Under the pieces are notes generated by a model. That model ran no database searches and had not been told where the DNA came from. It was given only the letters and a program-made list of their open reading frames with translations. From the IMG/VR virus record IMGVR_UViG_3300035497_000275, positions 64,001 to 123,954 of that record: a stretch of DNA of 59,954 nt. One strand, 5' to 3'. Of this stretch, positions 1-59,954 are shown piece after piece; within the stretch, counting starts at the first letter, position 1; the number at the start of each line of letters is the position of its first letter. Origin of the DNA: a virus (taxonomy: Duplodnaviria > Heunggongvirae > Uroviricota > Caudoviricetes). The translations under genes were made by a program, and so were the position numbers.

Positions 1-417
1 GGTCAAACCGCTGAAGCAGAGAAATGGGCAAGGCTTGCAACAGATGCTTTGAAACAGTTAAATGCTATTGATATTCAAGGCAATATTTCGTCATTTTCTG
101 AATTCTTTCGTGATTTTGAAAGAACACAGGATGTTACACGAATTTTGCCTCAGTTTAAATATAGGCCAAATGATTCGCCGGACTTTATTATTTGGTGTTA
201 TATCAATTATTGTCGTAGACTTGAAGGGAAACCAGAAGTATCATATGAGGACGTTTATAAGTTCTATGATAAAAAGGTTGAAGAATATCTGAAACAGTAT
301 GGTGATCCATACGGGATATTCGCTGGTGATACTACATTAGAAAATCGTGATAAAATCAATGAGTTTATTGATTTGCCTCCAGATTATGAAGCAGAAATGG
401 AGGCTGAACCAGAATGA
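1..417 (+). CDS. 5'-truncated hypothetical protein directly upstream of TerL (positional candidate for a packaging/TerS-type gene)
   Basis: Frame 1 is open from base 1 (GQTAEAEKWARLATDALKQ...) to TGA at 415-417, which overlaps the TerL ATG (ATGA). No diagnostic motif. Confidence 0.5.
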   Translation, partial: GQTAEAEKWARLATDALKQLNAIDIQGNISSFSEFFRDFERTQDVTRILPQFKYRPNDSPDFIIWCYINYCRRLEGKPEVSYEDVYKFYDKKVEEYLKQYGDPYGIFAGDTTLENRDKINEFIDLPPDYEAEMEAEPE

Positions 418-2057
418 CGCAAACAGAACTGAAAAAAGCTGAATATTTTGCGAGTTGGTGGATATGGTATCCTGATTTGGCTCTTGATCTGCTTGCGCCG
501 AAAGAAGGCGGAATCAAACTGCATTTAGATCAGCGGATTTTTATGCGGTCTGGAACACGATTTTTTAGTGAACATGGATGCTTTAATCGTGGTTATGGCA
601 AAACGTTTCTTGAGTTTGCCAACATGGTTATTGTCTGTATTCGATATCCGAATATTGAATTAGCATTAACAGCACAGACAAAAGAAAATGCTGCTGCGCT
701 ATTGAAAGACAAATACAATGAGTTGGTTCGTTATTATCCTATTTTGCAAAACGAGATTGTAAAAACAAGTTTTACAAAGGGTGATGCACTGATTGTTTTT
801 AAGAATGGTGCAAGGATTGATGCCCTTGCAAACGCTCAGACAAGTAAAGGCCAGCGTAGAAAACGTATCAGTATTGAAGAATCAAACTTGATGGATAATG
901 TAATTTTTGAAGATGCGCTTGAGCCTGTCGTGGAAGTTGGTAGAACAACTTGTGGTAAATTGGCTGTTGTAAATCCAGAAGAATTAAACCAGCAAATTAA
1001 CTTTTATACTACGCCCGGTTTCCGTGGTTCTGACGAATATAACAGAAACTTAGCAATGTTCCATGAAATGCGTGATTTGAACGGTAAAATCGTTCTTGGT
1101 TCTAACTGGATGTTAAGTTGCTGGTATGGACGTGGTTCAAGTAAAAGTACGATTCTTAATAAGAAAAAGAATATGTCTCCTATTGCTTTTGATATGAACT
1201 ATGGAGGAAATTGGGTAGGTAGTTCGACTGGAGCATTGATCAATATTAACCGCTTTATGAATTGTCGTACATTAACCGATCCTATTTTGGGGTCTGATAA
1301 TGAAGATGAAGAATTTTATATGGCAGTTGACGTTGCTCGTTCTCAGAACAAAAGTAATAACCAATCTTCAATTGCAGTAGGTAAAGTAATCCGTTCTGAC
1401 GATGGAAAAGTCGCTGAAGTGCAGCTTGTCAATATTATTCATGTTTCTAACACATTGAGTTTTAGTACACAGGCTTGCATTGTTAAGCGTGTTCGTAAGC
1501 GATATCATGCAACAATGGTTGTTGTGGATGGTAACGGACTTGGCACTGGCCTTGTGGACGAACTGCTAAAAGAGACTTACGATCCAAAGAGTGGCGAGAC
1601 ATATGCGGCGTGGGATACTGTTAATACAACAGCAGAACCAGAAACGCAAAAAGCAGATAAATGTCTGTATGACTTAAAAGCGCAGTCTGATCAAACAAGA
1701 ATTATATCAAATTTCATTGATATGGTCGATTCTGGCAAACTTCGTTTCTTAGAAAGTAAGAATGGTGGAGATTATACTATCCGAAATGACGATGATTTGA
1801 ATTCAAAGGTTATGCCTTTTGTTCAGGAAGAACTGTTTTTTCAAGAGGTTGGTAATTTGAAACTAATTCAAAATGGCAAAAATTTGTCAGTTGAAAAGGT
1901 TGTCAGTAAGTTTGATAAAGACCGATTCTCGGCAGTTGCATATCTGCTTTATTATATTATCAAAGTTGATGATACAAATAATCCGAAAAACAATGTGGAT
2001 ATGAAATCATTTGCAAAGCGGCTTCAGGCATTGAACCGTAGACCGAAAATGTATTGA
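414..2057 (+). CDS. terL: Terminase large subunit
   Basis: Walker A-like RGYGKT, Walker B-like ISIEES, RNase H-fold nuclease motifs AVDVAR, VVVDGNGLG and KDRFSA; first gene of the head module. Confidence 0.92.
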   Translation: MTQTELKKAEYFASWWIWYPDLALDLLAPKEGGIKLHLDQRIFMRSGTRFFSEHGCFNRGYGKTFLEFANMVIVCIRYPNIELALTAQTKENAAALLKDKYNELVRYYPILQNEIVKTSFTKGDALIVFKNGARIDALANAQTSKGQRRKRISIEESNLMDNVIFEDALEPVVEVGRTTCGKLAVVNPEELNQQINFYTTPGFRGSDEYNRNLAMFHEMRDLNGKIVLGSNWMLSCWYGRGSSKSTILNKKKNMSPIAFDMNYGGNWVGSSTGALININRFMNCRTLTDPILGSDNEDEEFYMAVDVARSQNKSNNQSSIAVGKVIRSDDGKVAEVQLVNIIHVSNTLSFSTQACIVKRVRKRYHATMVVVDGNGLGTGLVDELLKETYDPKSGETYAAWDTVNTTAEPETQKADKCLYDLKAQSDQTRIISNFIDMVDSGKLRFLESKNGGDYTIRNDDDLNSKVMPFVQEELFFQEVGNLKLIQNGKNLSVEKVVSKFDKDRFSAVAYLLYYIIKVDDTNNPKNNVDMKSFAKRLQALNRRPKMY

Positions 2058-2073
2058 TGAAAGGGGTGATAAA

Positions 2074-3606
2074 ATGCCACAAAAGAAAGTAGTTTATTCA
2101 AAATCAGACCATGATAATGATGTTAAGAATTTTGAAAATTTTGAGGCTGGGAAGTCACGCCTTGATTTAAGTGCATTTAAACGTCTTATGGTTCATGAAT
2201 TGTGTACGAATACAGATATTTTGCGTTCATATAAAATTGGTGTATATCCAGTCGAGAGGATTCAAAGTGCAATTGAAAATCCATCTGTACATTCGACAAT
2301 TTTAATTGAAACAAGCAGATATTTGATGCAGAAATCACAATTCTACGCAAGATTAAATAATTATTTTGCAAAAATGGGGTTATTTAATTATACAATCGAA
2401 GCGTATGATGTGAAAACAGATGATTTAAGTGAAGATGAAACAAGAGTGAAATTTCGTAACGCTTATTTCAATGTAAACGCCGAATTTGAAAAAATGGGAT
2501 TTAAACATGAAATGTCTAAAATTATGAGCATCCTCCCTGTTGAAGATGTTTATTATGGATTAATTTTTGAAGATACGTCAGATTTCTTTATTCAGAGAAT
2601 GAATCCTGCAATTTGTAGAATCTGTCAGATTCAAGATGGTGTATATAACTTTAAAATCAATCTTTCAAGTATTGATCCGATTCACATTTCTACTTATCCA
2701 GATTATATTCAACAGGCATATATTGATTTTAGGAATCATGTTGCGTATCATGACGGCTGGTATGTACCTCCAGCAGAACGTCAGGTTTGTTTTAAATGGA
2801 ATGAATCATGTTTATATCCAATGCCAATGTTCATTTCTATGATTCAAGATATTATGGATTTGGACGTATATAAGAAACTTAAATTGCAAAAAGCAAGAGT
2901 TGATAACTATAAAGCTATTGTAATCGAGGTTCCTATTGATGATGATGCAGTTGATAAACCATTATTGACTGATGAAACATTGGCGATTTTTGCAGAAATG
3001 AATAAAGCTAATATGCCAGATGATATTGGTTTGCTTCATGCTCCCGGTTCTGCGGAAGCTGTTAGTTTCAAAGATAATACGAATAATACGAATAATCTTA
3101 GTGACGCTATTACAAATATTTATGATGGTGCTGGTGTTTCAAGTCAGGTATTTAATAGTGGTTCTTCTGGTACTGCTATGAAATTGTCTATTGAAAATGA
3201 CGCAGCTTATATCTATGCGTTTTATCGTCAATGCGAAAGATTTTTTACACGTTTTATTAAATTGAGAAAATATAATAAAACTTCGTATAAATTCGCATTA
3301 AAAATTCAAAATTCAACTGTATTTAACCATTCTGATGTTGCCGATTCGTATTTAAAGGCTTCGCAGAATGGTTTGCCATTTGTAATTGATTATGGTGTTG
3401 CATTAGGAAAAACACCGAGCCGCATTTTGGGTTCATTGTTCTTAGAGAATGATGTTCTTGATTTGCATTCAAGGTTGATTCCATTGTCTACTTCCTACAC
3501 TATGAGTAGTGATAGTGATTCTGATAATAATGGTCGGCCTACAAGTGATGATTTAGATGAAAGTGGAGAAAAAACGAGGGATTCTGAATCATATTTGAAT
3601 CGTTAA
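2074..3606 (+). CDS. Portal protein
   Basis: 510 aa, between TerL and the protease/scaffold gene; size and synteny. Confidence 0.75.
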   Translation: MPQKKVVYSKSDHDNDVKNFENFEAGKSRLDLSAFKRLMVHELCTNTDILRSYKIGVYPVERIQSAIENPSVHSTILIETSRYLMQKSQFYARLNNYFAKMGLFNYTIEAYDVKTDDLSEDETRVKFRNAYFNVNAEFEKMGFKHEMSKIMSILPVEDVYYGLIFEDTSDFFIQRMNPAICRICQIQDGVYNFKINLSSIDPIHISTYPDYIQQAYIDFRNHVAYHDGWYVPPAERQVCFKWNESCLYPMPMFISMIQDIMDLDVYKKLKLQKARVDNYKAIVIEVPIDDDAVDKPLLTDETLAIFAEMNKANMPDDIGLLHAPGSAEAVSFKDNTNNTNNLSDAITNIYDGAGVSSQVFNSGSSGTAMKLSIENDAAYIYAFYRQCERFFTRFIKLRKYNKTSYKFALKIQNSTVFNHSDVADSYLKASQNGLPFVIDYGVALGKTPSRILGSLFLENDVLDLHSRLIPLSTSYTMSSDSDSDNNGRPTSDDLDESGEKTRDSESYLNR

Positions 3607-3649
3607 TATCACCGTTTTTGGTGTTATTAAAATATTTACAAGAAAGGCG

Positions 3650-5095
3650 GTGATGAAGAAAGTGGGTCAAAAACATAAAAGATTGCCAGTTTCATTTACA
3701 ATTAATGATTGCTTAGAAACAGAAGATTCTCGTTTTCTTGCCATTACGATAGATGTTCTGCATACAGGCTTGAATTTCAACGGAAGTATTTTCACCAAGG
3801 AAGTTGTTGATGCTAATGCCGAAAGCATCAAGAATACCCCTGTTTTGGGGTACATTGCTCTGAATCCAGACGGAGAAATGGATTTTCAAGGTCATGAATA
3901 CAAGACGGTTGTAGATGAAGATGGCGAAAAGCAATATGTATATGCTGGCTCTGCTTACGGCGTAATTCCTGAGTCTTGTAATTGCCGCTGGATTGAAAAG
4001 GTATGTTCTGATGGTGTTTGCCGTGATTTCTTTCAAGTTGACGCATTGCTTTGGACAAAGTTCAATGATGCGGTCACAATTTTTGAACGGGATGGCAGCA
4101 AACCACAAAGTATGGAGTTAGAACTTTCGTCAATCACCGGCGAGGAAAATGATGACGGTACATTTACATTCACTGGATTTAATTTCGATGGGTGTTGCTT
4201 GCTGTCATCGACAGATGAAAGTATTCAACCAGCTATGATTGACAGTTTGGCGGTTGCACAATATACCGCACAGTCAATTTCACAGGAAATTAAAAATAAA
4301 TTGCAAGAATACTCTATTTCTGTTGCTGAAAAATTAAAGGATGATAAAGGAGGCATTGATATGTCTAAGCCTAATTCTGATTTCACCTTGAATTTGATGG
4401 AGCAATTGGATGAAATTTATGCCTTGTTGTCCGAAAAGACTTATCGTGACAATTGGGGTTATGAATGTTCTCAGTATTGTTTTGTTGATGTTCAGGATGA
4501 TGAAATTATCGTGATGGATCGTGCTGACCATTATCGGATGTATGGCATGAAGTTCACTGTTGATGGCGATAAGATTACTATTGACTTTGAAAGTGCAAGC
4601 CGTAAAAAGACTAAGTATGAGAATTTGGAAGATGGTTCTAATGATAATGAATCATTTGTGTTCGAGAAGGCCGTTTCTGATGTTGCGGATTATATGAACG
4701 AGCAAATTAATACTTTGACTGCTGATAAGGGTACAGCGGAGGCAAATTATGAGGCTGTCAAAAAGGATTATGACGAAATGAAGCCGAAGTATGATGCCTA
4801 TGTAGTTGCTGAACAGGCTCGTGAGGAAGCTGCTGTGGAGGCCGCTAAAGATGCGGAGTTCCAGAAGTATGATCAGCATTTGAATGATGTTGCAAAGTAC
4901 ACTACGCTCAAGTCTGAACGTGATAAGTATTCTTTGGATGACATTCAGGCACAATGCGCTATTATGTTCGCAGAAAAGAATCTGAATAGCAACTTCAGTC
5001 GTAAGGGCGCAGCACCTATGGTTGCTCCTGTTGTTGAGCCGACATCATCTGTTGAAGTGAATTCACGGTATGGTGTTCTGCCCATGAAGAAATAA
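3650..5095 (+). CDS. Prohead protease/scaffold fusion
   Basis: N-terminal LHTGLNFNGSIF and QSMEL motifs, acidic helical/coiled-coil C-terminal half, position between portal and capsid genes. The start may be GTG 3662. Confidence 0.62.
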   Translation: MMKKVGQKHKRLPVSFTINDCLETEDSRFLAITIDVLHTGLNFNGSIFTKEVVDANAESIKNTPVLGYIALNPDGEMDFQGHEYKTVVDEDGEKQYVYAGSAYGVIPESCNCRWIEKVCSDGVCRDFFQVDALLWTKFNDAVTIFERDGSKPQSMELELSSITGEENDDGTFTFTGFNFDGCCLLSSTDESIQPAMIDSLAVAQYTAQSISQEIKNKLQEYSISVAEKLKDDKGGIDMSKPNSDFTLNLMEQLDEIYALLSEKTYRDNWGYECSQYCFVDVQDDEIIVMDRADHYRMYGMKFTVDGDKITIDFESASRKKTKYENLEDGSNDNESFVFEKAVSDVADYMNEQINTLTADKGTAEANYEAVKKDYDEMKPKYDAYVVAEQAREEAAVEAAKDAEFQKYDQHLNDVAKYTTLKSERDKYSLDDIQAQCAIMFAEKNLNSNFSRKGAAPMVAPVVEPTSSVEVNSRYGVLPMKK

Positions 5096-5121
5096 GAATT
5101 TGAAAGAGAGGTATTAAGACT

Positions 5122-5691
5122 ATGGATAAGAACTACACTGTCGTTGAGACTTCTAAGATCGCCGCAGTTCGTGGTGGCGGTCATATTTATAGCTTGATTT
5201 CCGATGACGAAGTTCAGAATGGTCACATTGGTTTCGTTGGCGATTTGGCTGCTGACGTGGAAGGTTTGGAAACACATGAGTTTGTCGTGCCTTCTGCCGC
5301 TACCATCGGCAAGAAGCGGGCTGTTCTGGTTGCTAATCCTGAGTGGGATTATGATGAAACTCGCCGTTCTAATCAAGCGTTGTATAACTACATCAATGAG
5401 GCCGATAAGCCTTTCCGTGCTTATGGTTTGATGGAGGGCGATATGTACGCTGTTTCCGCCCCCGGTATTGATGCTGATGAGCCTGTTGTGGGCAAGTATG
5501 TGATTCTGGCAGACGGTAAGACCACCGTGAAGATGGTTGAGGAAGCTGCTACCGCTGGTCAGGGTTTTGTTGGTCGCATTATTGGTTCTGCGAAGCGTGG
5601 TCTTGGTTGGACTACTAAGGGTGGTCGTGTGTATGGTCGGCCTTATATCGTCTACTTTATCGAGATTCTGCGGAACGATATTGTGGGTTAA
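5122..5691 (+). CDS. Putative capsid decoration/cement protein
   Basis: 189 aa, beta-rich, codon use of a highly expressed gene, immediately upstream of the major capsid gene. Confidence 0.5.
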   Translation: MDKNYTVVETSKIAAVRGGGHIYSLISDDEVQNGHIGFVGDLAADVEGLETHEFVVPSAATIGKKRAVLVANPEWDYDETRRSNQALYNYINEADKPFRAYGLMEGDMYAVSAPGIDADEPVVGKYVILADGKTTVKMVEEAATAGQGFVGRIIGSAKRGLGWTTKGGRVYGRPYIVYFIEILRNDIVG

Positions 5692-5716
5692 TTAGTAGAA
5701 AGAGAGGTATGTGAAT

Positions 5717-6790
5717 ATGGCGTGTGATATGACTAAACTGGCTAACTTCTCTGTTGAGAAGCAGCAGTTGATCGCTACCTGTGTTGATAATTACACTGGC
5801 GATTTGTGCAACTTTGCTTCTGCTAACGCTGATACAAGTGCTGGCAGCATGGATGCGAATATTCGTGAGCGTTTCGAGAAGGAAATTCTGCATGGTGAAA
5901 AGTACAATTATCGTACCTATCGCAAGTACAAGAATGACATTTTCGAGATTTTGGAAGTGACTCTGGATCAGACATTGCCAGAGGGTTGGCGGGAGAATGA
6001 GTTCTTTGATCGCTTTGTTGAAACCATTCGTGTTGACTTGGGCGATAAGAATGAGTTCTATGCCGAGGATAATGGCTATATGACCGTTTCTAAGTTCAGT
6101 GGCAATCATTGGGATACTGCTCGTGAGCGCATGGACTTGGGTGCGGAGTTCTCCGTGGATACTTCTTGGTGGGAGGTTCACTTCTACAATGAGTTTGAGC
6201 GGTTCATGAAGAACATTGATTCCTTTAGCAAGATGCTGGACAAGGCTCGTAAGTCCTTCTTACAGGCTTTCCAGAATGCAGTTTATATTGCCTTTGCCGA
6301 TCTTGGTAACACTGTTCCCGAAGGTTTTACTGGTCACGGTGCGCTGTCCAGCGATACCGAGCGTGACGAGTTGCTGGAACTGATTGATAAGGTGTCTGTC
6401 GCAAATGGCGGCGTGAAGCCCATTCTGGTCGGTACTGGTGCCGCTCTGCGTAAGTTGCAGAAGAACATTGATGAGGATTGGATTGCACCTTCTGCCAAGG
6501 AGGAACGCAAGGCAAATGGCATTATTTCCAGTTGGGAAGGTTATGACCTGATGCCCATTCCGCAGGTGTTCAAGCAGGGTACTTTCGAGTTTGCGCTGTC
6601 TACTACTCGTATCCTGATTCTTGCCACTAATGGCAAGCCCATTAAGTTTGTCTTTGAGGGTGATTCTCGTCTGAAGGACAACACTGATAACCGTGCTAAC
6701 ATGGATCAGACTCTTGAGGGTCAGATTCAGGTTAAGGCTGGCGTTGCGGCTGTCACCAGTGACATTATTGGTGATTGGGAACTGGCCTAA
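5717..6790 (+). CDS. Major capsid protein (HK97 fold inferred)
   Basis: About 357 aa, SD GAGAGG, strong codon bias, synteny; C-terminal GQIQVKAGVAAV beta strand typical of capsid proteins. Confidence 0.8.
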   Translation: MACDMTKLANFSVEKQQLIATCVDNYTGDLCNFASANADTSAGSMDANIRERFEKEILHGEKYNYRTYRKYKNDIFEILEVTLDQTLPEGWRENEFFDRFVETIRVDLGDKNEFYAEDNGYMTVSKFSGNHWDTARERMDLGAEFSVDTSWWEVHFYNEFERFMKNIDSFSKMLDKARKSFLQAFQNAVYIAFADLGNTVPEGFTGHGALSSDTERDELLELIDKVSVANGGVKPILVGTGAALRKLQKNIDEDWIAPSAKEERKANGIISSWEGYDLMPIPQVFKQGTFEFALSTTRILILATNGKPIKFVFEGDSRLKDNTDNRANMDQTLEGQIQVKAGVAAVTSDIIGDWELA

Positions 6791-6823
6791 TTTTAAAATT
6801 GAATTTTTTAGGAGGCGTTATAA

Positions 6824-7351
6824 TTGGCACAGGAAGTTTTAAATAAAAACGTTGAAAATCCTGAAATCGGAGCGGCGGGTGAAACCCCCGCTGCTCCTGC
6901 CACTTCTCCCACTTTGAACGATGATACTAAAATTATTGTAAAGGCACTTGTTCCTGCCGTTTATTATACTTGTTCAAAGACTTTTGATACGTTTGCATGG
7001 GTGGAAGTTGGTGATACGCAGGAAATGACTTATCTTCAGCTTAAACTTATGAAAGCAAAACACCCACGCTACTTTACGGAAAAGTGGTTGCTGCCCTGTG
7101 ATGACGAGGCGTTGAATAAACTGAACCTGACTTCTGTTTATCGAAATACTTTGAGCCGTGGTGATATGAAGATTCTATATGGTTCTGATGTTCAGGCAGC
7201 GGAGGATTTGCTTTCTGGCCTGAGTGATGATGCTTTGACCGAATTGACTCAAAAGGTAAAGAATGCCGTTAAGAATGGAAAGATTGTCAATATTAAGATC
7301 ATCCGTTTGCTTGAAAAGCAATTGGGCGTTGAGTTAATGAAGTTAGTGTAA
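6824..7351 (+). CDS. Hypothetical virion/head-completion protein
   Basis: TTG start with SD AGGAGG; follows the capsid gene. Confidence 0.5.
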   Translation: MAQEVLNKNVENPEIGAAGETPAAPATSPTLNDDTKIIVKALVPAVYYTCSKTFDTFAWVEVGDTQEMTYLQLKLMKAKHPRYFTEKWLLPCDDEALNKLNLTSVYRNTLSRGDMKILYGSDVQAAEDLLSGLSDDALTELTQKVKNAVKNGKIVNIKIIRLLEKQLGVELMKLV

Positions 7352-7369
7352 AGGAGGTGTATTCCCAAT

Positions 7370-7783
7370 ATGGGTACTTCTTTTACGGAATTGTATGAAA
7401 GTGTTTTGAGTAAAATTCGTGATTATGATTTTTTAAACTTGGAACAATCTGATATTTACGAAGTATTATCTGATTATGTTCGTCCTGCTATTGCATCATT
7501 TCATGTTTGCAGACAAGATTTGTCGAAGCGGAATGAAACCGGGTTTGAATGTACATTAACGGATATGGAAATTGAAATTCTTTCAAACTATATGGTAATT
7601 GCTTATCTTGACAGCAATTACATTCGTGTTCCGATGGCATTAAAGTTAAGTTTGTCGAGCAAAGATTTCAATGCCTTCTCCCCCGCTAACCAGCTTGATA
7701 AACTGGTATCAATGCGGGAAACATTTCGGAAGGATAATGAAACTTTACTATCAAGATATTCTTGGCATAAGCAATCCACATAA
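7370..7783 (+). CDS. Putative head-tail adaptor (connector)
   Basis: 137 aa helical protein, SD AAGGAGGT, neck-region synteny. Confidence 0.5.
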   Translation: MGTSFTELYESVLSKIRDYDFLNLEQSDIYEVLSDYVRPAIASFHVCRQDLSKRNETGFECTLTDMEIEILSNYMVIAYLDSNYIRVPMALKLSLSSKDFNAFSPANQLDKLVSMRETFRKDNETLLSRYSWHKQST

Positions 7784-7800
7784 TTGGAGGTGATTGATCT

Positions 7801-8574
7801 GTGGGAGGTTATGAGAATTTTTTAAAACGGATGAATGCTGGCGGAAAGACAATGCGTGAAGAACAAATTGAAAATGCTTTGCATTTGGTTCGTCAAACTT
7901 TTGCAGATGATCCATCTTATATTGTGGACGGTGTTACAGTATGGAATACAAATAGGCTGATACATCCAAGAATTTATTCAGACAAGTATCGGTCTACTTC
8001 CCCGGCACAAGCCAGTATACAGACTATGATTAATGAGCCGTTTTATATGGGGGATGTGATCCCGTGGCCTAATCATGGATATTGGCTGTGTGTCAATGCA
8101 AATAATTTGCATGGGATTCAGTGGGAAGGAACTTTGTCGTTCTGCAATCATAAAGTTAAATTCTTTTCCCCGTTGAATGGAGAACTTGTTGAATATCCAA
8201 TTAGTGTTTTAAATGCAACACAGTATGGCAGCGGTCAGACTGATAAATGGGATGACGAATTGCGTATGACAATTGGTACTTCACAACAGATTGTGTACAT
8301 TTCATTTGATAAGCATACAGTTTTATTGGATAGTGGATTTCGGTTTTTGTTAGACAGAAATCAAACCTTACCAACTGCTTATCAAATTACGCAAGTTGAT
8401 ACGATTAGTTATTCTGATGGTGGAGATAAAGGTTATATTCAATTGACAGTGATTGAGGATCAGTATAACCCAAAGACAGATAACAAAGAATTAATGATTG
8501 CAAACTACACACCTGATCCTGTTGGGACAGGCGAAGAATTAAAAGACACAGATAAAAGTGATCAATGGATTTGA
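7801..8574 (+). CDS. Putative head closure/neck protein
   Basis: 257 aa beta-rich protein in the neck position. Confidence 0.45.
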   Translation: MGGYENFLKRMNAGGKTMREEQIENALHLVRQTFADDPSYIVDGVTVWNTNRLIHPRIYSDKYRSTSPAQASIQTMINEPFYMGDVIPWPNHGYWLCVNANNLHGIQWEGTLSFCNHKVKFFSPLNGELVEYPISVLNATQYGSGQTDKWDDELRMTIGTSQQIVYISFDKHTVLLDSGFRFLLDRNQTLPTAYQITQVDTISYSDGGDKGYIQLTVIEDQYNPKTDNKELMIANYTPDPVGTGEELKDTDKSDQWI

Positions 8575-8584
8575 GGTGATGTGG

Positions 8585-9076
8585 ATGGCATTATTGCACG
8601 AATTAACTGATTATCGAAAAGCAATTATGAAATTGCTGTGTAGTGATCAAAAAATTGTTGATTTGATTAATGACAAATCAGATTCTCAAGTTCCTGATCG
8701 CTCATTGATGTATAGTCGCATATTCCCATATGCTTATACGCCAGACACGACAAAGGAAACAGATACATATGTCTGTTTTCGTATTTATGTTCCAGAAGTG
8801 TTTAATAAGACTTTCAAGAAAATGAATATCGTGTTCTATATATTTTCACACCAGAGTCATATCCGTACAAGTGATGGATTGCGCCCTGATTTGATTGCGG
8901 AACGGATTGAAAACTTGTTTAATGGTTCAATGGATTTAGGTGTTGGGCGTATGAAATTAGAGGGAATGGATGATATTAGTCCCGCTACTAATTTTCATGG
9001 TATTGCGCTTGAATATACTGTGTCTGAATTCAACAGGCCAACGATCAACGGTGATCCAAGAGCGGGTGCGAAGTAA
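8585..9076 (+). CDS. Putative tail terminator/neck protein
   Basis: SD GAGGTG before ATG 8585; RIFPY...RPDLIAERIENLFNG pattern and synteny. Confidence 0.5.
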   Translation: MALLHELTDYRKAIMKLLCSDQKIVDLINDKSDSQVPDRSLMYSRIFPYAYTPDTTKETDTYVCFRIYVPEVFNKTFKKMNIVFYIFSHQSHIRTSDGLRPDLIAERIENLFNGSMDLGVGRMKLEGMDDISPATNFHGIALEYTVSEFNRPTINGDPRAGAK

Positions 9077-9804
9077 TGATTCAAAAGCCAAATTTACTTC
9101 GTATTAGTGATTATCCAATCAATGATAAAATTTCAGTTCATGTGCCAACTGTGGATGAAATATTTGAATTTGGAGATCAAAAATATTATAGCATGGTTCA
9201 ATCATTGGTTTCAACACCATTTGATTTAATGGTCGAACTTGATGATATAGGAATTGATTATGAATCTATTTCAGATTATCAGTTATTTGTTCTTATGATA
9301 GAATCGCTTGCAATTGGTCAAGAGAATACTTCTATTTTGTTTAATGGTTTAGATTTAAAGAATTTTCGTGAATCTATTAGTCCGCAGAATAAAGAGAGAA
9401 TTCTATATGACGCAAAACATGATATTGTTATAGACCAAATGATTGCTTTGGAAATTTGTAATGCGATACGAAAGATTCATTTTTGGGATGCTCCGCAAGG
9501 TCACGCTGGCAATGCGGAAGCAAAACAATATTTGATTCAGCGTAATCGAATGAAAAAGAAACGACTTGCTAAAAAGCCGTATAAATCATTTCTTGAAAAC
9601 ATTATTATTTCATTGGTCAATACTGAAGAATTCAAGTATGACTATGAAACAGTAATGAATTTAAGTGTCTATAAATTAAACGCAAGTTGGCGACAGATTC
9701 AAAAGAAAAAGAATTGGGAACAGACGATGAATGGTGCTTATTTTGGCACTGTTGATTTGTCTAAAATTAATCTTGAAAAGATTAGTTGGCTATCACCAGA
9801 TTAA
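9076..9804 (+). CDS. Hypothetical tail-region protein
   Basis: 242 aa, translationally coupled (TAATG) to the upstream gene. Confidence 0.55.
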   Translation: MIQKPNLLRISDYPINDKISVHVPTVDEIFEFGDQKYYSMVQSLVSTPFDLMVELDDIGIDYESISDYQLFVLMIESLAIGQENTSILFNGLDLKNFRESISPQNKERILYDAKHDIVIDQMIALEICNAIRKIHFWDAPQGHAGNAEAKQYLIQRNRMKKKRLAKKPYKSFLENIIISLVNTEEFKYDYETVMNLSVYKLNASWRQIQKKKNWEQTMNGAYFGTVDLSKINLEKISWLSPD

Positions 9805-9823
9805 GTTCTGGTGATTTATTTTT
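9792..9823 (+). terminator. Intrinsic terminator-like hairpin before the tail tube gene
   Basis: ATCACCAGA-ttaagt-TCTGGTGAT followed by TTATTTTT. Confidence 0.6.
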
Positions 9824-9846
9824 GTAAAATAAAGGAGGAAAGCATT

Positions 9847-10653
9847 ATGTCAATTAATGTTAGTGATTTGTCCATCACCAGCCTTGAGACTATTATGGTT
9901 TTTGGTATTAATGGCGGCGCACATCGTTTTACTTTGGACGAACTGCAAAATGCCACTATCTCCAATAGTCAGGAGAATACTGCTCTGACTGGTAAGGGTG
10001 GTCGTACCATTGGTCAGTTGAAGCGGAATAAGTCTGTTACCGTGTCTGGTACTAACGGTATGGTTTCTATGGGTTTGGTCGAGGTGGAAGTTGGTGCTTC
10101 TGGTGAACATCTGGCTTCTACTCCCGTTAAGGTTCCTGATTATCTGACTGTGAAGGATAACGCTGCTACCACTACTTATAAGGCTGTCGGTACTGTTGGT
10201 GATGAGATTGGTGAAGTCATCGTGAAGAATGAGGATGGCACTATTAAGGTTCGTCTGACTCAGGATGCAACTGCCAGCACTGGTAAGTTTGCTTACGATC
10301 CTTCTACCAAGAAGTTGACCTTTGCAGAGGGCGAGGTTGCTGATGACACTTCTATTGTTGTGTATTACATCCGCAACGTTGAGGGTGACGTGATCAGCAA
10401 CGTGTCCGATAACTATTCTGAAAAGGTCGAAATGTATGTGGATGCTCTGGCTGAAGATAAGTGCCACAATATTTATCATGTTCAGTTCTACATCCCCTAT
10501 GCTGACTTCACTGGTAGTTTTGATCTGGCCTTGGGCGACAGCCAGACTACTCATGGATTTGAGGCAACCAGTCTGCCTTCCACTTGTGGCAATGGCAGCA
10601 CCAAGTATTGGGATCTCACGGTATTCGGGAACGATGCCGAGGATGCGGCCTAA
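9847..10653 (+). CDS. Major tail (tube) protein
   Basis: SD AAGGAGG, strong codon bias, T/G/V-rich beta protein, position upstream of the tape measure gene. Confidence 0.72.
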   Translation: MSINVSDLSITSLETIMVFGINGGAHRFTLDELQNATISNSQENTALTGKGGRTIGQLKRNKSVTVSGTNGMVSMGLVEVEVGASGEHLASTPVKVPDYLTVKDNAATTTYKAVGTVGDEIGEVIVKNEDGTIKVRLTQDATASTGKFAYDPSTKKLTFAEGEVADDTSIVVYYIRNVEGDVISNVSDNYSEKVEMYVDALAEDKCHNIYHVQFYIPYADFTGSFDLALGDSQTTHGFEATSLPSTCGNGSTKYWDLTVFGNDAEDAA

Positions 10654-10666
10654 TAGGTGATTCCAT

Positions 10667-10951
10667 ATGGAGAATCGAACAGTACCATGCCGTGTATGCG
10701 GCAAACTGTTTGTTCCCTGTAATAAATCCAGTCGTTCTTTAGGTGCTTTTAATTATCGTAGTGTTGCTTGCAGTCCTGAATGCGGTGCTGAATATCTGCG
10801 CCGTGTTCAGGCTGCTCGTAACCCTGTGGTAGTCACCGAAGATGTAATCCCTGATGCAATCGTGTCTACGGATCAAGCGGTTGAAGAAGAAATTCAGCCT
10901 ACGGAGCGTACTGTACGCAAAAAGATTAAACAGGGAACAGATGAAGAATAA
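10667..10951 (+). CDS. Small Zn-finger protein (CxxC...CxxxC)
   Basis: CRVCGKLF...VACSPEC motif. Confidence 0.6.
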   Translation: MENRTVPCRVCGKLFVPCNKSSRSLGAFNYRSVACSPECGAEYLRRVQAARNPVVVTEDVIPDAIVSTDQAVEEEIQPTERTVRKKIKQGTDEE

Positions 10952-10957
10952 GAGGAC

Positions 10958-10988
10958 GGGAGGGGTTATCCCCTCCCCTACTTTTATA
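10958..10988 (+). terminator. Terminator-like hairpin
   Basis: GGGAGGGG-ttat-CCCCTCCC followed by a T-rich tract. Confidence 0.6.
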
Positions 10989-11006
10989 TTTTGAATGGGA
11001 GTGATT

Positions 11007-11441
11007 ATGAGTAAGTCAAAATTTAATGTTAGTGATGATTTAAGGCAGAGAACTTTTAATGATATAGTTTTTGATTCTCGTCTTGAAATGATGTATTACC
11101 GTGACGTACTTTGTCCTTTAGAGAAGAGTGGCGATATTGTTTACTGTGAATTACAGAAACCATATGAGTTACAACCGAAGTTCGTTCATGATAATAAAAC
11201 TGTGCAGCCAATCAAGTATGTGGCAGATTTCTTTGTTCGATATAAAGATGGTCATGAGGAAGTTATTGACACAAAAGGTTGTCCAGATTCCGTTGCGATT
11301 TTAAAGCGAAAAATGTTTTGGTATCACTATCCTAATGTTGTTTATAAATGGATTTGTTATTCAAAGATAGACGGAGGATGGGTAGATTACGAATATTATA
11401 AAAAGCAACGTGCTATTCGCCAGAAAGAAAAATCTAAGTAA
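11007..11441 (+). CDS. DUF1064-family PD-(D/E)xK nuclease-like protein
   Basis: FDSRLE, LQKPYELQPKF, YVADF and VIDTKG motifs. Confidence 0.78.
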   Translation: MSKSKFNVSDDLRQRTFNDIVFDSRLEMMYYRDVLCPLEKSGDIVYCELQKPYELQPKFVHDNKTVQPIKYVADFFVRYKDGHEEVIDTKGCPDSVAILKRKMFWYHYPNVVYKWICYSKIDGGWVDYEYYKKQRAIRQKEKSK

Positions 11442-11455
11442 AAAGGAGAACGAAT

Positions 11456-12097
11456 ATGGCTAAATTAAAGAAGAAGGAATTGAATTCATTGCTGTCCGCT
11501 TATAATAATGTTTCAAGTGAAATTGAATTAAACTTGACAAATCCGCAGGATGAAAATGAAATTATCGCAACGATTACTGTTAATACCAGTATGACAATTG
11601 ATGAGAAAGGGATGTTTGTGGATCGTGTTGTAAATCATTATTTTGATTCAAATGGTGATTTTTGTCCGCAATATCTTGATCCTATTTTCATGATTACGTT
11701 ACTGCAAATGACAACAAATGTTCCTGTGTTTGAATCAGAATTTGAGGAAAATGGTCAAGTTTTAAAAATTATTGATATCGAAAAAACATATACTTTATGC
11801 AAGGCTATTAATCTTGTCAAAAATGTAAAAGATGAAAGATACCAGCATTTGATTCAGGAATTGAAAGCAATGGTGCGTGATAAGTTAGAGTATCGGAAGC
11901 AGATGCAGTATAATTCTGAACGTGCATTACTGACGAAGGCCAGAGAGGAACTTGAAACTGGTATTGCAATGGTAAATGCAGTTGGTATCCAGTTGAATGA
12001 GGCACTTTCTAAGGTTGGAACTGTGCAGGAAATGAATGATGCTTTAAAGAATATTGATTATGAAAAATTAGTTAATACTACTTTAGCACAGTCATAA
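11456..12097 (+). CDS. Hypothetical protein (positional candidate for tail assembly chaperone)
   Basis: 213 aa helical ORF with SD AGGAG, between the tube and tape measure genes. Confidence 0.5.
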   Translation: MAKLKKKELNSLLSAYNNVSSEIELNLTNPQDENEIIATITVNTSMTIDEKGMFVDRVVNHYFDSNGDFCPQYLDPIFMITLLQMTTNVPVFESEFEENGQVLKIIDIEKTYTLCKAINLVKNVKDERYQHLIQELKAMVRDKLEYRKQMQYNSERALLTKAREELETGIAMVNAVGIQLNEALSKVGTVQEMNDALKNIDYEKLVNTTLAQS

Positions 12098-12117
12098 CTA
12101 TATATACAATTTAGTTG

Positions 12118-12146
12118 TTGACAACCTCCTTTATTTGCGATATAAT
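12118..12146 (+). promoter_or_regulatory. Consensus sigma70/sigmaA promoter of the moron gene
   Basis: TTGACA (12118-12123), 17-nt spacer, TATAAT (12141-12146); SD AAGGAGG follows. Confidence 0.88.
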
Positions 12147-12168
12147 ATAGAAAAAGGAGGTATCTATT

Positions 12169-12663
12169 ATGGCACTGATTAAATGTCCTGAGTGTGGTAA
12201 AGAAGTAAGTGATAAAGCTGCCGTCTGTATCCATTGTGGATATCCACTTCAAGCACAAGCATCTGTATCTATGATAGGTTCTCAATTACAAAAAGTTGTG
12301 ATTCCATCTATGCGGCAACCGTCCGACAACAAAATTGCTGTGATTACTTTGGTACGCCGTTTGACTGGTTTAGGACTTGCTCAAGCAAAAGAATTGATAG
12401 AAAGTTCAAATCCTGTTATAAAAGACGGCTTAACGCCCGATGAAGCAAACGAAATTATTGCTGAATTCAGTAATTTAGGTGTTAAGGCAACAGCACTTGA
12501 TTCATCCGCAAGGGTGGAAAGTGTTATCCGTTGTCCGAAATGCGGATCGACTGAATACCATGCTGGAGCAAGAGGTTTTAGCATTGTGACCGGGTTTGTA
12601 GGGAGCGGGAAAACAGTTTTGACCTGTTTGAAATGCGGTCATAGGTGGAAGCCGGGAAAATAA
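12169..12663 (+). CDS. Zn-ribbon / ribosomal protein L7/L12 C-terminal-like domain / Zn-ribbon fusion (moron)
   Basis: CPECG...CIHCG; NKIAVITLVRRLTGLGLAQAKELIE aligns by eye with bL12 CTD [25 protein letters not shown]; CPKCG...CLKCG. Confidence 0.8.
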   Translation: MALIKCPECGKEVSDKAAVCIHCGYPLQAQASVSMIGSQLQKVVIPSMRQPSDNKIAVITLVRRLTGLGLAQAKELIESSNPVIKDGLTPDEANEIIAEFSNLGVKATALDSSARVESVIRCPKCGSTEYHAGARGFSIVTGFVGSGKTVLTCLKCGHRWKPGK

Positions 12664-12671
12664 AATATATG

Positions 12672-12705
12672 AAGGCCGAAGGATTTTAGTCCTTCGGCTT
12701 TTGTT
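12672..12705 (+). terminator. Intrinsic terminator of the moron
   Basis: GCCGAAGGA-ttttag-TCCTTCGGC followed by TTTTGTT. Confidence 0.8.
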
Positions 12706-12721
12706 ATATAGGGGGTGCATA

Positions 12722-13183
12722 ATGTCTATTGAGAGTATTATAAACAGCCTCGATGTTCGGAAAATTAAAGCACCTTCTGGATTGACCTATGAACAAGAAC
12801 TAATTAAGGCGGCTGATCAATTAAGTGTCTATATTGAAAATGAGATACATCGTGGCAGTTTAGCAAATTCTTTGTCAACAGAGGACATTGCCGATATACA
12901 AGTTGTTAATGGTAATTCGTTATCTGTTACATTAAAGGTTCAAAATTCAATTAGACCTTCTATTTTTAAAAAATGGAATCAAAGTGACGCAAATGTTTTT
13001 TGGTTACTGAATGATGGTTATACGGTCAAGAAAGATGTTTGGTTTAAGAATATACCGAATTTCGGATATCGTGTTGCTGAACACTTTGTTGAAAATGGGA
13101 TTAAAAAATTTAATCAAAATAACAGCCTTGGTATAAAAGTTGAAGTAATTCGACCATTGCTATATTACGGCAGCATAACTTAA
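12722..13183 (+). CDS. Hypothetical tail-region protein (possibly HK97 gp10-like)
   Basis: 153 aa from ATG 12722 with SD GGGGGTG; LLNDG...HF.E.G pattern; position before the tape measure gene. Confidence 0.45.
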   Translation: MSIESIINSLDVRKIKAPSGLTYEQELIKAADQLSVYIENEIHRGSLANSLSTEDIADIQVVNGNSLSVTLKVQNSIRPSIFKKWNQSDANVFWLLNDGYTVKKDVWFKNIPNFGYRVAEHFVENGIKKFNQNNSLGIKVEVIRPLLYYGSIT

Positions 13184-13191
13184 ATGTTTAT

Positions 13192-13218
13192 CTCCTTGCT
13201 TTCTGGCAAGGAGTTTTT
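13192..13218 (+). terminator. Intrinsic terminator-like hairpin just upstream of the tape measure gene
   Basis: CTCCTTGC-tttctg-GCAAGGAG followed by TTTTT. Confidence 0.72.
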
Positions 13219-13242
13219 ATTTTGTGTACAGGAGGTGGATAA

Positions 13243-16200
13243 ATGGCTGCTGATGGAAAGATTGTACTTGGATTAGATATATCAAAATCAACTTCTGAAA
13301 TTACATCTGGTTTAAATGGAATTTTAGATAATCTTGGTACAAAGCAAATTATTATCAAAACAGCAATTGAAAAGGCAGAAACCGAAAAGTCTATCAATTC
13401 GCTGATGACCGAAATTAATTCTCAAACAGCAGAAATTGGCATTCAGGTCGATGAAAAAGATATTTCAAAAGTTCTGAGCCAACAGCAGAAAATCGCTTCT
13501 GTACAAAATGAATTGATCCAGCAGATGGAGAAATATAAGCAAGCGGCTTCTGACGCTGGATTAACATTAAGCAAGGTCAATACCGATGCTTTTGAAAAGG
13601 CAATCAACACGCAAAGTTTTGATGCCGCAAAAGAAAGTATTCGTGCAGTCAAAAAAGAGATTGAGCAATTTAATCAAGATGTAAAAACAATGAATGATGA
13701 TTTCAAGTTAGACATTGATATTACATCTATTAAAAGCAAAATCCAAAGTTTAAAAACAAGCAGTAGTGAGGTTACTTCTCTATTAAGCAAACTTGAAACT
13801 GCCGAAAAGAATTATAATAATGCTACAACAACATCTTCAAAACTTGATGCTTATAAACAGTTAAGACAAGTTATTGCTGAGTTGACTGCAAATTATAGTT
13901 CCTTGAAACAAGCAGAGAGTGCAAGTTCTTCTGATGCTGGTATTCAGCAGAAAATAGCAAATGCAAGAACTTACTTAAAAGTTTTACAGGAAACATATAA
14001 GGAACTTGGCGATTCTTCTGCTTCAAAGGCACTGACGAAATCTATTGAAGAATTAGAGGCTGCTTTAAATTCTGTTGGAAAAGATACGTCTGCTGGTGAG
14101 TTATCAAAGATTTGGGATGAAATTACAACTAAAATTGCTGCGGCAAAACGTGCAGTTACGGAATATAAAACGGAACAGTCTAATTTCTCACAGCAAAACA
14201 GCGCATTAGATTCAATCATTAAGAAATTGGAGCAAATTAGTTCATATGAATTATTCCCTGATACTTCTACTGATTTTGGATCAAAATTAAATGAGCAGTT
14301 ACAGTCTTTGCTTAATAAAGCGCAGGAATTACAAACTGCGTTTAAAAACGTTGATTCAACCGATACTGAAACAATTAAAAATTTGCAATCTCAGTTGGAA
14401 CAGTTAAAAAAGGATTTTGCAGATATTGTTACAGAAACAAATCGGTTTGGTTCCAATACTGCGTGGGATAAATTTAAGCAAAAAGTTGACAGCGCAATTA
14501 AAAGCGTTGAAGAATATGACCAAAAATATAGCGCAATCAAGGGTAATCCTGATTTAGTTCAGCAGTTAGAAAAGCTGAAAGAAATGGCGAAGAGTATTAC
14601 CACAGAAGCAGACTTGACAAGTTTTAATAGACAGTTTGCAGAATTTGATAAGCAAGTTCAGTCTTGTGGTTTACATACAAAGTCATTGAGTGATCGGTTT
14701 GCGGAAGCATTTAAGAATTTCTCTTACTTCTTTAGTGCAAGTCGTATGATTTATCAGTTGATAAGCAGTTTGAAGGAAATGGTTTCTAATGTGATCGACC
14801 TGAATACTGCAATGGTGGAATTACGGAAGGTCACTGAAGCAACCGATCAAGAGTTTAATACCTTTTTAGAAAGCGCAAAAAGTAATGCTGTTGAATTGGG
14901 TAGCACTGTTACTGATTTGGTGAATGCAACAGCGGACTTTTCTCGACTTGGATATTCTTTGTCAGATGCAGAGGAACTTGGTAAGATCGCCACAATTTAT
15001 TTGAATGTCGGTGACGATGTTGACGATATTAGTCAGGCCACTACCAGTTTGGTTTCTACCATGAAAGGTTTTGGAATTGAAGCCGAAGATGCAATGTCTA
15101 TCATTGATAAGTTCAATGAGGTAGGTAATAATTTCGCAATTTCTTCTGGTGGTATTGGTGATGCTTTACAACGTTCTGCGGCTTCTTTGGCAGCGGCGAA
15201 TAATAGCATTGATGAATCTATTGCTTTGATTGTTGCGGCAAACAATGTTATCCAAGACCCGGAAACAGTTGGTACAATGTGGAAAACTGTTGCAATGCGT
15301 ATTCGTGGTGCAACTACTGAACTTGAAGCGGCTGGTCTTGAAACAGATGGCATGGCTAAGAGTACATCAGATTTGCGTGATCAAATCATGGCTTTGACCG
15401 ATATAGATGGTTCTGGCGGTTTTGATATTATGGCGGATGAAGAAACATTTAAATCCACTTATGATATTATTCTTGGCATTGGTGAAGTGTGGCAGGATAT
15501 CGCTGACGTTGATCAGGCTGCATTATTGGAACTGCTTGCTGGTAAACGGCAAGGTAACGCTTTGGCGGCTGCATTGACCAATTTAGAGGATTTGCAATCC
15601 GCCTTGGAAACATCTGCTGATTCTGCTGGTTCTGCTATGGAGGAACAGGAGATTTGGTTAGAAAGTCTGGAAGCGAAAATTAATCAGTTTCAGGCTGCGT
15701 TTGAATCTCTTTCTTCTGCCGTATTTTCAGATGACTTCTTGGGATTCTGGATTGATAGAGGTACAGATTTAATTCAAATTCTTGAAGCTATTATTGAAAA
15801 ATGCGGCGGAATGGGAAACACATTGACGCTGTTGATTTCTATTATTGCGTTACTCAATATTAGTTCAACAACAAAACTTGTAACTACCCTTTTCCAAAAA
15901 CTTTCAACTGGTTTTGGAGTTATTACAAAAGTTACAGATGGTTTTCAGTTATTGAAAACTGCATGGGCAGAAGGAAAAAGTGCTGGTGGTGGATTTATTT
16001 CTACATTAAAAGGTACTTCAACTGCCTTATACGGTACACAAGCCGCTGCTACTGTTGCTACTATCGCCATTACTGCGTTAGTTGCAATTATTGCTATTGC
16101 TGTTGCGGCATATAAAAATTATCAGCAAAAGTTACAGGAACAACGGGACGCAGCTATTGAAGCCGCTCAAGCGCAATACGAGGAAGAACAAGAACTTCGT

Positions 16201-19200
16201 GATTTGCTTGCGGCCTATGATGATGCGGATAGTGCTTATACAGATGATGCAGACGCAAAAGCTACATTGGAATCTGCAACTGATAGTCTTTTAGCAAAAT
16301 TGGGATATGAGGAAGATGCTGTTGATGGATTGATTACCAAATATGGTGATCTTGATACCGCACTTAGGACAATTTCAATTGATCAGTTAAAAGAAGATTT
16401 AGGAACATATTTAAATGGTTTAGCTGGAGCAGAAGGAAATCTGCTTAATCATATTAAAGATGGATGGACAAGTTCATATAGTGTAATTTCTGGTTTAGGA
16501 AATGAAACCGCTCAAATTCTGAATGATGCTGGGTTAGTTTCAAGTAGTTCATTTGGCACGAATTATGCGATTTATTTAGGAGATAATTCTACCATTGAGG
16601 GCGCACTGGAAATGTATCAACATTTGCTTGATATGAAGGCAGAGTTGACACAAGCGGTTTTAGATGGAAAAATTTCTTCTGAAGATTTGAACAATGATGA
16701 TCTTTGGAATGACATTAATGCCAAACTAAATGATATGCAAGATTATGTCGAAGCATATCAAGAATATTTAGGATATGTCAACGATACGGCGGCTGCGATT
16801 CAAATTGAAACAGAATTGTTGGATCGTAATGTTCCGAAAACAGTAGACGAATATAATCAACTGCGTCAGGATATGATAGACGAGGCTTTGAATTCTGATG
16901 TTTTCATCGGTTCTGAAGATGACATTGTTTCAGCTATTGATTCCTATATGCAAAAGAATTTCTCTACATTAGAGGGAATTGCTGCATATGAAGAAAAACT
17001 TGCGACAGAAATTCAGCAAAAGAAATCTGAAATCATAAAGGCATATAGTAAGTCTGATGATATTCAGGATTCCAGTTGGAAAGATGCAGAAAAGAAACTG
17101 CAAGAATTTAATGACTATATTGATGGTTTATCAAACAGTAAAGTTGAATTAGCATATGACCTTGTAGTTAATACAAACATTGATTCTCTTGATGAATTAA
17201 AGACTGCAATCGAAGCGTCTGATATCACTGATCTTTCATCCGAAAAGTTAAAAGAGTATCAGCAGATTTATGATGATTATAAAAAGGTCGTTAGTGAATC
17301 AAGATTACTTGGTGTTGATTTGTCAAATACGATTTATGGCAACATTGATACGAATAATCGTCAAATTTTGGAGTGGACAGACGAAAATCTTGCCACTTAT
17401 CAAAGTGCTATTGAATCTTGGGGTAGTACCATTGATGAACTTCGTGGTTCGTTCTCAACAGTATTTGGCGGATCAGAGGAATTTGATGGTGTTGAAATTG
17501 CCTTCTCCCCCATTCTTCAAACTGAAAATGGTGCAGTCCTTTTAGACAAAGATACAGTTTATGAATATATCTATGGTTTAATTGACGAAGCAGGAGAAAA
17601 TTGGACTTCTGAGGATTTGCTGCGGCTTGATACAGAAGGTCTTGAAATGGATGGGCAAGTTGTAAAGAACTTGCTTGCGGATATTGGTGAAACAGCAATT
17701 TGGACTGGTGAAGCTATGCACTTCACTGGTGATACGGGAGCCGTCACGGATGCGTATTCTGCTTTGTCAGATGCAGCCGATGAAGCTGGTGTATCTGTTG
17801 AAGCACTGATTTATTATCTGCAACATTCCAGTGGTCAATTTGGCATTATCGCAGGTAATATTAAAAAGTCTTTAACTGAATTGTGGAGTTCTGATGATTT
17901 TGCGGATACAAAAACATCTATTATTGAAATGGCAAATACCCTTGATGGTATTAATGTCAATAATATTGATAGTCTTGTAGATAGCAGCGCAGATTTAGCC
18001 GCAATTTTGGATGAAGATGGAATGAACGCAAAATTTCTTGCTCATATCCTCCAAACGGAAGCTATGGGCGGTGATGGCTTTGCACTAATTACAGAAGATG
18101 CACTGACCTTAAATAGTGCATTGGAAGGATTAAAGACACAGTTCCAAGATGTTACTGATGCTAAATCCAGATATGATGAGGCAATGTCAGTAGATGAAAA
18201 GGATACTGATTTTAAATCATATGCAGAAGCATTCGAGGAATTGAATGATCAGTTTGTCGCAGGAACTACCAATAGTAATGCGTTTTGGGCGGCGGCTGAA
18301 TTCTTGTTCGGTTCAGATCAGTTGCAGGAATGGGGCTGGTCGGATGGCTTAGATGAAATCTATGAAGCCATGAAAAAGAATGTTGCAATCTTTGAAGATG
18401 CAGATAGTGCTGGAGCAGGATTCTTAGATCGACTGTATGAACTGTCAGAAGCCGGGGAAATCAAGGCTGATGACGGTACAGTGATTGCAACAATTGAGAA
18501 ATTAGCAGATGGTAGTTATGACTTCAACTTCGATTCTGAAAATTTGGATTTGCTTGCAGATAAGATGGGTATTACCAAAGAGGCTGCTTTGGCTTGTATG
18601 GAAGCCCTCTCAATGTATGGTGATTTCCAGTTCTATGATATCGAAGCGGTTATGAATGCTGTTGAGCAGATTGGTCTTGCGTCTGATTCTATTGATGGGA
18701 CAGCAGTTAATGTTGAGACATTAACGGATCAGTTGATTTCTTTAGGTTATACAAATAAGGAAATTTATGATTTACTACAAGTCTTACAACAGGTGGACGG
18801 TGTTACTCTGCTTGATGCAGAAGCGAATGTTGATGATTTAGTACAAAGCCTGAATGATTTAGGTTTGGCGGTTGGTGACGGTGTTGATATAACCGTAAAT
18901 GCCGATGCTCTTTCTGAGTTAATGTCGCAACTGAATTATACAAAGGAAGATACTGAAGGTCTGATTACAAAACTGGGTGAAGCAGATAATATTACACTGA
19001 CCAATGCCCAAGGTCAAGTCATTGAATTAAATGATGCGCTTGATAATTTGAATAATTATGATTTTGCAACAGTCACAGATGATGTGAATGGATTGAATGA
19101 TTCTCTTGAGGAAACTGACGATGCTGATATGACCAGCGTTACCAGCGAACTTGATGGAATTAAGAGTTCTGCTGAATTGGCACAAGAATCTGTTGATGAA

Positions 19201-22023
19201 TTGCAGAAGTCGATTAGTACGTTAAAAGGCAAAACGGTTACTTTGACTGTTGATGTTAAACGTAAAAGCAGTATTTTGGGTAGTCTTTTCGGTTATGCGA
19301 GTGGTACAAAGGGTGCGCCCGGTGGTGAGTCTTTAGTTGGCGAGGAAGGCGAAGAACTGATTCAGTCAGGTGATCGTGCTTATTTGGCTGGTACAAATGG
19401 CCCGGAAATCGTTGATTTGGATAAGGGTGACGTTGTTTATACCGCTGAAGAAACCAAGAAAATTAAGCGTGATTCTAAACTGGTTCGTGGTGTTGTTCCC
19501 GCTTTTGCTGGCGGCACAATCAATACTAAAAAGAAATATGATTCTGTACTTTCTACATCTACATCGACAGCTTCTACTACGGCAAGTTCAGTACAGGCCA
19601 CAGTGGATGCAACAAAAGACCTTGAGGAAGAATTAGAAGATACCCTAAAGGAAATGCAAGAAACTATTGATGAAATCATTGATAATTTCGAGCATACTTT
19701 GTTCCTTATGGAACATAACGGCGCAAGTAATGACGATATGATCAAAGTCTATCAGCAGATGCAACAATCTGTACACGATCAGGCTGAAGCATATCGAAAA
19801 TTGGGTTTGGACGAAAATTCAGACTATATTCAGGACTTGCAGGAACAGTGGTGGGACTACTACGACAAAATCAAGGAACTGAATATTGAAACCTATGAAT
19901 CGGCGGTTAGTGAGTACGAAAATGCTATTACATTGACTGAAAACTGGCTGAATAATGCCATTTCCGATCATGATTATGATGGGATTGTGCAGTATACCTC
20001 CGATACAGTTGCCTATTATAAGGCAATGCAGGAGAAGATTCATGAGGAAGCGGAATACTACCGTTCTCTTGGATATTCGGATACCAGTGATGAAGTCAGT
20101 AAGTTGTCTGATTTGTGGTGGGACTACTACGACAAAATCAAGAACGCCTCTGCTGATGCGTGGCAAGAAATTCTTGATGATTCCAGCAGCGCAGTCGATC
20201 AAATCACTGGACTGTATGATACGCTGAAAGATGCGGCACAGGATTATGCTGAAAACGGCAATATCTCTGTCAGTATTTTGCAGGATATTTTGTCCTATGG
20301 CGTTCAGTATCTTGCCTACTTGCAGGATGAAAATGGGCAGTTGGTTATCAATGAAGAAAATATCCAAAAGGTAATTGCCGCCCGGACAGAACAGTTGGCA
20401 CTTGAAAACGCATTGAGTTATATCCAGCAGATTCGTGTTGCAATGGAGAACAATGACATTGCGACTTTGAATAATCTGCTTTATGCAACTGAAACCACAA
20501 CGAGCGCAACGTGGGATTTGGTTTATGCACAGTTGCAATTGCTTGGTTTGGATGATGACGCATATAATGCAGCAGTTAGCCGTATCAATGCGCTTCGTAC
20601 TTTGACAGATTCAGCAGTCAGTAGTATTGGGCGTGTGGATAGTGCTGTGAAGGAATCTTTACAGGAAACGTCTGACGCTTTAGATGACATTCTGAAATAT
20701 GTTGAAGAAATGATCAAGCAGGAAGTTCAAAACCAGATTGATGCTCTTGAGGATCAAATCGACAGTTATAAGGAAATTGTTGACTTGCAGAAAAAGTCAC
20801 TGGCCTTAGAACAGAAAAAGGATTCTTACACAAAGAGTATCAAAGAAAAGACGGAAGAACTTGCTGAAATTCAAAAGCAACTCGCATTGTTAGAACTGGA
20901 TGATAGTCGGGAGTCTATTGCAAAGCAAACGGAACTTCGGCAGCAGATGGCGGAAATTTCTGAAGATTTGGCTGATAAGCAAGCCGATTACGCTTATGAT
21001 GCAACCAGTGATATGCTTGACGATATGGCGGATGCTTATGAAGCAGAAAAGAAAGATGAAATTTCTGTTCTGGAAGATAGTATCTCGTCTGAGGAAAAGT
21101 TGTATCAACTGGCTATTAATCGGATCAACAATGAGTGGGATAGTCTTTATCAGGACTTGATTGATTGGAACTATGAATATGGTTCAAATACGGAAGAAGA
21201 ACTGACTTCCGCATGGGCGGCAGCAAGTCAAGCTGTGCAGGAATACGGTAGTTATCTGAATGCCGTAGCACAGACACAGGCTCAGTTGTCGGCAATAGAT
21301 ACAAGTTCTGTTACCACCGTTGGGACTACAACAGATTACGATACAAGCGGCAGCACTACGCTTTCACGGGTGAAGTCTATTGTTCGTGAAATGAAAGAAA
21401 ATTCTGAGGCACATCATTCTGCTGATGCGGCAGGAAAGAAAAAACTAAATCAAGCAAACCTTGATTTAGGTGCTGAATTGCAATCCCTGATTGGACGTGT
21501 TGTGGTTCGTGGTGATGATGGTGTCTGGTATCTGGACAAGGTTGGCGGCGCACAGTTGTACGCTACTTATCCGTACAGTACATATCATACTGGCGGCGTT
21601 GTTGGTGATGACGATGATCTACACCACAATGAAGTTCTGGCGAAGTTGGAGAAACGAGAACTTGTTTTAACCGAAGAACAGCAAGGCCAGATTGCCGAGG
21701 CATTGGATTTCACAGATACTATGTTCGGTAAATATGGTTCTGATTTGTTCAAAGCAATTCAGAGTTATGGCGGTTCTACTCCGCAGACACAAGTGCAGGA
21801 TATTGTATCAAAGGATACAAAACAGGCGCAAAATGTTGTTAATAATTCTGGCGGCGACAATTATCAGATTGATGTTCCTGTTCAGGTATATCCGTTGCAG
21901 AAACTTGATGATTCTGAAATCAAGGAATTGACAAGCAAGATCGGAACATCGACCATTGAACGAGTCAACGAAATGTTCTATAAAAATGGTATGACAAGTA
22001 CAAGGGCAAAATTAAAACCATAA
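13243..22023 (+). CDS. Tail tape measure protein (2926 aa)
   Basis: Very long helical protein; TP901-type core (LNTAMVELRKVT...DSAGSAMEEQ); late YASGTKGAPGG and YHTGG motifs; synteny. Confidence 0.92.
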   Translation: MAADGKIVLGLDISKSTSEITSGLNGILDNLGTKQIIIKTAIEKAETEKSINSLMTEINSQTAEIGIQVDEKDISKVLSQQQKIASVQNELIQQMEKYKQAASDAGLTLSKVNTDAFEKAINTQSFDAAKESIRAVKKEIEQFNQDVKTMNDDFKLDIDITSIKSKIQSLKTSSSEVTSLLSKLETAEKNYNNATTTSSKLDAYKQLRQVIAELTANYSSLKQAESASSSDAGIQQKIANARTYLKVLQETYKELGDSSASKALTKSIEELEAALNSVGKDTSAGELSKIWDEITTKIAAAKRAVTEYKTEQSNFSQQNSALDSIIKKLEQISSYELFPDTSTDFGSKLNEQLQSLLNKAQELQTAFKNVDSTDTETIKNLQSQLEQLKKDFADIVTETNRFGSNTAWDKFKQKVDSAIKSVEEYDQKYSAIKGNPDLVQQLEKLKEMAKSITTEADLTSFNRQFAEFDKQVQSCGLHTKSLSDRFAEAFKNFSYFFSASRMIYQLISSLKEMVSNVIDLNTAMVELRKVTEATDQEFNTFLESAKSNAVELGSTVTDLVNATADFSRLGYSLSDAEELGKIATIYLNVGDDVDDISQATTSLVSTMKGFGIEAEDAMSIIDKFNEVGNNFAISSGGIGDALQRSAASLAAANNSIDESIALIVAANNVIQDPETVGTMWKTVAMRIRGATTELEAAGLETDGMAKSTSDLRDQIMALTDIDGSGGFDIMADEETFKSTYDIILGIGEVWQDIADVDQAALLELLAGKRQGNALAAALTNLEDLQSALETSADSAGSAMEEQEIWLESLEAKINQFQAAFESLSSAVFSDDFLGFWIDRGTDLIQILEAIIEKCGGMGNTLTLLISIIALLNISSTTKLVTTLFQKLSTGFGVITKVTDGFQLLKTAWAEGKSAGGGFISTLKGTSTALYGTQAAATVATIAITALVAIIAIAVAAYKNYQQKLQEQRDAAIEAAQAQYEEEQELRDLLAAYDDADSAYTDDADAKATLESATDSLLAKLGYEEDAVDGLITKYGDLDTALRTISIDQLKEDLGTYLNGLAGAEGNLLNHIKDGWTSSYSVISGLGNETAQILNDAGLVSSSSFGTNYAIYLGDNSTIEGALEMYQHLLDMKAELTQAVLDGKISSEDLNNDDLWNDINAKLNDMQDYVEAYQEYLGYVNDTAAAIQIETELLDRNVPKTVDEYNQLRQDMIDEALNSDVFIGSEDDIVSAIDSYMQKNFSTLEGIAAYEEKLATEIQQKKSEIIKAYSKSDDIQDSSWKDAEKKLQEFNDYIDGLSNSKVELAYDLVVNTNIDSLDELKTAIEASDITDLSSEKLKEYQQIYDDYKKVVSESRLLGVDLSNTIYGNIDTNNRQILEWTDENLATYQSAIESWGSTIDELRGSFSTVFGGSEEFDGVEIAFSPILQTENGAVLLDKDTVYEYIYGLIDEAGENWTSEDLLRLDTEGLEMDGQVVKNLLADIGETAIWTGEAMHFTGDTGAVTDAYSALSDAADEAGVSVEALIYYLQHSSGQFGIIAGNIKKSLTELWSSDDFADTKTSIIEMANTLDGINVNNIDSLVDSSADLAAILDEDGMNAKFLAHILQTEAMGGDGFALITEDALTLNSALEGLKTQFQDVTDAKSRYDEAMSVDEKDTDFKSYAEAFEELNDQFVAGTTNSNAFWAAAEFLFGSDQLQEWGWSDGLDEIYEAMKKNVAIFEDADSAGAGFLDRLYELSEAGEIKADDGTVIATIEKLADGSYDFNFDSENLDLLADKMGITKEAALACMEALSMYGDFQFYDIEAVMNAVEQIGLASDSIDGTAVNVETLTDQLISLGYTNKEIYDLLQVLQQVDGVTLLDAEANVDDLVQSLNDLGLAVGDGVDITVNADALSELMSQLNYTKEDTEGLITKLGEADNITLTNAQGQVIELNDALDNLNNYDFATVTDDVNGLNDSLEETDDADMTSVTSELDGIKSSAELAQESVDELQKSISTLKGKTVTLTVDVKRKSSILGSLFGYASGTKGAPGGESLVGEEGEELIQSGDRAYLAGTNGPEIVDLDKGDVVYTAEETKKIKRDSKLVRGVVPAFAGGTINTKKKYDSVLSTSTSTASTTASSVQATVDATKDLEEELEDTLKEMQETIDEIIDNFEHTLFLMEHNGASNDDMIKVYQQMQQSVHDQAEAYRKLGLDENSDYIQDLQEQWWDYYDKIKELNIETYESAVSEYENAITLTENWLNNAISDHDYDGIVQYTSDTVAYYKAMQEKIHEEAEYYRSLGYSDTSDEVSKLSDLWWDYYDKIKNASADAWQEILDDSSSAVDQITGLYDTLKDAAQDYAENGNISVSILQDILSYGVQYLAYLQDENGQLVINEENIQKVIAARTEQLALENALSYIQQIRVAMENNDIATLNNLLYATETTTSATWDLVYAQLQLLGLDDDAYNAAVSRINALRTLTDSAVSSIGRVDSAVKESLQETSDALDDILKYVEEMIKQEVQNQIDALEDQIDSYKEIVDLQKKSLALEQKKDSYTKSIKEKTEELAEIQKQLALLELDDSRESIAKQTELRQQMAEISEDLADKQADYAYDATSDMLDDMADAYEAEKKDEISVLEDSISSEEKLYQLAINRINNEWDSLYQDLIDWNYEYGSNTEEELTSAWAAASQAVQEYGSYLNAVAQTQAQLSAIDTSSVTTVGTTTDYDTSGSTTLSRVKSIVREMKENSEAHHSADAAGKKKLNQANLDLGAELQSLIGRVVVRGDDGVWYLDKVGGAQLYATYPYSTYHTGGVVGDDDDLHHNEVLAKLEKRELVLTEEQQGQIAEALDFTDTMFGKYGSDLFKAIQSYGGSTPQTQVQDIVSKDTKQAQNVVNNSGGDNYQIDVPVQVYPLQKLDDSEIKELTSKIGTSTIERVNEMFYKNGMTSTRAKLKP
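19848..20142 (+). repeat. Perfect 28-nt direct repeat inside the tape measure gene (19848-19875 and 20115-20142)
   Basis: GTGGTGGGACTACTACGACAAAATCAAG occurs twice, 267 nt (89 codons) apart, in frame (WWDYYDKIK). Confidence 0.92.
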
Positions 22024-22025
22024 TT

Positions 22026-22058
22026 ATAGGGGGATGAGATTTATTCTCATTCCCCTAT
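22026..22058 (+). terminator. Hairpin after the tape measure gene
   Basis: ATAGGGGGATGAGA-tttat-TCTCATTCCCCTAT (14 bp with one G-U); weak U tract. Confidence 0.6.
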
Positions 22059-22084
22059 TATGATAAAAGAAAGGAGGTCATACT

Positions 22085-25000
22085 TTGGTCATTGATTTTT
22101 CAAAAATTGATTTGAGAAAACGTCCGAATTTCATTGTTCGGAATTTTGACGGAAATGCGATTGGTGTTTTATCGCAGATTTTAGAACCAACTGCTGATAT
22201 AAAATACAACGAATTATCAGAAATCAGTTTTGATTATCCGTCACAAGTAAATGGCGAAGAATTAAGCGAATATGATCTTCTGACTGGTATGCGTATTATT
22301 GATGTTCAAGGTTTTGGGCAATTCATTTTGCGAAATCCATCTGAAACAGATGATGGTGTTGTGAAAATGAAATCATGCAAGGGTTATTCATTGGAATATG
22401 AGTTCAGCAACAAAACTTTGACATTGGAAGAAAGCACATATAATTTCTGGAATCCATTATCTCCAGATAGTACAATCGTTGGAATTATTATGTCCGAAAT
22501 GCCGTCTTGGAGTATCGGTACAATTTCAACTGATTTGATTGGTAAGTATCGTACTTTCAGTGTAGATAATCAAAACATCTATGATTTTATCAAATCTACA
22601 TTGCAGGAAACATATGAATGTGTGTTTGAATTTGATACTTATAATCGTAAAGTCAATATTCGCAGTATGAGTTCTGCGGTTAGCAAGAAACCAGTTTATA
22701 TTTCTACGTCAAATTTGGCGAAAGAAATTGAGATTGAAGAAAATCTTGATGATTTAGTTACTGTGTTGGATGTTAGCGGCGCAGATGGTGTTGATATCCG
22801 AAGTGTAAATCCGATGGGTACGAACAAAATCTACAATTTAGATTCGTTCATGAATACGAACTATTTTTCATCCAGCATGATTGCGAAATGGAAAAATTGG
22901 AAAGCAGCTTATGATAGTTACCAGACAACGTATTATAACTTGGTCGTGGCACAAAATATGTTGATTTCTCAGTATACCACCGAGTATGCGGCGTTGGGTG
23001 ATTTGCAAGGAGAATTATCTACTCTGGAAGCGAAAAAGGCCACACTGATTCAGGCGGTTGCAATTGACAGTTCGCAACAGTCGAATTTGAATACAACTAA
23101 TTCCGAAATTACTGCAAAGAACAAAGAGATTACGGTGCAGAATAATAAATTGACACAGATTAATTCACAACTTTCTAATTATACGGCGCAGTTAAAGAAA
23201 ATCAATGAAGCAACTGCATTTTCTGCATTTGGATTTTCTGAATCAGAATTGAAACTTCTTGATCGGTATTTCATCTGTGGTTCATTGACTGACAGCACAT
23301 TTGTTGCGAATAGTGTGAATAGTTATTCTACGGATTCTGATGTTGTTCGTGATTTCTCTGCTATTTTTAATTTGACGAATTTGACAACATTGGAAAAGGC
23401 CAATTACACAAGCGATATTACGTTCTATACGGTTCGTGGTGGTTCTATTGCAGAAAACAGTACCGCATTACAGTTAAATGCAGAAATTGTCAATGGCACA
23501 TTGCAAGTCAACAGTGACAATACGTTTGTTATGTCATTGTATTTAAATGCTGGTTCTATCAATGGTGATAGTTTCCCAAGTGGAACATTATCTTTGACAG
23601 GCACTTTGCGGAGCAATGTTGTGACTACATCGAATACATTGCAGTTTGCCACTTCCACAACTACGGCCTACATGACTTATGAGGTCAGTGAGTACCAGCG
23701 CATGGCTGTTGCATGGGATTTGTACAATTACGGCAAGGAAACATTGGAACAGTTGTCCTCCCCTACTTACAGTTTTGACATTGAAAGTATCAATTTCTTT
23801 GCGCTGGATGATTTTGTGGAGTTCGCAAAGAACTTCGTGTTGGGTGAGAAAATCTATCTGGAAACCAGCATGGGCGTGTTGACTCCGATTGCAGTCGGAG
23901 TTTCTATTGACTTTGATGATCTATCAAAGTTGGAATTGGAGTTTGGCAGCACATTCACATCATCTGATGCGGATTTCACGCTGAAAGATTTACTGCAAGA
24001 TTCTGTATCGTTGGGTAAGTCGTTAGACTTCAATCAATATAATTACAGTAGTTTCGTCAGCAGCGGCGCACAGACACAGGTTAAGGATTTTATGGAGTCT
24101 GCCATTAACACAATGAAGAATATGATCTTGTCTGGTAAGAATAACGAGGTCACAATTGACGAAGCTGGTCTGCGTTGCCGAAAGTATGATGAATCGACTG
24201 GCACATATAGTCCAAAGCAAATCTGGATCGCAAACAACGCTATCATGTTTACAGATGATAATTGGGACAATGCGACAATTGGTATTGGCGAATTCGTGGA
24301 TAAGAACTTAGGTTCTCTCTATGGCATTGTCACTCCTGCGCTGGTCGGAACAATTCTGGCTGGCAGTAACTTGATTATCGAAAGCGAAAAGCAGGACGGC
24401 GGCGTTGCGGTATTTAAGATGGATGGTGAGGGTGCTTCCCTACACAATGCTTCGTTTAATTTATATGGAACGACTGGCGGACGTATTGACTTAGGTTCGA
24501 CTTTTGGTATTGTGGCTGGAACAGATAAAGATAATTTATTCTCGTACTCAAAAGGTGTTGCGACAGGTGTTAAAACCACAAAAGGAAAATCTGTTGTCAG
24601 TATCTCGAAATTGGATTCTGGTGATTCTCCTGTTGCTTCGTTTTGGTTGGATATGAATGGTGCGGCCTATTTTAAAGGAACGGTTTATGCTACTGATGGC
24701 GAATTTACTGGAAAGGTAACAGCGACAAGCGGTGAATTTACTGGAAAAATTACTGCTACAAGTGGTACTTTTACCGGGACTGTTAAAGGTGCAAGTTTTC
24801 AAACATCAAATGGAACTAACATGATGACAGATAACAAATGGGACGCTGAATATTTGAATTTAAAAGGATTAAATATCAATGATAAATTCAAAATCGACCA
24901 AAATGGCAATGTTACAATTACAGGAGGTTCCATTAGTTGGAGTGCAGTTACGGGAACAAAAGATTTAACAGATAGCATTGCTGCTGCTAAATCTGCTGCC

Positions 25001-25402
25001 GATAGTGCGGCAAGCGATGCTTCTGATGCTTATGACGCAGCCACAAGTGCTTCTTCTTTAGCAAATAAAATAGCTAATGGTACTTATAAAAATGGTACTT
25101 TCATAAACGGAACAGAAATTTATAGTCCTACTATTTATTCTGATAAATTTGTTGTTATGCCAAGAAATACTGCGAATAGTGGTAATTGGAATGGTGGTTA
25201 TTCTATGTATGGCTACTATGGTTCAAGACTTTATGAAATGTTACTTATTAGCTATTATCAAGGTGATGCTCCATATGTTGTTTTTTCAAGTCCTTGTGGT
25301 GGATATGCAAGTTGGAATTTCGGTTGGACTGCTTTTAACGGAACTTTAGATTTTAGTGGTGCAACCGTATATGGTTTAAGTTTAACAGCAAAATTCGGAT
25401 AA
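22085..25402 (+). CDS. Tail hub/Tal-like protein with coiled coil and C-terminal beta-repeat spike
   Basis: N-terminal hub-like region, central coiled coil, tandem GEFTGKVTATS/GEFTGKITATS/GTFTGTV repeats at about 24700-24785. Confidence 0.7.
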   Translation: MVIDFSKIDLRKRPNFIVRNFDGNAIGVLSQILEPTADIKYNELSEISFDYPSQVNGEELSEYDLLTGMRIIDVQGFGQFILRNPSETDDGVVKMKSCKGYSLEYEFSNKTLTLEESTYNFWNPLSPDSTIVGIIMSEMPSWSIGTISTDLIGKYRTFSVDNQNIYDFIKSTLQETYECVFEFDTYNRKVNIRSMSSAVSKKPVYISTSNLAKEIEIEENLDDLVTVLDVSGADGVDIRSVNPMGTNKIYNLDSFMNTNYFSSSMIAKWKNWKAAYDSYQTTYYNLVVAQNMLISQYTTEYAALGDLQGELSTLEAKKATLIQAVAIDSSQQSNLNTTNSEITAKNKEITVQNNKLTQINSQLSNYTAQLKKINEATAFSAFGFSESELKLLDRYFICGSLTDSTFVANSVNSYSTDSDVVRDFSAIFNLTNLTTLEKANYTSDITFYTVRGGSIAENSTALQLNAEIVNGTLQVNSDNTFVMSLYLNAGSINGDSFPSGTLSLTGTLRSNVVTTSNTLQFATSTTTAYMTYEVSEYQRMAVAWDLYNYGKETLEQLSSPTYSFDIESINFFALDDFVEFAKNFVLGEKIYLETSMGVLTPIAVGVSIDFDDLSKLELEFGSTFTSSDADFTLKDLLQDSVSLGKSLDFNQYNYSSFVSSGAQTQVKDFMESAINTMKNMILSGKNNEVTIDEAGLRCRKYDESTGTYSPKQIWIANNAIMFTDDNWDNATIGIGEFVDKNLGSLYGIVTPALVGTILAGSNLIIESEKQDGGVAVFKMDGEGASLHNASFNLYGTTGGRIDLGSTFGIVAGTDKDNLFSYSKGVATGVKTTKGKSVVSISKLDSGDSPVASFWLDMNGAAYFKGTVYATDGEFTGKVTATSGEFTGKITATSGTFTGTVKGASFQTSNGTNMMTDNKWDAEYLNLKGLNINDKFKIDQNGNVTITGGSISWSAVTGTKDLTDSIAAAKSAADSAASDASDAYDAATSASSLANKIANGTYKNGTFINGTEIYSPTIYSDKFVVMPRNTANSGNWNGGYSMYGYYGSRLYEMLLISYYQGDAPYVVFSSPCGGYASWNFGWTAFNGTLDFSGATVYGLSLTAKFG

Positions 25403-25413
25403 GGCGGTGATCT

Positions 25414-26049
25414 ATGGCATCTTTCAGTATACAGTCATATACAGATACTTCTGTTACAATTAAAGTAACAGGAATAACGAAAAACCAGACTGTTCGATTT
25501 TATGTGCGAATTAATCCGGGTTCTACTGCTTATGTTGATAAAACTTATACTGCAACAAGTACAACTATGACTAAGACATTATCAGGTCTTAGTGAAAGTA
25601 CAAGTTATGCTTGCAATGTTCAAATTGACGGTGATGGATGGATTGGTACACAATACTTTACGACTGATGAATCTACGGCATCAGTTGATCCTTGGGATTG
25701 GGACTCTTCAAATGGTAACGCAACAGCATCACAAACAAAATCTGCTTATAAAGCAATTACAAACAATGGAAATGTAAGTGATTTTTCATATCTTGTGTGG
25801 AATGATATGGTCGATAAAGTAAAAGAAGTTCTTGATGCTAATGGCGATTCTTGGAATGAAAAATATGCAACTTATGCAAATACAAGAATGAGTTCTTCAA
25901 GCAAAACTTTAACTGCTGCGAAATTTAATTCTTTAAGATACAATGTCGGGCTTCATGTATCAACTGGAATTAGCGAAGTAAGTAAAGGAGATATTGTATA
26001 CGGATGGTATTTCACAACAATTATGAACTGTATTAATAAATACATATAA
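25414..26049 (+). CDS. Minor tail protein with N-terminal FN3-like domain
   Basis: TDTSVTIKV...LSGLSESTSYACNV resembles an FN3 domain. Confidence 0.55.
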   Translation: MASFSIQSYTDTSVTIKVTGITKNQTVRFYVRINPGSTAYVDKTYTATSTTMTKTLSGLSESTSYACNVQIDGDGWIGTQYFTTDESTASVDPWDWDSSNGNATASQTKSAYKAITNNGNVSDFSYLVWNDMVDKVKEVLDANGDSWNEKYATYANTRMSSSSKTLTAAKFNSLRYNVGLHVSTGISEVSKGDIVYGWYFTTIMNCINKYI

Positions 26050-26059
26050 GGAGATTTAT

Positions 26060-26245
26060 ATGGATAAAAATGAAGTTTGTCAAAGAATCAGTGCAGTTTT
26101 AAAAACACTTGACACTGGTATTTCTGTAACTGGCGCACAAAACGCTGGCAATCTTGCTGGATGTTTTGCAATTTTAAATGAAACGCTTGAATTTCTTGCA
26201 AATTGTGATATTATGCCAATTACAGAGAAAAAGACTGAAGAATAA
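26060..26245 (+). CDS. Hypothetical protein (61 aa)
   Basis: SD AAGGAG; fills the gap between neighbouring genes. Confidence 0.55.
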   Translation: MDKNEVCQRISAVLKTLDTGISVTGAQNAGNLAGCFAILNETLEFLANCDIMPITEKKTEE

Positions 26246-26266
26246 AAAAGAAAGCGAGGTGAGTAG

Positions 26267-27079
26267 ATGGGGTTTATTGCAAAACGGTTTTCGTTTAATC
26301 GAATTCCTTGTGAACAGTACGGAATGAGAATTTACGATATTAATGGTAACAATAATGAAGCTACTCCCTTTGCAAGTGCAGGAGAATTGCAAACAGATGT
26401 TATTCCGTCTAAAGGGCGGAATTTTTTATATGGTCGTACTTATGACGATCCATTGGAATTCAAATTGGTATTTGGGTTAGAACCATTGTTACTTAATATG
26501 AATGAACATTTAGATCGTTACGAAATGGATGCAATCGCAAATTGGTTGACTGGGACTGATACATACCAATGGCTTGAAATTGAACAGCCAGATTTGGAAA
26601 TGATTCGATATCATTGTGTAATTAGTGACTTACAGCCAATCCAAATTTCATGGTTGCCGTGGGCATTTATGGCGACCATTACTTGTGATTCTCCATATGG
26701 ATATATGTTCCCACAGAAATTTAGTTATTCGTGCAATGGAAACACAAACATTAATTTAATCAGTCGTTCTACAATTCACAAATTATATTATCCAAAGCTG
26801 ACTATTCAGTTGAATGGTAGTAATGATATTTCAATTATGAATCAATCATGTGATAATACAGAGTTGAAATTCACTGGACTTCCAAAGAATTATTTTATGA
26901 CAATTACAATTGATAATGATTTGGGGAAAATTATTTCATCTGATGAGACATATCCAAATTTATATCAATATTGTAATTTCACTTGGCTTCCACTGAAACG
27001 TGGAATGAATAAAATTAAAGTAACTGGTTCTTGCAATTTGGATTTTGTTTGTGAGTTTCCTGTTAATTATGGAGGGTAA
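26267..27079 (+). CDS. Distal tail protein (Dit-like)
   Basis: FSFNRIPCEQYGM start, ATITCDSPYGY, WLPLKRGMNKIKVTG: typical siphophage Dit signature. Confidence 0.75.
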   Translation: MGFIAKRFSFNRIPCEQYGMRIYDINGNNNEATPFASAGELQTDVIPSKGRNFLYGRTYDDPLEFKLVFGLEPLLLNMNEHLDRYEMDAIANWLTGTDTYQWLEIEQPDLEMIRYHCVISDLQPIQISWLPWAFMATITCDSPYGYMFPQKFSYSCNGNTNINLISRSTIHKLYYPKLTIQLNGSNDISIMNQSCDNTELKFTGLPKNYFMTITIDNDLGKIISSDETYPNLYQYCNFTWLPLKRGMNKIKVTGSCNLDFVCEFPVNYGG

Positions 27080-27081
27080 TT

Positions 27082-27456
27082 ATGAGGCAAGATATTTATA
27101 CTTTACCAGAAATCGTCTTTGTTTCAGGCCAGTCTAATACCCTTCGTTGGAGATTATTTACTATGGCGAATGTGCCATATAATGCGGACGGGTGTACGGG
27201 TAATTTTGCTGTTGTAGATTATTCCGATCAGACTGGTGAACCGTTAATTTCAAAGCCGCTGTCATTTACTATTGGTGATGATGATACAAGTGCAAAGAAT
27301 GTTGCATATGTGGATTTAGAACCGAATGACACTTTGGGATTATACGGAAAATACATTTATCAAATCACTATCAAAGATGTTGACGGAGAAGTAGAAATTC
27401 CAAATCAAGGGTTTTTACAAATCACGCACAATATCAATGAAAGTTTTTTGAAATAA
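27082..27456 (+). CDS. BppU N-terminal-like baseplate protein
   Basis: 124 aa; AYVDLEPNDTLGLYGKYIYQITI pattern. Confidence 0.55.
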   Translation: MRQDIYTLPEIVFVSGQSNTLRWRLFTMANVPYNADGCTGNFAVVDYSDQTGEPLISKPLSFTIGDDDTSAKNVAYVDLEPNDTLGLYGKYIYQITIKDVDGEVEIPNQGFLQITHNINESFLK

Positions 27457-27497
27457 CGATATATACAAATTCTTTAAGAAAGTGAGGTTTATGCAGG

Positions 27498-27899
27498 ATG
27501 ACTTCTACATATTTTTTGAACTGTATTATGGGCAATGTTTTTCAGACAAAGAAAAGTCCCGGTTTGCCTGATAAGGTCTATCTTGGTTTGAGTTCTTCTG
27601 CGCCGAGTGTAGACGGTTCTGGAGTTTCTGAACCTTTGACTTCTGCTGGTTATGCACGAGTTGAATTGACTTCGTTGAGCCAGCCAAGTAATGGCGTGAT
27701 CACCAATGAATCTGAGGTAGCTTTCCCTGAGAGTTCTGCAAGTTGGGGTACTATGACACACTTTGTTGTGTATGATAGTCCAGTAAATGGCAACTTGCTT
27801 ATGTACAATAGTTTGTCACAGGCTCGTAGTGTTGAAACTGCGACCATTGTTATGGTTAAGGCAGGAAGTTTGAAGTTGACTTTGGCAAATCCGTCCTAA
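27498..27899 (+). CDS. Minor tail/fibre-associated protein
   Basis: VYLGLSSSAP...GYARV...NESEVAFPESSASWGTMTHFVVYD...GNLL pattern seen in phage tail proteins. Confidence 0.6.
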   Translation: MTSTYFLNCIMGNVFQTKKSPGLPDKVYLGLSSSAPSVDGSGVSEPLTSAGYARVELTSLSQPSNGVITNESEVAFPESSASWGTMTHFVVYDSPVNGNLLMYNSLSQARSVETATIVMVKAGSLKLTLANPS

Positions 27900-27918
27900 A
27901 TGAACAGACAGAAAGTAG

Positions 27919-28857
27919 GTGAGTATATTGCAAACCTTTGATGTTTATTTGAAGAAGCGACTCACTGAAATTGATGTTTATATAACGCAATTGGTGCAGC
28001 GAGATACATTTAGCATTTATAATGTGTTGAATTTGTTTGCTTTAATGGGAGATATCGAAACGCATAAAATTATTTCTGCTGATTCGATTTTTGAAATGGA
28101 GCAAACAATTGATGACTTGTTAGAAAAAGTACATGAAGTTATTAAGTCTGACTTTGTATTAAAAGCAAGCGCAGATTTATATGACAGTGTTTTCACTATG
28201 TTTGAAACAGAAATTGTGTTGGATTCTGATGAATTAGATTCATTATTGAAACGGTTTACAGAAATCAATTCTACTCTGGAAATTTCTGTTGCAAATTTAG
28301 ATTATTATATCGCACATTCTTTCGGCAAGTTTAGTGTTGATATAGAAATGTATGCAAGTCAGCTTTCAACTCAGAAAAATAGTTATGAGAATTTTATAGT
28401 TTCTTTGTTATTTGATGTAGAATCTGAATTTTCGAGTGAGAAAGAGGTTGAGGTTGAAGAAATCCTTATGGAATTACACACTTCGCAAACCGATATCTTT
28501 TATCTTTTAACTACTGGTGGAACGAGTTCTACTGTAATCAATATTTCAACATTAGATAAGTATATTTTGAAATATGTATTGCATGATGTTGATGCGGATT
28601 CTTATTTGAATATCACAGAAGCAAAAATATTCCCGTTAGCTAAATATTGCGAAATGGTTTCTGCTTTTTACCAAGACGTTAATTTGGCAGATGTTTTGAT
28701 TCGTTTAATTAATATTGCAAACAGCATATCAATTCTTTCTTGTGAGGCAAGCGCAGGATTGAAGCGGTATCGTATGTTTTCTGATATGGACGATTTTGCA
28801 TTGAGTGAATTTGACAGCATGACTTTAAAAGAACTTGATTTTGTGACAATTATTTGA
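27919..28857 (+). CDS. Hypothetical acidic tail-region protein
   Basis: 312 aa ORF in the operon; no motif recognised. Confidence 0.55.
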   Translation: MSILQTFDVYLKKRLTEIDVYITQLVQRDTFSIYNVLNLFALMGDIETHKIISADSIFEMEQTIDDLLEKVHEVIKSDFVLKASADLYDSVFTMFETEIVLDSDELDSLLKRFTEINSTLEISVANLDYYIAHSFGKFSVDIEMYASQLSTQKNSYENFIVSLLFDVESEFSSEKEVEVEEILMELHTSQTDIFYLLTTGGTSSTVINISTLDKYILKYVLHDVDADSYLNITEAKIFPLAKYCEMVSAFYQDVNLADVLIRLINIANSISILSCEASAGLKRYRMFSDMDDFALSEFDSMTLKELDFVTII

Positions 28858-28890
28858 GCATAAGGACTCTAAGAAAAAGGTGGTGAGCAA

Positions 28891-29187
28891 ATGGTAAGAA
28901 AACAAGGCGGATTAATCAACAGTTTTGCCGCAAATGAAAATGTTGTGGCACGGTGTTTAAATAAAATCAAGGAAGTTGAACCTACTTCTCTTGCTGACCG
29001 ATTGTTTCACATTACCTTAAAAACTGAAGAAGCGTACACAAGATTTACGATGGATGGGTTTGAGTATACCACAGACGTAAACGGTAACTTTTCAAGTATT
29101 GCGATTGCGGGTGCTACTACTCCCGAAATTTATGATCTGAGATTTACCAAGGCCGTTGAAAACTGTGTCGTTTGTTTTATTTATTAA
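28891..29187 (+). CDS. Hypothetical protein
   Basis: 98 aa, SD GGTGGTG. Confidence 0.55.
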   Translation: MVRKQGGLINSFAANENVVARCLNKIKEVEPTSLADRLFHITLKTEEAYTRFTMDGFEYTTDVNGNFSSIAIAGATTPEIYDLRFTKAVENCVVCFIY

Positions 29188-29201
29188 AACGGTGATGCGC
29201 T

Positions 29202-29384
29202 ATGTCAATGGCTCATGAATTTTACGAAGGTATATTCTATCCATCTGACAGTCCTTTATTTGAATACACCGATGATGTTGTGATCGGTTTCTCTTGTTTT
29301 GCACCTGAAGAACAAGAAGATGATTATAAAGGGTTTCTGCAAAATACCGCTGTGTTATCAGGCGATTGCTTTTTGTACGCTTAG
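29202..29384 (+). CDS. Hypothetical protein
   Basis: 60 aa, SD GGTGA, operon spacing. Confidence 0.45.
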   Translation: MSMAHEFYEGIFYPSDSPLFEYTDDVVIGFSCFAPEEQEDDYKGFLQNTAVLSGDCFLYA

Positions 29385-29406
29385 TGAGAGGCGGTGAATT
29401 GATTGG

Positions 29407-29769
29407 ATGGATTTTATCTATGAACTGCTTAGAGCAGGAACAAACACAACAAACTCTGATTCTGGTGCAGAAGTAGCACGGAAGTTTAATGATAACTTTC
29501 AAAATGTCGCAGATAAATTTGCGGAAATTGATGAATCATTAAACAATACGATGCAAACTCTTGTCATTGGCGGACTTTCCCAGCCAGTCAAGGATGGCAA
29601 GGTCGTAGTTCCTATTGGTGGATTGCAGCAATTAGGTGTTGTGAAATCCAGTGACAAGGAAAACAAAATTGCTATTGATGAGGATGGAACAATGGAAGTT
29701 GTTTCTCTGAATGTCAATAAATTAGTCCAAGATGATGGTGATTACATTATCTTTGACGGAAACATTTAA
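29407..29769 (+). CDS. Tail fibre-associated protein
   Basis: 120 aa; ends DDGDYIIFDGNI, echoing the end of the next gene (DSGDTFVFDGGNA). Confidence 0.5.
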   Translation: MDFIYELLRAGTNTTNSDSGAEVARKFNDNFQNVADKFAEIDESLNNTMQTLVIGGLSQPVKDGKVVVPIGGLQQLGVVKSSDKENKIAIDEDGTMEVVSLNVNKLVQDDGDYIIFDGNI

Positions 29770-29793
29770 TAATTTTTAGGAGGATGATACATT

Positions 29794-31074
29794 ATGGCAG
29801 ATAGAACTTTGAATACTGTTTTTAAACTTCGTGGTGACTCTCTGGCTAACCTGAGTGCAAAGAACGCTGTTTATGCTGACCGTGAACCTATTATCGTTAT
29901 TGTTCCCGCTGATTCCAACAGTGGTTTGAATGAGCCTGCTGTTCTGCTGAAGATCGGTGACGGTAAGACCGCTTTTAATAGCCTTGGTTATGTGAGTGCT
30001 ATTGCCGGGGACGTTCCTGCATGGGCGAAGGAAGCCACTAAGCCTACTTATACCGCAACTGAAATTAGTGGCCTGTCTGACTTTATCTCTGGCGAGATCA
30101 AGGATACCGACACTCAGTACAAGTTGGAGCAGGATGAAACCGATAAGCACACCCTGAAGTTCTTCACCAAGGGCAAGAACGACACTGAGTATACTTTGGC
30201 TGCTACCATTACTACCGCCGATACCGTGTATGATGACACTACTCTGGCTGGCAAGGTTAGCGATAACGCAGATGCTATTGACGCACTGGTGAAGTTGGTT
30301 GGCGATACCGCCGTTGCAACTCAGATTTCTAACGCTATTACTGCGCTGAAGCTGGCTGAAACTTATGAGGCCAAGGGTGCGGCTGCTTCTGCTTTGACTG
30401 AGGCTAAGAGTTATGCTGACGGCAAGGATGCAGATATTAAGGCTGCAAAGGATGCCGCAGATGCCGCTCAGAGTGATGTTGACGCTTTGGAAAAGACTGT
30501 CGGTACTGTTGACGAGGGCAAGACCGTTGTTGAAATGATCAAGGCCGCTCAGACTGCCGCTACCTATGATGATACCGATGTGAAGGCAAGCATCAAGTCT
30601 AATGCTGACGCTATTGCTACTCTGAATGGTGACGATACTGGTAAGTCTGCCCGTGATATTTCTGCCGAGGAAGTGGCAAAGATCGTTGCTGGTGCTGATG
30701 AAAGTCTGGATACCCTGAAGGAGATTGCTGACTGGATTAGTTCTCACAAGGATGACGCATCCGCAATGAATTCCGCTATCACAGCTTTGGAGGCTATTGT
30801 TGCTGGTATCGGCGGTGACGGCGAGAAGGCTACTGTGGTTGCCTATGTCACTGACGCTATTGACGCACTGAAGATCGGTGATTATGCAAAGGCCGCTGAC
30901 CTGACTGCTTTGGCTGAGCGTGTTACCACTTTGGAGGGCAAGGCTACTAACGTCAAGAAGTCTAACACCAACGGCAACATTCAGGTTGATGGTACTGATG
31001 TGACTGTTTACACTCTGCCTGACACTGTTCTTGATTCTGGTGATACCTTCGTCTTTGACGGTGGCAACGCCTAA
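29794..31074 (+). CDS. Tail fibre stalk protein with Mtd_N/hyaluronidase-like N-terminal domain and long Ala-rich coiled coil
   Basis: LRGDSLANL...LKIGDGKTAFNSLGY; strong codon bias. Confidence 0.68.
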   Translation: MADRTLNTVFKLRGDSLANLSAKNAVYADREPIIVIVPADSNSGLNEPAVLLKIGDGKTAFNSLGYVSAIAGDVPAWAKEATKPTYTATEISGLSDFISGEIKDTDTQYKLEQDETDKHTLKFFTKGKNDTEYTLAATITTADTVYDDTTLAGKVSDNADAIDALVKLVGDTAVATQISNAITALKLAETYEAKGAAASALTEAKSYADGKDADIKAAKDAADAAQSDVDALEKTVGTVDEGKTVVEMIKAAQTAATYDDTDVKASIKSNADAIATLNGDDTGKSARDISAEEVAKIVAGADESLDTLKEIADWISSHKDDASAMNSAITALEAIVAGIGGDGEKATVVAYVTDAIDALKIGDYAKAADLTALAERVTTLEGKATNVKKSNTNGNIQVDGTDVTVYTLPDTVLDSGDTFVFDGGNA

Positions 31075-31094
31075 TCGAAAAACCTAAACAGATT

Positions 31095-31132
31095 ATAGGG
31101 GGAGGTATCAATCATACCTTCCCCTATTCTTT
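31095..31132 (+). terminator. Terminator-like hairpin after the fibre gene
   Basis: ATAGGGGGAGGTAT-caatc-ATACCTTCCCCTAT followed by TCTTTT. Confidence 0.68.
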
Positions 31133-31199
31133 TCATTAGGGATTTATTTACCGATTCAAGTCGATAAATCATTCTAAAAGAAAGAGAGTGTGATATAGA

Positions 31200-31670
31200 A
31201 TGGCTGAACGAAAAATTTCTGCTTCCTTTCAACAGCGGCGTGATACTGCGGCTAATTGGGAAAAGAAAAACCCCATTCTTTTAGATGGCGAACCGATTAC
31301 AGTGGTAACGAATTCTGGTGCTGTGCGACATAAAACTGGTGATGGTACAAAGACTTACAAGCAACTCCCCTTTGACGATGAGCCATTGTATAACGCACTT
31401 GCTGGAAAATGTGATGCCAGTCAGTCAATTGATGTTACGTTGTTAGCAAGTGGTTGGACAAATGGGGAACAAACGGTTTCTGTCAGCGGCGTTACCGCAA
31501 AGCAAAATGGTATTGCTGGTTTGCCGCAAAGTTTTTCTGACGCAGAGTATGAAGCGATTGCTGCCGCTGAATTGTATGTGGCGGCGCAAACTGATGGTTC
31601 TGTCACATTCGCCTGTAATGGGGATGTGCCGCAGATTGATGTTCCCGCTGTCATCATCCTACTTGGTTAA
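31200..31670 (+). CDS. Short fibre subunit: Mtd_N-like domain plus C-terminal beta domain
   Basis: QQRRDTAANWEKKNPILLDGE...KTGDGTKTYKQLPF; the C-terminal domain is paralogous to that of 31694-32095. Confidence 0.65.
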   Translation: MAERKISASFQQRRDTAANWEKKNPILLDGEPITVVTNSGAVRHKTGDGTKTYKQLPFDDEPLYNALAGKCDASQSIDVTLLASGWTNGEQTVSVSGVTAKQNGIAGLPQSFSDAEYEAIAAAELYVAAQTDGSVTFACNGDVPQIDVPAVIILLG

Positions 31671-31693
31671 TCCGAGAAAGGGTGGTGTTTATT

Positions 31694-32095
31694 TTGAGTA
31701 AAACTACGAACTATGGCTTATTTTTGTACGATGATGATACAAAATTTGCTGAATGGCGTGAAAAGATGGATGGTTCAAACGATTCCAACATGGTCAAGAT
31801 CGACAACGCTTTGGCAGAAAAAGCTATCCATAGCAAAACTGTAACAACCACCTTATATGCAAGTAAGTGGTCTGGTTTGGATTCGCCTTATACGCAGGAG
31901 ATCAGCGTAGATGGCCTTGGCGCAGTTCAGAATGGGCAGATTTCATGCGCTCATGGGGCAACCTTTGAACAGCGACAGGCGGCACGAGAAGCTGAACTGG
32001 CGGTTACAGGGCAATCGGAAGGCAAGTTGGTGATTGCTGCGGATGGGGAAATGCCTGAATTGGACATTCCCGTTGTGATCATTTTGTTGGATTAA
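31694..32095 (+). CDS. Short fibre subunit
   Basis: TTG start with SD; SKTTNYGL...NMVKIDNAL N-terminus; C-terminal domain shared with the upstream gene. Confidence 0.62.
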   Translation: MSKTTNYGLFLYDDDTKFAEWREKMDGSNDSNMVKIDNALAEKAIHSKTVTTTLYASKWSGLDSPYTQEISVDGLGAVQNGQISCAHGATFEQRQAAREAELAVTGQSEGKLVIAADGEMPELDIPVVIILLD

Positions 32096-32107
32096 AGGAG
32101 GTATTAT

Positions 32108-34222
32108 ATGCCAATTATTTCTAATTTCCCAACTGGAGGCGGTAGTGGCGGCGGTGGCATCCCACTGGCTGCCGTGTCTGATATCAAGACACTGACTGCT
32201 TCTGGCAAGGTTTATATTAAATATACTGATCCCGAAGATACCATTGCGGGTGACGTGACACTGGCAACATGGGCTGGTACGTTGCTGGTTCGGAAAGCTG
32301 GCTCCATGCCGAATAGCAGACGGGATGGCACAGTGATTTTGGATAATAAGGAGCGGAACAAGTATTCTAACACTTATTTCTGCGACAGCGGTTTGAGTGA
32401 TGGAACTGTTTACTACTACAAGTTCTTCCCCTATTCCAGCACAAACACCTATACAGACGATACGGCGGATGAATTTACCGCTACTCCAAATCCCGTAAAA
32501 ACTGGTGATGTGTCCTCTATCAAAGTGGCGGCGCAGTTGAATGGTCGTGTTCAATTGAACTGGACTGATCCTGCCGCTACGGTTATCAGTGATGGCATCA
32601 CATTAGCAACATGGGCAAGCACTAAGGTCGTTTACAAAACTGGCAGTTACCCCACCTCCCCGGAGGACGGTACGCTGGTCGTGAATAGCACAACAAGAAA
32701 TGCTTATTCAAGTAGTCCATTGACGGTCACTGGCCTGACCAATGGGACTACTTATTATTTTGCTTTCTTCCCCATTTCTACGGAAGGCACAGTAAATACA
32801 AACACGAGTAGTAGAATAACTGCCGTGCCAAATCGGGTGAAAATCACCACTGAGCCGAGTCAGTCCGGGACGTTGACCTATAACGGTTCGGCGCAATCTC
32901 CGTCTTGGAGCAATTATAGCACGACTCAGTTGACTATTGGTGGTACTACATCTGGTACAAATGCTGGTGATTATAGTGCGACCTTTACGCCGAAGGATGA
33001 TTACTGCTGGTCTGACGGTTCAACAACCGCAAAGACAATTACTTGGAAGATCGCAAAGAAAACTTTGACAAAGCCTACTTTGAGTAAATCAGAGATTACA
33101 CTGAATACTTCGACTACCAGCACTACATTCACAGTAACACGGGATGGTGATGGTGTAATTGAGGCGGAGTCCAGTGATACCAGCGTTGCTACGGTTTCTG
33201 TGTCTGGTACTACCGTGACTGTGAAAAGTGTGAATAGCAATAATGGTTCTGCGACTATTACCATTACGGTCAAGGAAGGTACAAACTATACGGCTTATAC
33301 CGGGACAGATGCGACTTGTTCCGTGACTGCTTCGTTCATTTCTGCTACATTGAACGATAATACATGGGCTGAAATTAAGGGCGTTTCTGATGCTGGTACA
33401 GGTGCAAACTATTGGTCTGTTGGTGACGCAAAGCAAATCACAATTAATGGTACTGTTGGTACTACGACATTTAGTAATTTTACTACATATGCTTTTATTA
33501 TTGGTTTCAATCACAACTCTGCAAAAGAAGGCAATAATCGTATCCACTTCCAGATTGGTAAAACTGCCGTAGGCGGAACAGATATTTGTTTGTGCGATAG
33601 TGCTTACAATACCAACGCTGGTTATTCTGGTACGAAGGCATTTGCAATTAACCACTGGGGTACGAATTCTTCTCCTTATAATACAAACTATGGTGGTTGG
33701 TCTGCTTGTGATATGCGTTACGACATTCTTGGTAGTACCGATACACAACCAAGTGTGTATGGTAAGACTAAGACAACTGCTGCCGTTGGTTATGATGCAA
33801 GTGATACGACTGCTACAAATCCTGTTGCGAATACTTTGATGGCTGCATTGCCCTCTGATTTACGAGCAGTCATGAAATCTTGTACCAAGTATTCTGATAA
33901 CAAGGGCGGCGGTTCTGATACCTCATCCTATGTTACCGCAACAAAGGACTATTTATGGTTGCTATCTGAATTTGAAGTTCAAGGTACAAGAACTTATGCA
34001 AATAGTGCGGAACAGAATTATCAAGCGCAGTATGCTTATTATAGTGCTGGTAATTCCAAGATTAAATATAAACATGATGGCACAACAACAGCAGCGGACT
34101 GGTGGCTGCGCTCTGTCGCCTCGTCCTTCACGAACTACTTCTGCCGTGTGTCGACGGACGGGTCGGCGGACAGCGGCAGCTCTCGCAACTCGCGTGGGGT
34201 CGCCCCGGCCTTCTGCGTCTAA
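32108..34222 (+). CDS. DGR target: receptor-binding/adhesin-like fibre protein (2 FN3-like, 2 Ig-like, C-terminal DUF6273/C-type-lectin-like domain with VR)
   Basis: Two repeated TDP...LATW...DGT...GL..GT.YY units, a Big_2-like SSDTSVATV segment, C-terminal WWLRS...F..V...G......S...GVAPAFCV signature. Confidence 0.88.
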   Translation: MPIISNFPTGGGSGGGGIPLAAVSDIKTLTASGKVYIKYTDPEDTIAGDVTLATWAGTLLVRKAGSMPNSRRDGTVILDNKERNKYSNTYFCDSGLSDGTVYYYKFFPYSSTNTYTDDTADEFTATPNPVKTGDVSSIKVAAQLNGRVQLNWTDPAATVISDGITLATWASTKVVYKTGSYPTSPEDGTLVVNSTTRNAYSSSPLTVTGLTNGTTYYFAFFPISTEGTVNTNTSSRITAVPNRVKITTEPSQSGTLTYNGSAQSPSWSNYSTTQLTIGGTTSGTNAGDYSATFTPKDDYCWSDGSTTAKTITWKIAKKTLTKPTLSKSEITLNTSTTSTTFTVTRDGDGVIEAESSDTSVATVSVSGTTVTVKSVNSNNGSATITITVKEGTNYTAYTGTDATCSVTASFISATLNDNTWAEIKGVSDAGTGANYWSVGDAKQITINGTVGTTTFSNFTTYAFIIGFNHNSAKEGNNRIHFQIGKTAVGGTDICLCDSAYNTNAGYSGTKAFAINHWGTNSSPYNTNYGGWSACDMRYDILGSTDTQPSVYGKTKTTAAVGYDASDTTATNPVANTLMAALPSDLRAVMKSCTKYSDNKGGGSDTSSYVTATKDYLWLLSEFEVQGTRTYANSAEQNYQAQYAYYSAGNSKIKYKHDGTTTAADWWLRSVASSFTNYFCRVSTDGSADSGSSRNSRGVAPAFCV
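34092..34208 (+). repeat. DGR variable repeat (VR)
   Basis: 117 nt at the 3' end of the target gene; 97/117 identical to 34963-35079; GC-rich relative to the flanks. Confidence 0.95.
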
Positions 34223-34230
34223 GCTAATCA

Positions 34231-34286
34231 GTTCATCATCCTTATCTTGTCCAAGGCAAACGCCGGGACAGATAAGGGTGATGGAC
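34231..34286 (+). promoter_or_regulatory. Long inverted repeat downstream of the VR (candidate homing hairpin/cruciform and/or terminator)
   Basis: GTTCATCATCCTTATCTTGTCC pairs with GGACAGATAAGGGTGATGGAC (two G-T, one bulge); the loop holds a GGC-aaac-GCC mini-hairpin. Confidence 0.72.
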
Positions 34287-34374
34287 GCTACCCTACTATA
34301 CTGTATTTTATCTTTGTATATGAGGGAAAGGGGAAAATCGCAAATATATTCTGGTAATCAATTGGAGGTAATTA

Positions 34375-34926
34375 ATGGCAGTTTATGCGTCTAAAAGAAG
34401 TGAATCTAAAATGGAGTTTATAAACGTTGCTCAACAGTTAGCAGTCTATACTTTGGATCAAGTTAAGAAATTTCCAAAGTCTCGCAATTTTAGATATATT
34501 GATCGTATTACGGATTTAGCGTTTGAAATTCATGAAGATGTAACAAGAGCGAATTCGTATTATGTTTATAAAGATATGATGGAATTTGAATTCATCCAAA
34601 GAGAAGTATTGTTATTCAAAGCGAAATCAGCAATATTTACAATGAGCAGTTTATTAACCATTACATTTTCTTATGTTAAAAAAGGAAATAATTTTCTTGG
34701 AGATATGAAGAAAATGTCGAATATGTTTAAAGAATGGGCAAGGCTTCTGAATTATGAAACAGCATTGATAAAAGGTATAATTGAATCTGACAAGAAAAGG
34801 TATAAACGCTATAACAAACCCGGCACTTCAAAGAAGTTGGAGAAAATTTTGAACCAACAATTTGAAGATGAAAACGAAATTGTTTTACCAGAAAGCACTT
34901 TTGATATAGAAGATACTGCGGAATAA
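34375..34926 (+). CDS. avd: Accessory variability determinant (Avd-like) with acidic C-terminal tail
   Basis: MAVYASKRSESKMEF start, four-helix-bundle pattern, W...I...DKKR end; lies between VR and TR. Confidence 0.82.
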   Translation: MAVYASKRSESKMEFINVAQQLAVYTLDQVKKFPKSRNFRYIDRITDLAFEIHEDVTRANSYYVYKDMMEFEFIQREVLLFKAKSAIFTMSSLLTITFSYVKKGNNFLGDMKKMSNMFKEWARLLNYETALIKGIIESDKKRYKRYNKPGTSKKLEKILNQQFEDENEIVLPESTFDIEDTAE

Positions 34927-34940
34927 CCGCAGTTATTTTT

Positions 34941-35425
34941 AGGTTACATCCTGATAAAGACCCAGCGTACTGGTGGCTGCGCTCTGTCTACTCGTCCAAC
35001 ACGAACCTCTTCTGCATTGTGTATACGGACGGGTCGGCGTACGGCACCTACTCTCGCACCTCGTCTGGGGTCGCCCCGGATTCTTGAAACTGTTTGCGGT
35101 GCATCAAAGTATAGATTTTAGTTCGCAAACTTGGATTCGTCTGAGTAACCTTTCTTATGATTGGTGAAAACTATATCCATTATTCAGAAGGAGGATGTAT
35201 GCCTTGGTTCCTGTTGAACGACATACCAAAAATACCTTTTTGATACTTGCATCTGGACGCTGCTTGCATGGTTTGATGTGACTTTACTGATTTGGATAAT
35301 AAGGTCGAATGATCGAATACCTTATCCCGTCAAATTTCATAGGTGCAATGTTAAGTAGCTTAGTAAATCAGTATCGGAAATTGTCAACGAATATGGTTTT
35401 GATGCGTAGACATATTCGCCAATGA
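34941..35425 (+). ncRNA. Putative DGR template RNA (TR plus structured spacer)
   Basis: AGGTTACATCCT (34941-52) pairs with AGGATGTATGCCT (35192-204); further stems at 35092-98/35124-30, 35259-65/35353-59 and 35299-305/35319-25. Boundaries are approximate. Confidence 0.6.
34963..35079 (+). repeat. DGR template-repeat-position copy (TR), atypically depleted of AAY codons
   Basis: Non-coding, between avd and RT, with a 3' end (GGATTCTTGA) different from the VR end (GGCCTTCTGCG). Confidence 0.9.
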
Positions 35426-35482
35426 ATGATCAGGCTATACAGAAAGGAGAGGTTTTATACCTCAGTTTGGAAATATTTTAGC

Positions 35483-36898
35483 ATGACAAGTGAAGAACGT
35501 AGACAAAAGAGATATGAACGGCGAAAGCAAAAGCGTGAAGAAAAGGCAAAAGCAATTTGTGATAAAACACTTGCTGAAGTTTACACATATGAAAATATGT
35601 TGAAAGATGGTGACAAGTGTTGTTTAGGCGTTGGTTGGAAAACTTCTACGATTAATTTTGAATCAACATTAATTACACAAGTTGATAGTTTGCAAGAAGA
35701 TGTTCTGAACGGAACATATAAGTTTAAAGGCTTTAAACACTTTAAGACAATTGAACATGGTAAGGAGCGTGACATTAACGCCCTTGTAATTCAAGATAGA
35801 TGTGTTCAAAAGTGTTATTGTGATGAAGTTATGACAGATGCCTATTCAAGATCATTTATCTATGATAATAGTGCAAGTTTGCCAGACAAAGGAATGGATA
35901 TGACTTTAAAACGTCTGGAGCAATTTTTGCATGAGCATTATAGAAAATATGGTTTGGAAGGAGGCATTTTCCAATTTGACTTTCATGGATATTTTGCTTC
36001 AATCCCATTAGATAAAGCAAAAGCAAGATTGAGAAAACATATTCATGACCCTGATTTGCAGAAATTGGGCTGTCAATTGATTGACGATTTCGTTCATTTA
36101 GGCGGAGTTGAACAAGATACCGATAATCCACACGGAGTTGGTTTAGGTAGTCAAGTATCACAAAATATTGCATTAGATTTTGCAAGTCCAATTGATCATT
36201 ATATCAAGGATAAACTTGGTATTCGTGGATACGCACGATATATGGATGATGGATATGTGATAAGTGATTCTCTTGAATTTTTGTACGAATTAAAAAGTTT
36301 CTTATATGACTTTGCTAAAGAATTAGGAATCGAAATGAACGAAAAGAAATGTATTGTTACGCCATTTAAGAATCATAGTTTCAAATTCTTAAAAATGCGG
36401 ATTCGTCTTGAGCCAAACGGCAAAGTAGTTATTAAAATGAGCAGAAATAGCATTAAAGCTATTCGGCGCAAATTAAGAATATTTCGTGGATGGGTCGATA
36501 CTGGTAAAATGAATTCTGAAGATGTAGTTACTTCTTATCAATCTTGGAGGTCACACGCTGGTAGATGTAACAGTTATAGAACCGTTCATTCAATGGATTT
36601 GTATTTTGTAAGTTTGTTTGAGAAAGAATTAGCAGAGCGTGATAAAAAGTTTAAATGCACTTTAGATGCAAGATGGAACTATGAAATCGGATGGTTTTAT
36701 TTTACATCAAAGAAAGAATGGGATGCAAAAATGAAAGAATTAGATGATACCAGATATCAGCGTTATATGGATGGTTTTATTCCATTGGTTGATCGTTGGG
36801 ATTATCGAATGAGTCATAGAAGCAAAGACGCTATGACATTTTCAATGTTGCGTGAAATTCGTGAAAGTTATAATGATAAGGAGGATGACAATGTATAG
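35483..36898 (+). CDS. DGR reverse transcriptase
   Basis: GKERDI, SFIYDNSAS, FDFHGYFASI, GVGLGSQVSQ, YARYMDD (YMDD at 36239-36250), FKFLK. Start taken at MTSEERR; the ORF is open from 35426. Confidence 0.95.
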   Translation: MTSEERRQKRYERRKQKREEKAKAICDKTLAEVYTYENMLKDGDKCCLGVGWKTSTINFESTLITQVDSLQEDVLNGTYKFKGFKHFKTIEHGKERDINALVIQDRCVQKCYCDEVMTDAYSRSFIYDNSASLPDKGMDMTLKRLEQFLHEHYRKYGLEGGIFQFDFHGYFASIPLDKAKARLRKHIHDPDLQKLGCQLIDDFVHLGGVEQDTDNPHGVGLGSQVSQNIALDFASPIDHYIKDKLGIRGYARYMDDGYVISDSLEFLYELKSFLYDFAKELGIEMNEKKCIVTPFKNHSFKFLKMRIRLEPNGKVVIKMSRNSIKAIRRKLRIFRGWVDTGKMNSEDVVTSYQSWRSHAGRCNSYRTVHSMDLYFVSLFEKELAERDKKFKCTLDARWNYEIGWFYFTSKKEWDAKMKELDDTRYQRYMDGFIPLVDRWDYRMSHRSKDAMTFSMLREIRESYNDKEDDNV

Positions 36899-37151
36899 AT
36901 TAATTTCTAATGGGAATGTCATTGGTGATTATGAAAAGGTTGTATTTACAAAGAAAAATCAGTCAAATGGCTGTTTTGTAGAGTGCAGCCAAGGTGAGGC
37001 CGATGGTGTTGTTGCTGGTGGAAAGGTTTATGCAATTACGAATTCTGACGATTACAAGGATTATGAACAAGTTGCTTTACTTCAATTAGATGGTGAAGTG
37101 GAGCGTTCTGCTGAACTTGATTATATCCGTGCTATGTCTGGATTGGTGTAA
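36891..37151 (+). CDS. Hypothetical protein (86 aa)
   Basis: SD AAGGAGG before ATG 36891, which overlaps the RT stop. Confidence 0.6.
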   Translation: MYRLISNGNVIGDYEKVVFTKKNQSNGCFVECSQGEADGVVAGGKVYAITNSDDYKDYEQVALLQLDGEVERSAELDYIRAMSGLV

Positions 37152-37163
37152 GGAGGTCTTGGA

Positions 37164-37775
37164 ATGACTGTACTGGAAATGATTCAAACTTATTTTCCTG
37201 CTGTTTGGAGCAAAGAACAGGTAAATGAGTTACTGACGAAGAATAAGATCACTGTGACGGATTATCTAACGGTGTTCCCGATTACAGAGGATAATCCTGT
37301 AACGGATGAAATGCGGACACTGTTTCGTACCAGTAAGTTGAATGAACTGCGGACGAATTGCAATGCCGCCATTGAAAGCGGTGTCGATGTGTCTACTTCC
37401 AACAGTGGTAAGGAAACAGAGCATTTTTCTCTGGATAGTTACGATCAGAATAACATCACCAATATGTTTTATTCTGTGATGGCTGGTATTGAGGAATATC
37501 CTTATCATGCGGATGGTAAGGAATGTACAACTTATACCAGAGCGGATATTATTGCGCTTTATGTAGCGGCTCAGACTGCTATCACCTATCATACGACTTA
37601 TAACAATATGCTTCGTGCATTGGTGAGTCGTACTGAAGATGTGGAGGAATTGGCTGCTATCACCTACGGGATGGATTTGCCTGAAGATTTGAGTGCTGTG
37701 ATGCAGACGAATATTCAGACGGCGCAAGAGCAGATTCAAAAGATTCTTGAAACTTTGGGCAATGCCGCAAATTAA
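37164..37775 (+). CDS. DUF4376-like protein (putative fibre assembly chaperone)
   Basis: CNAAIESGVDV...EHFSLDSYDQNNI...YHADGKEC...YHTTY pattern. Confidence 0.65.
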   Translation: MTVLEMIQTYFPAVWSKEQVNELLTKNKITVTDYLTVFPITEDNPVTDEMRTLFRTSKLNELRTNCNAAIESGVDVSTSNSGKETEHFSLDSYDQNNITNMFYSVMAGIEEYPYHADGKECTTYTRADIIALYVAAQTAITYHTTYNNMLRALVSRTEDVEELAAITYGMDLPEDLSAVMQTNIQTAQEQIQKILETLGNAAN

Positions 37776-37800
37776 ATAGTGAATGAAGGAGATTGTATAA

Positions 37801-38217
37801 ATGAAGCAATACAACACTTATATTGTAACCAATCGTTTTAAGGGCGTTTCTATTTGTGGTGATTTGAATTTGCCATATGGAACGGAATGTACAGTGAATG
37901 ATGGATTTATCATCTGTGATCGTGGTGTCGTGTGTGCTGTTACCAGTCAGAACGCATACGATTATTTTTCACAGAACGATGATGGCAACGCAAAGGAGCG
38001 TGGCAAACTGGTTCACAGCATCCGTAAAACATTGGAGAGATATACGAAATTTAATCCCAAAAAGAAGCAGGAAGTGTGGGATAAAATTTGGAATGATAAG
38101 ATTTGCCTGAAATACAAGCGTGAGGACTATGAAGATCATTGGCTGTGGAATTACGATTTCTACAACGCTGAATTGTATGATCTCCGATATATTGCGAAAC
38201 TTGTAGGCGCAAAGTAA
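37801..38217 (+). CDS. Hypothetical protein
   Basis: 138 aa, SD AAGGAG, Trp-rich C-terminus. Confidence 0.6.
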   Translation: MKQYNTYIVTNRFKGVSICGDLNLPYGTECTVNDGFIICDRGVVCAVTSQNAYDYFSQNDDGNAKERGKLVHSIRKTLERYTKFNPKKKQEVWDKIWNDKICLKYKREDYEDHWLWNYDFYNAELYDLRYIAKLVGAK

Positions 38218-38645
38218 TGAAACGAAAATTAAAATATTTGCTTAAAGAGATAGTGCTGCTGTTAATCGGCGGCACTATCTATTTTTGCATTGAAGTGTTA
38301 TGGCGTGGATATAGCCATATCTCAATGTTTTTTGTAGGCGGATTCTGCTTTGTTCTGATTGGTTTGATTAATGAGATTTTTCCTTGGGAATTAGGTCTTG
38401 TACAACAATCGTTAATCGGAGCGTTACTTACTACATTCGTTGAATTGATTTCAGGATTGATTCTCAATGTTTGGTTAGGACTTGGAATTTGGGATTATTC
38501 AAATTTGCCTTTTAATTTCATGGGGCAGATATGCTTACCATTTTTCTTTGCATGGATCGCTTTATCCTGCGTTGCGATCATTTTAGATGATTATTTGAGA
38601 TATTGGTTATTTCACGAGGAAAAGCCACATTATCAACTGGTCTAA
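38217..38645 (+). CDS. Small multi-pass membrane protein (putative ABC-permease/CmpB-like family)
   Basis: GGTIYFCIEVLWRGYSHISMFFVGG, VELISG, IWDYSNLPFNFMGQICL; about four hydrophobic segments. Confidence 0.7.
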   Translation: MKRKLKYLLKEIVLLLIGGTIYFCIEVLWRGYSHISMFFVGGFCFVLIGLINEIFPWELGLVQQSLIGALLTTFVELISGLILNVWLGLGIWDYSNLPFNFMGQICLPFFFAWIALSCVAIILDDYLRYWLFHEEKPHYQLV

Positions 38646-38659
38646 GGAGGTGTTGAATT

Positions 38660-40303
38660 TTGGCTTTAACTGGTACAACAAACGAACAAAAGATTTGGAA
38701 CTACTTCAAATCAAAAGGATTGAATAATTACGGAATCGCAGGAATTATGGGCAATCTGTACGCTGAAAGCGGATTGATGCCAAATAATCTGCAAAACACA
38801 GGAAATAAGAAATTAGGCATGACAGATGATGAATATGTCAAGGCTGTTGATTATGGCACTTATACAAACTTCGTGAAAGATTCGCAAGGTTTTGGTATTG
38901 CCCAATGGACTTATTGGAGTCGTAAGCAAAATCTTTATAATTACGCAAAATCAAAATCTAAGTCAATTGGAGATTTGGAAATGCAGCTTGATTTTCTTTA
39001 CAGTGAATTAAGCAGCGGCTATTCATCTGTGCTTGCAACATTGAAGTCCGCAACTTCTGTGTTACAGGCTTCTAATGCTGTTCTGTTGAATTTTGAAAGG
39101 CCAGCAGATCAAAGCACATCAGTTCAAAATAAACGGGCAAGTTACGGACAGTCTTATTATGACAAGTTCGCCACGTCCACACAAACTGTAACAACTGCCG
39201 TTGTACAGACAGCGAATGGAGGAAAAATGACTAATACTGAATTAATTAAGAAACTGCAAAATATTGTAGATAATTATAAAACTCTCTATGTGATGGGATG
39301 TTTTGGCGCACCGCTGACTGGAAGTAATGTTTCTCGTTATTGCACTAATCATGTGTATAATAAGCAGTCTGCCCGTACCGCTATGATCAAGGCCGCTGCG
39401 AACCAGAATCCGCCTGTTTATGGTTTTGACTGTGTAAATATGATCAAGGGAATTTTGTGGGGCTGGACTGGTGACGCTTCAAAGACTTATGGCGGCGCAC
39501 AATATGCAATCAATGGTGTCCCGGATATTAGTGCTGATGGAATGATCACAAAATGCTTGAATGTGTCCACGGACTTTTCAAACATCGTTCCCGGCGAAGC
39601 TGTGTGGATGACAGGTCATATCGGTGTTTATATTGGGGATGGCAAGGTCATTGAGTGTTCTCCCGCTTTTAAGAATTGTGTTCAAGTTACTGCTTGCTGG
39701 AATGTGAAGAAGATTTCTGGCATGAATGGTCGTACTTGGACAAAGCACGGTAAACTCCCTTATATTACATACACCAGCACAACAACTACTTCTACTGCTG
39801 CGACAGCGACACAGAGTACGGCAACCGCTGTTTCCGGGCAATATAAGGTCAACACCACATCACAGCCGTTAAATTGTCGTAGTACGCCGAATGGTACGAT
39901 CATCGGGCAATTTAAAAAAGGGGCAATCGTTACCGCAACACAGCAGAGTGGAAACTGGATGTATGTTTCTGATGGCACACTCACTGGTTGGGCTTCTAAG
40001 GATTATCTTTTGCTGATTGACGCAAAGCAAGCAATCACTACCCTTGTCAGCAAAGGCATTATCAATACGCCTGATTATTGGACTCAGCATTATAAGGATT
40101 TGAATAGTCTGGATCGGCTTCTGGTCATTATGGCCTCTACTACAACAAAGACTACTGCCGGGACTTCTATCACAACTGCGGAACAGGCACTTGATCTGAT
40201 GACGAAAAAGGGTCTGATTAATTCCCCGGATTATTGGAAGGCAAATTATAGCAAGGTGAACTATCTTGGAACATTATTGATCAAATTCGCAAATTCTTTA
40301 TAA
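38660..40303 (+). CDS. Multidomain endolysin: phage lysozyme-like + Cys/His peptidase (CHAP/NlpC-like) + SH3 + two C-terminal repeats
   Basis: GIMGNLYAESG/GIAQWT/FERPA; FDCVNMIKG and GHIGVYIG; LNCRSTP...GWASKDYL; 2x KG.IN.PDYW. Confidence 0.85.
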   Translation: MALTGTTNEQKIWNYFKSKGLNNYGIAGIMGNLYAESGLMPNNLQNTGNKKLGMTDDEYVKAVDYGTYTNFVKDSQGFGIAQWTYWSRKQNLYNYAKSKSKSIGDLEMQLDFLYSELSSGYSSVLATLKSATSVLQASNAVLLNFERPADQSTSVQNKRASYGQSYYDKFATSTQTVTTAVVQTANGGKMTNTELIKKLQNIVDNYKTLYVMGCFGAPLTGSNVSRYCTNHVYNKQSARTAMIKAAANQNPPVYGFDCVNMIKGILWGWTGDASKTYGGAQYAINGVPDISADGMITKCLNVSTDFSNIVPGEAVWMTGHIGVYIGDGKVIECSPAFKNCVQVTACWNVKKISGMNGRTWTKHGKLPYITYTSTTTTSTAATATQSTATAVSGQYKVNTTSQPLNCRSTPNGTIIGQFKKGAIVTATQQSGNWMYVSDGTLTGWASKDYLLLIDAKQAITTLVSKGIINTPDYWTQHYKDLNSLDRLLVIMASTTTKTTAGTSITTAEQALDLMTKKGLINSPDYWKANYSKVNYLGTLLIKFANSL

Positions 40304-40307
40304 GGTC

Positions 40308-40610
40308 GTGATGATGATGGGAAATACAACGACAACACAAAAACGTAAAACACGAAAGAAAAAGAAGAAAAGTATTACATCTTCAAAGTTAGTTACTTAT
40401 TCTTTCGTGATTATGTTCGTCATTGCATTTGTAGTCGGAACGAAAGTTGTTTTAGTCGATACCTCTCAATTGTATGGATACCTTACATTTGTTGGTGCGC
40501 CAGTTGCAATTATCATTCCGTCTTACTTGAGTAAATCAAAATCTGAGAACACCAAGGGCGGTATTGTATATGAAACTGCAATGCAGGAAATGTCTGATGG
40601 TGTCGGATAA
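40308..40610 (+). CDS. Two-TM membrane protein (holin-like)
   Basis: Basic N-terminus, two hydrophobic segments, lysis-cassette position. Confidence 0.55.
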   Translation: MMMMGNTTTTQKRKTRKKKKKSITSSKLVTYSFVIMFVIAFVVGTKVVLVDTSQLYGYLTFVGAPVAIIIPSYLSKSKSENTKGGIVYETAMQEMSDGVG

Positions 40611-40621
40611 GGAGGAACACT

Positions 40622-40984
40622 ATGGAGTTTCTTATTGAAAATTGGTACATGATTGTATTGATTCTTGTTTTTATTGGCGGAGGTACTGTTTCGGTTATTA
40701 AATTCCGTAAACTTACAAAGATAGAGCGTTATAATCAGATTCAAGGTTGGCTTCTGCAAGCTGTTTTGATTGCGGAGCGTGATTTTGGTTCTGGAACAGG
40801 CAAATTGAAATTATCCTCTGTATATGATAAATTCTGTGAGCGATTCCCGTGGCTTGCGAAAATTATCTCGTTCTCAACATTCAGTGGATATGTGGACGAT
40901 GCACTTGATGAAATGAAAAAGGTTTTGGAACAGAATAATGCGATTGCTTCTATTGTTGAACCGGACAGCACCTCTACTATATAA
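40622..40984 (+). CDS. Putative holin (LL-H-like)
   Basis: N-terminal TM; AVLIAERDFGSGTGKLKL motif. Confidence 0.65.
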   Translation: MEFLIENWYMIVLILVFIGGGTVSVIKFRKLTKIERYNQIQGWLLQAVLIAERDFGSGTGKLKLSSVYDKFCERFPWLAKIISFSTFSGYVDDALDEMKKVLEQNNAIASIVEPDSTSTI

Positions 40985-41010
40985 TTTTTATGAAAGAGTG
41001 GTGATCGGTT

Positions 41011-41382
41011 ATGAGTGAACTTGCGCTGAATGAACGGGTGGCAAGACTGGAAATTGACGTAGAGAATGTACATGGTGAAATGCGTGAACTAAAGAAGCAG
41101 AATCAGGCTATTTACAAAATCGCTACGTCAGTGGAGTTGATGGCAAAAGACCTTCAAGGCTTGAAATCTGATGTTGGAGAAATTCGGGACAAGCAGAACA
41201 GTTTAAGCAGCAAAATGGATCAGGAAATTGGGCGTGTGAAAGATCGTATTGAGACTGTCGATGAAAAGGACGGGAAACGTGCATTGAAGTTCCTTTCCTC
41301 TATGGGGGAGAAACTGGCATGGTTGGTCATCGGTGCGATTGCGGCGTACTTCCTGTATGCGGCGTTCCCATTTCTGAAATAA
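41011..41382 (+). CDS. Coiled-coil protein with C-terminal TM (XhlA/hemolysin-like lysis accessory)
   Basis: Heptad N-terminal region and hydrophobic C-terminus WLVIGAIAAYFLY. Confidence 0.55.
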   Translation: MSELALNERVARLEIDVENVHGEMRELKKQNQAIYKIATSVELMAKDLQGLKSDVGEIRDKQNSLSSKMDQEIGRVKDRIETVDEKDGKRALKFLSSMGEKLAWLVIGAIAAYFLYAAFPFLK

Positions 41383-41387
41383 GTATG

Positions 41388-41428
41388 ATAGGGATAGGTT
41401 GGTTTATACCAGTCTATCCCTATTTTTT
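41388..41428 (+). terminator. Terminator of the late/lysis operon
   Basis: ATAGGGATAGGTTGG-tttata-CCAGTCTATCCCTAT followed by TTTTT. Confidence 0.8.
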
Positions 41429-41544
41429 ACGGATAGTCTGTCAGGCTATTGGAGCCGATTTAAGGGGTGGTTTTGATGGGTAGTATCTTTTCACCTGTTG
41501 GACAGTCAAGACCACTGTGCGAGGACGTAGGGCGGCACATTTGC

Positions 41545-41578
41545 AAAAAAGAAAGAGTAGCCGTTTTTCGGCTACTCT
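41545..41578 (-). terminator. Leftward terminator downstream of int, on the far side of the attP-like region
   Basis: Perfect 10-bp stem AGAGTAGCCG/CGGCTACTCT, followed on the - strand by TTCTTTTTT. Confidence 0.78.
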
Positions 41579-41589
41579 CTCAAGGGCTT

Positions 41590-41940
41590 CATTGTTGCAA
41601 ATCACAATTTCTTCCAGTCAAATGAGTTTTAGTAAATCTTTAGTACGGGATTTTTTAAGCCCCAAAAAAGCACATCATATTGTGTTCAAAACCAATCGAA
41701 CCGCTATATCTTGTGTTTCCTCAGTCCAACGGCTTCATCGTGGGGAATTCCCCAACATGATTTTTCAGCCCATAAAAACCGCAATATCTTGTATTGCGGA
41801 ACGAATCACTGTACAACATATAGTCACCTCTTGACATACCCAAAACGCTTTTTCTTAAATCTTCTTAGTTTTTCTTAGTTGGACAACTTCAGTTTTTGCA
41901 AAATTTTTAGTAAATTTGCAAATCCCAATTTTAGCAAATC
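41590..41940. other. Putative attP region with arm-type repeats
   Basis: Non-coding gap next to the int 3' end; TTTTAGTAAAT at 41627 and 41905, TTTTAGCAAAT at 41929; AACCGC(T/A)ATATCTTGT at 41699 and 41777. Core site not identified. Confidence 0.55.
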
Positions 41941-43202
41941 TTGATCTTGCCTTCCAACTCTGCGAAAGATTTCTGCTTCTTGTCCATCGTGGCCTCGTTG
42001 TAAATGTCCATAGTCGTGGTAATGTCTGCGTGTCCCATGATCTCCTGAATGACCTTCAGGTTGGTTTCATTCTCACAGAACCGGGTGCAGAACGTGTGCC
42101 GCAAATTGTGGACAGAAAAATGGGGCAGCAACAACGGCTTTCTGTGTTCTTTCTTTGCCAGAACTTTTTCTTCGGCATTGTAGTCTCTGATGATACGCTC
42201 AATCGCCCTATTGATATTGTGAGCAGTCAGCACGTCCCCGTAGCGATTGGAAAAGATGAATCCAGAATAGCCGTCAACCTCAGTCTGGTTGAAGCCTTCC
42301 TTCATCTGCCTGACACGCTCATCAAGAAGTGCTTTGCGAACCTCTTGCAGCATGGGAATCTGACGAATACCAGCTTGTGTCTTAGGTGTCGTAACATGAT
42401 ATGTGGACGTTCTCGACACCGAATCTGGATAGTAAGTCAAATTGTGTTGGATCGTGATAATGTTGGTGCTGAAATCACAATCCTCCCAAAGCAATCCGCA
42501 CACCTCACCGACACGGCATCCAGTTCCAAGGAACACTGTGAACAAGTTCAACCAGTGTTTATATGTCTTGCTGGATGCAATATAATTGATGAAAGCGGAC
42601 TGCTGACCTACTGTTAAAGCGTGTCTTTTTTTCTTCTCCCAATCATGGGTTTTCTTAATCTCGGCAAGCGCACCATCCGTAGGATTTATACGGATATAAC
42701 CGTCCTGAACTGCCCTTGCAAAAATAGGATGCAGAATTGTTTGATACGTTTCTACACTCCTTGGGCTAAAATTCAGTTCGTCAATCAAATAGTTATAAAA
42801 CCTAATGATTGTGGTGTACTTTATGTCAGGTATTTTCCTCAAGCCAAGATCGTTGCGTATATGTCTATCATAACAATAGATATAGTTGGAACGGGTGGTA
42901 TCCTTCAGATATTTCTTTCCTGAAATAAATTCATCCCAAAAGGCATTCAGGGTCAAATTTTTTGCCTTGAAAGTGTCAATATCGTCCTGAATATCCTTTG
43001 CGATTTCCTTTTCCAGTTCCCGCAAGCACTTACCGGGTTTCCTGCCTTTGGGAGTCCTATCCGTCTGCGTCAATGTCCAACTATATACGAAACGTGCTTC
43101 ACCCTTATTGTCGGTATACCGATACATATATCGACCATCAGGCTTTTGATACTCCCCCTTTCCAAGTAGGCGATTTTTGGTATCACGTCTTTCTTTTGCC
43201 AT
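41931..43202 (-). CDS. int: Tyrosine integrase, Tn916-type
   Basis: N-terminal arm-binding RRDTKNRLLGKGEYQKPDGRYMYRY; catalytic GCRVGE, HNLRHTF, GHADITTTMDIY. Confidence 0.93.
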   Translation of the reverse strand: MAKERRDTKNRLLGKGEYQKPDGRYMYRYTDNKGEARFVYSWTLTQTDRTPKGRKPGKCLRELEKEIAKDIQDDIDTFKAKNLTLNAFWDEFISGKKYLKDTTRSNYIYCYDRHIRNDLGLRKIPDIKYTTIIRFYNYLIDELNFSPRSVETYQTILHPIFARAVQDGYIRINPTDGALAEIKKTHDWEKKKRHALTVGQQSAFINYIASSKTYKHWLNLFTVFLGTGCRVGEVCGLLWEDCDFSTNIITIQHNLTYYPDSVSRTSTYHVTTPKTQAGIRQIPMLQEVRKALLDERVRQMKEGFNQTEVDGYSGFIFSNRYGDVLTAHNINRAIERIIRDYNAEEKVLAKKEHRKPLLLPHFSVHNLRHTFCTRFCENETNLKVIQEIMGHADITTTMDIYNEATMDKKQKSFAELEGKIKIC

Positions 43203-43249
43203 ATAACGTCCTTTCTGACAAGAAGAAAAACTGATAATTTGCAATTTAA

Positions 43250-43278
43250 ATTATACAAACTCCATTTCTAATTGTCAA
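43250..43278 (-). promoter_or_regulatory. Consensus promoter for int
   Basis: - strand TTGACA-17 nt-TATAAT, between xis and int. Confidence 0.85.
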
Positions 43279-43320
43279 CTGTAATTTTTGAATTGTGATT
43301 TTGTTTAATGAAAATTTACA

Positions 43321-43536
43321 TTATAAGTCGCTTTGTGAAAGTACCCATTTTTCAAAAGGCTCTCTTTTAATGCGTGTCCATTGACCAACACGAAGAATCC
43401 AATCAAGTCTTTTTTCACATTTATCAATATCAATAATTTGTCGAAGTCGATTTTCGCCAATCATCGAATATTCAGCAGCTTCTTCAATTGAAATACACAG
43501 TCTTTGATTATATGGGATTTCATATGTTTTGCTCAT
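43321..43536 (-). CDS. xis: Excisionase (Tn916 Xis-like)
   Basis: 71 aa; ISIEEAAEYSMIGENRLRQII...IKREPFEKW winged-helix pattern next to int. Confidence 0.85.
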   Translation of the reverse strand: MSKTYEIPYNQRLCISIEEAAEYSMIGENRLRQIIDIDKCEKRLDWILRVGQWTRIKREPFEKWVLSQSDL

Positions 43537-43553
43537 ATATTATCTCCTTATGT

Positions 43554-43584
43554 AAAATGGCGGCAAGGAATTACCTCACCGCCA
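43554..43584 (-). terminator. Leftward terminator-like hairpin upstream of xis
   Basis: - strand TGGCGGTGAGG-taatt-CCTTGCCGCCA-TTTT. Confidence 0.6.
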
Positions 43585-43610
43585 CTTTCGTTCTGCGGTA
43601 CATCCCGCAT

Positions 43611-43820
43611 TTATGAATTAATATCTCTTACATTAACCTTTGTCATCATATGCGGACAATTAATTGAAACGCTAATTTCAGAATTCTTTAAATTCTTAAA
43701 ACTCTCTCCATCCGTAGTATAGGTGACTTCACCAACAGCTTTGCAAGCATTAATATATTGTTGTTTATAAGAACAAATTCCATCATGTAGACAGCAATTA
43801 CATTTTTGACTAACAATCAT
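43611..43820 (-). CDS. Small Cys-rich hypothetical protein
   Basis: CNCCLHDGIC...C...CPH, 69 aa. Confidence 0.55.
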   Translation of the reverse strand: MIVSQKCNCCLHDGICSYKQQYINACKAVGEVTYTTDGESFKNLKNSEISVSINCPHMMTKVNVRDINS

Positions 43821-43848
43821 TGGTTTTCTCTCTTTCTTTTATATATGG

Positions 43849-44208
43849 TTATTTTGCATCTTCTTTCAGCGATTCTAAAAGAACGGAACTATCAAGCCAG
43901 ATATCCTTATACGGATGACCAATGGCAATGATCTTGTCACCAATTCTTCCTTCACCAGAAAATTTTACACGGACGATTTTCCCGATTACATCATTATCGC
44001 TCATTGCGTAATATTCCAGAATTTTCATCAATGTCGTTACCCAAGTTGACGCTGCATTTCCTTTTAAAAAGAATCCGCCAAAAGAACAGTTCCACTTGTC
44101 ACCTTCAAGCATGATCCATTGTGTCAACCCACGTTCACGATCCCATCTGAGGCCAGTAATCTTTGCGTTCATGATTTTCATGCGAATTTCCTCATTTCCA
44201 TCAATCAA
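43849..44208 (-). CDS. Hypothetical protein
   Basis: 119 aa, coupled to the dut stop. Confidence 0.55.
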   Translation of the reverse strand: MIDGNEEIRMKIMNAKITGLRWDRERGLTQWIMLEGDKWNCSFGGFFLKGNAASTWVTTLMKILEYYAMSDNDVIGKIVRVKFSGEGRIGDKIIAIGHPYKDIWLDSSVLLESLKEDAK

Positions 44209-44729
44209 TTGTTTGAAGTTGAACCAATGCCGCCTGTTCTCAGTGTAGTTACATCATCTTGGTCAACAGTATCAAAATTCATGATAATTCCTTGGGCAAA
44301 AGCATCACCACGATTAACGTCCAATACCTTATCATTCTTACTGTCATTTGTAATCTTGATAAAAATATGCCCATCATTAGATTCATTGCCATAATAATCA
44401 CTATCGACAATTCCCAATGTATTATCAAGTTGCATACGATATTTGAATCCATAGCTGCTTCTTGGAACAATCATCAAGAAACGTCCAGAATTCAGACTAC
44501 ATTTAATACCTGTTGGAATTTTAATTGACTCGCCGGGATGTAATGAAAATGAAATCGGAGCAAAGAAATCATATCCAGCAGAACCTTGTGTTGCTCTGGA
44601 CGGTAGCTTAATTTCATTGTACAATTCACGCAATTTAATGAAATCTACAATATTGCTACCGCTTGATTCAACCTTACCATCAAATGACTTGACAAATTCA
44701 TCGAAACTTACTTTCTCAAATTTATTCAT
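44205..44729 (-). CDS. dut: Trimeric dUTPase
   Basis: SAGYDF, PRSSYG, GIVDSDY, FAQG, RTGGIGST motifs. Confidence 0.92.
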   Translation of the reverse strand: MNKFEKVSFDEFVKSFDGKVESSGSNIVDFIKLRELYNEIKLPSRATQGSAGYDFFAPISFSLHPGESIKIPTGIKCSLNSGRFLMIVPRSSYGFKYRMQLDNTLGIVDSDYYGNESNDGHIFIKITNDSKNDKVLDVNRGDAFAQGIIMNFDTVDQDDVTTLRTGGIGSTSNN

Positions 44730-44730
44730 C

Positions 44731-45231
44731 TTACCTCTCCCAAAGTATAATTTTATTATTTTCAATGGATTTTTGAACATCAATAATTCTTTGATTTGAT
44801 GAACCACGGAACATTAAGTGTAAATCTCTACACCCCAATTCAAATTGTCCATCAACAAGAACATCAATGTTTTGCAGAATTTCAAAATATTTATCACATA
44901 AATCATCGAACTTATAACCAGACCAAACCCAAATTGACTTTCCAGTTTCCTTCTTGATTCTTTTGCAAATTTCAAGAATTGTATTTTGAGGCTGGTCAAA
45001 TGGTTCTCCGCCCAATAACGAAAATCCTGAAATAACTGGATTAGATAAATACGTCAACAGTTCAAGCATTGTTTGTTCTGTAAAACGCTTTCCATACGCA
45101 AAATTTTGATATTCTTGGTTGAAACATCCTTTACAATGAAAATGACAACCGCTTACAAACAGGGTGGTGCGAACACCAACCCCGTTTGCAATATCAAATT
45201 GTCGAATTTGAGCGTAATTCATATTTTTCAC
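44731..45231 (-). CDS. nrdG: Anaerobic ribonucleotide reductase activase
   Basis: Radical SAM CHFHCKGC, LLGGEP, RGSSNQR. Start may be ATG 45222. Confidence 0.93.
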   Translation of the reverse strand: MKNMNYAQIRQFDIANGVGVRTTLFVSGCHFHCKGCFNQEYQNFAYGKRFTEQTMLELLTYLSNPVISGFSLLGGEPFDQPQNTILEICKRIKKETGKSIWVWSGYKFDDLCDKYFEILQNIDVLVDGQFELGCRDLHLMFRGSSNQRIIDVQKSIENNKIILWER

Positions 45232-45246
45232 CTTAACTCGCTGATT

Positions 45247-47361
45247 TTACAGATGTAAAACACGTTCCTTAATTTCCTGAGTGCGTCCCTTATTCCAGAA
45301 GTTGTGACCTAAATATCCACAAGTACGGCGAGTTACGTTCATCTTCATCTGATCACGATTTCCGCAGTTCGGGCAATACCAATTCATATCATCATCAATC
45401 TGCATTTCGCCATCAAATCCACAGACTTGGCAATAATCACTTTTGCTGTTGATTTCAGCATACATAATATTGTCGTAGATGAATTTGATAACAGTCAAAA
45501 CAGCCTCGATATTGTTCTGCATATCAGGAACTTCAATGTAACTGATACATCCACCAAGAGATTGTGCCTGAAACTCTGCTTCAAAAGATAACTTCTTAAA
45601 AGCATCAATAGGCTCTGTTACATGAACATGATACGAATTCGTGATATAATCCTTATCTGTCACGCCGGGGATAACACCGAACCGTTTCTTCAAACAACGG
45701 GCAAACTTATATGTAGTGCTTTCCATCGGAGTCCCATAAACAGAGAATCCAATATTAGTTTCCGCTTTCCAAGTATTACAATGGTCATTCAAACACTTCA
45801 TAACTTTTAAAGCGAATTCCTTACCAGCACCAGTATGTGATGCACCAGTCATATATTTTGTACATTCGTACAGGCCACCGTAACCAAGTGAGATAGACGA
45901 ATAACTACCAAACAAAAGCGGATCAATCACTTCATGTTCTTTCAGTCTTGCGATTGCCCCGTGCTGCCACTGAATAGGAGCAACATCAGAAAGTGTACCT
46001 TTCAACCGATTATGACGGCACATCAAAGCACGATAACAAAGATCAAGACGATCCTCCATAATGCTCCAGAACTTGTCCTCGTCACCACCAGACGAAAGTG
46101 CAACATCGACCAAATTAATTGTCACAACGCCCTGATTGAATCTGCCATAGAATTTCGCATTACCATTTTCATCATGCCACGGAGGAAGGAAACTACGGCA
46201 TCCCATGCACGGGAAACAATAACCGTCCTTCAGTTCCTTCATCTTCTTTTCAGAGATATAATCAGGAACAAGACGTTTTGCGGAACACTTAGCAGAAAGT
46301 TCAGTCAGATAGTAGTAAGGACTATCTTCATGAATGTTGTTTTCTTCAAGAACATAAAGCAACTTCGGGAAAGATGGAGAAACATAGACACCAACTTTAT
46401 TCTTTGTACCAAGAATACGCTGGTTCAAAATTTCCTCAATAATCATTGCAGTTTCTTTGATGTATTCAGGATTTTCACTGAGATACATAAAGATAGATAA
46501 GAATGGAGCCTGACCATTTGTTGTCATAAGGGTATTGATTTGATACTGAATGGTTTGAACACCAGCCTTAATCTCATCATGCAGTCGATCCATTGTTGCC
46601 GCCTCAAGTTGTTCGTCAGTATATTCAACATTCAGTTTCGACCACTCACGAATTACCTTCTTCTTGATTTTCTCATAAGAAACACGAACATAAGGCGCAA
46701 GATGTGAAATGCTGATTGTCTGGCCTCCATACTGCACAGATGCAATTTGTGCTACGATCTGTGTAGCCACTGTACAAGCAGTCATAAAAGATTTTGGAGT
46801 ATCAATCTTCGTACCATTGATTACTGTGCCGTTATCCAGCATATCCTTTAAATTGACTAATTCACAGTTGTGCATATGCTGTGCGAAATAGTCACTGTCA
46901 TGGAAATGAATCAGCCCTTCTTCATGCGCTTCTACAATATCAGGCGGCAGAAGCAGTCGCATAGTCAAATCCTTGCTAACCTCACCAGCCATATAATCAC
47001 GCTGCGTTGAAACAACAATGGCATTTTTATTGGAATTTTCCTCAATGATATCCTTATTCCGCAGTTCGATCAGCCGAAGAATCCCATCATAAGTCTTGTC
47101 GTTATCTCTAATCAGTTTACGTTCATGACGATATCGAACATATTCCAATGCAATATCGACATATCCAGCTTCAATCAGTTTATGTTCAACCATATCCTGA
47201 ATGTCCTCGATATTCAGAACACCAGATTCTTGTTCAATTTCATGAGCAATACGACATTTTGTGTCGTAATCTACATTCCCAGCCTTACTGATTGCCGTGA
47301 TAATTTTTGTCGGATCAAACTTTTCGATGTTACCGTTACGCTTTTTAATTTCTGTAACCAT
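45247..47361 (-). CDS. nrdD: Class III anaerobic ribonucleoside-triphosphate reductase
   Basis: N-terminal ATP cone, IHFHD, MGCRSFL, CxxC...CxxC, glycyl-radical loop RRTCGYLG. Confidence 0.95.
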   Translation of the reverse strand: MVTEIKKRNGNIEKFDPTKIITAISKAGNVDYDTKCRIAHEIEQESGVLNIEDIQDMVEHKLIEAGYVDIALEYVRYRHERKLIRDNDKTYDGILRLIELRNKDIIEENSNKNAIVVSTQRDYMAGEVSKDLTMRLLLPPDIVEAHEEGLIHFHDSDYFAQHMHNCELVNLKDMLDNGTVINGTKIDTPKSFMTACTVATQIVAQIASVQYGGQTISISHLAPYVRVSYEKIKKKVIREWSKLNVEYTDEQLEAATMDRLHDEIKAGVQTIQYQINTLMTTNGQAPFLSIFMYLSENPEYIKETAMIIEEILNQRILGTKNKVGVYVSPSFPKLLYVLEENNIHEDSPYYYLTELSAKCSAKRLVPDYISEKKMKELKDGYCFPCMGCRSFLPPWHDENGNAKFYGRFNQGVVTINLVDVALSSGGDEDKFWSIMEDRLDLCYRALMCRHNRLKGTLSDVAPIQWQHGAIARLKEHEVIDPLLFGSYSSISLGYGGLYECTKYMTGASHTGAGKEFALKVMKCLNDHCNTWKAETNIGFSVYGTPMESTTYKFARCLKKRFGVIPGVTDKDYITNSYHVHVTEPIDAFKKLSFEAEFQAQSLGGCISYIEVPDMQNNIEAVLTVIKFIYDNIMYAEINSKSDYCQVCGFDGEMQIDDDMNWYCPNCGNRDQMKMNVTRRTCGYLGHNFWNKGRTQEIKERVLHL

Positions 47362-47373
47362 CTTTTACTCCCT

Positions 47374-47922
47374 TCACAATAAAATCTGTCCAATTTCATG
47401 CCAAGAATAAACACGAGTAAGTCCTGCTGCTTGATTATCAAAGTTGTGATTGTGTGGACGATCAAATAATAAGCCAGAATAACTTCCGCCTTGAAAATTA
47501 TGAACACCATCATCAATTAAAATATCTCCATGCACTAATTGCTTTTTGCTTGCAATAATGAATTGCGACCATTTCAAGAACGGAAACAACTGGAGAATTC
47601 TTTCTATTTTCGTATCACAAGTTTGATAATTTGTAGCAGTTACAATAAATAAATCATGTTTATCATTGATTTCTTTAAGAACATCATAACAGCCATCAAT
47701 GGCAGAAAGATTATTCCAGAAATCCTTTTGATAAATTGGAGCATAAACTTCTTCCTTTGGAATTGACGGGAAGAACAAACTGACATTCCAATCAGTTACA
47801 TCGGTAGGTTTTACTGTTGTGCCAAATTTAGAGTTTAAATATTCAACCCAACAGTCCAGTAAGTTTTCAATCGTATCATCGGCATCACATAGAATAATCT
47901 TTCTGTCCATTTTCTCACCCAA
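47374..47922 (-). CDS. 5'(3')-deoxyribonucleotidase (HAD, NT5C-like)
   Basis: DADDTI (DxD), ILIDDG, FDRPHN. Confidence 0.8.
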   Translation of the reverse strand: MGEKMDRKIILCDADDTIENLLDCWVEYLNSKFGTTVKPTDVTDWNVSLFFPSIPKEEVYAPIYQKDFWNNLSAIDGCYDVLKEINDKHDLFIVTATNYQTCDTKIERILQLFPFLKWSQFIIASKKQLVHGDILIDDGVHNFQGGSYSGLLFDRPHNHNFDNQAAGLTRVYSWHEIGQILL

Positions 47923-48445
47923 TCGCTGCCATAATATCGGTAAATTTATTGTTCAAATCTTCAATGGTTGAATCATTCAGCACATAACAATCCGCAGGAT
48001 AATCGTCCATTGCAGTTTCAGATGGATGATTCAACTGAGCAAATGTAAGATTAGAAGAAAAATCAGGACGTGTAATCCGAATTAACTTCACATCAAAATT
48101 TTCATTATTCTTAAAACACTCTACTTCATTTGGGAATCGACAATCTGGAATCAAAACATAATCCCATGTATCATCAAACAGTAGAAGAATATCAACAATG
48201 AAATTTGTCCAAAAATCAGGACACTTTGCACGGACTACATCGGTTCCAATATACTGGAGCAAAGTTCTACCCTTTTCGTCCTTGTTACCGTCCCATGCAA
48301 AAAATGTAGAACAGACGTATTTGACCAAATCACCAAAATGGGCAATCAAAACACGTTTACCATTCTGCTCTAACTGATTCTTCAGGATACCCGCCAAGGT
48401 ATCCTTACCATGACGGGCTTTCCCTGAAATACAAACTACTTTCAT
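47915..48445 (-). CDS. Deoxynucleoside monophosphate kinase-like P-loop protein
   Basis: ISGKARHGKDT, RTLLQYIGTDVVR, IPDCRFPNE, HPSE. Confidence 0.82.
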   Translation of the reverse strand: MKVVCISGKARHGKDTLAGILKNQLEQNGKRVLIAHFGDLVKYVCSTFFAWDGNKDEKGRTLLQYIGTDVVRAKCPDFWTNFIVDILLLFDDTWDYVLIPDCRFPNEVECFKNNENFDVKLIRITRPDFSSNLTFAQLNHPSETAMDDYPADCYVLNDSTIEDLNNKFTDIMAAIG

Positions 48446-49098
48446 GCGTTATTAAACCACTCCTTTTTTCTTGAAAGATATCTTGTTGCATCATGATATA
48501 AGTAATTGTAAATTTTTGAACACTGACGATTGCCTGAATATGTAATTCTATAAATATTTCCATGTTCTGTTATTGTTGTCTGACTTTTCTTACTGATCCC
48601 GATATCAATGTATCGCTTAATATCATGAAGAAGTTCATAAGTTCCACATATATCAAATGATAATTGCGGGGTTTCTTTATTTTTATTTTTTATGCGAATA
48701 CATCCATCCCCATCAAATACGCCTCTAATGAAATGATGAATATACTGCTCTGGGATAAATGAAAAGTCACCGTTTTCTTTTTTGCTTTCTCCACGCAATT
48801 TAAGAACCGTTTCAGCTAAATGCTTTGATGACAATGTAATTTCATAATATATATTGTTATTTTTTATACGTTTACGAATTGGTGCTTCGGATTCAAACAA
48901 CGATTTGAAAAGTGAAATTTGTTCATAATCTTTTGAAGAAAATGCTATTCCGTCTTTTCTGAAGCAACCATCTGTTATGAACAGGCCAAACGCATAAGCA
49001 GCATCTTCGCTATTTATAGAATCAAACAGGCATTCATTGAGCAAATATTTACGACTCTGATACACCAATGACCTGTTCATAAATATCATCAAACACAA
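48442..49098 (-). CDS. Free-standing LAGLIDADG homing endonuclease (two-motif)
   Basis: YAFGLFITDGC and HFIRGVFDGDGC; 5' end overlaps the thyX 3' end, start uncertain (49080 or a nearby GTG). Confidence 0.82.
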   Translation of the reverse strand: MCLMIFMNRSLVYQSRKYLLNECLFDSINSEDAAYAFGLFITDGCFRKDGIAFSSKDYEQISLFKSLFESEAPIRKRIKNNNIYYEITLSSKHLAETVLKLRGESKKENGDFSFIPEQYIHHFIRGVFDGDGCIRIKNKNKETPQLSFDICGTYELLHDIKRYIDIGISKKSQTTITEHGNIYRITYSGNRQCSKIYNYLYHDATRYLSRKKEWFNNA

Positions 49099-49732
49099 CA
49101 GGAATCATCATTTTGAAAGCCTTTAAAAGAGGAATCATAAGTTCCCTAATTTGTGGATGCGCCGCAGTAGAACAACGCAATTTAAGAATATTACGCCATT
49201 CACGAAGATTAGCCGTCACGCACAATTCAGTCTTAGTAGAATTATTCAGAACAGAACGAGCAATCTGTGGCGTTGCGCCCAACTCAATCATACGATTATA
49301 ATGTCGCTCTGCGTCAGCACAGGCCGTAACCCACTCCTGATAAATTGCCTCGAATGTATCAGCATCGAGATTTTTTACCTTTGGGTCAAACTGCATACCA
49401 CCACGCAAATCAATATATGTAACTTCGTTTCCGAACTTATCCTTATTGTAATTGCAATATCTGGTTGATTCTTGTGCATAGCTTGCAACTCTATGACGAA
49501 CTTCCTCATGAGATACCCCACGATCATTCGTCAGTCTAACCGTAATGTTATAATGCTCAATAACTGCTTCGTGACCACGATCAATAATTCCCTGAACGAA
49601 TTTGATACAAGAATCATCTGTAATCTTGTCCTCGCTCTTATAACAAGTACGTCCGACTTCCTCCAGCGTTTTCAAAATCGTTGTTCCATCAATGGGCGTG
49701 ATAATTTCAAACTTTGGCTTAATAATTTTCAT
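49049..49732 (-). CDS. thyX: Flavin-dependent thymidylate synthase
   Basis: GHEAVIEH, RGVSHEEVRHRVASYAQES (RHRx7S), AAHPQIR. Confidence 0.93.
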   Translation of the reverse strand: MKIIKPKFEIITPIDGTTILKTLEEVGRTCYKSEDKITDDSCIKFVQGIIDRGHEAVIEHYNITVRLTNDRGVSHEEVRHRVASYAQESTRYCNYNKDKFGNEVTYIDLRGGMQFDPKVKNLDADTFEAIYQEWVTACADAERHYNRMIELGATPQIARSVLNNSTKTELCVTANLREWRNILKLRCSTAAHPQIRELMIPLLKAFKMMIPVVFDDIYEQVIGVSES

Positions 49733-49768
49733 TAAAACCCTCCTTGTACTTCTTGCATTTATGGTTAT

Positions 49769-49993
49769 TTAGTTATAATTATCGTCCTCGTAAGATTCAA
49801 AGCAATAGTTGCACAAATACCCCTTTGTGCCGTCTGGCTTCTTGATCTTATGGAGTGTACCGTGTGACGAACCACATTCCATGCAGCAAACCTTTGTGAA
49901 ATCCTTCGGCTTCTGCTCTTGCTTTTGCTTGCTGTTCTCCGAATTGGGATGAGAAGGCCAGTTACGATCATTGGGATAATACTTTCGCTTCAT
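49769..49993 (-). CDS. Small Zn-finger protein
   Basis: CMECG...CNYC. Confidence 0.55.
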   Translation of the reverse strand: MKRKYYPNDRNWPSHPNSENSKQKQEQKPKDFTKVCCMECGSSHGTLHKIKKPDGTKGYLCNYCFESYEDDNYN

Positions 49994-49998
49994 TTTTG

Positions 49999-50646
49999 TT
50001 ACATTCCTTTCATTTTTTCATAATATGATTTTGAATAACAAAAATAATGATCACCAATTTTTTCAAATAAGTAGTCATTATATTGTTGCGTAGAGAAGAA
50101 TACAACACCAAGATTTAAAATTGGCTCCGTTTCTGTAAGAACTGATTCAACAGCATCATACTGATCCTGTGTTGGTGCTGTGCTGGAAATATACCCAGCC
50201 GGGGAAAACTGATTCGTCTGATAAACAACATCATAAATTGTATCAGGAAATTCTTCACTCAAAACACGGTTCAGGACAACTTCGATTACGGCTTTCTGTC
50301 CTTCAAAAGACTGGTTCCCAGCTTCCAAAAATGCTAATCGTGCTAAAATTTCCTTTTCTTCATTTGTAATTGAACTTGCGATTATGTCATAAAATGGAGA
50401 AATCACTACCTCTGGTTCGTATTCATCATCTGAAATTTCAGTAGTTTGTTCTGGTTCTTCTATCAAAACAACTACATCATCACATTCAATAACAGGTTCA
50501 ACATCAGCAAATTCATCGTCAGGCAAATCATATTCAGTGGTATCAACTTGATTGGAACGATTATTTTGTTCTATGCAAAAACTTGTAGCTGTTAATGATA
50601 GGAACACAATCAAAATAAACACCGAAATTTTTCTTAAAATTTTCAT
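49999..50646 (-). CDS. SleB-like cell wall hydrolase (Hydrolase_2) with N-terminal signal/TM and acidic linker
   Basis: LARLAFLEAGNQ...AVIEVVLNRV...FPDTIYDVVYQ.NQFS; hydrophobic N-terminus. Confidence 0.85.
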   Translation of the reverse strand: MKILRKISVFILIVFLSLTATSFCIEQNNRSNQVDTTEYDLPDDEFADVEPVIECDDVVVLIEEPEQTTEISDDEYEPEVVISPFYDIIASSITNEEKEILARLAFLEAGNQSFEGQKAVIEVVLNRVLSEEFPDTIYDVVYQTNQFSPAGYISSTAPTQDQYDAVESVLTETEPILNLGVVFFSTQQYNDYLFEKIGDHYFCYSKSYYEKMKGM

Positions 50647-50687
50647 ATGTTTCTATCCTTTTTAATCGAATTTTTACTTCTTATGTG

Positions 50688-50716
50688 TTTACAATCGTTT
50701 CGATTTGTGTTATAAT
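50688..50716 (+). promoter_or_regulatory. Rightward promoter with extended -10 and a palindromic operator-like site in the spacer
   Basis: TTTACA-17-TATAAT with TGn; AATCG-ttt-CGATT at 50693-50705. Confidence 0.75.
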
Positions 50717-50747
50717 TCAGTCACCAAATTTTAAAGGAGTTGAAAAC

Positions 50748-51020
50748 ATGGCTACTGAAAAGCAAGTCGAAACGCAAGAATCCACAAACGAGAAGCGGAA
50801 AATGGTGCGCCGTTCTACTGAAGAACGTATTGCTGAAATCGACAATAAGATCGCAGCACATCAAGCATCCATTCAGAAACTTCAGGAGAAGAAAGATGCG
50901 ATTCTAAACCCTAAAGTCCGTGCATCGAAGGCTTCTAAAATTAAGGCGGTCATGAATGCCGCTAAAGAATCCGGCATGACACCTGAAGAAATTGCGGAGA
51001 AACTTGGCCTTACAATTTAA
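50748..51020 (+). CDS. Small coiled-coil protein with C-terminal HTH-like segment, opposite in orientation to its module
   Basis: SD AAGGAG; RRSTEERIAEIDNKIAAHQASIQKLQEKK; GMTPEEIAEKLGL. Confidence 0.72.
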   Translation: MATEKQVETQESTNEKRKMVRRSTEERIAEIDNKIAAHQASIQKLQEKKDAILNPKVRASKASKIKAVMNAAKESGMTPEEIAEKLGLTI

Positions 51021-51033
51021 TCCAAAATAGGAG

Positions 51034-51070
51034 AAATAGACTGTCATATTACTATGGCAGTCTATTTTTT
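51034..51070. terminator. Probably bidirectional terminator between convergent genes
   Basis: AAATAGACTGTCATA-ttac-TATGGCAGTCTATTT followed by a T run. Confidence 0.78.
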
Positions 51071-51088
51071 ACTGCCAATTTCTAAATG

Positions 51089-51580
51089 TTATATAAAGCA
51101 AGCAAATTCTCCAAAATATCTTTCTTCCGCCTTTTGTCTTGCAATAACTGCTTCTTCAAATTTTGCAAATTCGCCAAGATTAATCTTCTTTTTATTTACA
51201 GTTATTTGTGCAACCCATATTTGATCACGCTTATGCCAAAAGACGCCTTTATGCCCAGTTTTATTGTTGACATTCAACAATCTATTTTTTGAATTATCTA
51301 CATGATCGCAAACCCTTAGATTTTGTTTTCGATTATCAGCCTTATTATGGTTAATATGGTCAATATCTTTGTTATAAGAAACATTGCCTAAAATAGTTCT
51401 GTGCATATTAACAAATCTATTTCCATTTCTTGCTTCAACATATCCTTTATGAATGTACCATGTAAGATTTCGTATTAATTCATAATCCTCTTTGTCAAAA
51501 TAAAATGGTTCATTTTTTGAAGTATAACCAATGCCAAAATCGCCTGACAAATCATATGAATTAAATTTTTTAAGTGCCAT
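51089..51580 (-). CDS. Free-standing HNH endonuclease with AP2 DNA-binding domain
   Basis: DHINHNKADNRKQNLR; NNKTGHKGVFW...WVAQI...LGEF...AVIARQKAE. Confidence 0.88.
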   Translation of the reverse strand: MALKKFNSYDLSGDFGIGYTSKNEPFYFDKEDYELIRNLTWYIHKGYVEARNGNRFVNMHRTILGNVSYNKDIDHINHNKADNRKQNLRVCDHVDNSKNRLLNVNNKTGHKGVFWHKRDQIWVAQITVNKKKINLGEFAKFEEAVIARQKAEERYFGEFACFI

Positions 51581-53568
51581 TATTCACCCCCAATCATTTT
51601 TAGAAATTCGCTTTCTGTAATAATTGGAATATCCAATTCAACTGCTTTTCTATATTTGCCGCTATTTGATGGAGCGTTACATATCACATAATCTGTTTTC
51701 TTTGAAACAGAACTGGAAACCTTTGCACCTAATTCCTCAAGTTTCTGTGTAATTCCATCCCTTGTGAAATTTTGAAGGCTCCCGGTAGCAACGACTATCT
51801 TTCCTGAGAACGGATTATTAGTTTCAACATTGGTTGCTAAATTTTGAATGAAAACACAACCACGCAGTTTATTATAAATTTCTACGTTGTGCAAATCCGA
51901 AAACCAATTTTGAATACTATCAGATGTGACTTGACCAAAATCGTCAATGACAGACCAATCAAATCCATCGGCAATTAATTGATCAAATTTATCTGGATCA
52001 TTGCCGCAATAATGAACAATTGCTTTTGATGCAGTTTTGCCGATATTGGGAATTCCAAGCGAAACAATAAATTTATCGAAAGTTACGTTCTTTGATGCTT
52101 CAATGGCATTCCACATCTTTTCATATGAACGAACACCAAATCCTTCCATTTTGACAATTTCATTCCGATGTTGGTCAAGCGAATAAATATCATAGAATTC
52201 ATTTAGCCATCCGCAGTCGATAAATCGTTCCAATGTAGCTTCTGACAGTCCATCAATATTCATTGCTGATTTGCTAACAAAATGCTCAAAAGAACTGAGT
52301 TTCTTGCCATCACAATTTGGATTATTACAATAAACTGTATCTGTGTTATTAACGTGTTCTACACAAGTATCATGTCCACATACAGGACAGCATTTAGGAA
52401 ATTTAACACCTAACTTTGTAGGACGTTGTTCAGCGGAAAGATTTTTGAAAATCTGTGGAATAATCATGTTGGCCTTCATAATGGAAATTTCATCACCAAT
52501 ATTCAGGTCATAATCTTTCAGGTAACTCAGGTTATGTACGCTTGCTCTACTGACAGTCGATCCGTCCAGTTCAACCGGGTCAAAAATTGCAACAGGAGTT
52601 AGCTGCCCGGTACGTCCCATTGACCATTCAATATCACGAAGAATTGTATTAGCTTTTTCATCCTCAAACTTAAAAGCAACCCCGTCATTTTTATGGTGCG
52701 AAGTACCTCCCAATTCTTTTGAAAATGAAAGGCTATCATACTTTAGAACCATACCATCAATTGGAATACCGTCTTTGACTGCTTCATGCTTCATGGTGTC
52801 AATAGATCGTTGGATAACATCTGCATCAACTTTGAAAATAGAAACATAAGATGGAACATCAAATCCAAGATTCTTACAGGTTACAAACTTGCTTTCTCTA
52901 CTATCTGGATCATCCGTGATATCATCCAGTCCCTCCAGAACATCCCATAACATCCAAGCAACATTTCGATCCGCACAAATCTTGCTATCCAGTTGTCGGA
53001 CAGAACCAGCGGCAAGATTTCTGGCATTGGCATATGGTTTCTCTCCACTTGGTAAGTTGTCATTGATAATTTGAAAATCATCTTTGTGAATAATCGCCTC
53101 ACCAGACAACCGCAAAAATCTTTGGTATGGAATTGTTAAAGGGATATTCTTAAAAGTTCTGGCGTTATGCGTAATATCTTCGCCAACATATCCATCACCA
53201 CGAGTAGAAGCCTGAACCAGTTTACCAGCGTCATAAATCAATTCGACAGTCAGGCCATCAAACTTGTGCATCAGAATACATTGCCCTCTATTTGCAAAGT
53301 TCTGAAGATCATTTACATTCTTCGTCTTATCTAATGACAGCAGCGGGATATCATGTTGAACTTTCTTCAGTTTACTTAGAACTTCATACCCAACAGTCTG
53401 TGTTGGTGAATTACTAAGTACAATGCCAGTTTGTTCCTCCAGTTTCTTCAACTGGTCAAACAAGGAATCGTATTCTGAATCTGTAATAATTGACTCTGCC
53501 TTATTATAGTAGGAATCACGGCATTGGTTCAAAAAGTCAACAAGTTCAGGCATACTTAAATTGTTCAT
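51580..53568 (-). CDS. ligA: NAD-dependent DNA ligase
   Basis: KFDG adenylation motif, STRGDG, NARNLAAGS, Zn finger CPVC...C....C, HhH region, BRCT (VATGSL...SSSVSKKTDY). Confidence 0.95.
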   Translation of the reverse strand: MNNLSMPELVDFLNQCRDSYYNKAESIITDSEYDSLFDQLKKLEEQTGIVLSNSPTQTVGYEVLSKLKKVQHDIPLLSLDKTKNVNDLQNFANRGQCILMHKFDGLTVELIYDAGKLVQASTRGDGYVGEDITHNARTFKNIPLTIPYQRFLRLSGEAIIHKDDFQIINDNLPSGEKPYANARNLAAGSVRQLDSKICADRNVAWMLWDVLEGLDDITDDPDSRESKFVTCKNLGFDVPSYVSIFKVDADVIQRSIDTMKHEAVKDGIPIDGMVLKYDSLSFSKELGGTSHHKNDGVAFKFEDEKANTILRDIEWSMGRTGQLTPVAIFDPVELDGSTVSRASVHNLSYLKDYDLNIGDEISIMKANMIIPQIFKNLSAEQRPTKLGVKFPKCCPVCGHDTCVEHVNNTDTVYCNNPNCDGKKLSSFEHFVSKSAMNIDGLSEATLERFIDCGWLNEFYDIYSLDQHRNEIVKMEGFGVRSYEKMWNAIEASKNVTFDKFIVSLGIPNIGKTASKAIVHYCGNDPDKFDQLIADGFDWSVIDDFGQVTSDSIQNWFSDLHNVEIYNKLRGCVFIQNLATNVETNNPFSGKIVVATGSLQNFTRDGITQKLEELGAKVSSSVSKKTDYVICNAPSNSGKYRKAVELDIPIITESEFLKMIGGE

Positions 53569-53637
53569 GTTCTCTCCTTTCTTGTATTTCCAGTTATATG
53601 GATAAAAGATATTGAGAATCTTTCATCCTCGCCATTC

Positions 53638-53666
53638 ATTATACTTGTTTTTATGGTTATTGTCAA
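53638..53666 (-). promoter_or_regulatory. Consensus promoter upstream of ligA
   Basis: - strand TTGACA-17 nt-TATAAT; the spacer begins with the repeated AATAACCATA motif. Confidence 0.85.
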
Positions 53667-53670
53667 GGGG

Positions 53671-54225
53671 TTATCTTAATTTTTGTCGCAAAAAATAAGT
53701 AAATACACCATATAAAAAGTAACCCGTATACTGCGGATCAGGCATGAACATCAATTGCAATCCATACCGATGATTAAATGTATGCAAACTGGCAAGATAT
53801 GCCTTAGATGAAAACTTAGTATTATACTTCCCTGTTATAATATCCTGATAGTTCGCATTTTCAACCAAAAGATACTTAATACCCGAATATGTAGCCATTT
53901 CTTCTTCAAATCTGGCACGTTGTTGTGAAAAATTCCCGCTTAATTCCTCCAGTGAACCTTTCCGCTCTACCATGATTTCTTTATCAAAAAACAGATCACG
54001 GTCAATGTTCAGGTCTGGATTCGCCGGGACATAGAAACTATAATCTCCATTTGACAATGCCTTTGTTTTATGCGGAATTTTCTTAGCGTCCAGCCAATTC
54101 AGAATATGACTATTTTTCTGTTCTCTGGTATCGGTTAAAATTACAATAGACTTTACTAATTGATCAACTTCTTTATCGGTATACTTATATAACTCTAAAA
54201 TATTAAACCACCTCCGTTCTTTCAA
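53671..54225 (-). CDS. ERCC4/XPF-family nuclease (possible resolvase)
   Basis: DTREQ, GDYS, ERKGSLEEL. Confidence 0.85.
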   Translation of the reverse strand: MKERRWFNILELYKYTDKEVDQLVKSIVILTDTREQKNSHILNWLDAKKIPHKTKALSNGDYSFYVPANPDLNIDRDLFFDKEIMVERKGSLEELSGNFSQQRARFEEEMATYSGIKYLLVENANYQDIITGKYNTKFSSKAYLASLHTFNHRYGLQLMFMPDPQYTGYFLYGVFTYFLRQKLR

Positions 54226-54586
54226 CTTTGACTATGAAATCAAGCATTTTTGTTGTCAGAACTTCATTAATATCTTTTTTGAGATAACCAGAAAACCGCT
54301 GTTCGAGTTGTCTAATTGAAGTATATCTTCTTAAACGAACTGCCGGGTATCGTTCTGATGATGGAGTTTCTGCATATTCAAAATACTGCGGAAACTTATA
54401 AATTGCTTCCATAATATTATTGCCATATGTATTAATGACAACATCAATGTCGTGATTATTACAATAGTCTTGAAGTTCATATCCAATTTCTTTGATTTCA
54501 TAAAACGGTATAATATTACGTTCTTGCAATCGTAAAGCAATAAAAATATGTGCAATTACATATTCTGAGTCAACAAACATTGTCAT
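54203..54586 (-). CDS. Hypothetical protein
   Basis: 127 aa, operon overlap. Confidence 0.5.
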   Translation of the reverse strand: MTMFVDSEYVIAHIFIALRLQERNIIPFYEIKEIGYELQDYCNNHDIDVVINTYGNNIMEAIYKFPQYFEYAETPSSERYPAVRLRRYTSIRQLEQRFSGYLKKDINEVLTTKMLDFIVKVERTEVV

Positions 54587-54587
54587 A

Positions 54588-54908
54588 CTATCTTATTCTC
54601 TTTCCTCTCACCATATTTCTATAATTGCTATACTTTTCAGCAAATCCATATCGAAACATTCTGATTCTCCCCTTGAACAGAAAGCATTTATACCACGGAA
54701 GTTCATCATCCTGATCATCAGAAAAATCATAGTCATGGTAGTAATCAGTCCACATAAAATGACACATTTGAAAATTCCCATTCTCTGTTATACGGGGTTT
54801 GCAGAAATATATCTTTACTCCATGCCAATTTTTTAGTTTGGCCTTCATTGCCTCTATAAAACAGTTTGATTTGTAATATCCTGTGATATATTCAAACCTG
54901 TCCATCAT
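54588..54908 (-). CDS. Hypothetical protein
   Basis: 106 aa, aromatic-rich. Confidence 0.5.
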   Translation of the reverse strand: MMDRFEYITGYYKSNCFIEAMKAKLKNWHGVKIYFCKPRITENGNFQMCHFMWTDYYHDYDFSDDQDDELPWYKCFLFKGRIRMFRYGFAEKYSNYRNMVRGKRIR

Positions 54909-55182
54909 TCTTCCTCGCTGCTTTCATGCGATTAGCCATTTCTGCCCTTTGTTCGTCTGAATATTGTCTCGGAAAACTAACCTTAATCCATTTCTTAGGC
55001 AAACTATATTCAGCAAATTCTTCAGTCCTGCGAACCAGTTTGATATCTGGATAATCAGCCATTTTTGCATCAAGTTTACGCATCAATGATCTATCATGCG
55101 TATAAATAGACGCAACTTTTTCTTCGTTGTTATAATTGATGATAGTTTCCTGCTCGTATTTTGTTAAATCACTCATTCTCAC
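54892..55182 (-). CDS. Hypothetical protein
   Basis: 96 aa, overlaps both neighbours. Confidence 0.55.
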   Translation of the reverse strand: MRMSDLTKYEQETIINYNNEEKVASIYTHDRSLMRKLDAKMADYPDIKLVRRTEEFAEYSLPKKWIKVSFPRQYSDEQRAEMANRMKAARKNDGQV

Positions 55183-55540
55183 CAGTCCTTATTACACGAA
55201 TTTGTAAATGATACTTCTTTGCGGTTTCAATCATATGTTTTGTTCCTCGACTTTCACCATTCCAAAAAGCCACAAGCGCATCAGCATTTTCAGCCATTTC
55301 AATATTTCGTATATATCCAGCCGACTTTCCTATATTCCAATCGGCTGGATAATAAATGATTTGATAGGCTCTGGATTTGGCATATTGTTCGCCTAATATA
55401 TCTGCCCCTTTAGCCATTCCGCATACAATGACAATATCATCCGTTATTTTTGATAAAAGATGATCCATCTTTCTTTCAAGGAAATTATAGTCATTGAAGT
55501 CACGACTTCCAGCAACAATTACACGAAATTTAGATTTCAT
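55169..55540 (-). CDS. YspA/SLOG-family (DUF2493-like) protein
   Basis: VIVAGSRDF, VCGMAKGAD, AGYIRN, AFWNGESRGT. Confidence 0.82.
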   Translation of the reverse strand: MKSKFRVIVAGSRDFNDYNFLERKMDHLLSKITDDIVIVCGMAKGADILGEQYAKSRAYQIIYYPADWNIGKSAGYIRNIEMAENADALVAFWNGESRGTKHMIETAKKYHLQIRVIRTGENE

Positions 55541-58500
55541 TTATCGTCATCACTGACACTTTCTCGTACAAATGACCACTTTTTCAGAATACACTCCTTA
55601 TCAGTGTTATCCTGCTGCCAATCACCATTAGAATCCTTCGACCATCTTCCTTCCTGAGAACACTCGACAGTCTTGATAATATCACCAACCTGAATCGGTG
55701 ATTCATCATACTTTTTGCGGCGAACCTTTACTGTCTCAATACTACCATCCATAAGGCGATATAATGTCAACTTCGGATTTTTATATTTACATTCAAATTC
55801 TTGAACAAACGCATATTCAGGGGACAGATCAGGAATTGATGTTTTTACATAACCGATATTTGACAACTCATATTTTAATCGTTCACTTAAAGAAATTTCT
55901 TTATCATCTAAGTCGTTCCAGATATCTCGTAACGCAGAATCATAATCGAATTTTCTGTATTGCTTATCTGTTTCTTCGGAATACTTTTTAATATATGGAA
56001 GAAATTCAATCTTAACATCATTCTTTGAAAATTGTGAACGATCATAAAGTTGATCAAGAATTTCTACAAACTGCTTGATTTTACCAATCGAAGCAAAGTC
56101 ATCAAAATATCCAATTTCAATCAACGTATTAATTTTGGCACTATTCAGACTTTTCTTTTTCCGCAAATCCTTCCACAAGTCGTAGAAATTATCATAATGC
56201 TTCTGTCCTAATGAATATAGATCATTTGCACATCCTTGGCTCAGTCCCTTAATAGACAGCAGCGAAGGATAAATCGTGTGATTGTCTGGATCAGCGACAA
56301 ACTTTCGGTTATCAAGACCAAATCTATAATCCCCTTCCAGAATACCAAACCCACGTTTCATTTCCTGTTTCAACTCTGCAACTTTATCTTTCTTACCCTT
56401 ATCTGAGTAAGTCTGAAGCAGGACTTCATAAAACTCATATGGATAATGTGCCTTCAAATAAGCGTTATATAGGCTGTCCAATGCCATACAATATGCGTGG
56501 GCAGAGTTAAACCCATATCCGCAAGAGTCAGAAATAATCTGCCAAACTCGTGCTGCGTCCTCTTCAGCCTTATCCTGCGGAGTGCCTTCCTCCATGATAC
56601 GATCACGGAATCCAGTAATGAACCGTTCCTTTAATGGCCTGACCTTCTCAGGATGTTTCTTTGCAATAGCCTTGATAATACCGTAACATTCATCAATAGG
56701 AAACCCGGCATAGTTCAAAGTATTCATTGTTTGCTCTTGATACAGAATGAAACTCTGTGGCAATTCCTCAGTTTGAAGAATTTTATCAAAAGCTGGAATA
56801 TCATATGAAAAATCCTCACGGTTCTCTAACTTTGAATACATAGACTTAAAAGCTGGTCGAATAGCTGCAATAAACGCCGATAACTCTGAAACGTTCTTAG
56901 GACGATATTTCATTACCTTTCTCGTTGTTGAAGCCTTTTCAACCTGATTTACGCCCATCGTAATGCCATTAGCATAGATATCCCATACTGCCTGATCATT
57001 TTTAACCAGTTCCATTAGTTCATTGACAGTATGTGGCTTAATGCCAATTCTCTGATAAATTAAATCAATTAGCAAAACAACGTCAACTTTCAGAATATCA
57101 TTTTTCAAGAATTTATAATTTTCAGCAATTGAACCATCAATGACCGCTGTTATGTATTCTTTTTTTGTTGTTTCACTTTTACATTTTATTAGACCAATTT
57201 CTTCCCGGATACTGCCGCTATAAAGCAAATAAGCGCAAGGTGCTTTTTTCTTATCCATGATAATGCCTTGATACTTTTTGCTTGCATCAATATAAGAATG
57301 ATATTCTTCATCTACATAATCATAAATATCAATTTCTTCTTTTTCGTCATCATCCGCATATTTCAAAGCCTCATCATATTTTTCAATCTGGCTCGAAATT
57401 GTATTAGCAAGGTCAAAATCCATATTCTGTGACCGGGCATACAATTTAAATGCGCTCTTTTTCTTACAAGTTCCAAAAGCAATCATAGGATAAGCATGAT
57501 CCACTCCAAGAATTTCTTCCTGCGCTTCGGCTGCTATGTCTGGTGTACCCCAATTTAAGTCGATATCTGGCAATGATTTCGTTTCCAAAATACGACTCTT
57601 ACTAATGAACCGTTCTGGATATAACTTAATAGGACTTTGAAACCGATCTACTTTCGAGAATCCAAGCAATGTATTTGTAAAATAGCCAACTGAACTACCA
57701 CGACCAGAATTTGTTAAAATCCCGCCTTTTTCAATTGCCCTTTTCACAATTCGATAGTCGATTAAGAAATAATCAGCCATATTGGTGTCTTTAATGACTT
57801 GAACTTCATTCTTAACACCTTCAAAATATTCTGGATATTCCTCTTGATTGATCCCATCTGTATAATGCTTGAATAGTTTCGTAATCAGTTTACTATATTC
57901 TTTATTACGTTCTTCTTGTGTTAATTCCGGGAGCAATTCACCATCAATGACGTGTTTCCCATCATACAATGTCGGGAGTTTAATATCTTTAGAAAATACC
58001 GGGTTTGGTGTTCCATCTGGCAATGTTTCATATCCATCAAAATCGAGAAGTAAATCCGTATTATCCATTGCACGTTGAATCTGTTCTCTGGTGAACACAT
58101 TTTGTTTTAAGAAACGGTTCATGGTTGTCTCATCATCAGGATAATCCATAAACCATCCATCTTCATCGTCATAATGGACATTTTTCGCAGCAAGAATATA
58201 ATCCCGTTCCTTAGATTCTTCTGGATAGATATAATGACTATCCATTCCAACAATCATTTCAATTCCATACTTTTCTGACAATGCCAAAATGCGCTTGTTC
58301 AATTCAATCTGCTTTTCAGTATCGTGGTATTGAATCTCTAAAAAGAAATTTTCATGAAAATGATTATGCAATTGGACAATGATATCTTCAACATCATCAT
58401 ATCCCCAAAATGCTACGCAAGCTGACGTAATCATTACATCATCAGGCGGCAAACTTAGGAGTAATTCTACATCGACACGGGGGCGGAAATAATATCCTGT

Positions 58501-58827
58501 TTCGTTGGCCTCAGACAAAATACGGTTAATCGCACGTCTACCATTTTCATTCTTTGCCAGCAAGACAATATGCCCATTCGTTCTGTCTTTTTCATGCCGA
58601 TCTTTCACCCAATATGCTTCTGCACCAAAGATGAATTTTAAATCGTACTTTTTAGCCAACTCATAACATTCATGATATTTACTCTGCCAACCATGTTCAA
58701 CACTGGAAATTACTTTATGTCCTAATTCAACTGCTCGTTTCGCATAATCTTCATAGACTGCTGCTGAGTCTGGAATAAATACATTACTATATGACGTGTG
58801 TTTATGATAATTCTGAATGATGATCAC
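55537..58827 (-). CDS. dnaE: DNA polymerase III alpha subunit (C family) with PHP domain
   Basis: NYHKHT and EHG (PHP), GRGSSVG, PDIDL, KNDIL, GFNSAHA, C-terminal OB-like region. Confidence 0.93.
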   Translation of the reverse strand: MIIIQNYHKHTSYSNVFIPDSAAVYEDYAKRAVELGHKVISSVEHGWQSKYHECYELAKKYDLKFIFGAEAYWVKDRHEKDRTNGHIVLLAKNENGRRAINRILSEANETGYYFRPRVDVELLLSLPPDDVMITSACVAFWGYDDVEDIIVQLHNHFHENFFLEIQYHDTEKQIELNKRILALSEKYGIEMIVGMDSHYIYPEESKERDYILAAKNVHYDDEDGWFMDYPDDETTMNRFLKQNVFTREQIQRAMDNTDLLLDFDGYETLPDGTPNPVFSKDIKLPTLYDGKHVIDGELLPELTQEERNKEYSKLITKLFKHYTDGINQEEYPEYFEGVKNEVQVIKDTNMADYFLIDYRIVKRAIEKGGILTNSGRGSSVGYFTNTLLGFSKVDRFQSPIKLYPERFISKSRILETKSLPDIDLNWGTPDIAAEAQEEILGVDHAYPMIAFGTCKKKSAFKLYARSQNMDFDLANTISSQIEKYDEALKYADDDEKEEIDIYDYVDEEYHSYIDASKKYQGIIMDKKKAPCAYLLYSGSIREEIGLIKCKSETTKKEYITAVIDGSIAENYKFLKNDILKVDVVLLIDLIYQRIGIKPHTVNELMELVKNDQAVWDIYANGITMGVNQVEKASTTRKVMKYRPKNVSELSAFIAAIRPAFKSMYSKLENREDFSYDIPAFDKILQTEELPQSFILYQEQTMNTLNYAGFPIDECYGIIKAIAKKHPEKVRPLKERFITGFRDRIMEEGTPQDKAEEDAARVWQIISDSCGYGFNSAHAYCMALDSLYNAYLKAHYPYEFYEVLLQTYSDKGKKDKVAELKQEMKRGFGILEGDYRFGLDNRKFVADPDNHTIYPSLLSIKGLSQGCANDLYSLGQKHYDNFYDLWKDLRKKKSLNSAKINTLIEIGYFDDFASIGKIKQFVEILDQLYDRSQFSKNDVKIEFLPYIKKYSEETDKQYRKFDYDSALRDIWNDLDDKEISLSERLKYELSNIGYVKTSIPDLSPEYAFVQEFECKYKNPKLTLYRLMDGSIETVKVRRKKYDESPIQVGDIIKTVECSQEGRWSKDSNGDWQQDNTDKECILKKWSFVRESVSDDDK

Positions 58828-58835
58828 CTACTCTC

Positions 58836-59294
58836 TTAATAAACCCATCCTTGATACTCTTGACATTTACGATAATAATTTCCGTTTCCAATATTGATTT
58901 TACGAATTTTCTTTGATGTTTTCTTTTTCAAAAATCTCTCTGTATTGCTATTGTGGTTTTGATGTACATATTCAGTTTTGCTTATGGTTTGCCCATCAAA
59001 ACCATGAATGATATGTAACAACCGATTCTTCTTTTGAATTTTCTTCTGTCTGCGATATGCTCTGCCAGTTTTGCGGCTTCCGCTTTTTGGTGTTGGCTGC
59101 GAATCGGAGGACTCTATTGGTTCACAACACCATCCGTAATATAAATGCTTGCCTCCGACCTTTTCACAATAACAATATTCTGGTTGCCAATCACAAAAAT
59201 CAGGCTCTAACCGTTCCTTTCTATTAAAAGTACAACCATTGTCATAACCGCACTCAGCACAAGTCATCCAAAACGCAGGATCGTAAATGTCCAT
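58836..59294 (-). CDS. Hypothetical Cys-rich/basic protein
   Basis: 152 aa. Confidence 0.5.
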   Translation of the reverse strand: MDIYDPAFWMTCAECGYDNGCTFNRKERLEPDFCDWQPEYCYCEKVGGKHLYYGWCCEPIESSDSQPTPKSGSRKTGRAYRRQKKIQKKNRLLHIIHGFDGQTISKTEYVHQNHNSNTERFLKKKTSKKIRKINIGNGNYYRKCQEYQGWVY

Positions 59295-59308
59295 ATCATC
59301 ACTCCGTT

Positions 59309-59953
59309 CTAAAACAAATTATTTTCCCAATCTTCTCTATCTGAATTTAACGCCTTATCATCCAGATATCGTTTCAGGTGAACACAAGAATTTCTGAAAT
59401 TACACAAATTACGGCAGAAAAATATATCTTCTACTTCTTTACCATTTCCATTGATCCTTGTAAATTTTCGTGGAGACCAACTTTCTGCATTATTGGTGTC
59501 CAATGATTCAAATAAATCTGCTTGTCTATTCAGATAATCAATGGTTTCCTGACGAAGTTCATCTGTGATCTCATATTTTCTTACATATGGCTTTACGATA
59601 TACTTTGATTTGATTTCATCTGGCAATGGATCAAAAGAATTATCTTTCAATGCTGCTTTTAGCATGATCTCAATGTCAATTTCATCATATCCAAGTTCAG
59701 TTAAGTCACACTCAATATGATTCTTCAGTTCGCTTATCAGTTTGCCACGATTCAGGACTTTGACCATTTCTGTTTTGGTCTTAGAATTAGAACGCTTTTT
59801 CCCCATGAATTTAACTTCACAGTATTTCAGCATAATCCATGATACGTCCCGAACCTTATACCCATCGGCCTCCTTTGCCAGTGCATAAAACACAAGCTGC
59901 CGTCCATGATGGATCAAATCAGCCGTCTTGAAATCAGTAGACGTTTTCCAATC
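59309..59953 (-). CDS. 5'-truncated PD-(D/E)xK (RecB/Cas4-like) nuclease
   Basis: Frame is open to the window edge: DWKTS...GRQLVFYA (motif III DxK plus QLxxY). Confidence 0.72.
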   Translation of the reverse strand, partial: DWKTSTDFKTADLIHHGRQLVFYALAKEADGYKVRDVSWIMLKYCEVKFMGKKRSNSKTKTEMVKVLNRGKLISELKNHIECDLTELGYDEIDIEIMLKAALKDNSFDPLPDEIKSKYIVKPYVRKYEITDELRQETIDYLNRQADLFESLDTNNAESWSPRKFTRINGNGKEVEDIFFCRNLCNFRNSCVHLKRYLDDKALNSDREDWENNLF

Positions 59954-59954
59954 A

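Follow-up and report, generated by a model that had tools for sequence, protein, structure and literature searches.

The DGR of Bordetella phage BPP-1 (mtd-avd-TR-brt) is ordered target, avd, template repeat (TR) and reverse transcriptase (RT); it has a lectin-like target gene whose 3′ end holds the variable repeat (VR), an AAY-rich template, a GC-rich element and hairpin after the VR, and an IMH*-type flank on the TR. The BPP-1 TR was reportedly turned into a recipient by Doulatov et al. 2004 through replacement of IMH* with IMH. Transfer in BPP-1 is described as unidirectional, with its direction dictated by IMH (PMC5703328). In engineered E. coli DGRs coupled to recombineering, cDNA is written into the TR, and this 'TR self-mutagenesis' removes adenines stepwise and narrows the sequence space (DGRec, bioRxiv 10.1101/2025.03.24.644984; continuous mutagenesis, bioRxiv 10.64898/2026.07.21.739853). 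These systems are synthetic and plasmid-borne with over-expressed CspRecT, and their authors contrast them with natural DGRs. No report of adenine erosion in a natural TR was found in our limited literature search, which returned TR self-mutagenesis only in engineered systems. One TR serves two DUF6273/C-lectin targets in the gut phages nd4 and nd12 (PMC10743442). Wu et al. 2018 put TR/VR differences other than A-to-N down to infidelity of the RT, errors of integration or independent mutation (PMC5758913).

We analysed a DGR in a 59,954-nt window (the whole stretch of DNA under study) of a 124-kb Caudoviricetes phage genome. It shares with BPP-1 the gene order, the place of the VR, the GC-rich element and hairpin after the VR and the IMH*-type TR flank, the AAY-rich template being found here in its relatives. 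Unlike in BPP-1, the TR itself bears the signature of A-mutagenesis, and unlike in the construct of Doulatov et al. 2004, the flank of this TR is unchanged. Entry of mutagenised cDNA into the TR, as in the engineered DGRs, is what we propose here, but for a wild phage genome whose sole candidate helper is a Sak4-like protein. The locus has in common with nd4 and nd12 a single TR for two targets of that type, a gut-type Firmicutes phage setting and homologous RTs (∼32–33% identity), whereas the cassette and its second target are 81 kb apart, and TR adenines vary between its relatives. As in the cases of Wu et al. 2018, the VR is unlike the TR at non-adenine TR positions; in contrast to the attribution made there, relatives show the TR to be the changed partner, and the non-A mismatches to the first VR number 13.

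Organisation of the DGR cassette

The locus is a complete DGR with a DUF6273 target, Avd, TR and intact RT. Its parts are as follows.

32108–34222, plus strand: target gene 1 (704 aa); VR1 lies in its C-terminal DUF6273 domain, which is C-type-lectin-like (Pfam DUF6273, E 2.6e-13; phrog_37900, E 1.7e-156)
34092–34208, plus strand: VR1, variable repeat, forming a 117-nt repeat with the TR; 17/26 AAY adenine positions substituted relative to the AAY state of the clade
34234–34283, plus strand: hairpin 3′ of VR1 (DNA fold −24.2 kcal/mol, z −5.07)
34375–34926, plus strand: avd-position gene, 183 aa (phrog_3206 'Avd protein of DGR', E 1.4e-8)
34963–35079, plus strand: TR locus, eroded; 14/26 AAY adenines lost, to T in 8 cases, C in 4 and G in 2, with flanks orthologous to the TR flanks of relatives
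35080–35425, plus strand: TR-RT spacer, presumably the structured 3′ portion of the DGR RNA, with the IMH*-like start GGATTCTTGAAACTGTTTGC; blocks conserved across relatives
35426–36898, plus strand: DGR RT; 490 aa if counted from the first ATG, 471 aa with the start at 35483 used in public calls (Pfam RVT_1; phrog_1423, E 4e-76)

The RT has the motifs GLGSQVSQ and YMDD in common with its relatives and is the sole reverse transcriptase found in the 124-kb genome. Among phages, its best homologues belong to nd12 and to Roseburia and Faecalibacterium phages, all known to carry DGRs, and the criterion of a DGR-clade RT with intact catalytic motifs is fulfilled. The NCBIfam search with the RT returned no DGR-specific model, and group II, Drt3a and retron models matched only below threshold. 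An Avd gene adjacent to the TR, another criterion of a DGR, is provided by the phrog_3206 match; the same protein matched NCBIfam DivGenRetAVD only at E 7e-4, under the model cut-off, and had no Pfam match. The TR lies between the avd-position gene and the RT gene. A 64-aa GTG ORF at 34973–35167 was rejected as a gene, being merely an open frame that overlaps the conserved noncoding TR and spacer. No A-biased changes were seen in the spacer.

Two DUF6273 targets, of 704 aa and 259 aa, satisfy the criterion that a TR/VR pair should place its VR 3′-terminally in a lectin-like target gene; DUF6273 is CLec-like (PMC10743442). The 3′ flanks of VR and TR part directly after GGGGTCGCCCCGG. The hairpin downstream of VR1 is a candidate target-recognition stem-loop and may also be a terminator. 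Its equivalents are kept 3′ of the VRs of two relatives (L004 and L020) and 3′ of the second VR of this phage (z −4.57), while DNA folding gave no hairpin 3′ of the TR (z −0.33). The elements that set direction in a DGR are therefore placed as expected, a GC-rich element and hairpin being present 3′ of the VR and absent 3′ of the TR. Of the annealing proteins sought in the genome, only an AAA_24/Sak4-like one is encoded (phrog_124, E 4e-24); members of the RecT, Erf and Rad52 families were not found. GC skew switches at ∼45 kb.

Comparison of the template repeat with its variable repeats and with related templates

The repeat search recovered VR1 and the TR-position copy as a 117-nt direct repeat of 83% identity. 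The two differ at 20 of 117 ungapped positions, where the TR base is A in 7 cases, T in 8, C in 4 and G in 1. The mismatches are confined to 12 codons in the frame of the target gene and fall at codon positions 1–2 throughout, with the sole exception of 35024 (T) against 34153 (G). These counts had been given in the original prediction from the window alone and were reproduced in every number, and its translated repeat strings match our recomputed translations. That prediction had called for a search for a third, AAY-rich copy. A third copy does exist, at G000:C1:16783–16909 on the minus strand, 81 kb away and beyond the window, but it is a second variable repeat (VR2) and not a pristine TR. 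It was the only match when blastn was run with VR and TR, and no AAY-rich copy was found in the whole 124-kb genome. Mismatches at TR adenines make up 7/20 for VR1 and 3/13 for VR2, so the rule that a DGR's VR differs from its TR only or almost only at TR adenines is broken here. When the AAY state of the relatives stands in for the template, VR2 differs from it at adenines alone, and VR1 does so with a single exception.

About a dozen distinct TR sequences were obtained from relatives with RTs 72–78% identical to that of the window. They carry AAY at the same 13 codons, some of them with a different codon at one or two of these sites. The ancestor that had been inferred from the window, with Asn codons at 13 sites, thus corresponds, codon for codon, to the TRs that all recovered relatives actually carry. 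Judged by sequence, the TR-position copy therefore descends from an AAY-rich template by mutagenesis. The relatives do not share the window TR; the prediction would have been refuted had all of them carried it with VRs differing from it only at adenines. The TR-type flanks ascribed to this copy are conserved among them. They also meet the adenine-only rule directly: their VR-TR differences lie at adenines in 14/14 to 21/23 cases, 20/20 for VR2 of G001, with looser ratios in L014 (16/24) and L027 (14/18). An ancestral AAA at site 7, considered for the third-position mismatch, was rejected; AAT with one ordinary T>G in VR1 is simpler, TR and VR2 both reading TAT, and relatives show 0–2 non-A differences. 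Megablast of the cassette against GenBank phages gave no match, and the metagenome contig scan with the RT gave 3 loci only, one of them useful (L014). The closest relative available has ∼78% RT identity, so the event is undated.

All 14 changes of the TR from the AAY state fall within the 26 AAY adenines of its 117 positions (P = 2e-11). Among the 91 non-AAY positions, 90 equal VR1, and every one that can be compared with VR2 equals VR2. This backbone differs from the TRs of relatives at 19–29 positions, and VR1 and VR2 carry the window state at all but one of them. Since TR and VRs share a backbone unlike that of relatives, homing has been active in this lineage; and since only AAY adenines changed on a backbone shared with the VRs, the change in the TR was adenine-specific and not drift. 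The load of the TR (14/26, 54%; T > C > G) falls inside the span of 48–81% (T > G > C) seen in single VR alleles of relatives. Only 12/26 programmable adenines are left, and the DGR criterion that TR DNA stays unaltered through diversification is not met.

VR1 retains A at 4 positions eroded in the TR and VR2 at 5. The new base of the TR is found at only 2 eroded positions in VR1 and only 3 in VR2, which we judged to be near chance level. Because both VRs keep A where the TR has lost it, neither was made from the present TR, and both predate the TR change. The claim that the current VR cannot derive from the current TR is borne out in this way. By site, the TR differs from VR1 at 12/13 and from VR2 at 10/12.

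Partial, A-only erosion of the TR was detected in four other lineages of the clade, with 1, 2, 3 and 6 adenines lost. The TR of L043/L048/L051 has 6 adenines fewer than that of L042, clustered in the 3′ half (6/9 vs 0/21; Fisher ∼1.4e-4), and the L042 and L043 flanks are 6–8% divergent. L022 has 2 adenines fewer than siblings from which it differs at only 2–3 of ∼7200 other bases (Poisson 8e-4), L045/L050 has lost 1, and L014 has 3 fewer than the AAY state of the clade. Pooled over the first three of these groups, 9/9 sibling TR differences are at adenines. L053 combines the VR of one backbone with the TR of another, giving 10 non-A mismatches.

Five contigs that JGI and Logan assembled from different samples (L005, L006, L007, L009 and L010) agree with the TR and its flanks at every position (177/177). 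Contigs with this TR are 99.8–100% identical to the window over shared stretches and represent one near-clonal population; some may share the same reads. K-mers of 25 or more taken from the TR region are absent from the rest of the genome, VR1 and VR2 included. Logan contig L008 ends inside the TR at window position 35050. The window and four further contigs (L005, L006, L007 and L009), all of one clonal population, share an identical VR1, and consensus contigs can hide minor alleles; in a sister lineage, 4 samples gave 4 VR alleles. Freshwater metagenome run X1, which holds a small share of words from 34300–35500, was the sole sequencing run matched to that interval, and none was matched to 30000–39999. 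Run X1 yielded on read assembly a 151-nt contig 98% identical to 35206–35356 and a 36-nt fragment, with nothing over TR or VR.

Explanations for the altered template

We lean, with moderate confidence, to the reading that A-mutagenised cDNA made from the phage's own TR RNA replaced the TR itself. Homing of cDNA onto the TR had been one of four options in the original prediction, and it fits best, as only AAY adenines changed and both VRs are older. VR-to-TR gene conversion, in which homologous recombination copied into the TR, and so archived, an already diversified VR allele of a sibling genome replicating alongside in one cell, is unlikely but deserves the most attention among the others. 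The TR does read like a VR, with Tyr at 5/13 sites, cassettes do recombine between related phages (L053), and RT-independent TR/VR recombination was seen to some extent by the DGRec authors. The many site differences from VR1 and VR2 exclude the VRs of this genome as donor, and no later change was possible in either VR at the non-A positions of the TR. Sites 1 and 13 were both converted although they lie just 5 nt inside the 5′ edge and 13 nt inside the 3′ edge of the TR/VR1 homology, leaving only that much outer homology for crossovers, and VR2 has no homology at site 1. Conversion is therefore disfavoured, yet a donor VR allele from a co-infecting sibling genome is not formally excluded. The same short distances count against an assembly or consensus artefact, by which the true TR would be AAY-rich and the assembled copy a mis-threaded VR variant: the two outermost sites adjoin TR-specific flank, and neighbouring variable sites are at most ∼20 nt apart. 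DGR repeats are a known assembly hazard, the supporting contigs come without backing reads from one near-clonal population, and L008 breaks inside the TR. The identical TR and flanks nonetheless recur in at least two assembly pipelines and several samples, no 25-mer is shared with VR1, VR2 or the rest of the genome, and an AAY-rich path should have prevailed in assembly, because reads of the true TR would match the whole genome in depth. We regard such an artefact as improbable.

About equally improbable is a pristine AAY-rich TR in a co-infecting relative or host prophage that worked in trans on the TR and both VRs, with this TR locus treated as a target. DGR components have been documented to act in trans (PMC5758913), and related phages were found together in the same sample series. 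No such copy is present in the 124-kb genome, however, which has a single RT; copying from relatives would transfer their 19–29 non-A backbone differences; and homing onto the TR locus would still be needed. Two patterns of the lineage backbone with N at the variable positions gave 0 matches in IMG/VR and GTDB genomes (the phage's own record was possibly outside the scope), and the pristine TR that had been suggested to lie elsewhere was thus not recovered. Little commends the view that ordinary point mutations built up in a TR that was decaying or relaxed and that selection tolerated only those at AAY positions. Because scaffold changes would pass into the VRs and be selected out, filtering could in principle leave an A-only pattern, and the L042/L043 flanks do differ. 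With continued homing, though, the VRs should have the new bases of the TR, which are absent, and with homing stopped all 117 positions would be neutral, yet changes stand at 14/26 against at most 1/91 (P = 2e-11). The excess of TR changes in L022 and the clustering in L043-type TRs speak against it as well. Least credible of all is an RT of altered specificity that mutates T, C and G besides A. Non-A-to-N differences do occur in 23% of surveyed DGRs, up to 11 per target (PMC5758913). Here, leaving aside 35024, all 'non-A' mismatches coincide with an A in the relatives' TRs, none of the 91 constant positions has been touched, and the RT motifs are the same as in relatives that mutate adenines only. 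Altered specificity had already been deemed the less likely option on account of the constant codons, and it is not needed.

Inferred route and meaning of the proposed template self-replacement

For replacement of the TR by its own cDNA, the starting point would have been a canonical phage DGR with two DUF6273 targets, avd, RT and an ancestral TR bearing AAY at 13 codons. A cDNA made from the TR RNA, with about half of its AAY adenines substituted, would have been incorporated at the TR locus and not at a VR, in one full-length event or a few, and would have left a VR-like, Tyr-rich template with the 12/26 programmable adenines of today. BPP-1 cDNA starts in IMH* and ends in avd sequence (PMC12875486); if this is likewise the case here, TR-derived cDNA is homologous to the TR locus beyond the repeat. 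We infer that the cDNA probably anneals directly to the TR locus, homologous on both flanks. Annealing to a lagging-strand template may be helped by the Sak4-like protein; the lagging-strand argument is inference only and is based on the GC-skew switch. Direct annealing would bypass the rule of IMH and hairpin that normally makes transfer one-way. A point against self-replacement is that the TR lacks the known target features of BPP-1, having an IMH*-type flank and no hairpin, and a non-canonical integration route must therefore be assumed. Orthology of the TR to the AAY-rich TRs of relatives, and the same sequence in several assemblies, are established as far as sequence comparison can do so. 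Self-replacement, to which we give the moderate confidence stated above, rests on assembled contigs without read-level alleles.

More tentatively, and with somewhat less than even confidence, we suggest that the DGRs of this clade, and by extension natural DGRs, recurrently write A-mutagenised cDNA into the TR by ssDNA annealing at the lagging-strand template, possibly aided by phage annealing proteins like the Sak4-like one found here. The safeguard of IMH and hairpin would then be leaky, and the process an intrinsic, irreversible ratchet that narrows an element's capacity to diversify and in the end abolishes it. If true, it would be the wild counterpart of engineered 'TR self-mutagenesis' and would explain part of the catalogued 'non-A-to-N' differences; surveys requiring A-only mismatches would drop such cases or misread them as RT infidelity. 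The TRs of near-identical genomes allow a simple census of changes at adenines versus other bases. The TR erosion that limits engineered DGRs would have a natural precedent, and natural counter-measures would be open to study.

It seems that such DGRs can wear away their own template in nature. By arithmetic, the amino-acid repertoire of the present phage falls from ∼15^13 to ∼4^8 × 15^2, a ∼10^8-fold drop, and the element itself cannot reverse the loss of adenines. With a natural TR bearing the mutation signature, and smaller losses in four related lineages, the one-way rule would leak in the wild and DGRs would have a built-in ageing.

Cassette architecture and the second target

A repeat search of the window identified an ungapped 117-nt direct repeat of 83% identity, with one copy at 34092-34208 (VR1, the variable repeat) and the other at 34963-35079 (TR, the template repeat). 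The recount gave 20 mismatches, at which the TR base is A in 7 cases, T in 8, C in 4 and G in 1. They are spread over 12 target-frame codons and fall at codon positions 1 and 2, with the sole exception of 35024 versus 34153. These counts are identical to those of the original prediction. The features of the locus are as follows.

Features of the DGR locus
32108-34222: target gene 1, a 704-aa ORF with VR1 at its end
34375-34926: gene in the avd position, 183 aa, phrog_3206 'Avd protein of DGR' (E 1.4e-8)
34963-35079: TR copy, plus strand, between the 183-aa ORF and the 490-aa ORF
35426-36898: RT gene, 490 aa, RVT_1; phrog_1423 (E 4e-76)

The locus is a complete DGR cassette in the order target, avd, TR, RT, as indicated by the Avd match, by an RT whose GLGSQVSQ and YMDD motifs are intact, and by a strong hairpin after VR1 (z -5.07) that is absent after the TR copy (z -0.33). 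The RT is undamaged, and the three SNPs of locus L011 are all synonymous. Among phage proteins it comes closest to the RTs carried by Roseburia, Faecalibacterium and nd12-type phages. The virus record, 123,954 bp with an estimated completeness of 97%, contains one RT only. A small gene at 36852-37151 (86 aa in public gene calls) overlaps the 3' end of the RT gene; its position is kept in all relatives and it has no family match. The TR-RT spacer, with blocks kept across all relatives, is probably a structured part of the DGR RNA, judging from sequence conservation. Part of it (35206-35356) is ~98% identical to a 151-nt contig from the freshwater metagenome X1, in which nearly nothing else of the locus is covered.

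A blastn search of the whole genome (G000:C1) detected one extra repeat copy outside the window, 81 kb off, at G000:C1:16783-16909 on the minus strand (L015:4784-4910). A 259-aa DUF6273 gene (E 6.3e-17) terminates with this copy; the gene adjoins one for a polynucleotide kinase / RNA ligase, and the copy is followed by a hairpin of its own (z -4.57). A pristine template was thereby ruled out for this copy, which is a second variable repeat (VR2). The complete 133-kb relative G001 has an orthologous second target with a repeat at C1:47995-48106, and all 20 mismatches between this repeat and its TR are at TR adenines, so the DGR of this clade serves two targets.

Adenine-specific change in the template repeat

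TR loci were collected from about a dozen lineages with RTs 72-78% identical to the window RT, using RT homologues in IMG/VR and public assemblies plus a scan for the conserved TR 3' flank. The original prediction had inferred an ancestral template with Asn codons (AAY) at 13 sites. The relatives bear this out: all their TRs carry AAT or AAC at these codons, with a different codon at one or two sites in a few of them. In translation these templates give A N W W L R S V N .. N T N N F C N V N T D G S. N N N N S. N S N G V A P. Their VRs differ from the TRs at 14-24 positions, 89-100% of them TR adenines, with looser agreement in L014 (16/24) and L027 (14/18). The TR flanks conserved in the relatives (5' GGTTACATCCTG.., 3' GGATTCTTGAAACTGTTTGC.., and the spacer blocks) are unchanged in the window. 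Given the shared flanks and the AAY codons at the same 13 sites in the relatives, the copy at 34963-35079 is, by sequence comparison, the ortholog of their TRs. It reads TAC TAC AAC AAC CTC ATT TAT TAC GGC ACC TAC ACC TCT at these sites, so that 14 of the 26 AAY adenines are lost (to T in 8 cases, C in 4 and G in 2).

All 14 changes fall within these 26 of the 117 positions (P = 2e-11). At the other 91 positions TR equals VR1 at 90, and it equals VR2 at every comparable position. Drift of the TR in a dead element would predict changes at those 91 positions as well. Compared with the relatives' TRs, the window backbone has 19-29 differences, and with a single exception the VRs have the window base there as well. 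TR and VRs thus evolved in concert, and homing worked in the window lineage after its split from the relatives. The TR load of 54%, with all three substitution types and T the most frequent, is comparable to what an individual VR allele shows in the relatives (load 48-81%; T 45%, G 32%, C 23%).

If the TR had eroded slowly while the element was active, the VRs would hold its new bases, which is not the case. An A is retained at four eroded positions in VR1 (35008, 35043, 35049 and 35059) and at five in VR2. The new TR base is common to VR1 at 2 positions and to VR2 at 3, which we judge to be about chance level. With A retained and few new bases shared, both VRs predate the TR change and neither was made from the present TR, as had been argued for VR1. 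CGT (Arg) occurs in 5 of 15 aligned VR sequences at site 13 (34193-34195) and in 7 of 15 at site 6 (34145-34147), L019-L022 being counted separately; the eroded TR has TCT and ATT at these sites. The recurrence of CGT suggests convergent selection on VRs that the TR copy may have escaped.

The eroded TR could in principle be an assembly artefact, a possibility we regard as improbable. The exact RT protein was found on ten contigs, and among the seven listed, five cover the entire TR (Logan SRR11792166; JGI 3300035498, 3300043104, 3300035495 and 3300043077). The TR and both flanks are identical in these five (177/177), which come from two different assembly pipelines, and an identical VR1 is present in four of them. 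Sites 1 and 13 lie 5 nt and 13 nt from TR-specific sequence, and the longest exact TR/VR match is 22 nt. No k-mer of at least 25 from the TR region recurs in the rest of the genome, so assembled alleles cannot have been joined into a graph chimera at usual k. The contigs carrying the TR are 99.8-100% identical to the window over shared stretches; they therefore represent one population, and some may rest on the same reads, which leaves the artefact some room. This evidence is from assembled contigs only, and the mutagenised TR of the original prediction is supported without read-level confirmation. Contig L008 (Logan SRR11792608) starts at window position 35050, inside the TR between sites 11 and 12; this could reflect a graph branch, meaning TR heterogeneity in that sample, or merely low coverage.

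Template changes in sibling lineages

Comparison of L022 with L019-L021, which have the same RT protein, showed the TR changes AAT to ATT and AAC to ACC at L022:2518 and L022:2533. Only 2-3 differences were found in ~7.2 kb outside VR and TR (Poisson 8e-4); the coverage of the L022 contig is low, about 4x by its name. In the IMG/VR contigs L043, L048 and L051, compared with L042, six TR adenine changes are clustered at sites 8-12 (AGT AAC AAC AAC .. AAT to GGT GAC TCC TAC .. TAT), and the remaining 21 adenines are unchanged. These sites are in the 3' half of the TR, where cDNA synthesis starts. The adjacent VR keeps A at 4 of the six changed positions. Two contigs from different samples, L045 and L050, have AAT to TAT at TR site 2 relative to L041, L047, L053 and L057; the L050 VR mismatches are all at TR adenines (15/15), so a lightly eroded TR is still usable. 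Over these three comparisons all nine TR differences are at adenines, the pattern that the proposed check on relatives' TR loci was to look for. The window is the extreme case of TR adenine erosion in the clade.

In the TR of L014 (L014:1966-2083), a locus without a close sibling, sites 1 and 2 read TCT and CAT against AAT in every other TR, and the L014 VR differs from this TR at 8 non-A positions. The VR of L053 (IMGVR_UViG_3300006204_000312) is the same sequence as that of L043/L051 and has one type of TR backbone; the TR beside it is of another type, which leaves 10 non-A mismatches. The pattern resembles the outcome of an exchange inside the cassette between related phages, or a chimeric contig. 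The sister lineage L019-L022 has four VR alleles in four samples; all contigs of the window lineage share one VR1. This uniformity would fit an absence of homing after the TR event, which consensus contigs of one population cannot prove.

Proposed overwriting of the template, its route and consequences

We lean towards the view that A-mutagenised cDNA made from the TR was incorporated straight into the TR locus, as in the homing of cDNA onto the TR offered in the original prediction; this step is inferred, not shown. cDNA copied from TR RNA would be inserted there while bypassing the requirement for IMH and hairpin established in BPP-1 (PMC3240598, PMC5703328). BPP-1 cDNA synthesis begins within IMH* and stops in avd sequence (PMC12875486), and cDNA of this type would share homology with the TR locus past the repeat on both sides. 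In engineered DGRs, integration of cDNA by a ssDNA-annealing protein also mutates the TR and progressively erases its adenines, and 'TR self-mutagenesis' even serves as a read-out (bioRxiv 10.1101/2025.03.24.644984; 10.64898/2026.07.21.739853). The phage encodes a 379-aa Sak4-like ssDNA annealing protein at G000:C1:5035-6174, minus strand (L058:1126-2265; Pfam AAA_24 89 bits; phrog_124 E 4e-24), adjoining an HNH endonuclease gene; a search of the phage genome found no RecT, Erf or Rad52 family member. The cumulative GC skew of G000:C1 has its minimum at ~44-45 kb and its maximum at ~105 kb, where the coding strand also switches. VR2 (minus, 16.8 kb) and VR1 and TR (plus, 98-99 kb) are all directed away from the 45-kb switch. 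If this switch were the replication origin, which is a hypothesis only, the lagging-strand template would be the strand that pairs with the cDNA at each of these loci, in agreement with the orientation effect of a reconstituted DGR (PMC12875486).

A VR of the same genome was rejected as donor: 12 of 13 sites distinguish the TR from VR1, and 10 of 12 distinguish it from VR2. Conversion of the TR by a VR allele of a sibling genome remains possible. It is disfavoured because sites 1 and 13 were both converted and merely 5 and 13 nt of TR/VR homology lie beyond them, very little for homologous recombination. The suggestion of a pristine template acting in trans found no support: VR2 was the only further copy in the genome, and no AAY-rich copy with the window backbone was found in the genome, IMG/VR or GTDB genomes. 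Incorporation of the element's own cDNA thus remains our preferred route.

By gene content the locus is a BPP-1-type phage DGR with two DUF6273 targets, and it works like one. In its present state it departs from the textbook DGR in two respects: the TR/VR differences are not restricted to A, and the TR has been altered. Wu et al. found non-A-to-N differences in 23% of DGRs, at most 11 per target, and explained them by RT infidelity or independent mutation (PMC5758913). The window has 13, and here, according to the relatives, the template was changed and not the copy. The 13 AAY codons allow about 15^13 protein variants by our own arithmetic, and the present TR (8 one-A codons, 2 intact AAC, 3 fixed) about 4^8 x 15^2, a loss of repertoire of around eight orders of magnitude. 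In the full texts searched, TR self-mutagenesis was described only for engineered systems. Doulatov et al. in 2004 reportedly also described it for a BPP-1 construct with IMH* swapped for IMH. We infer, with somewhat better than even confidence in the route, that in this natural DGR the mutagenic product has replaced the element's own template, and that the relatives show partial forms of this change. The next full-length homing would reset VR1 and VR2 to the Tyr-rich backbone of the TR.
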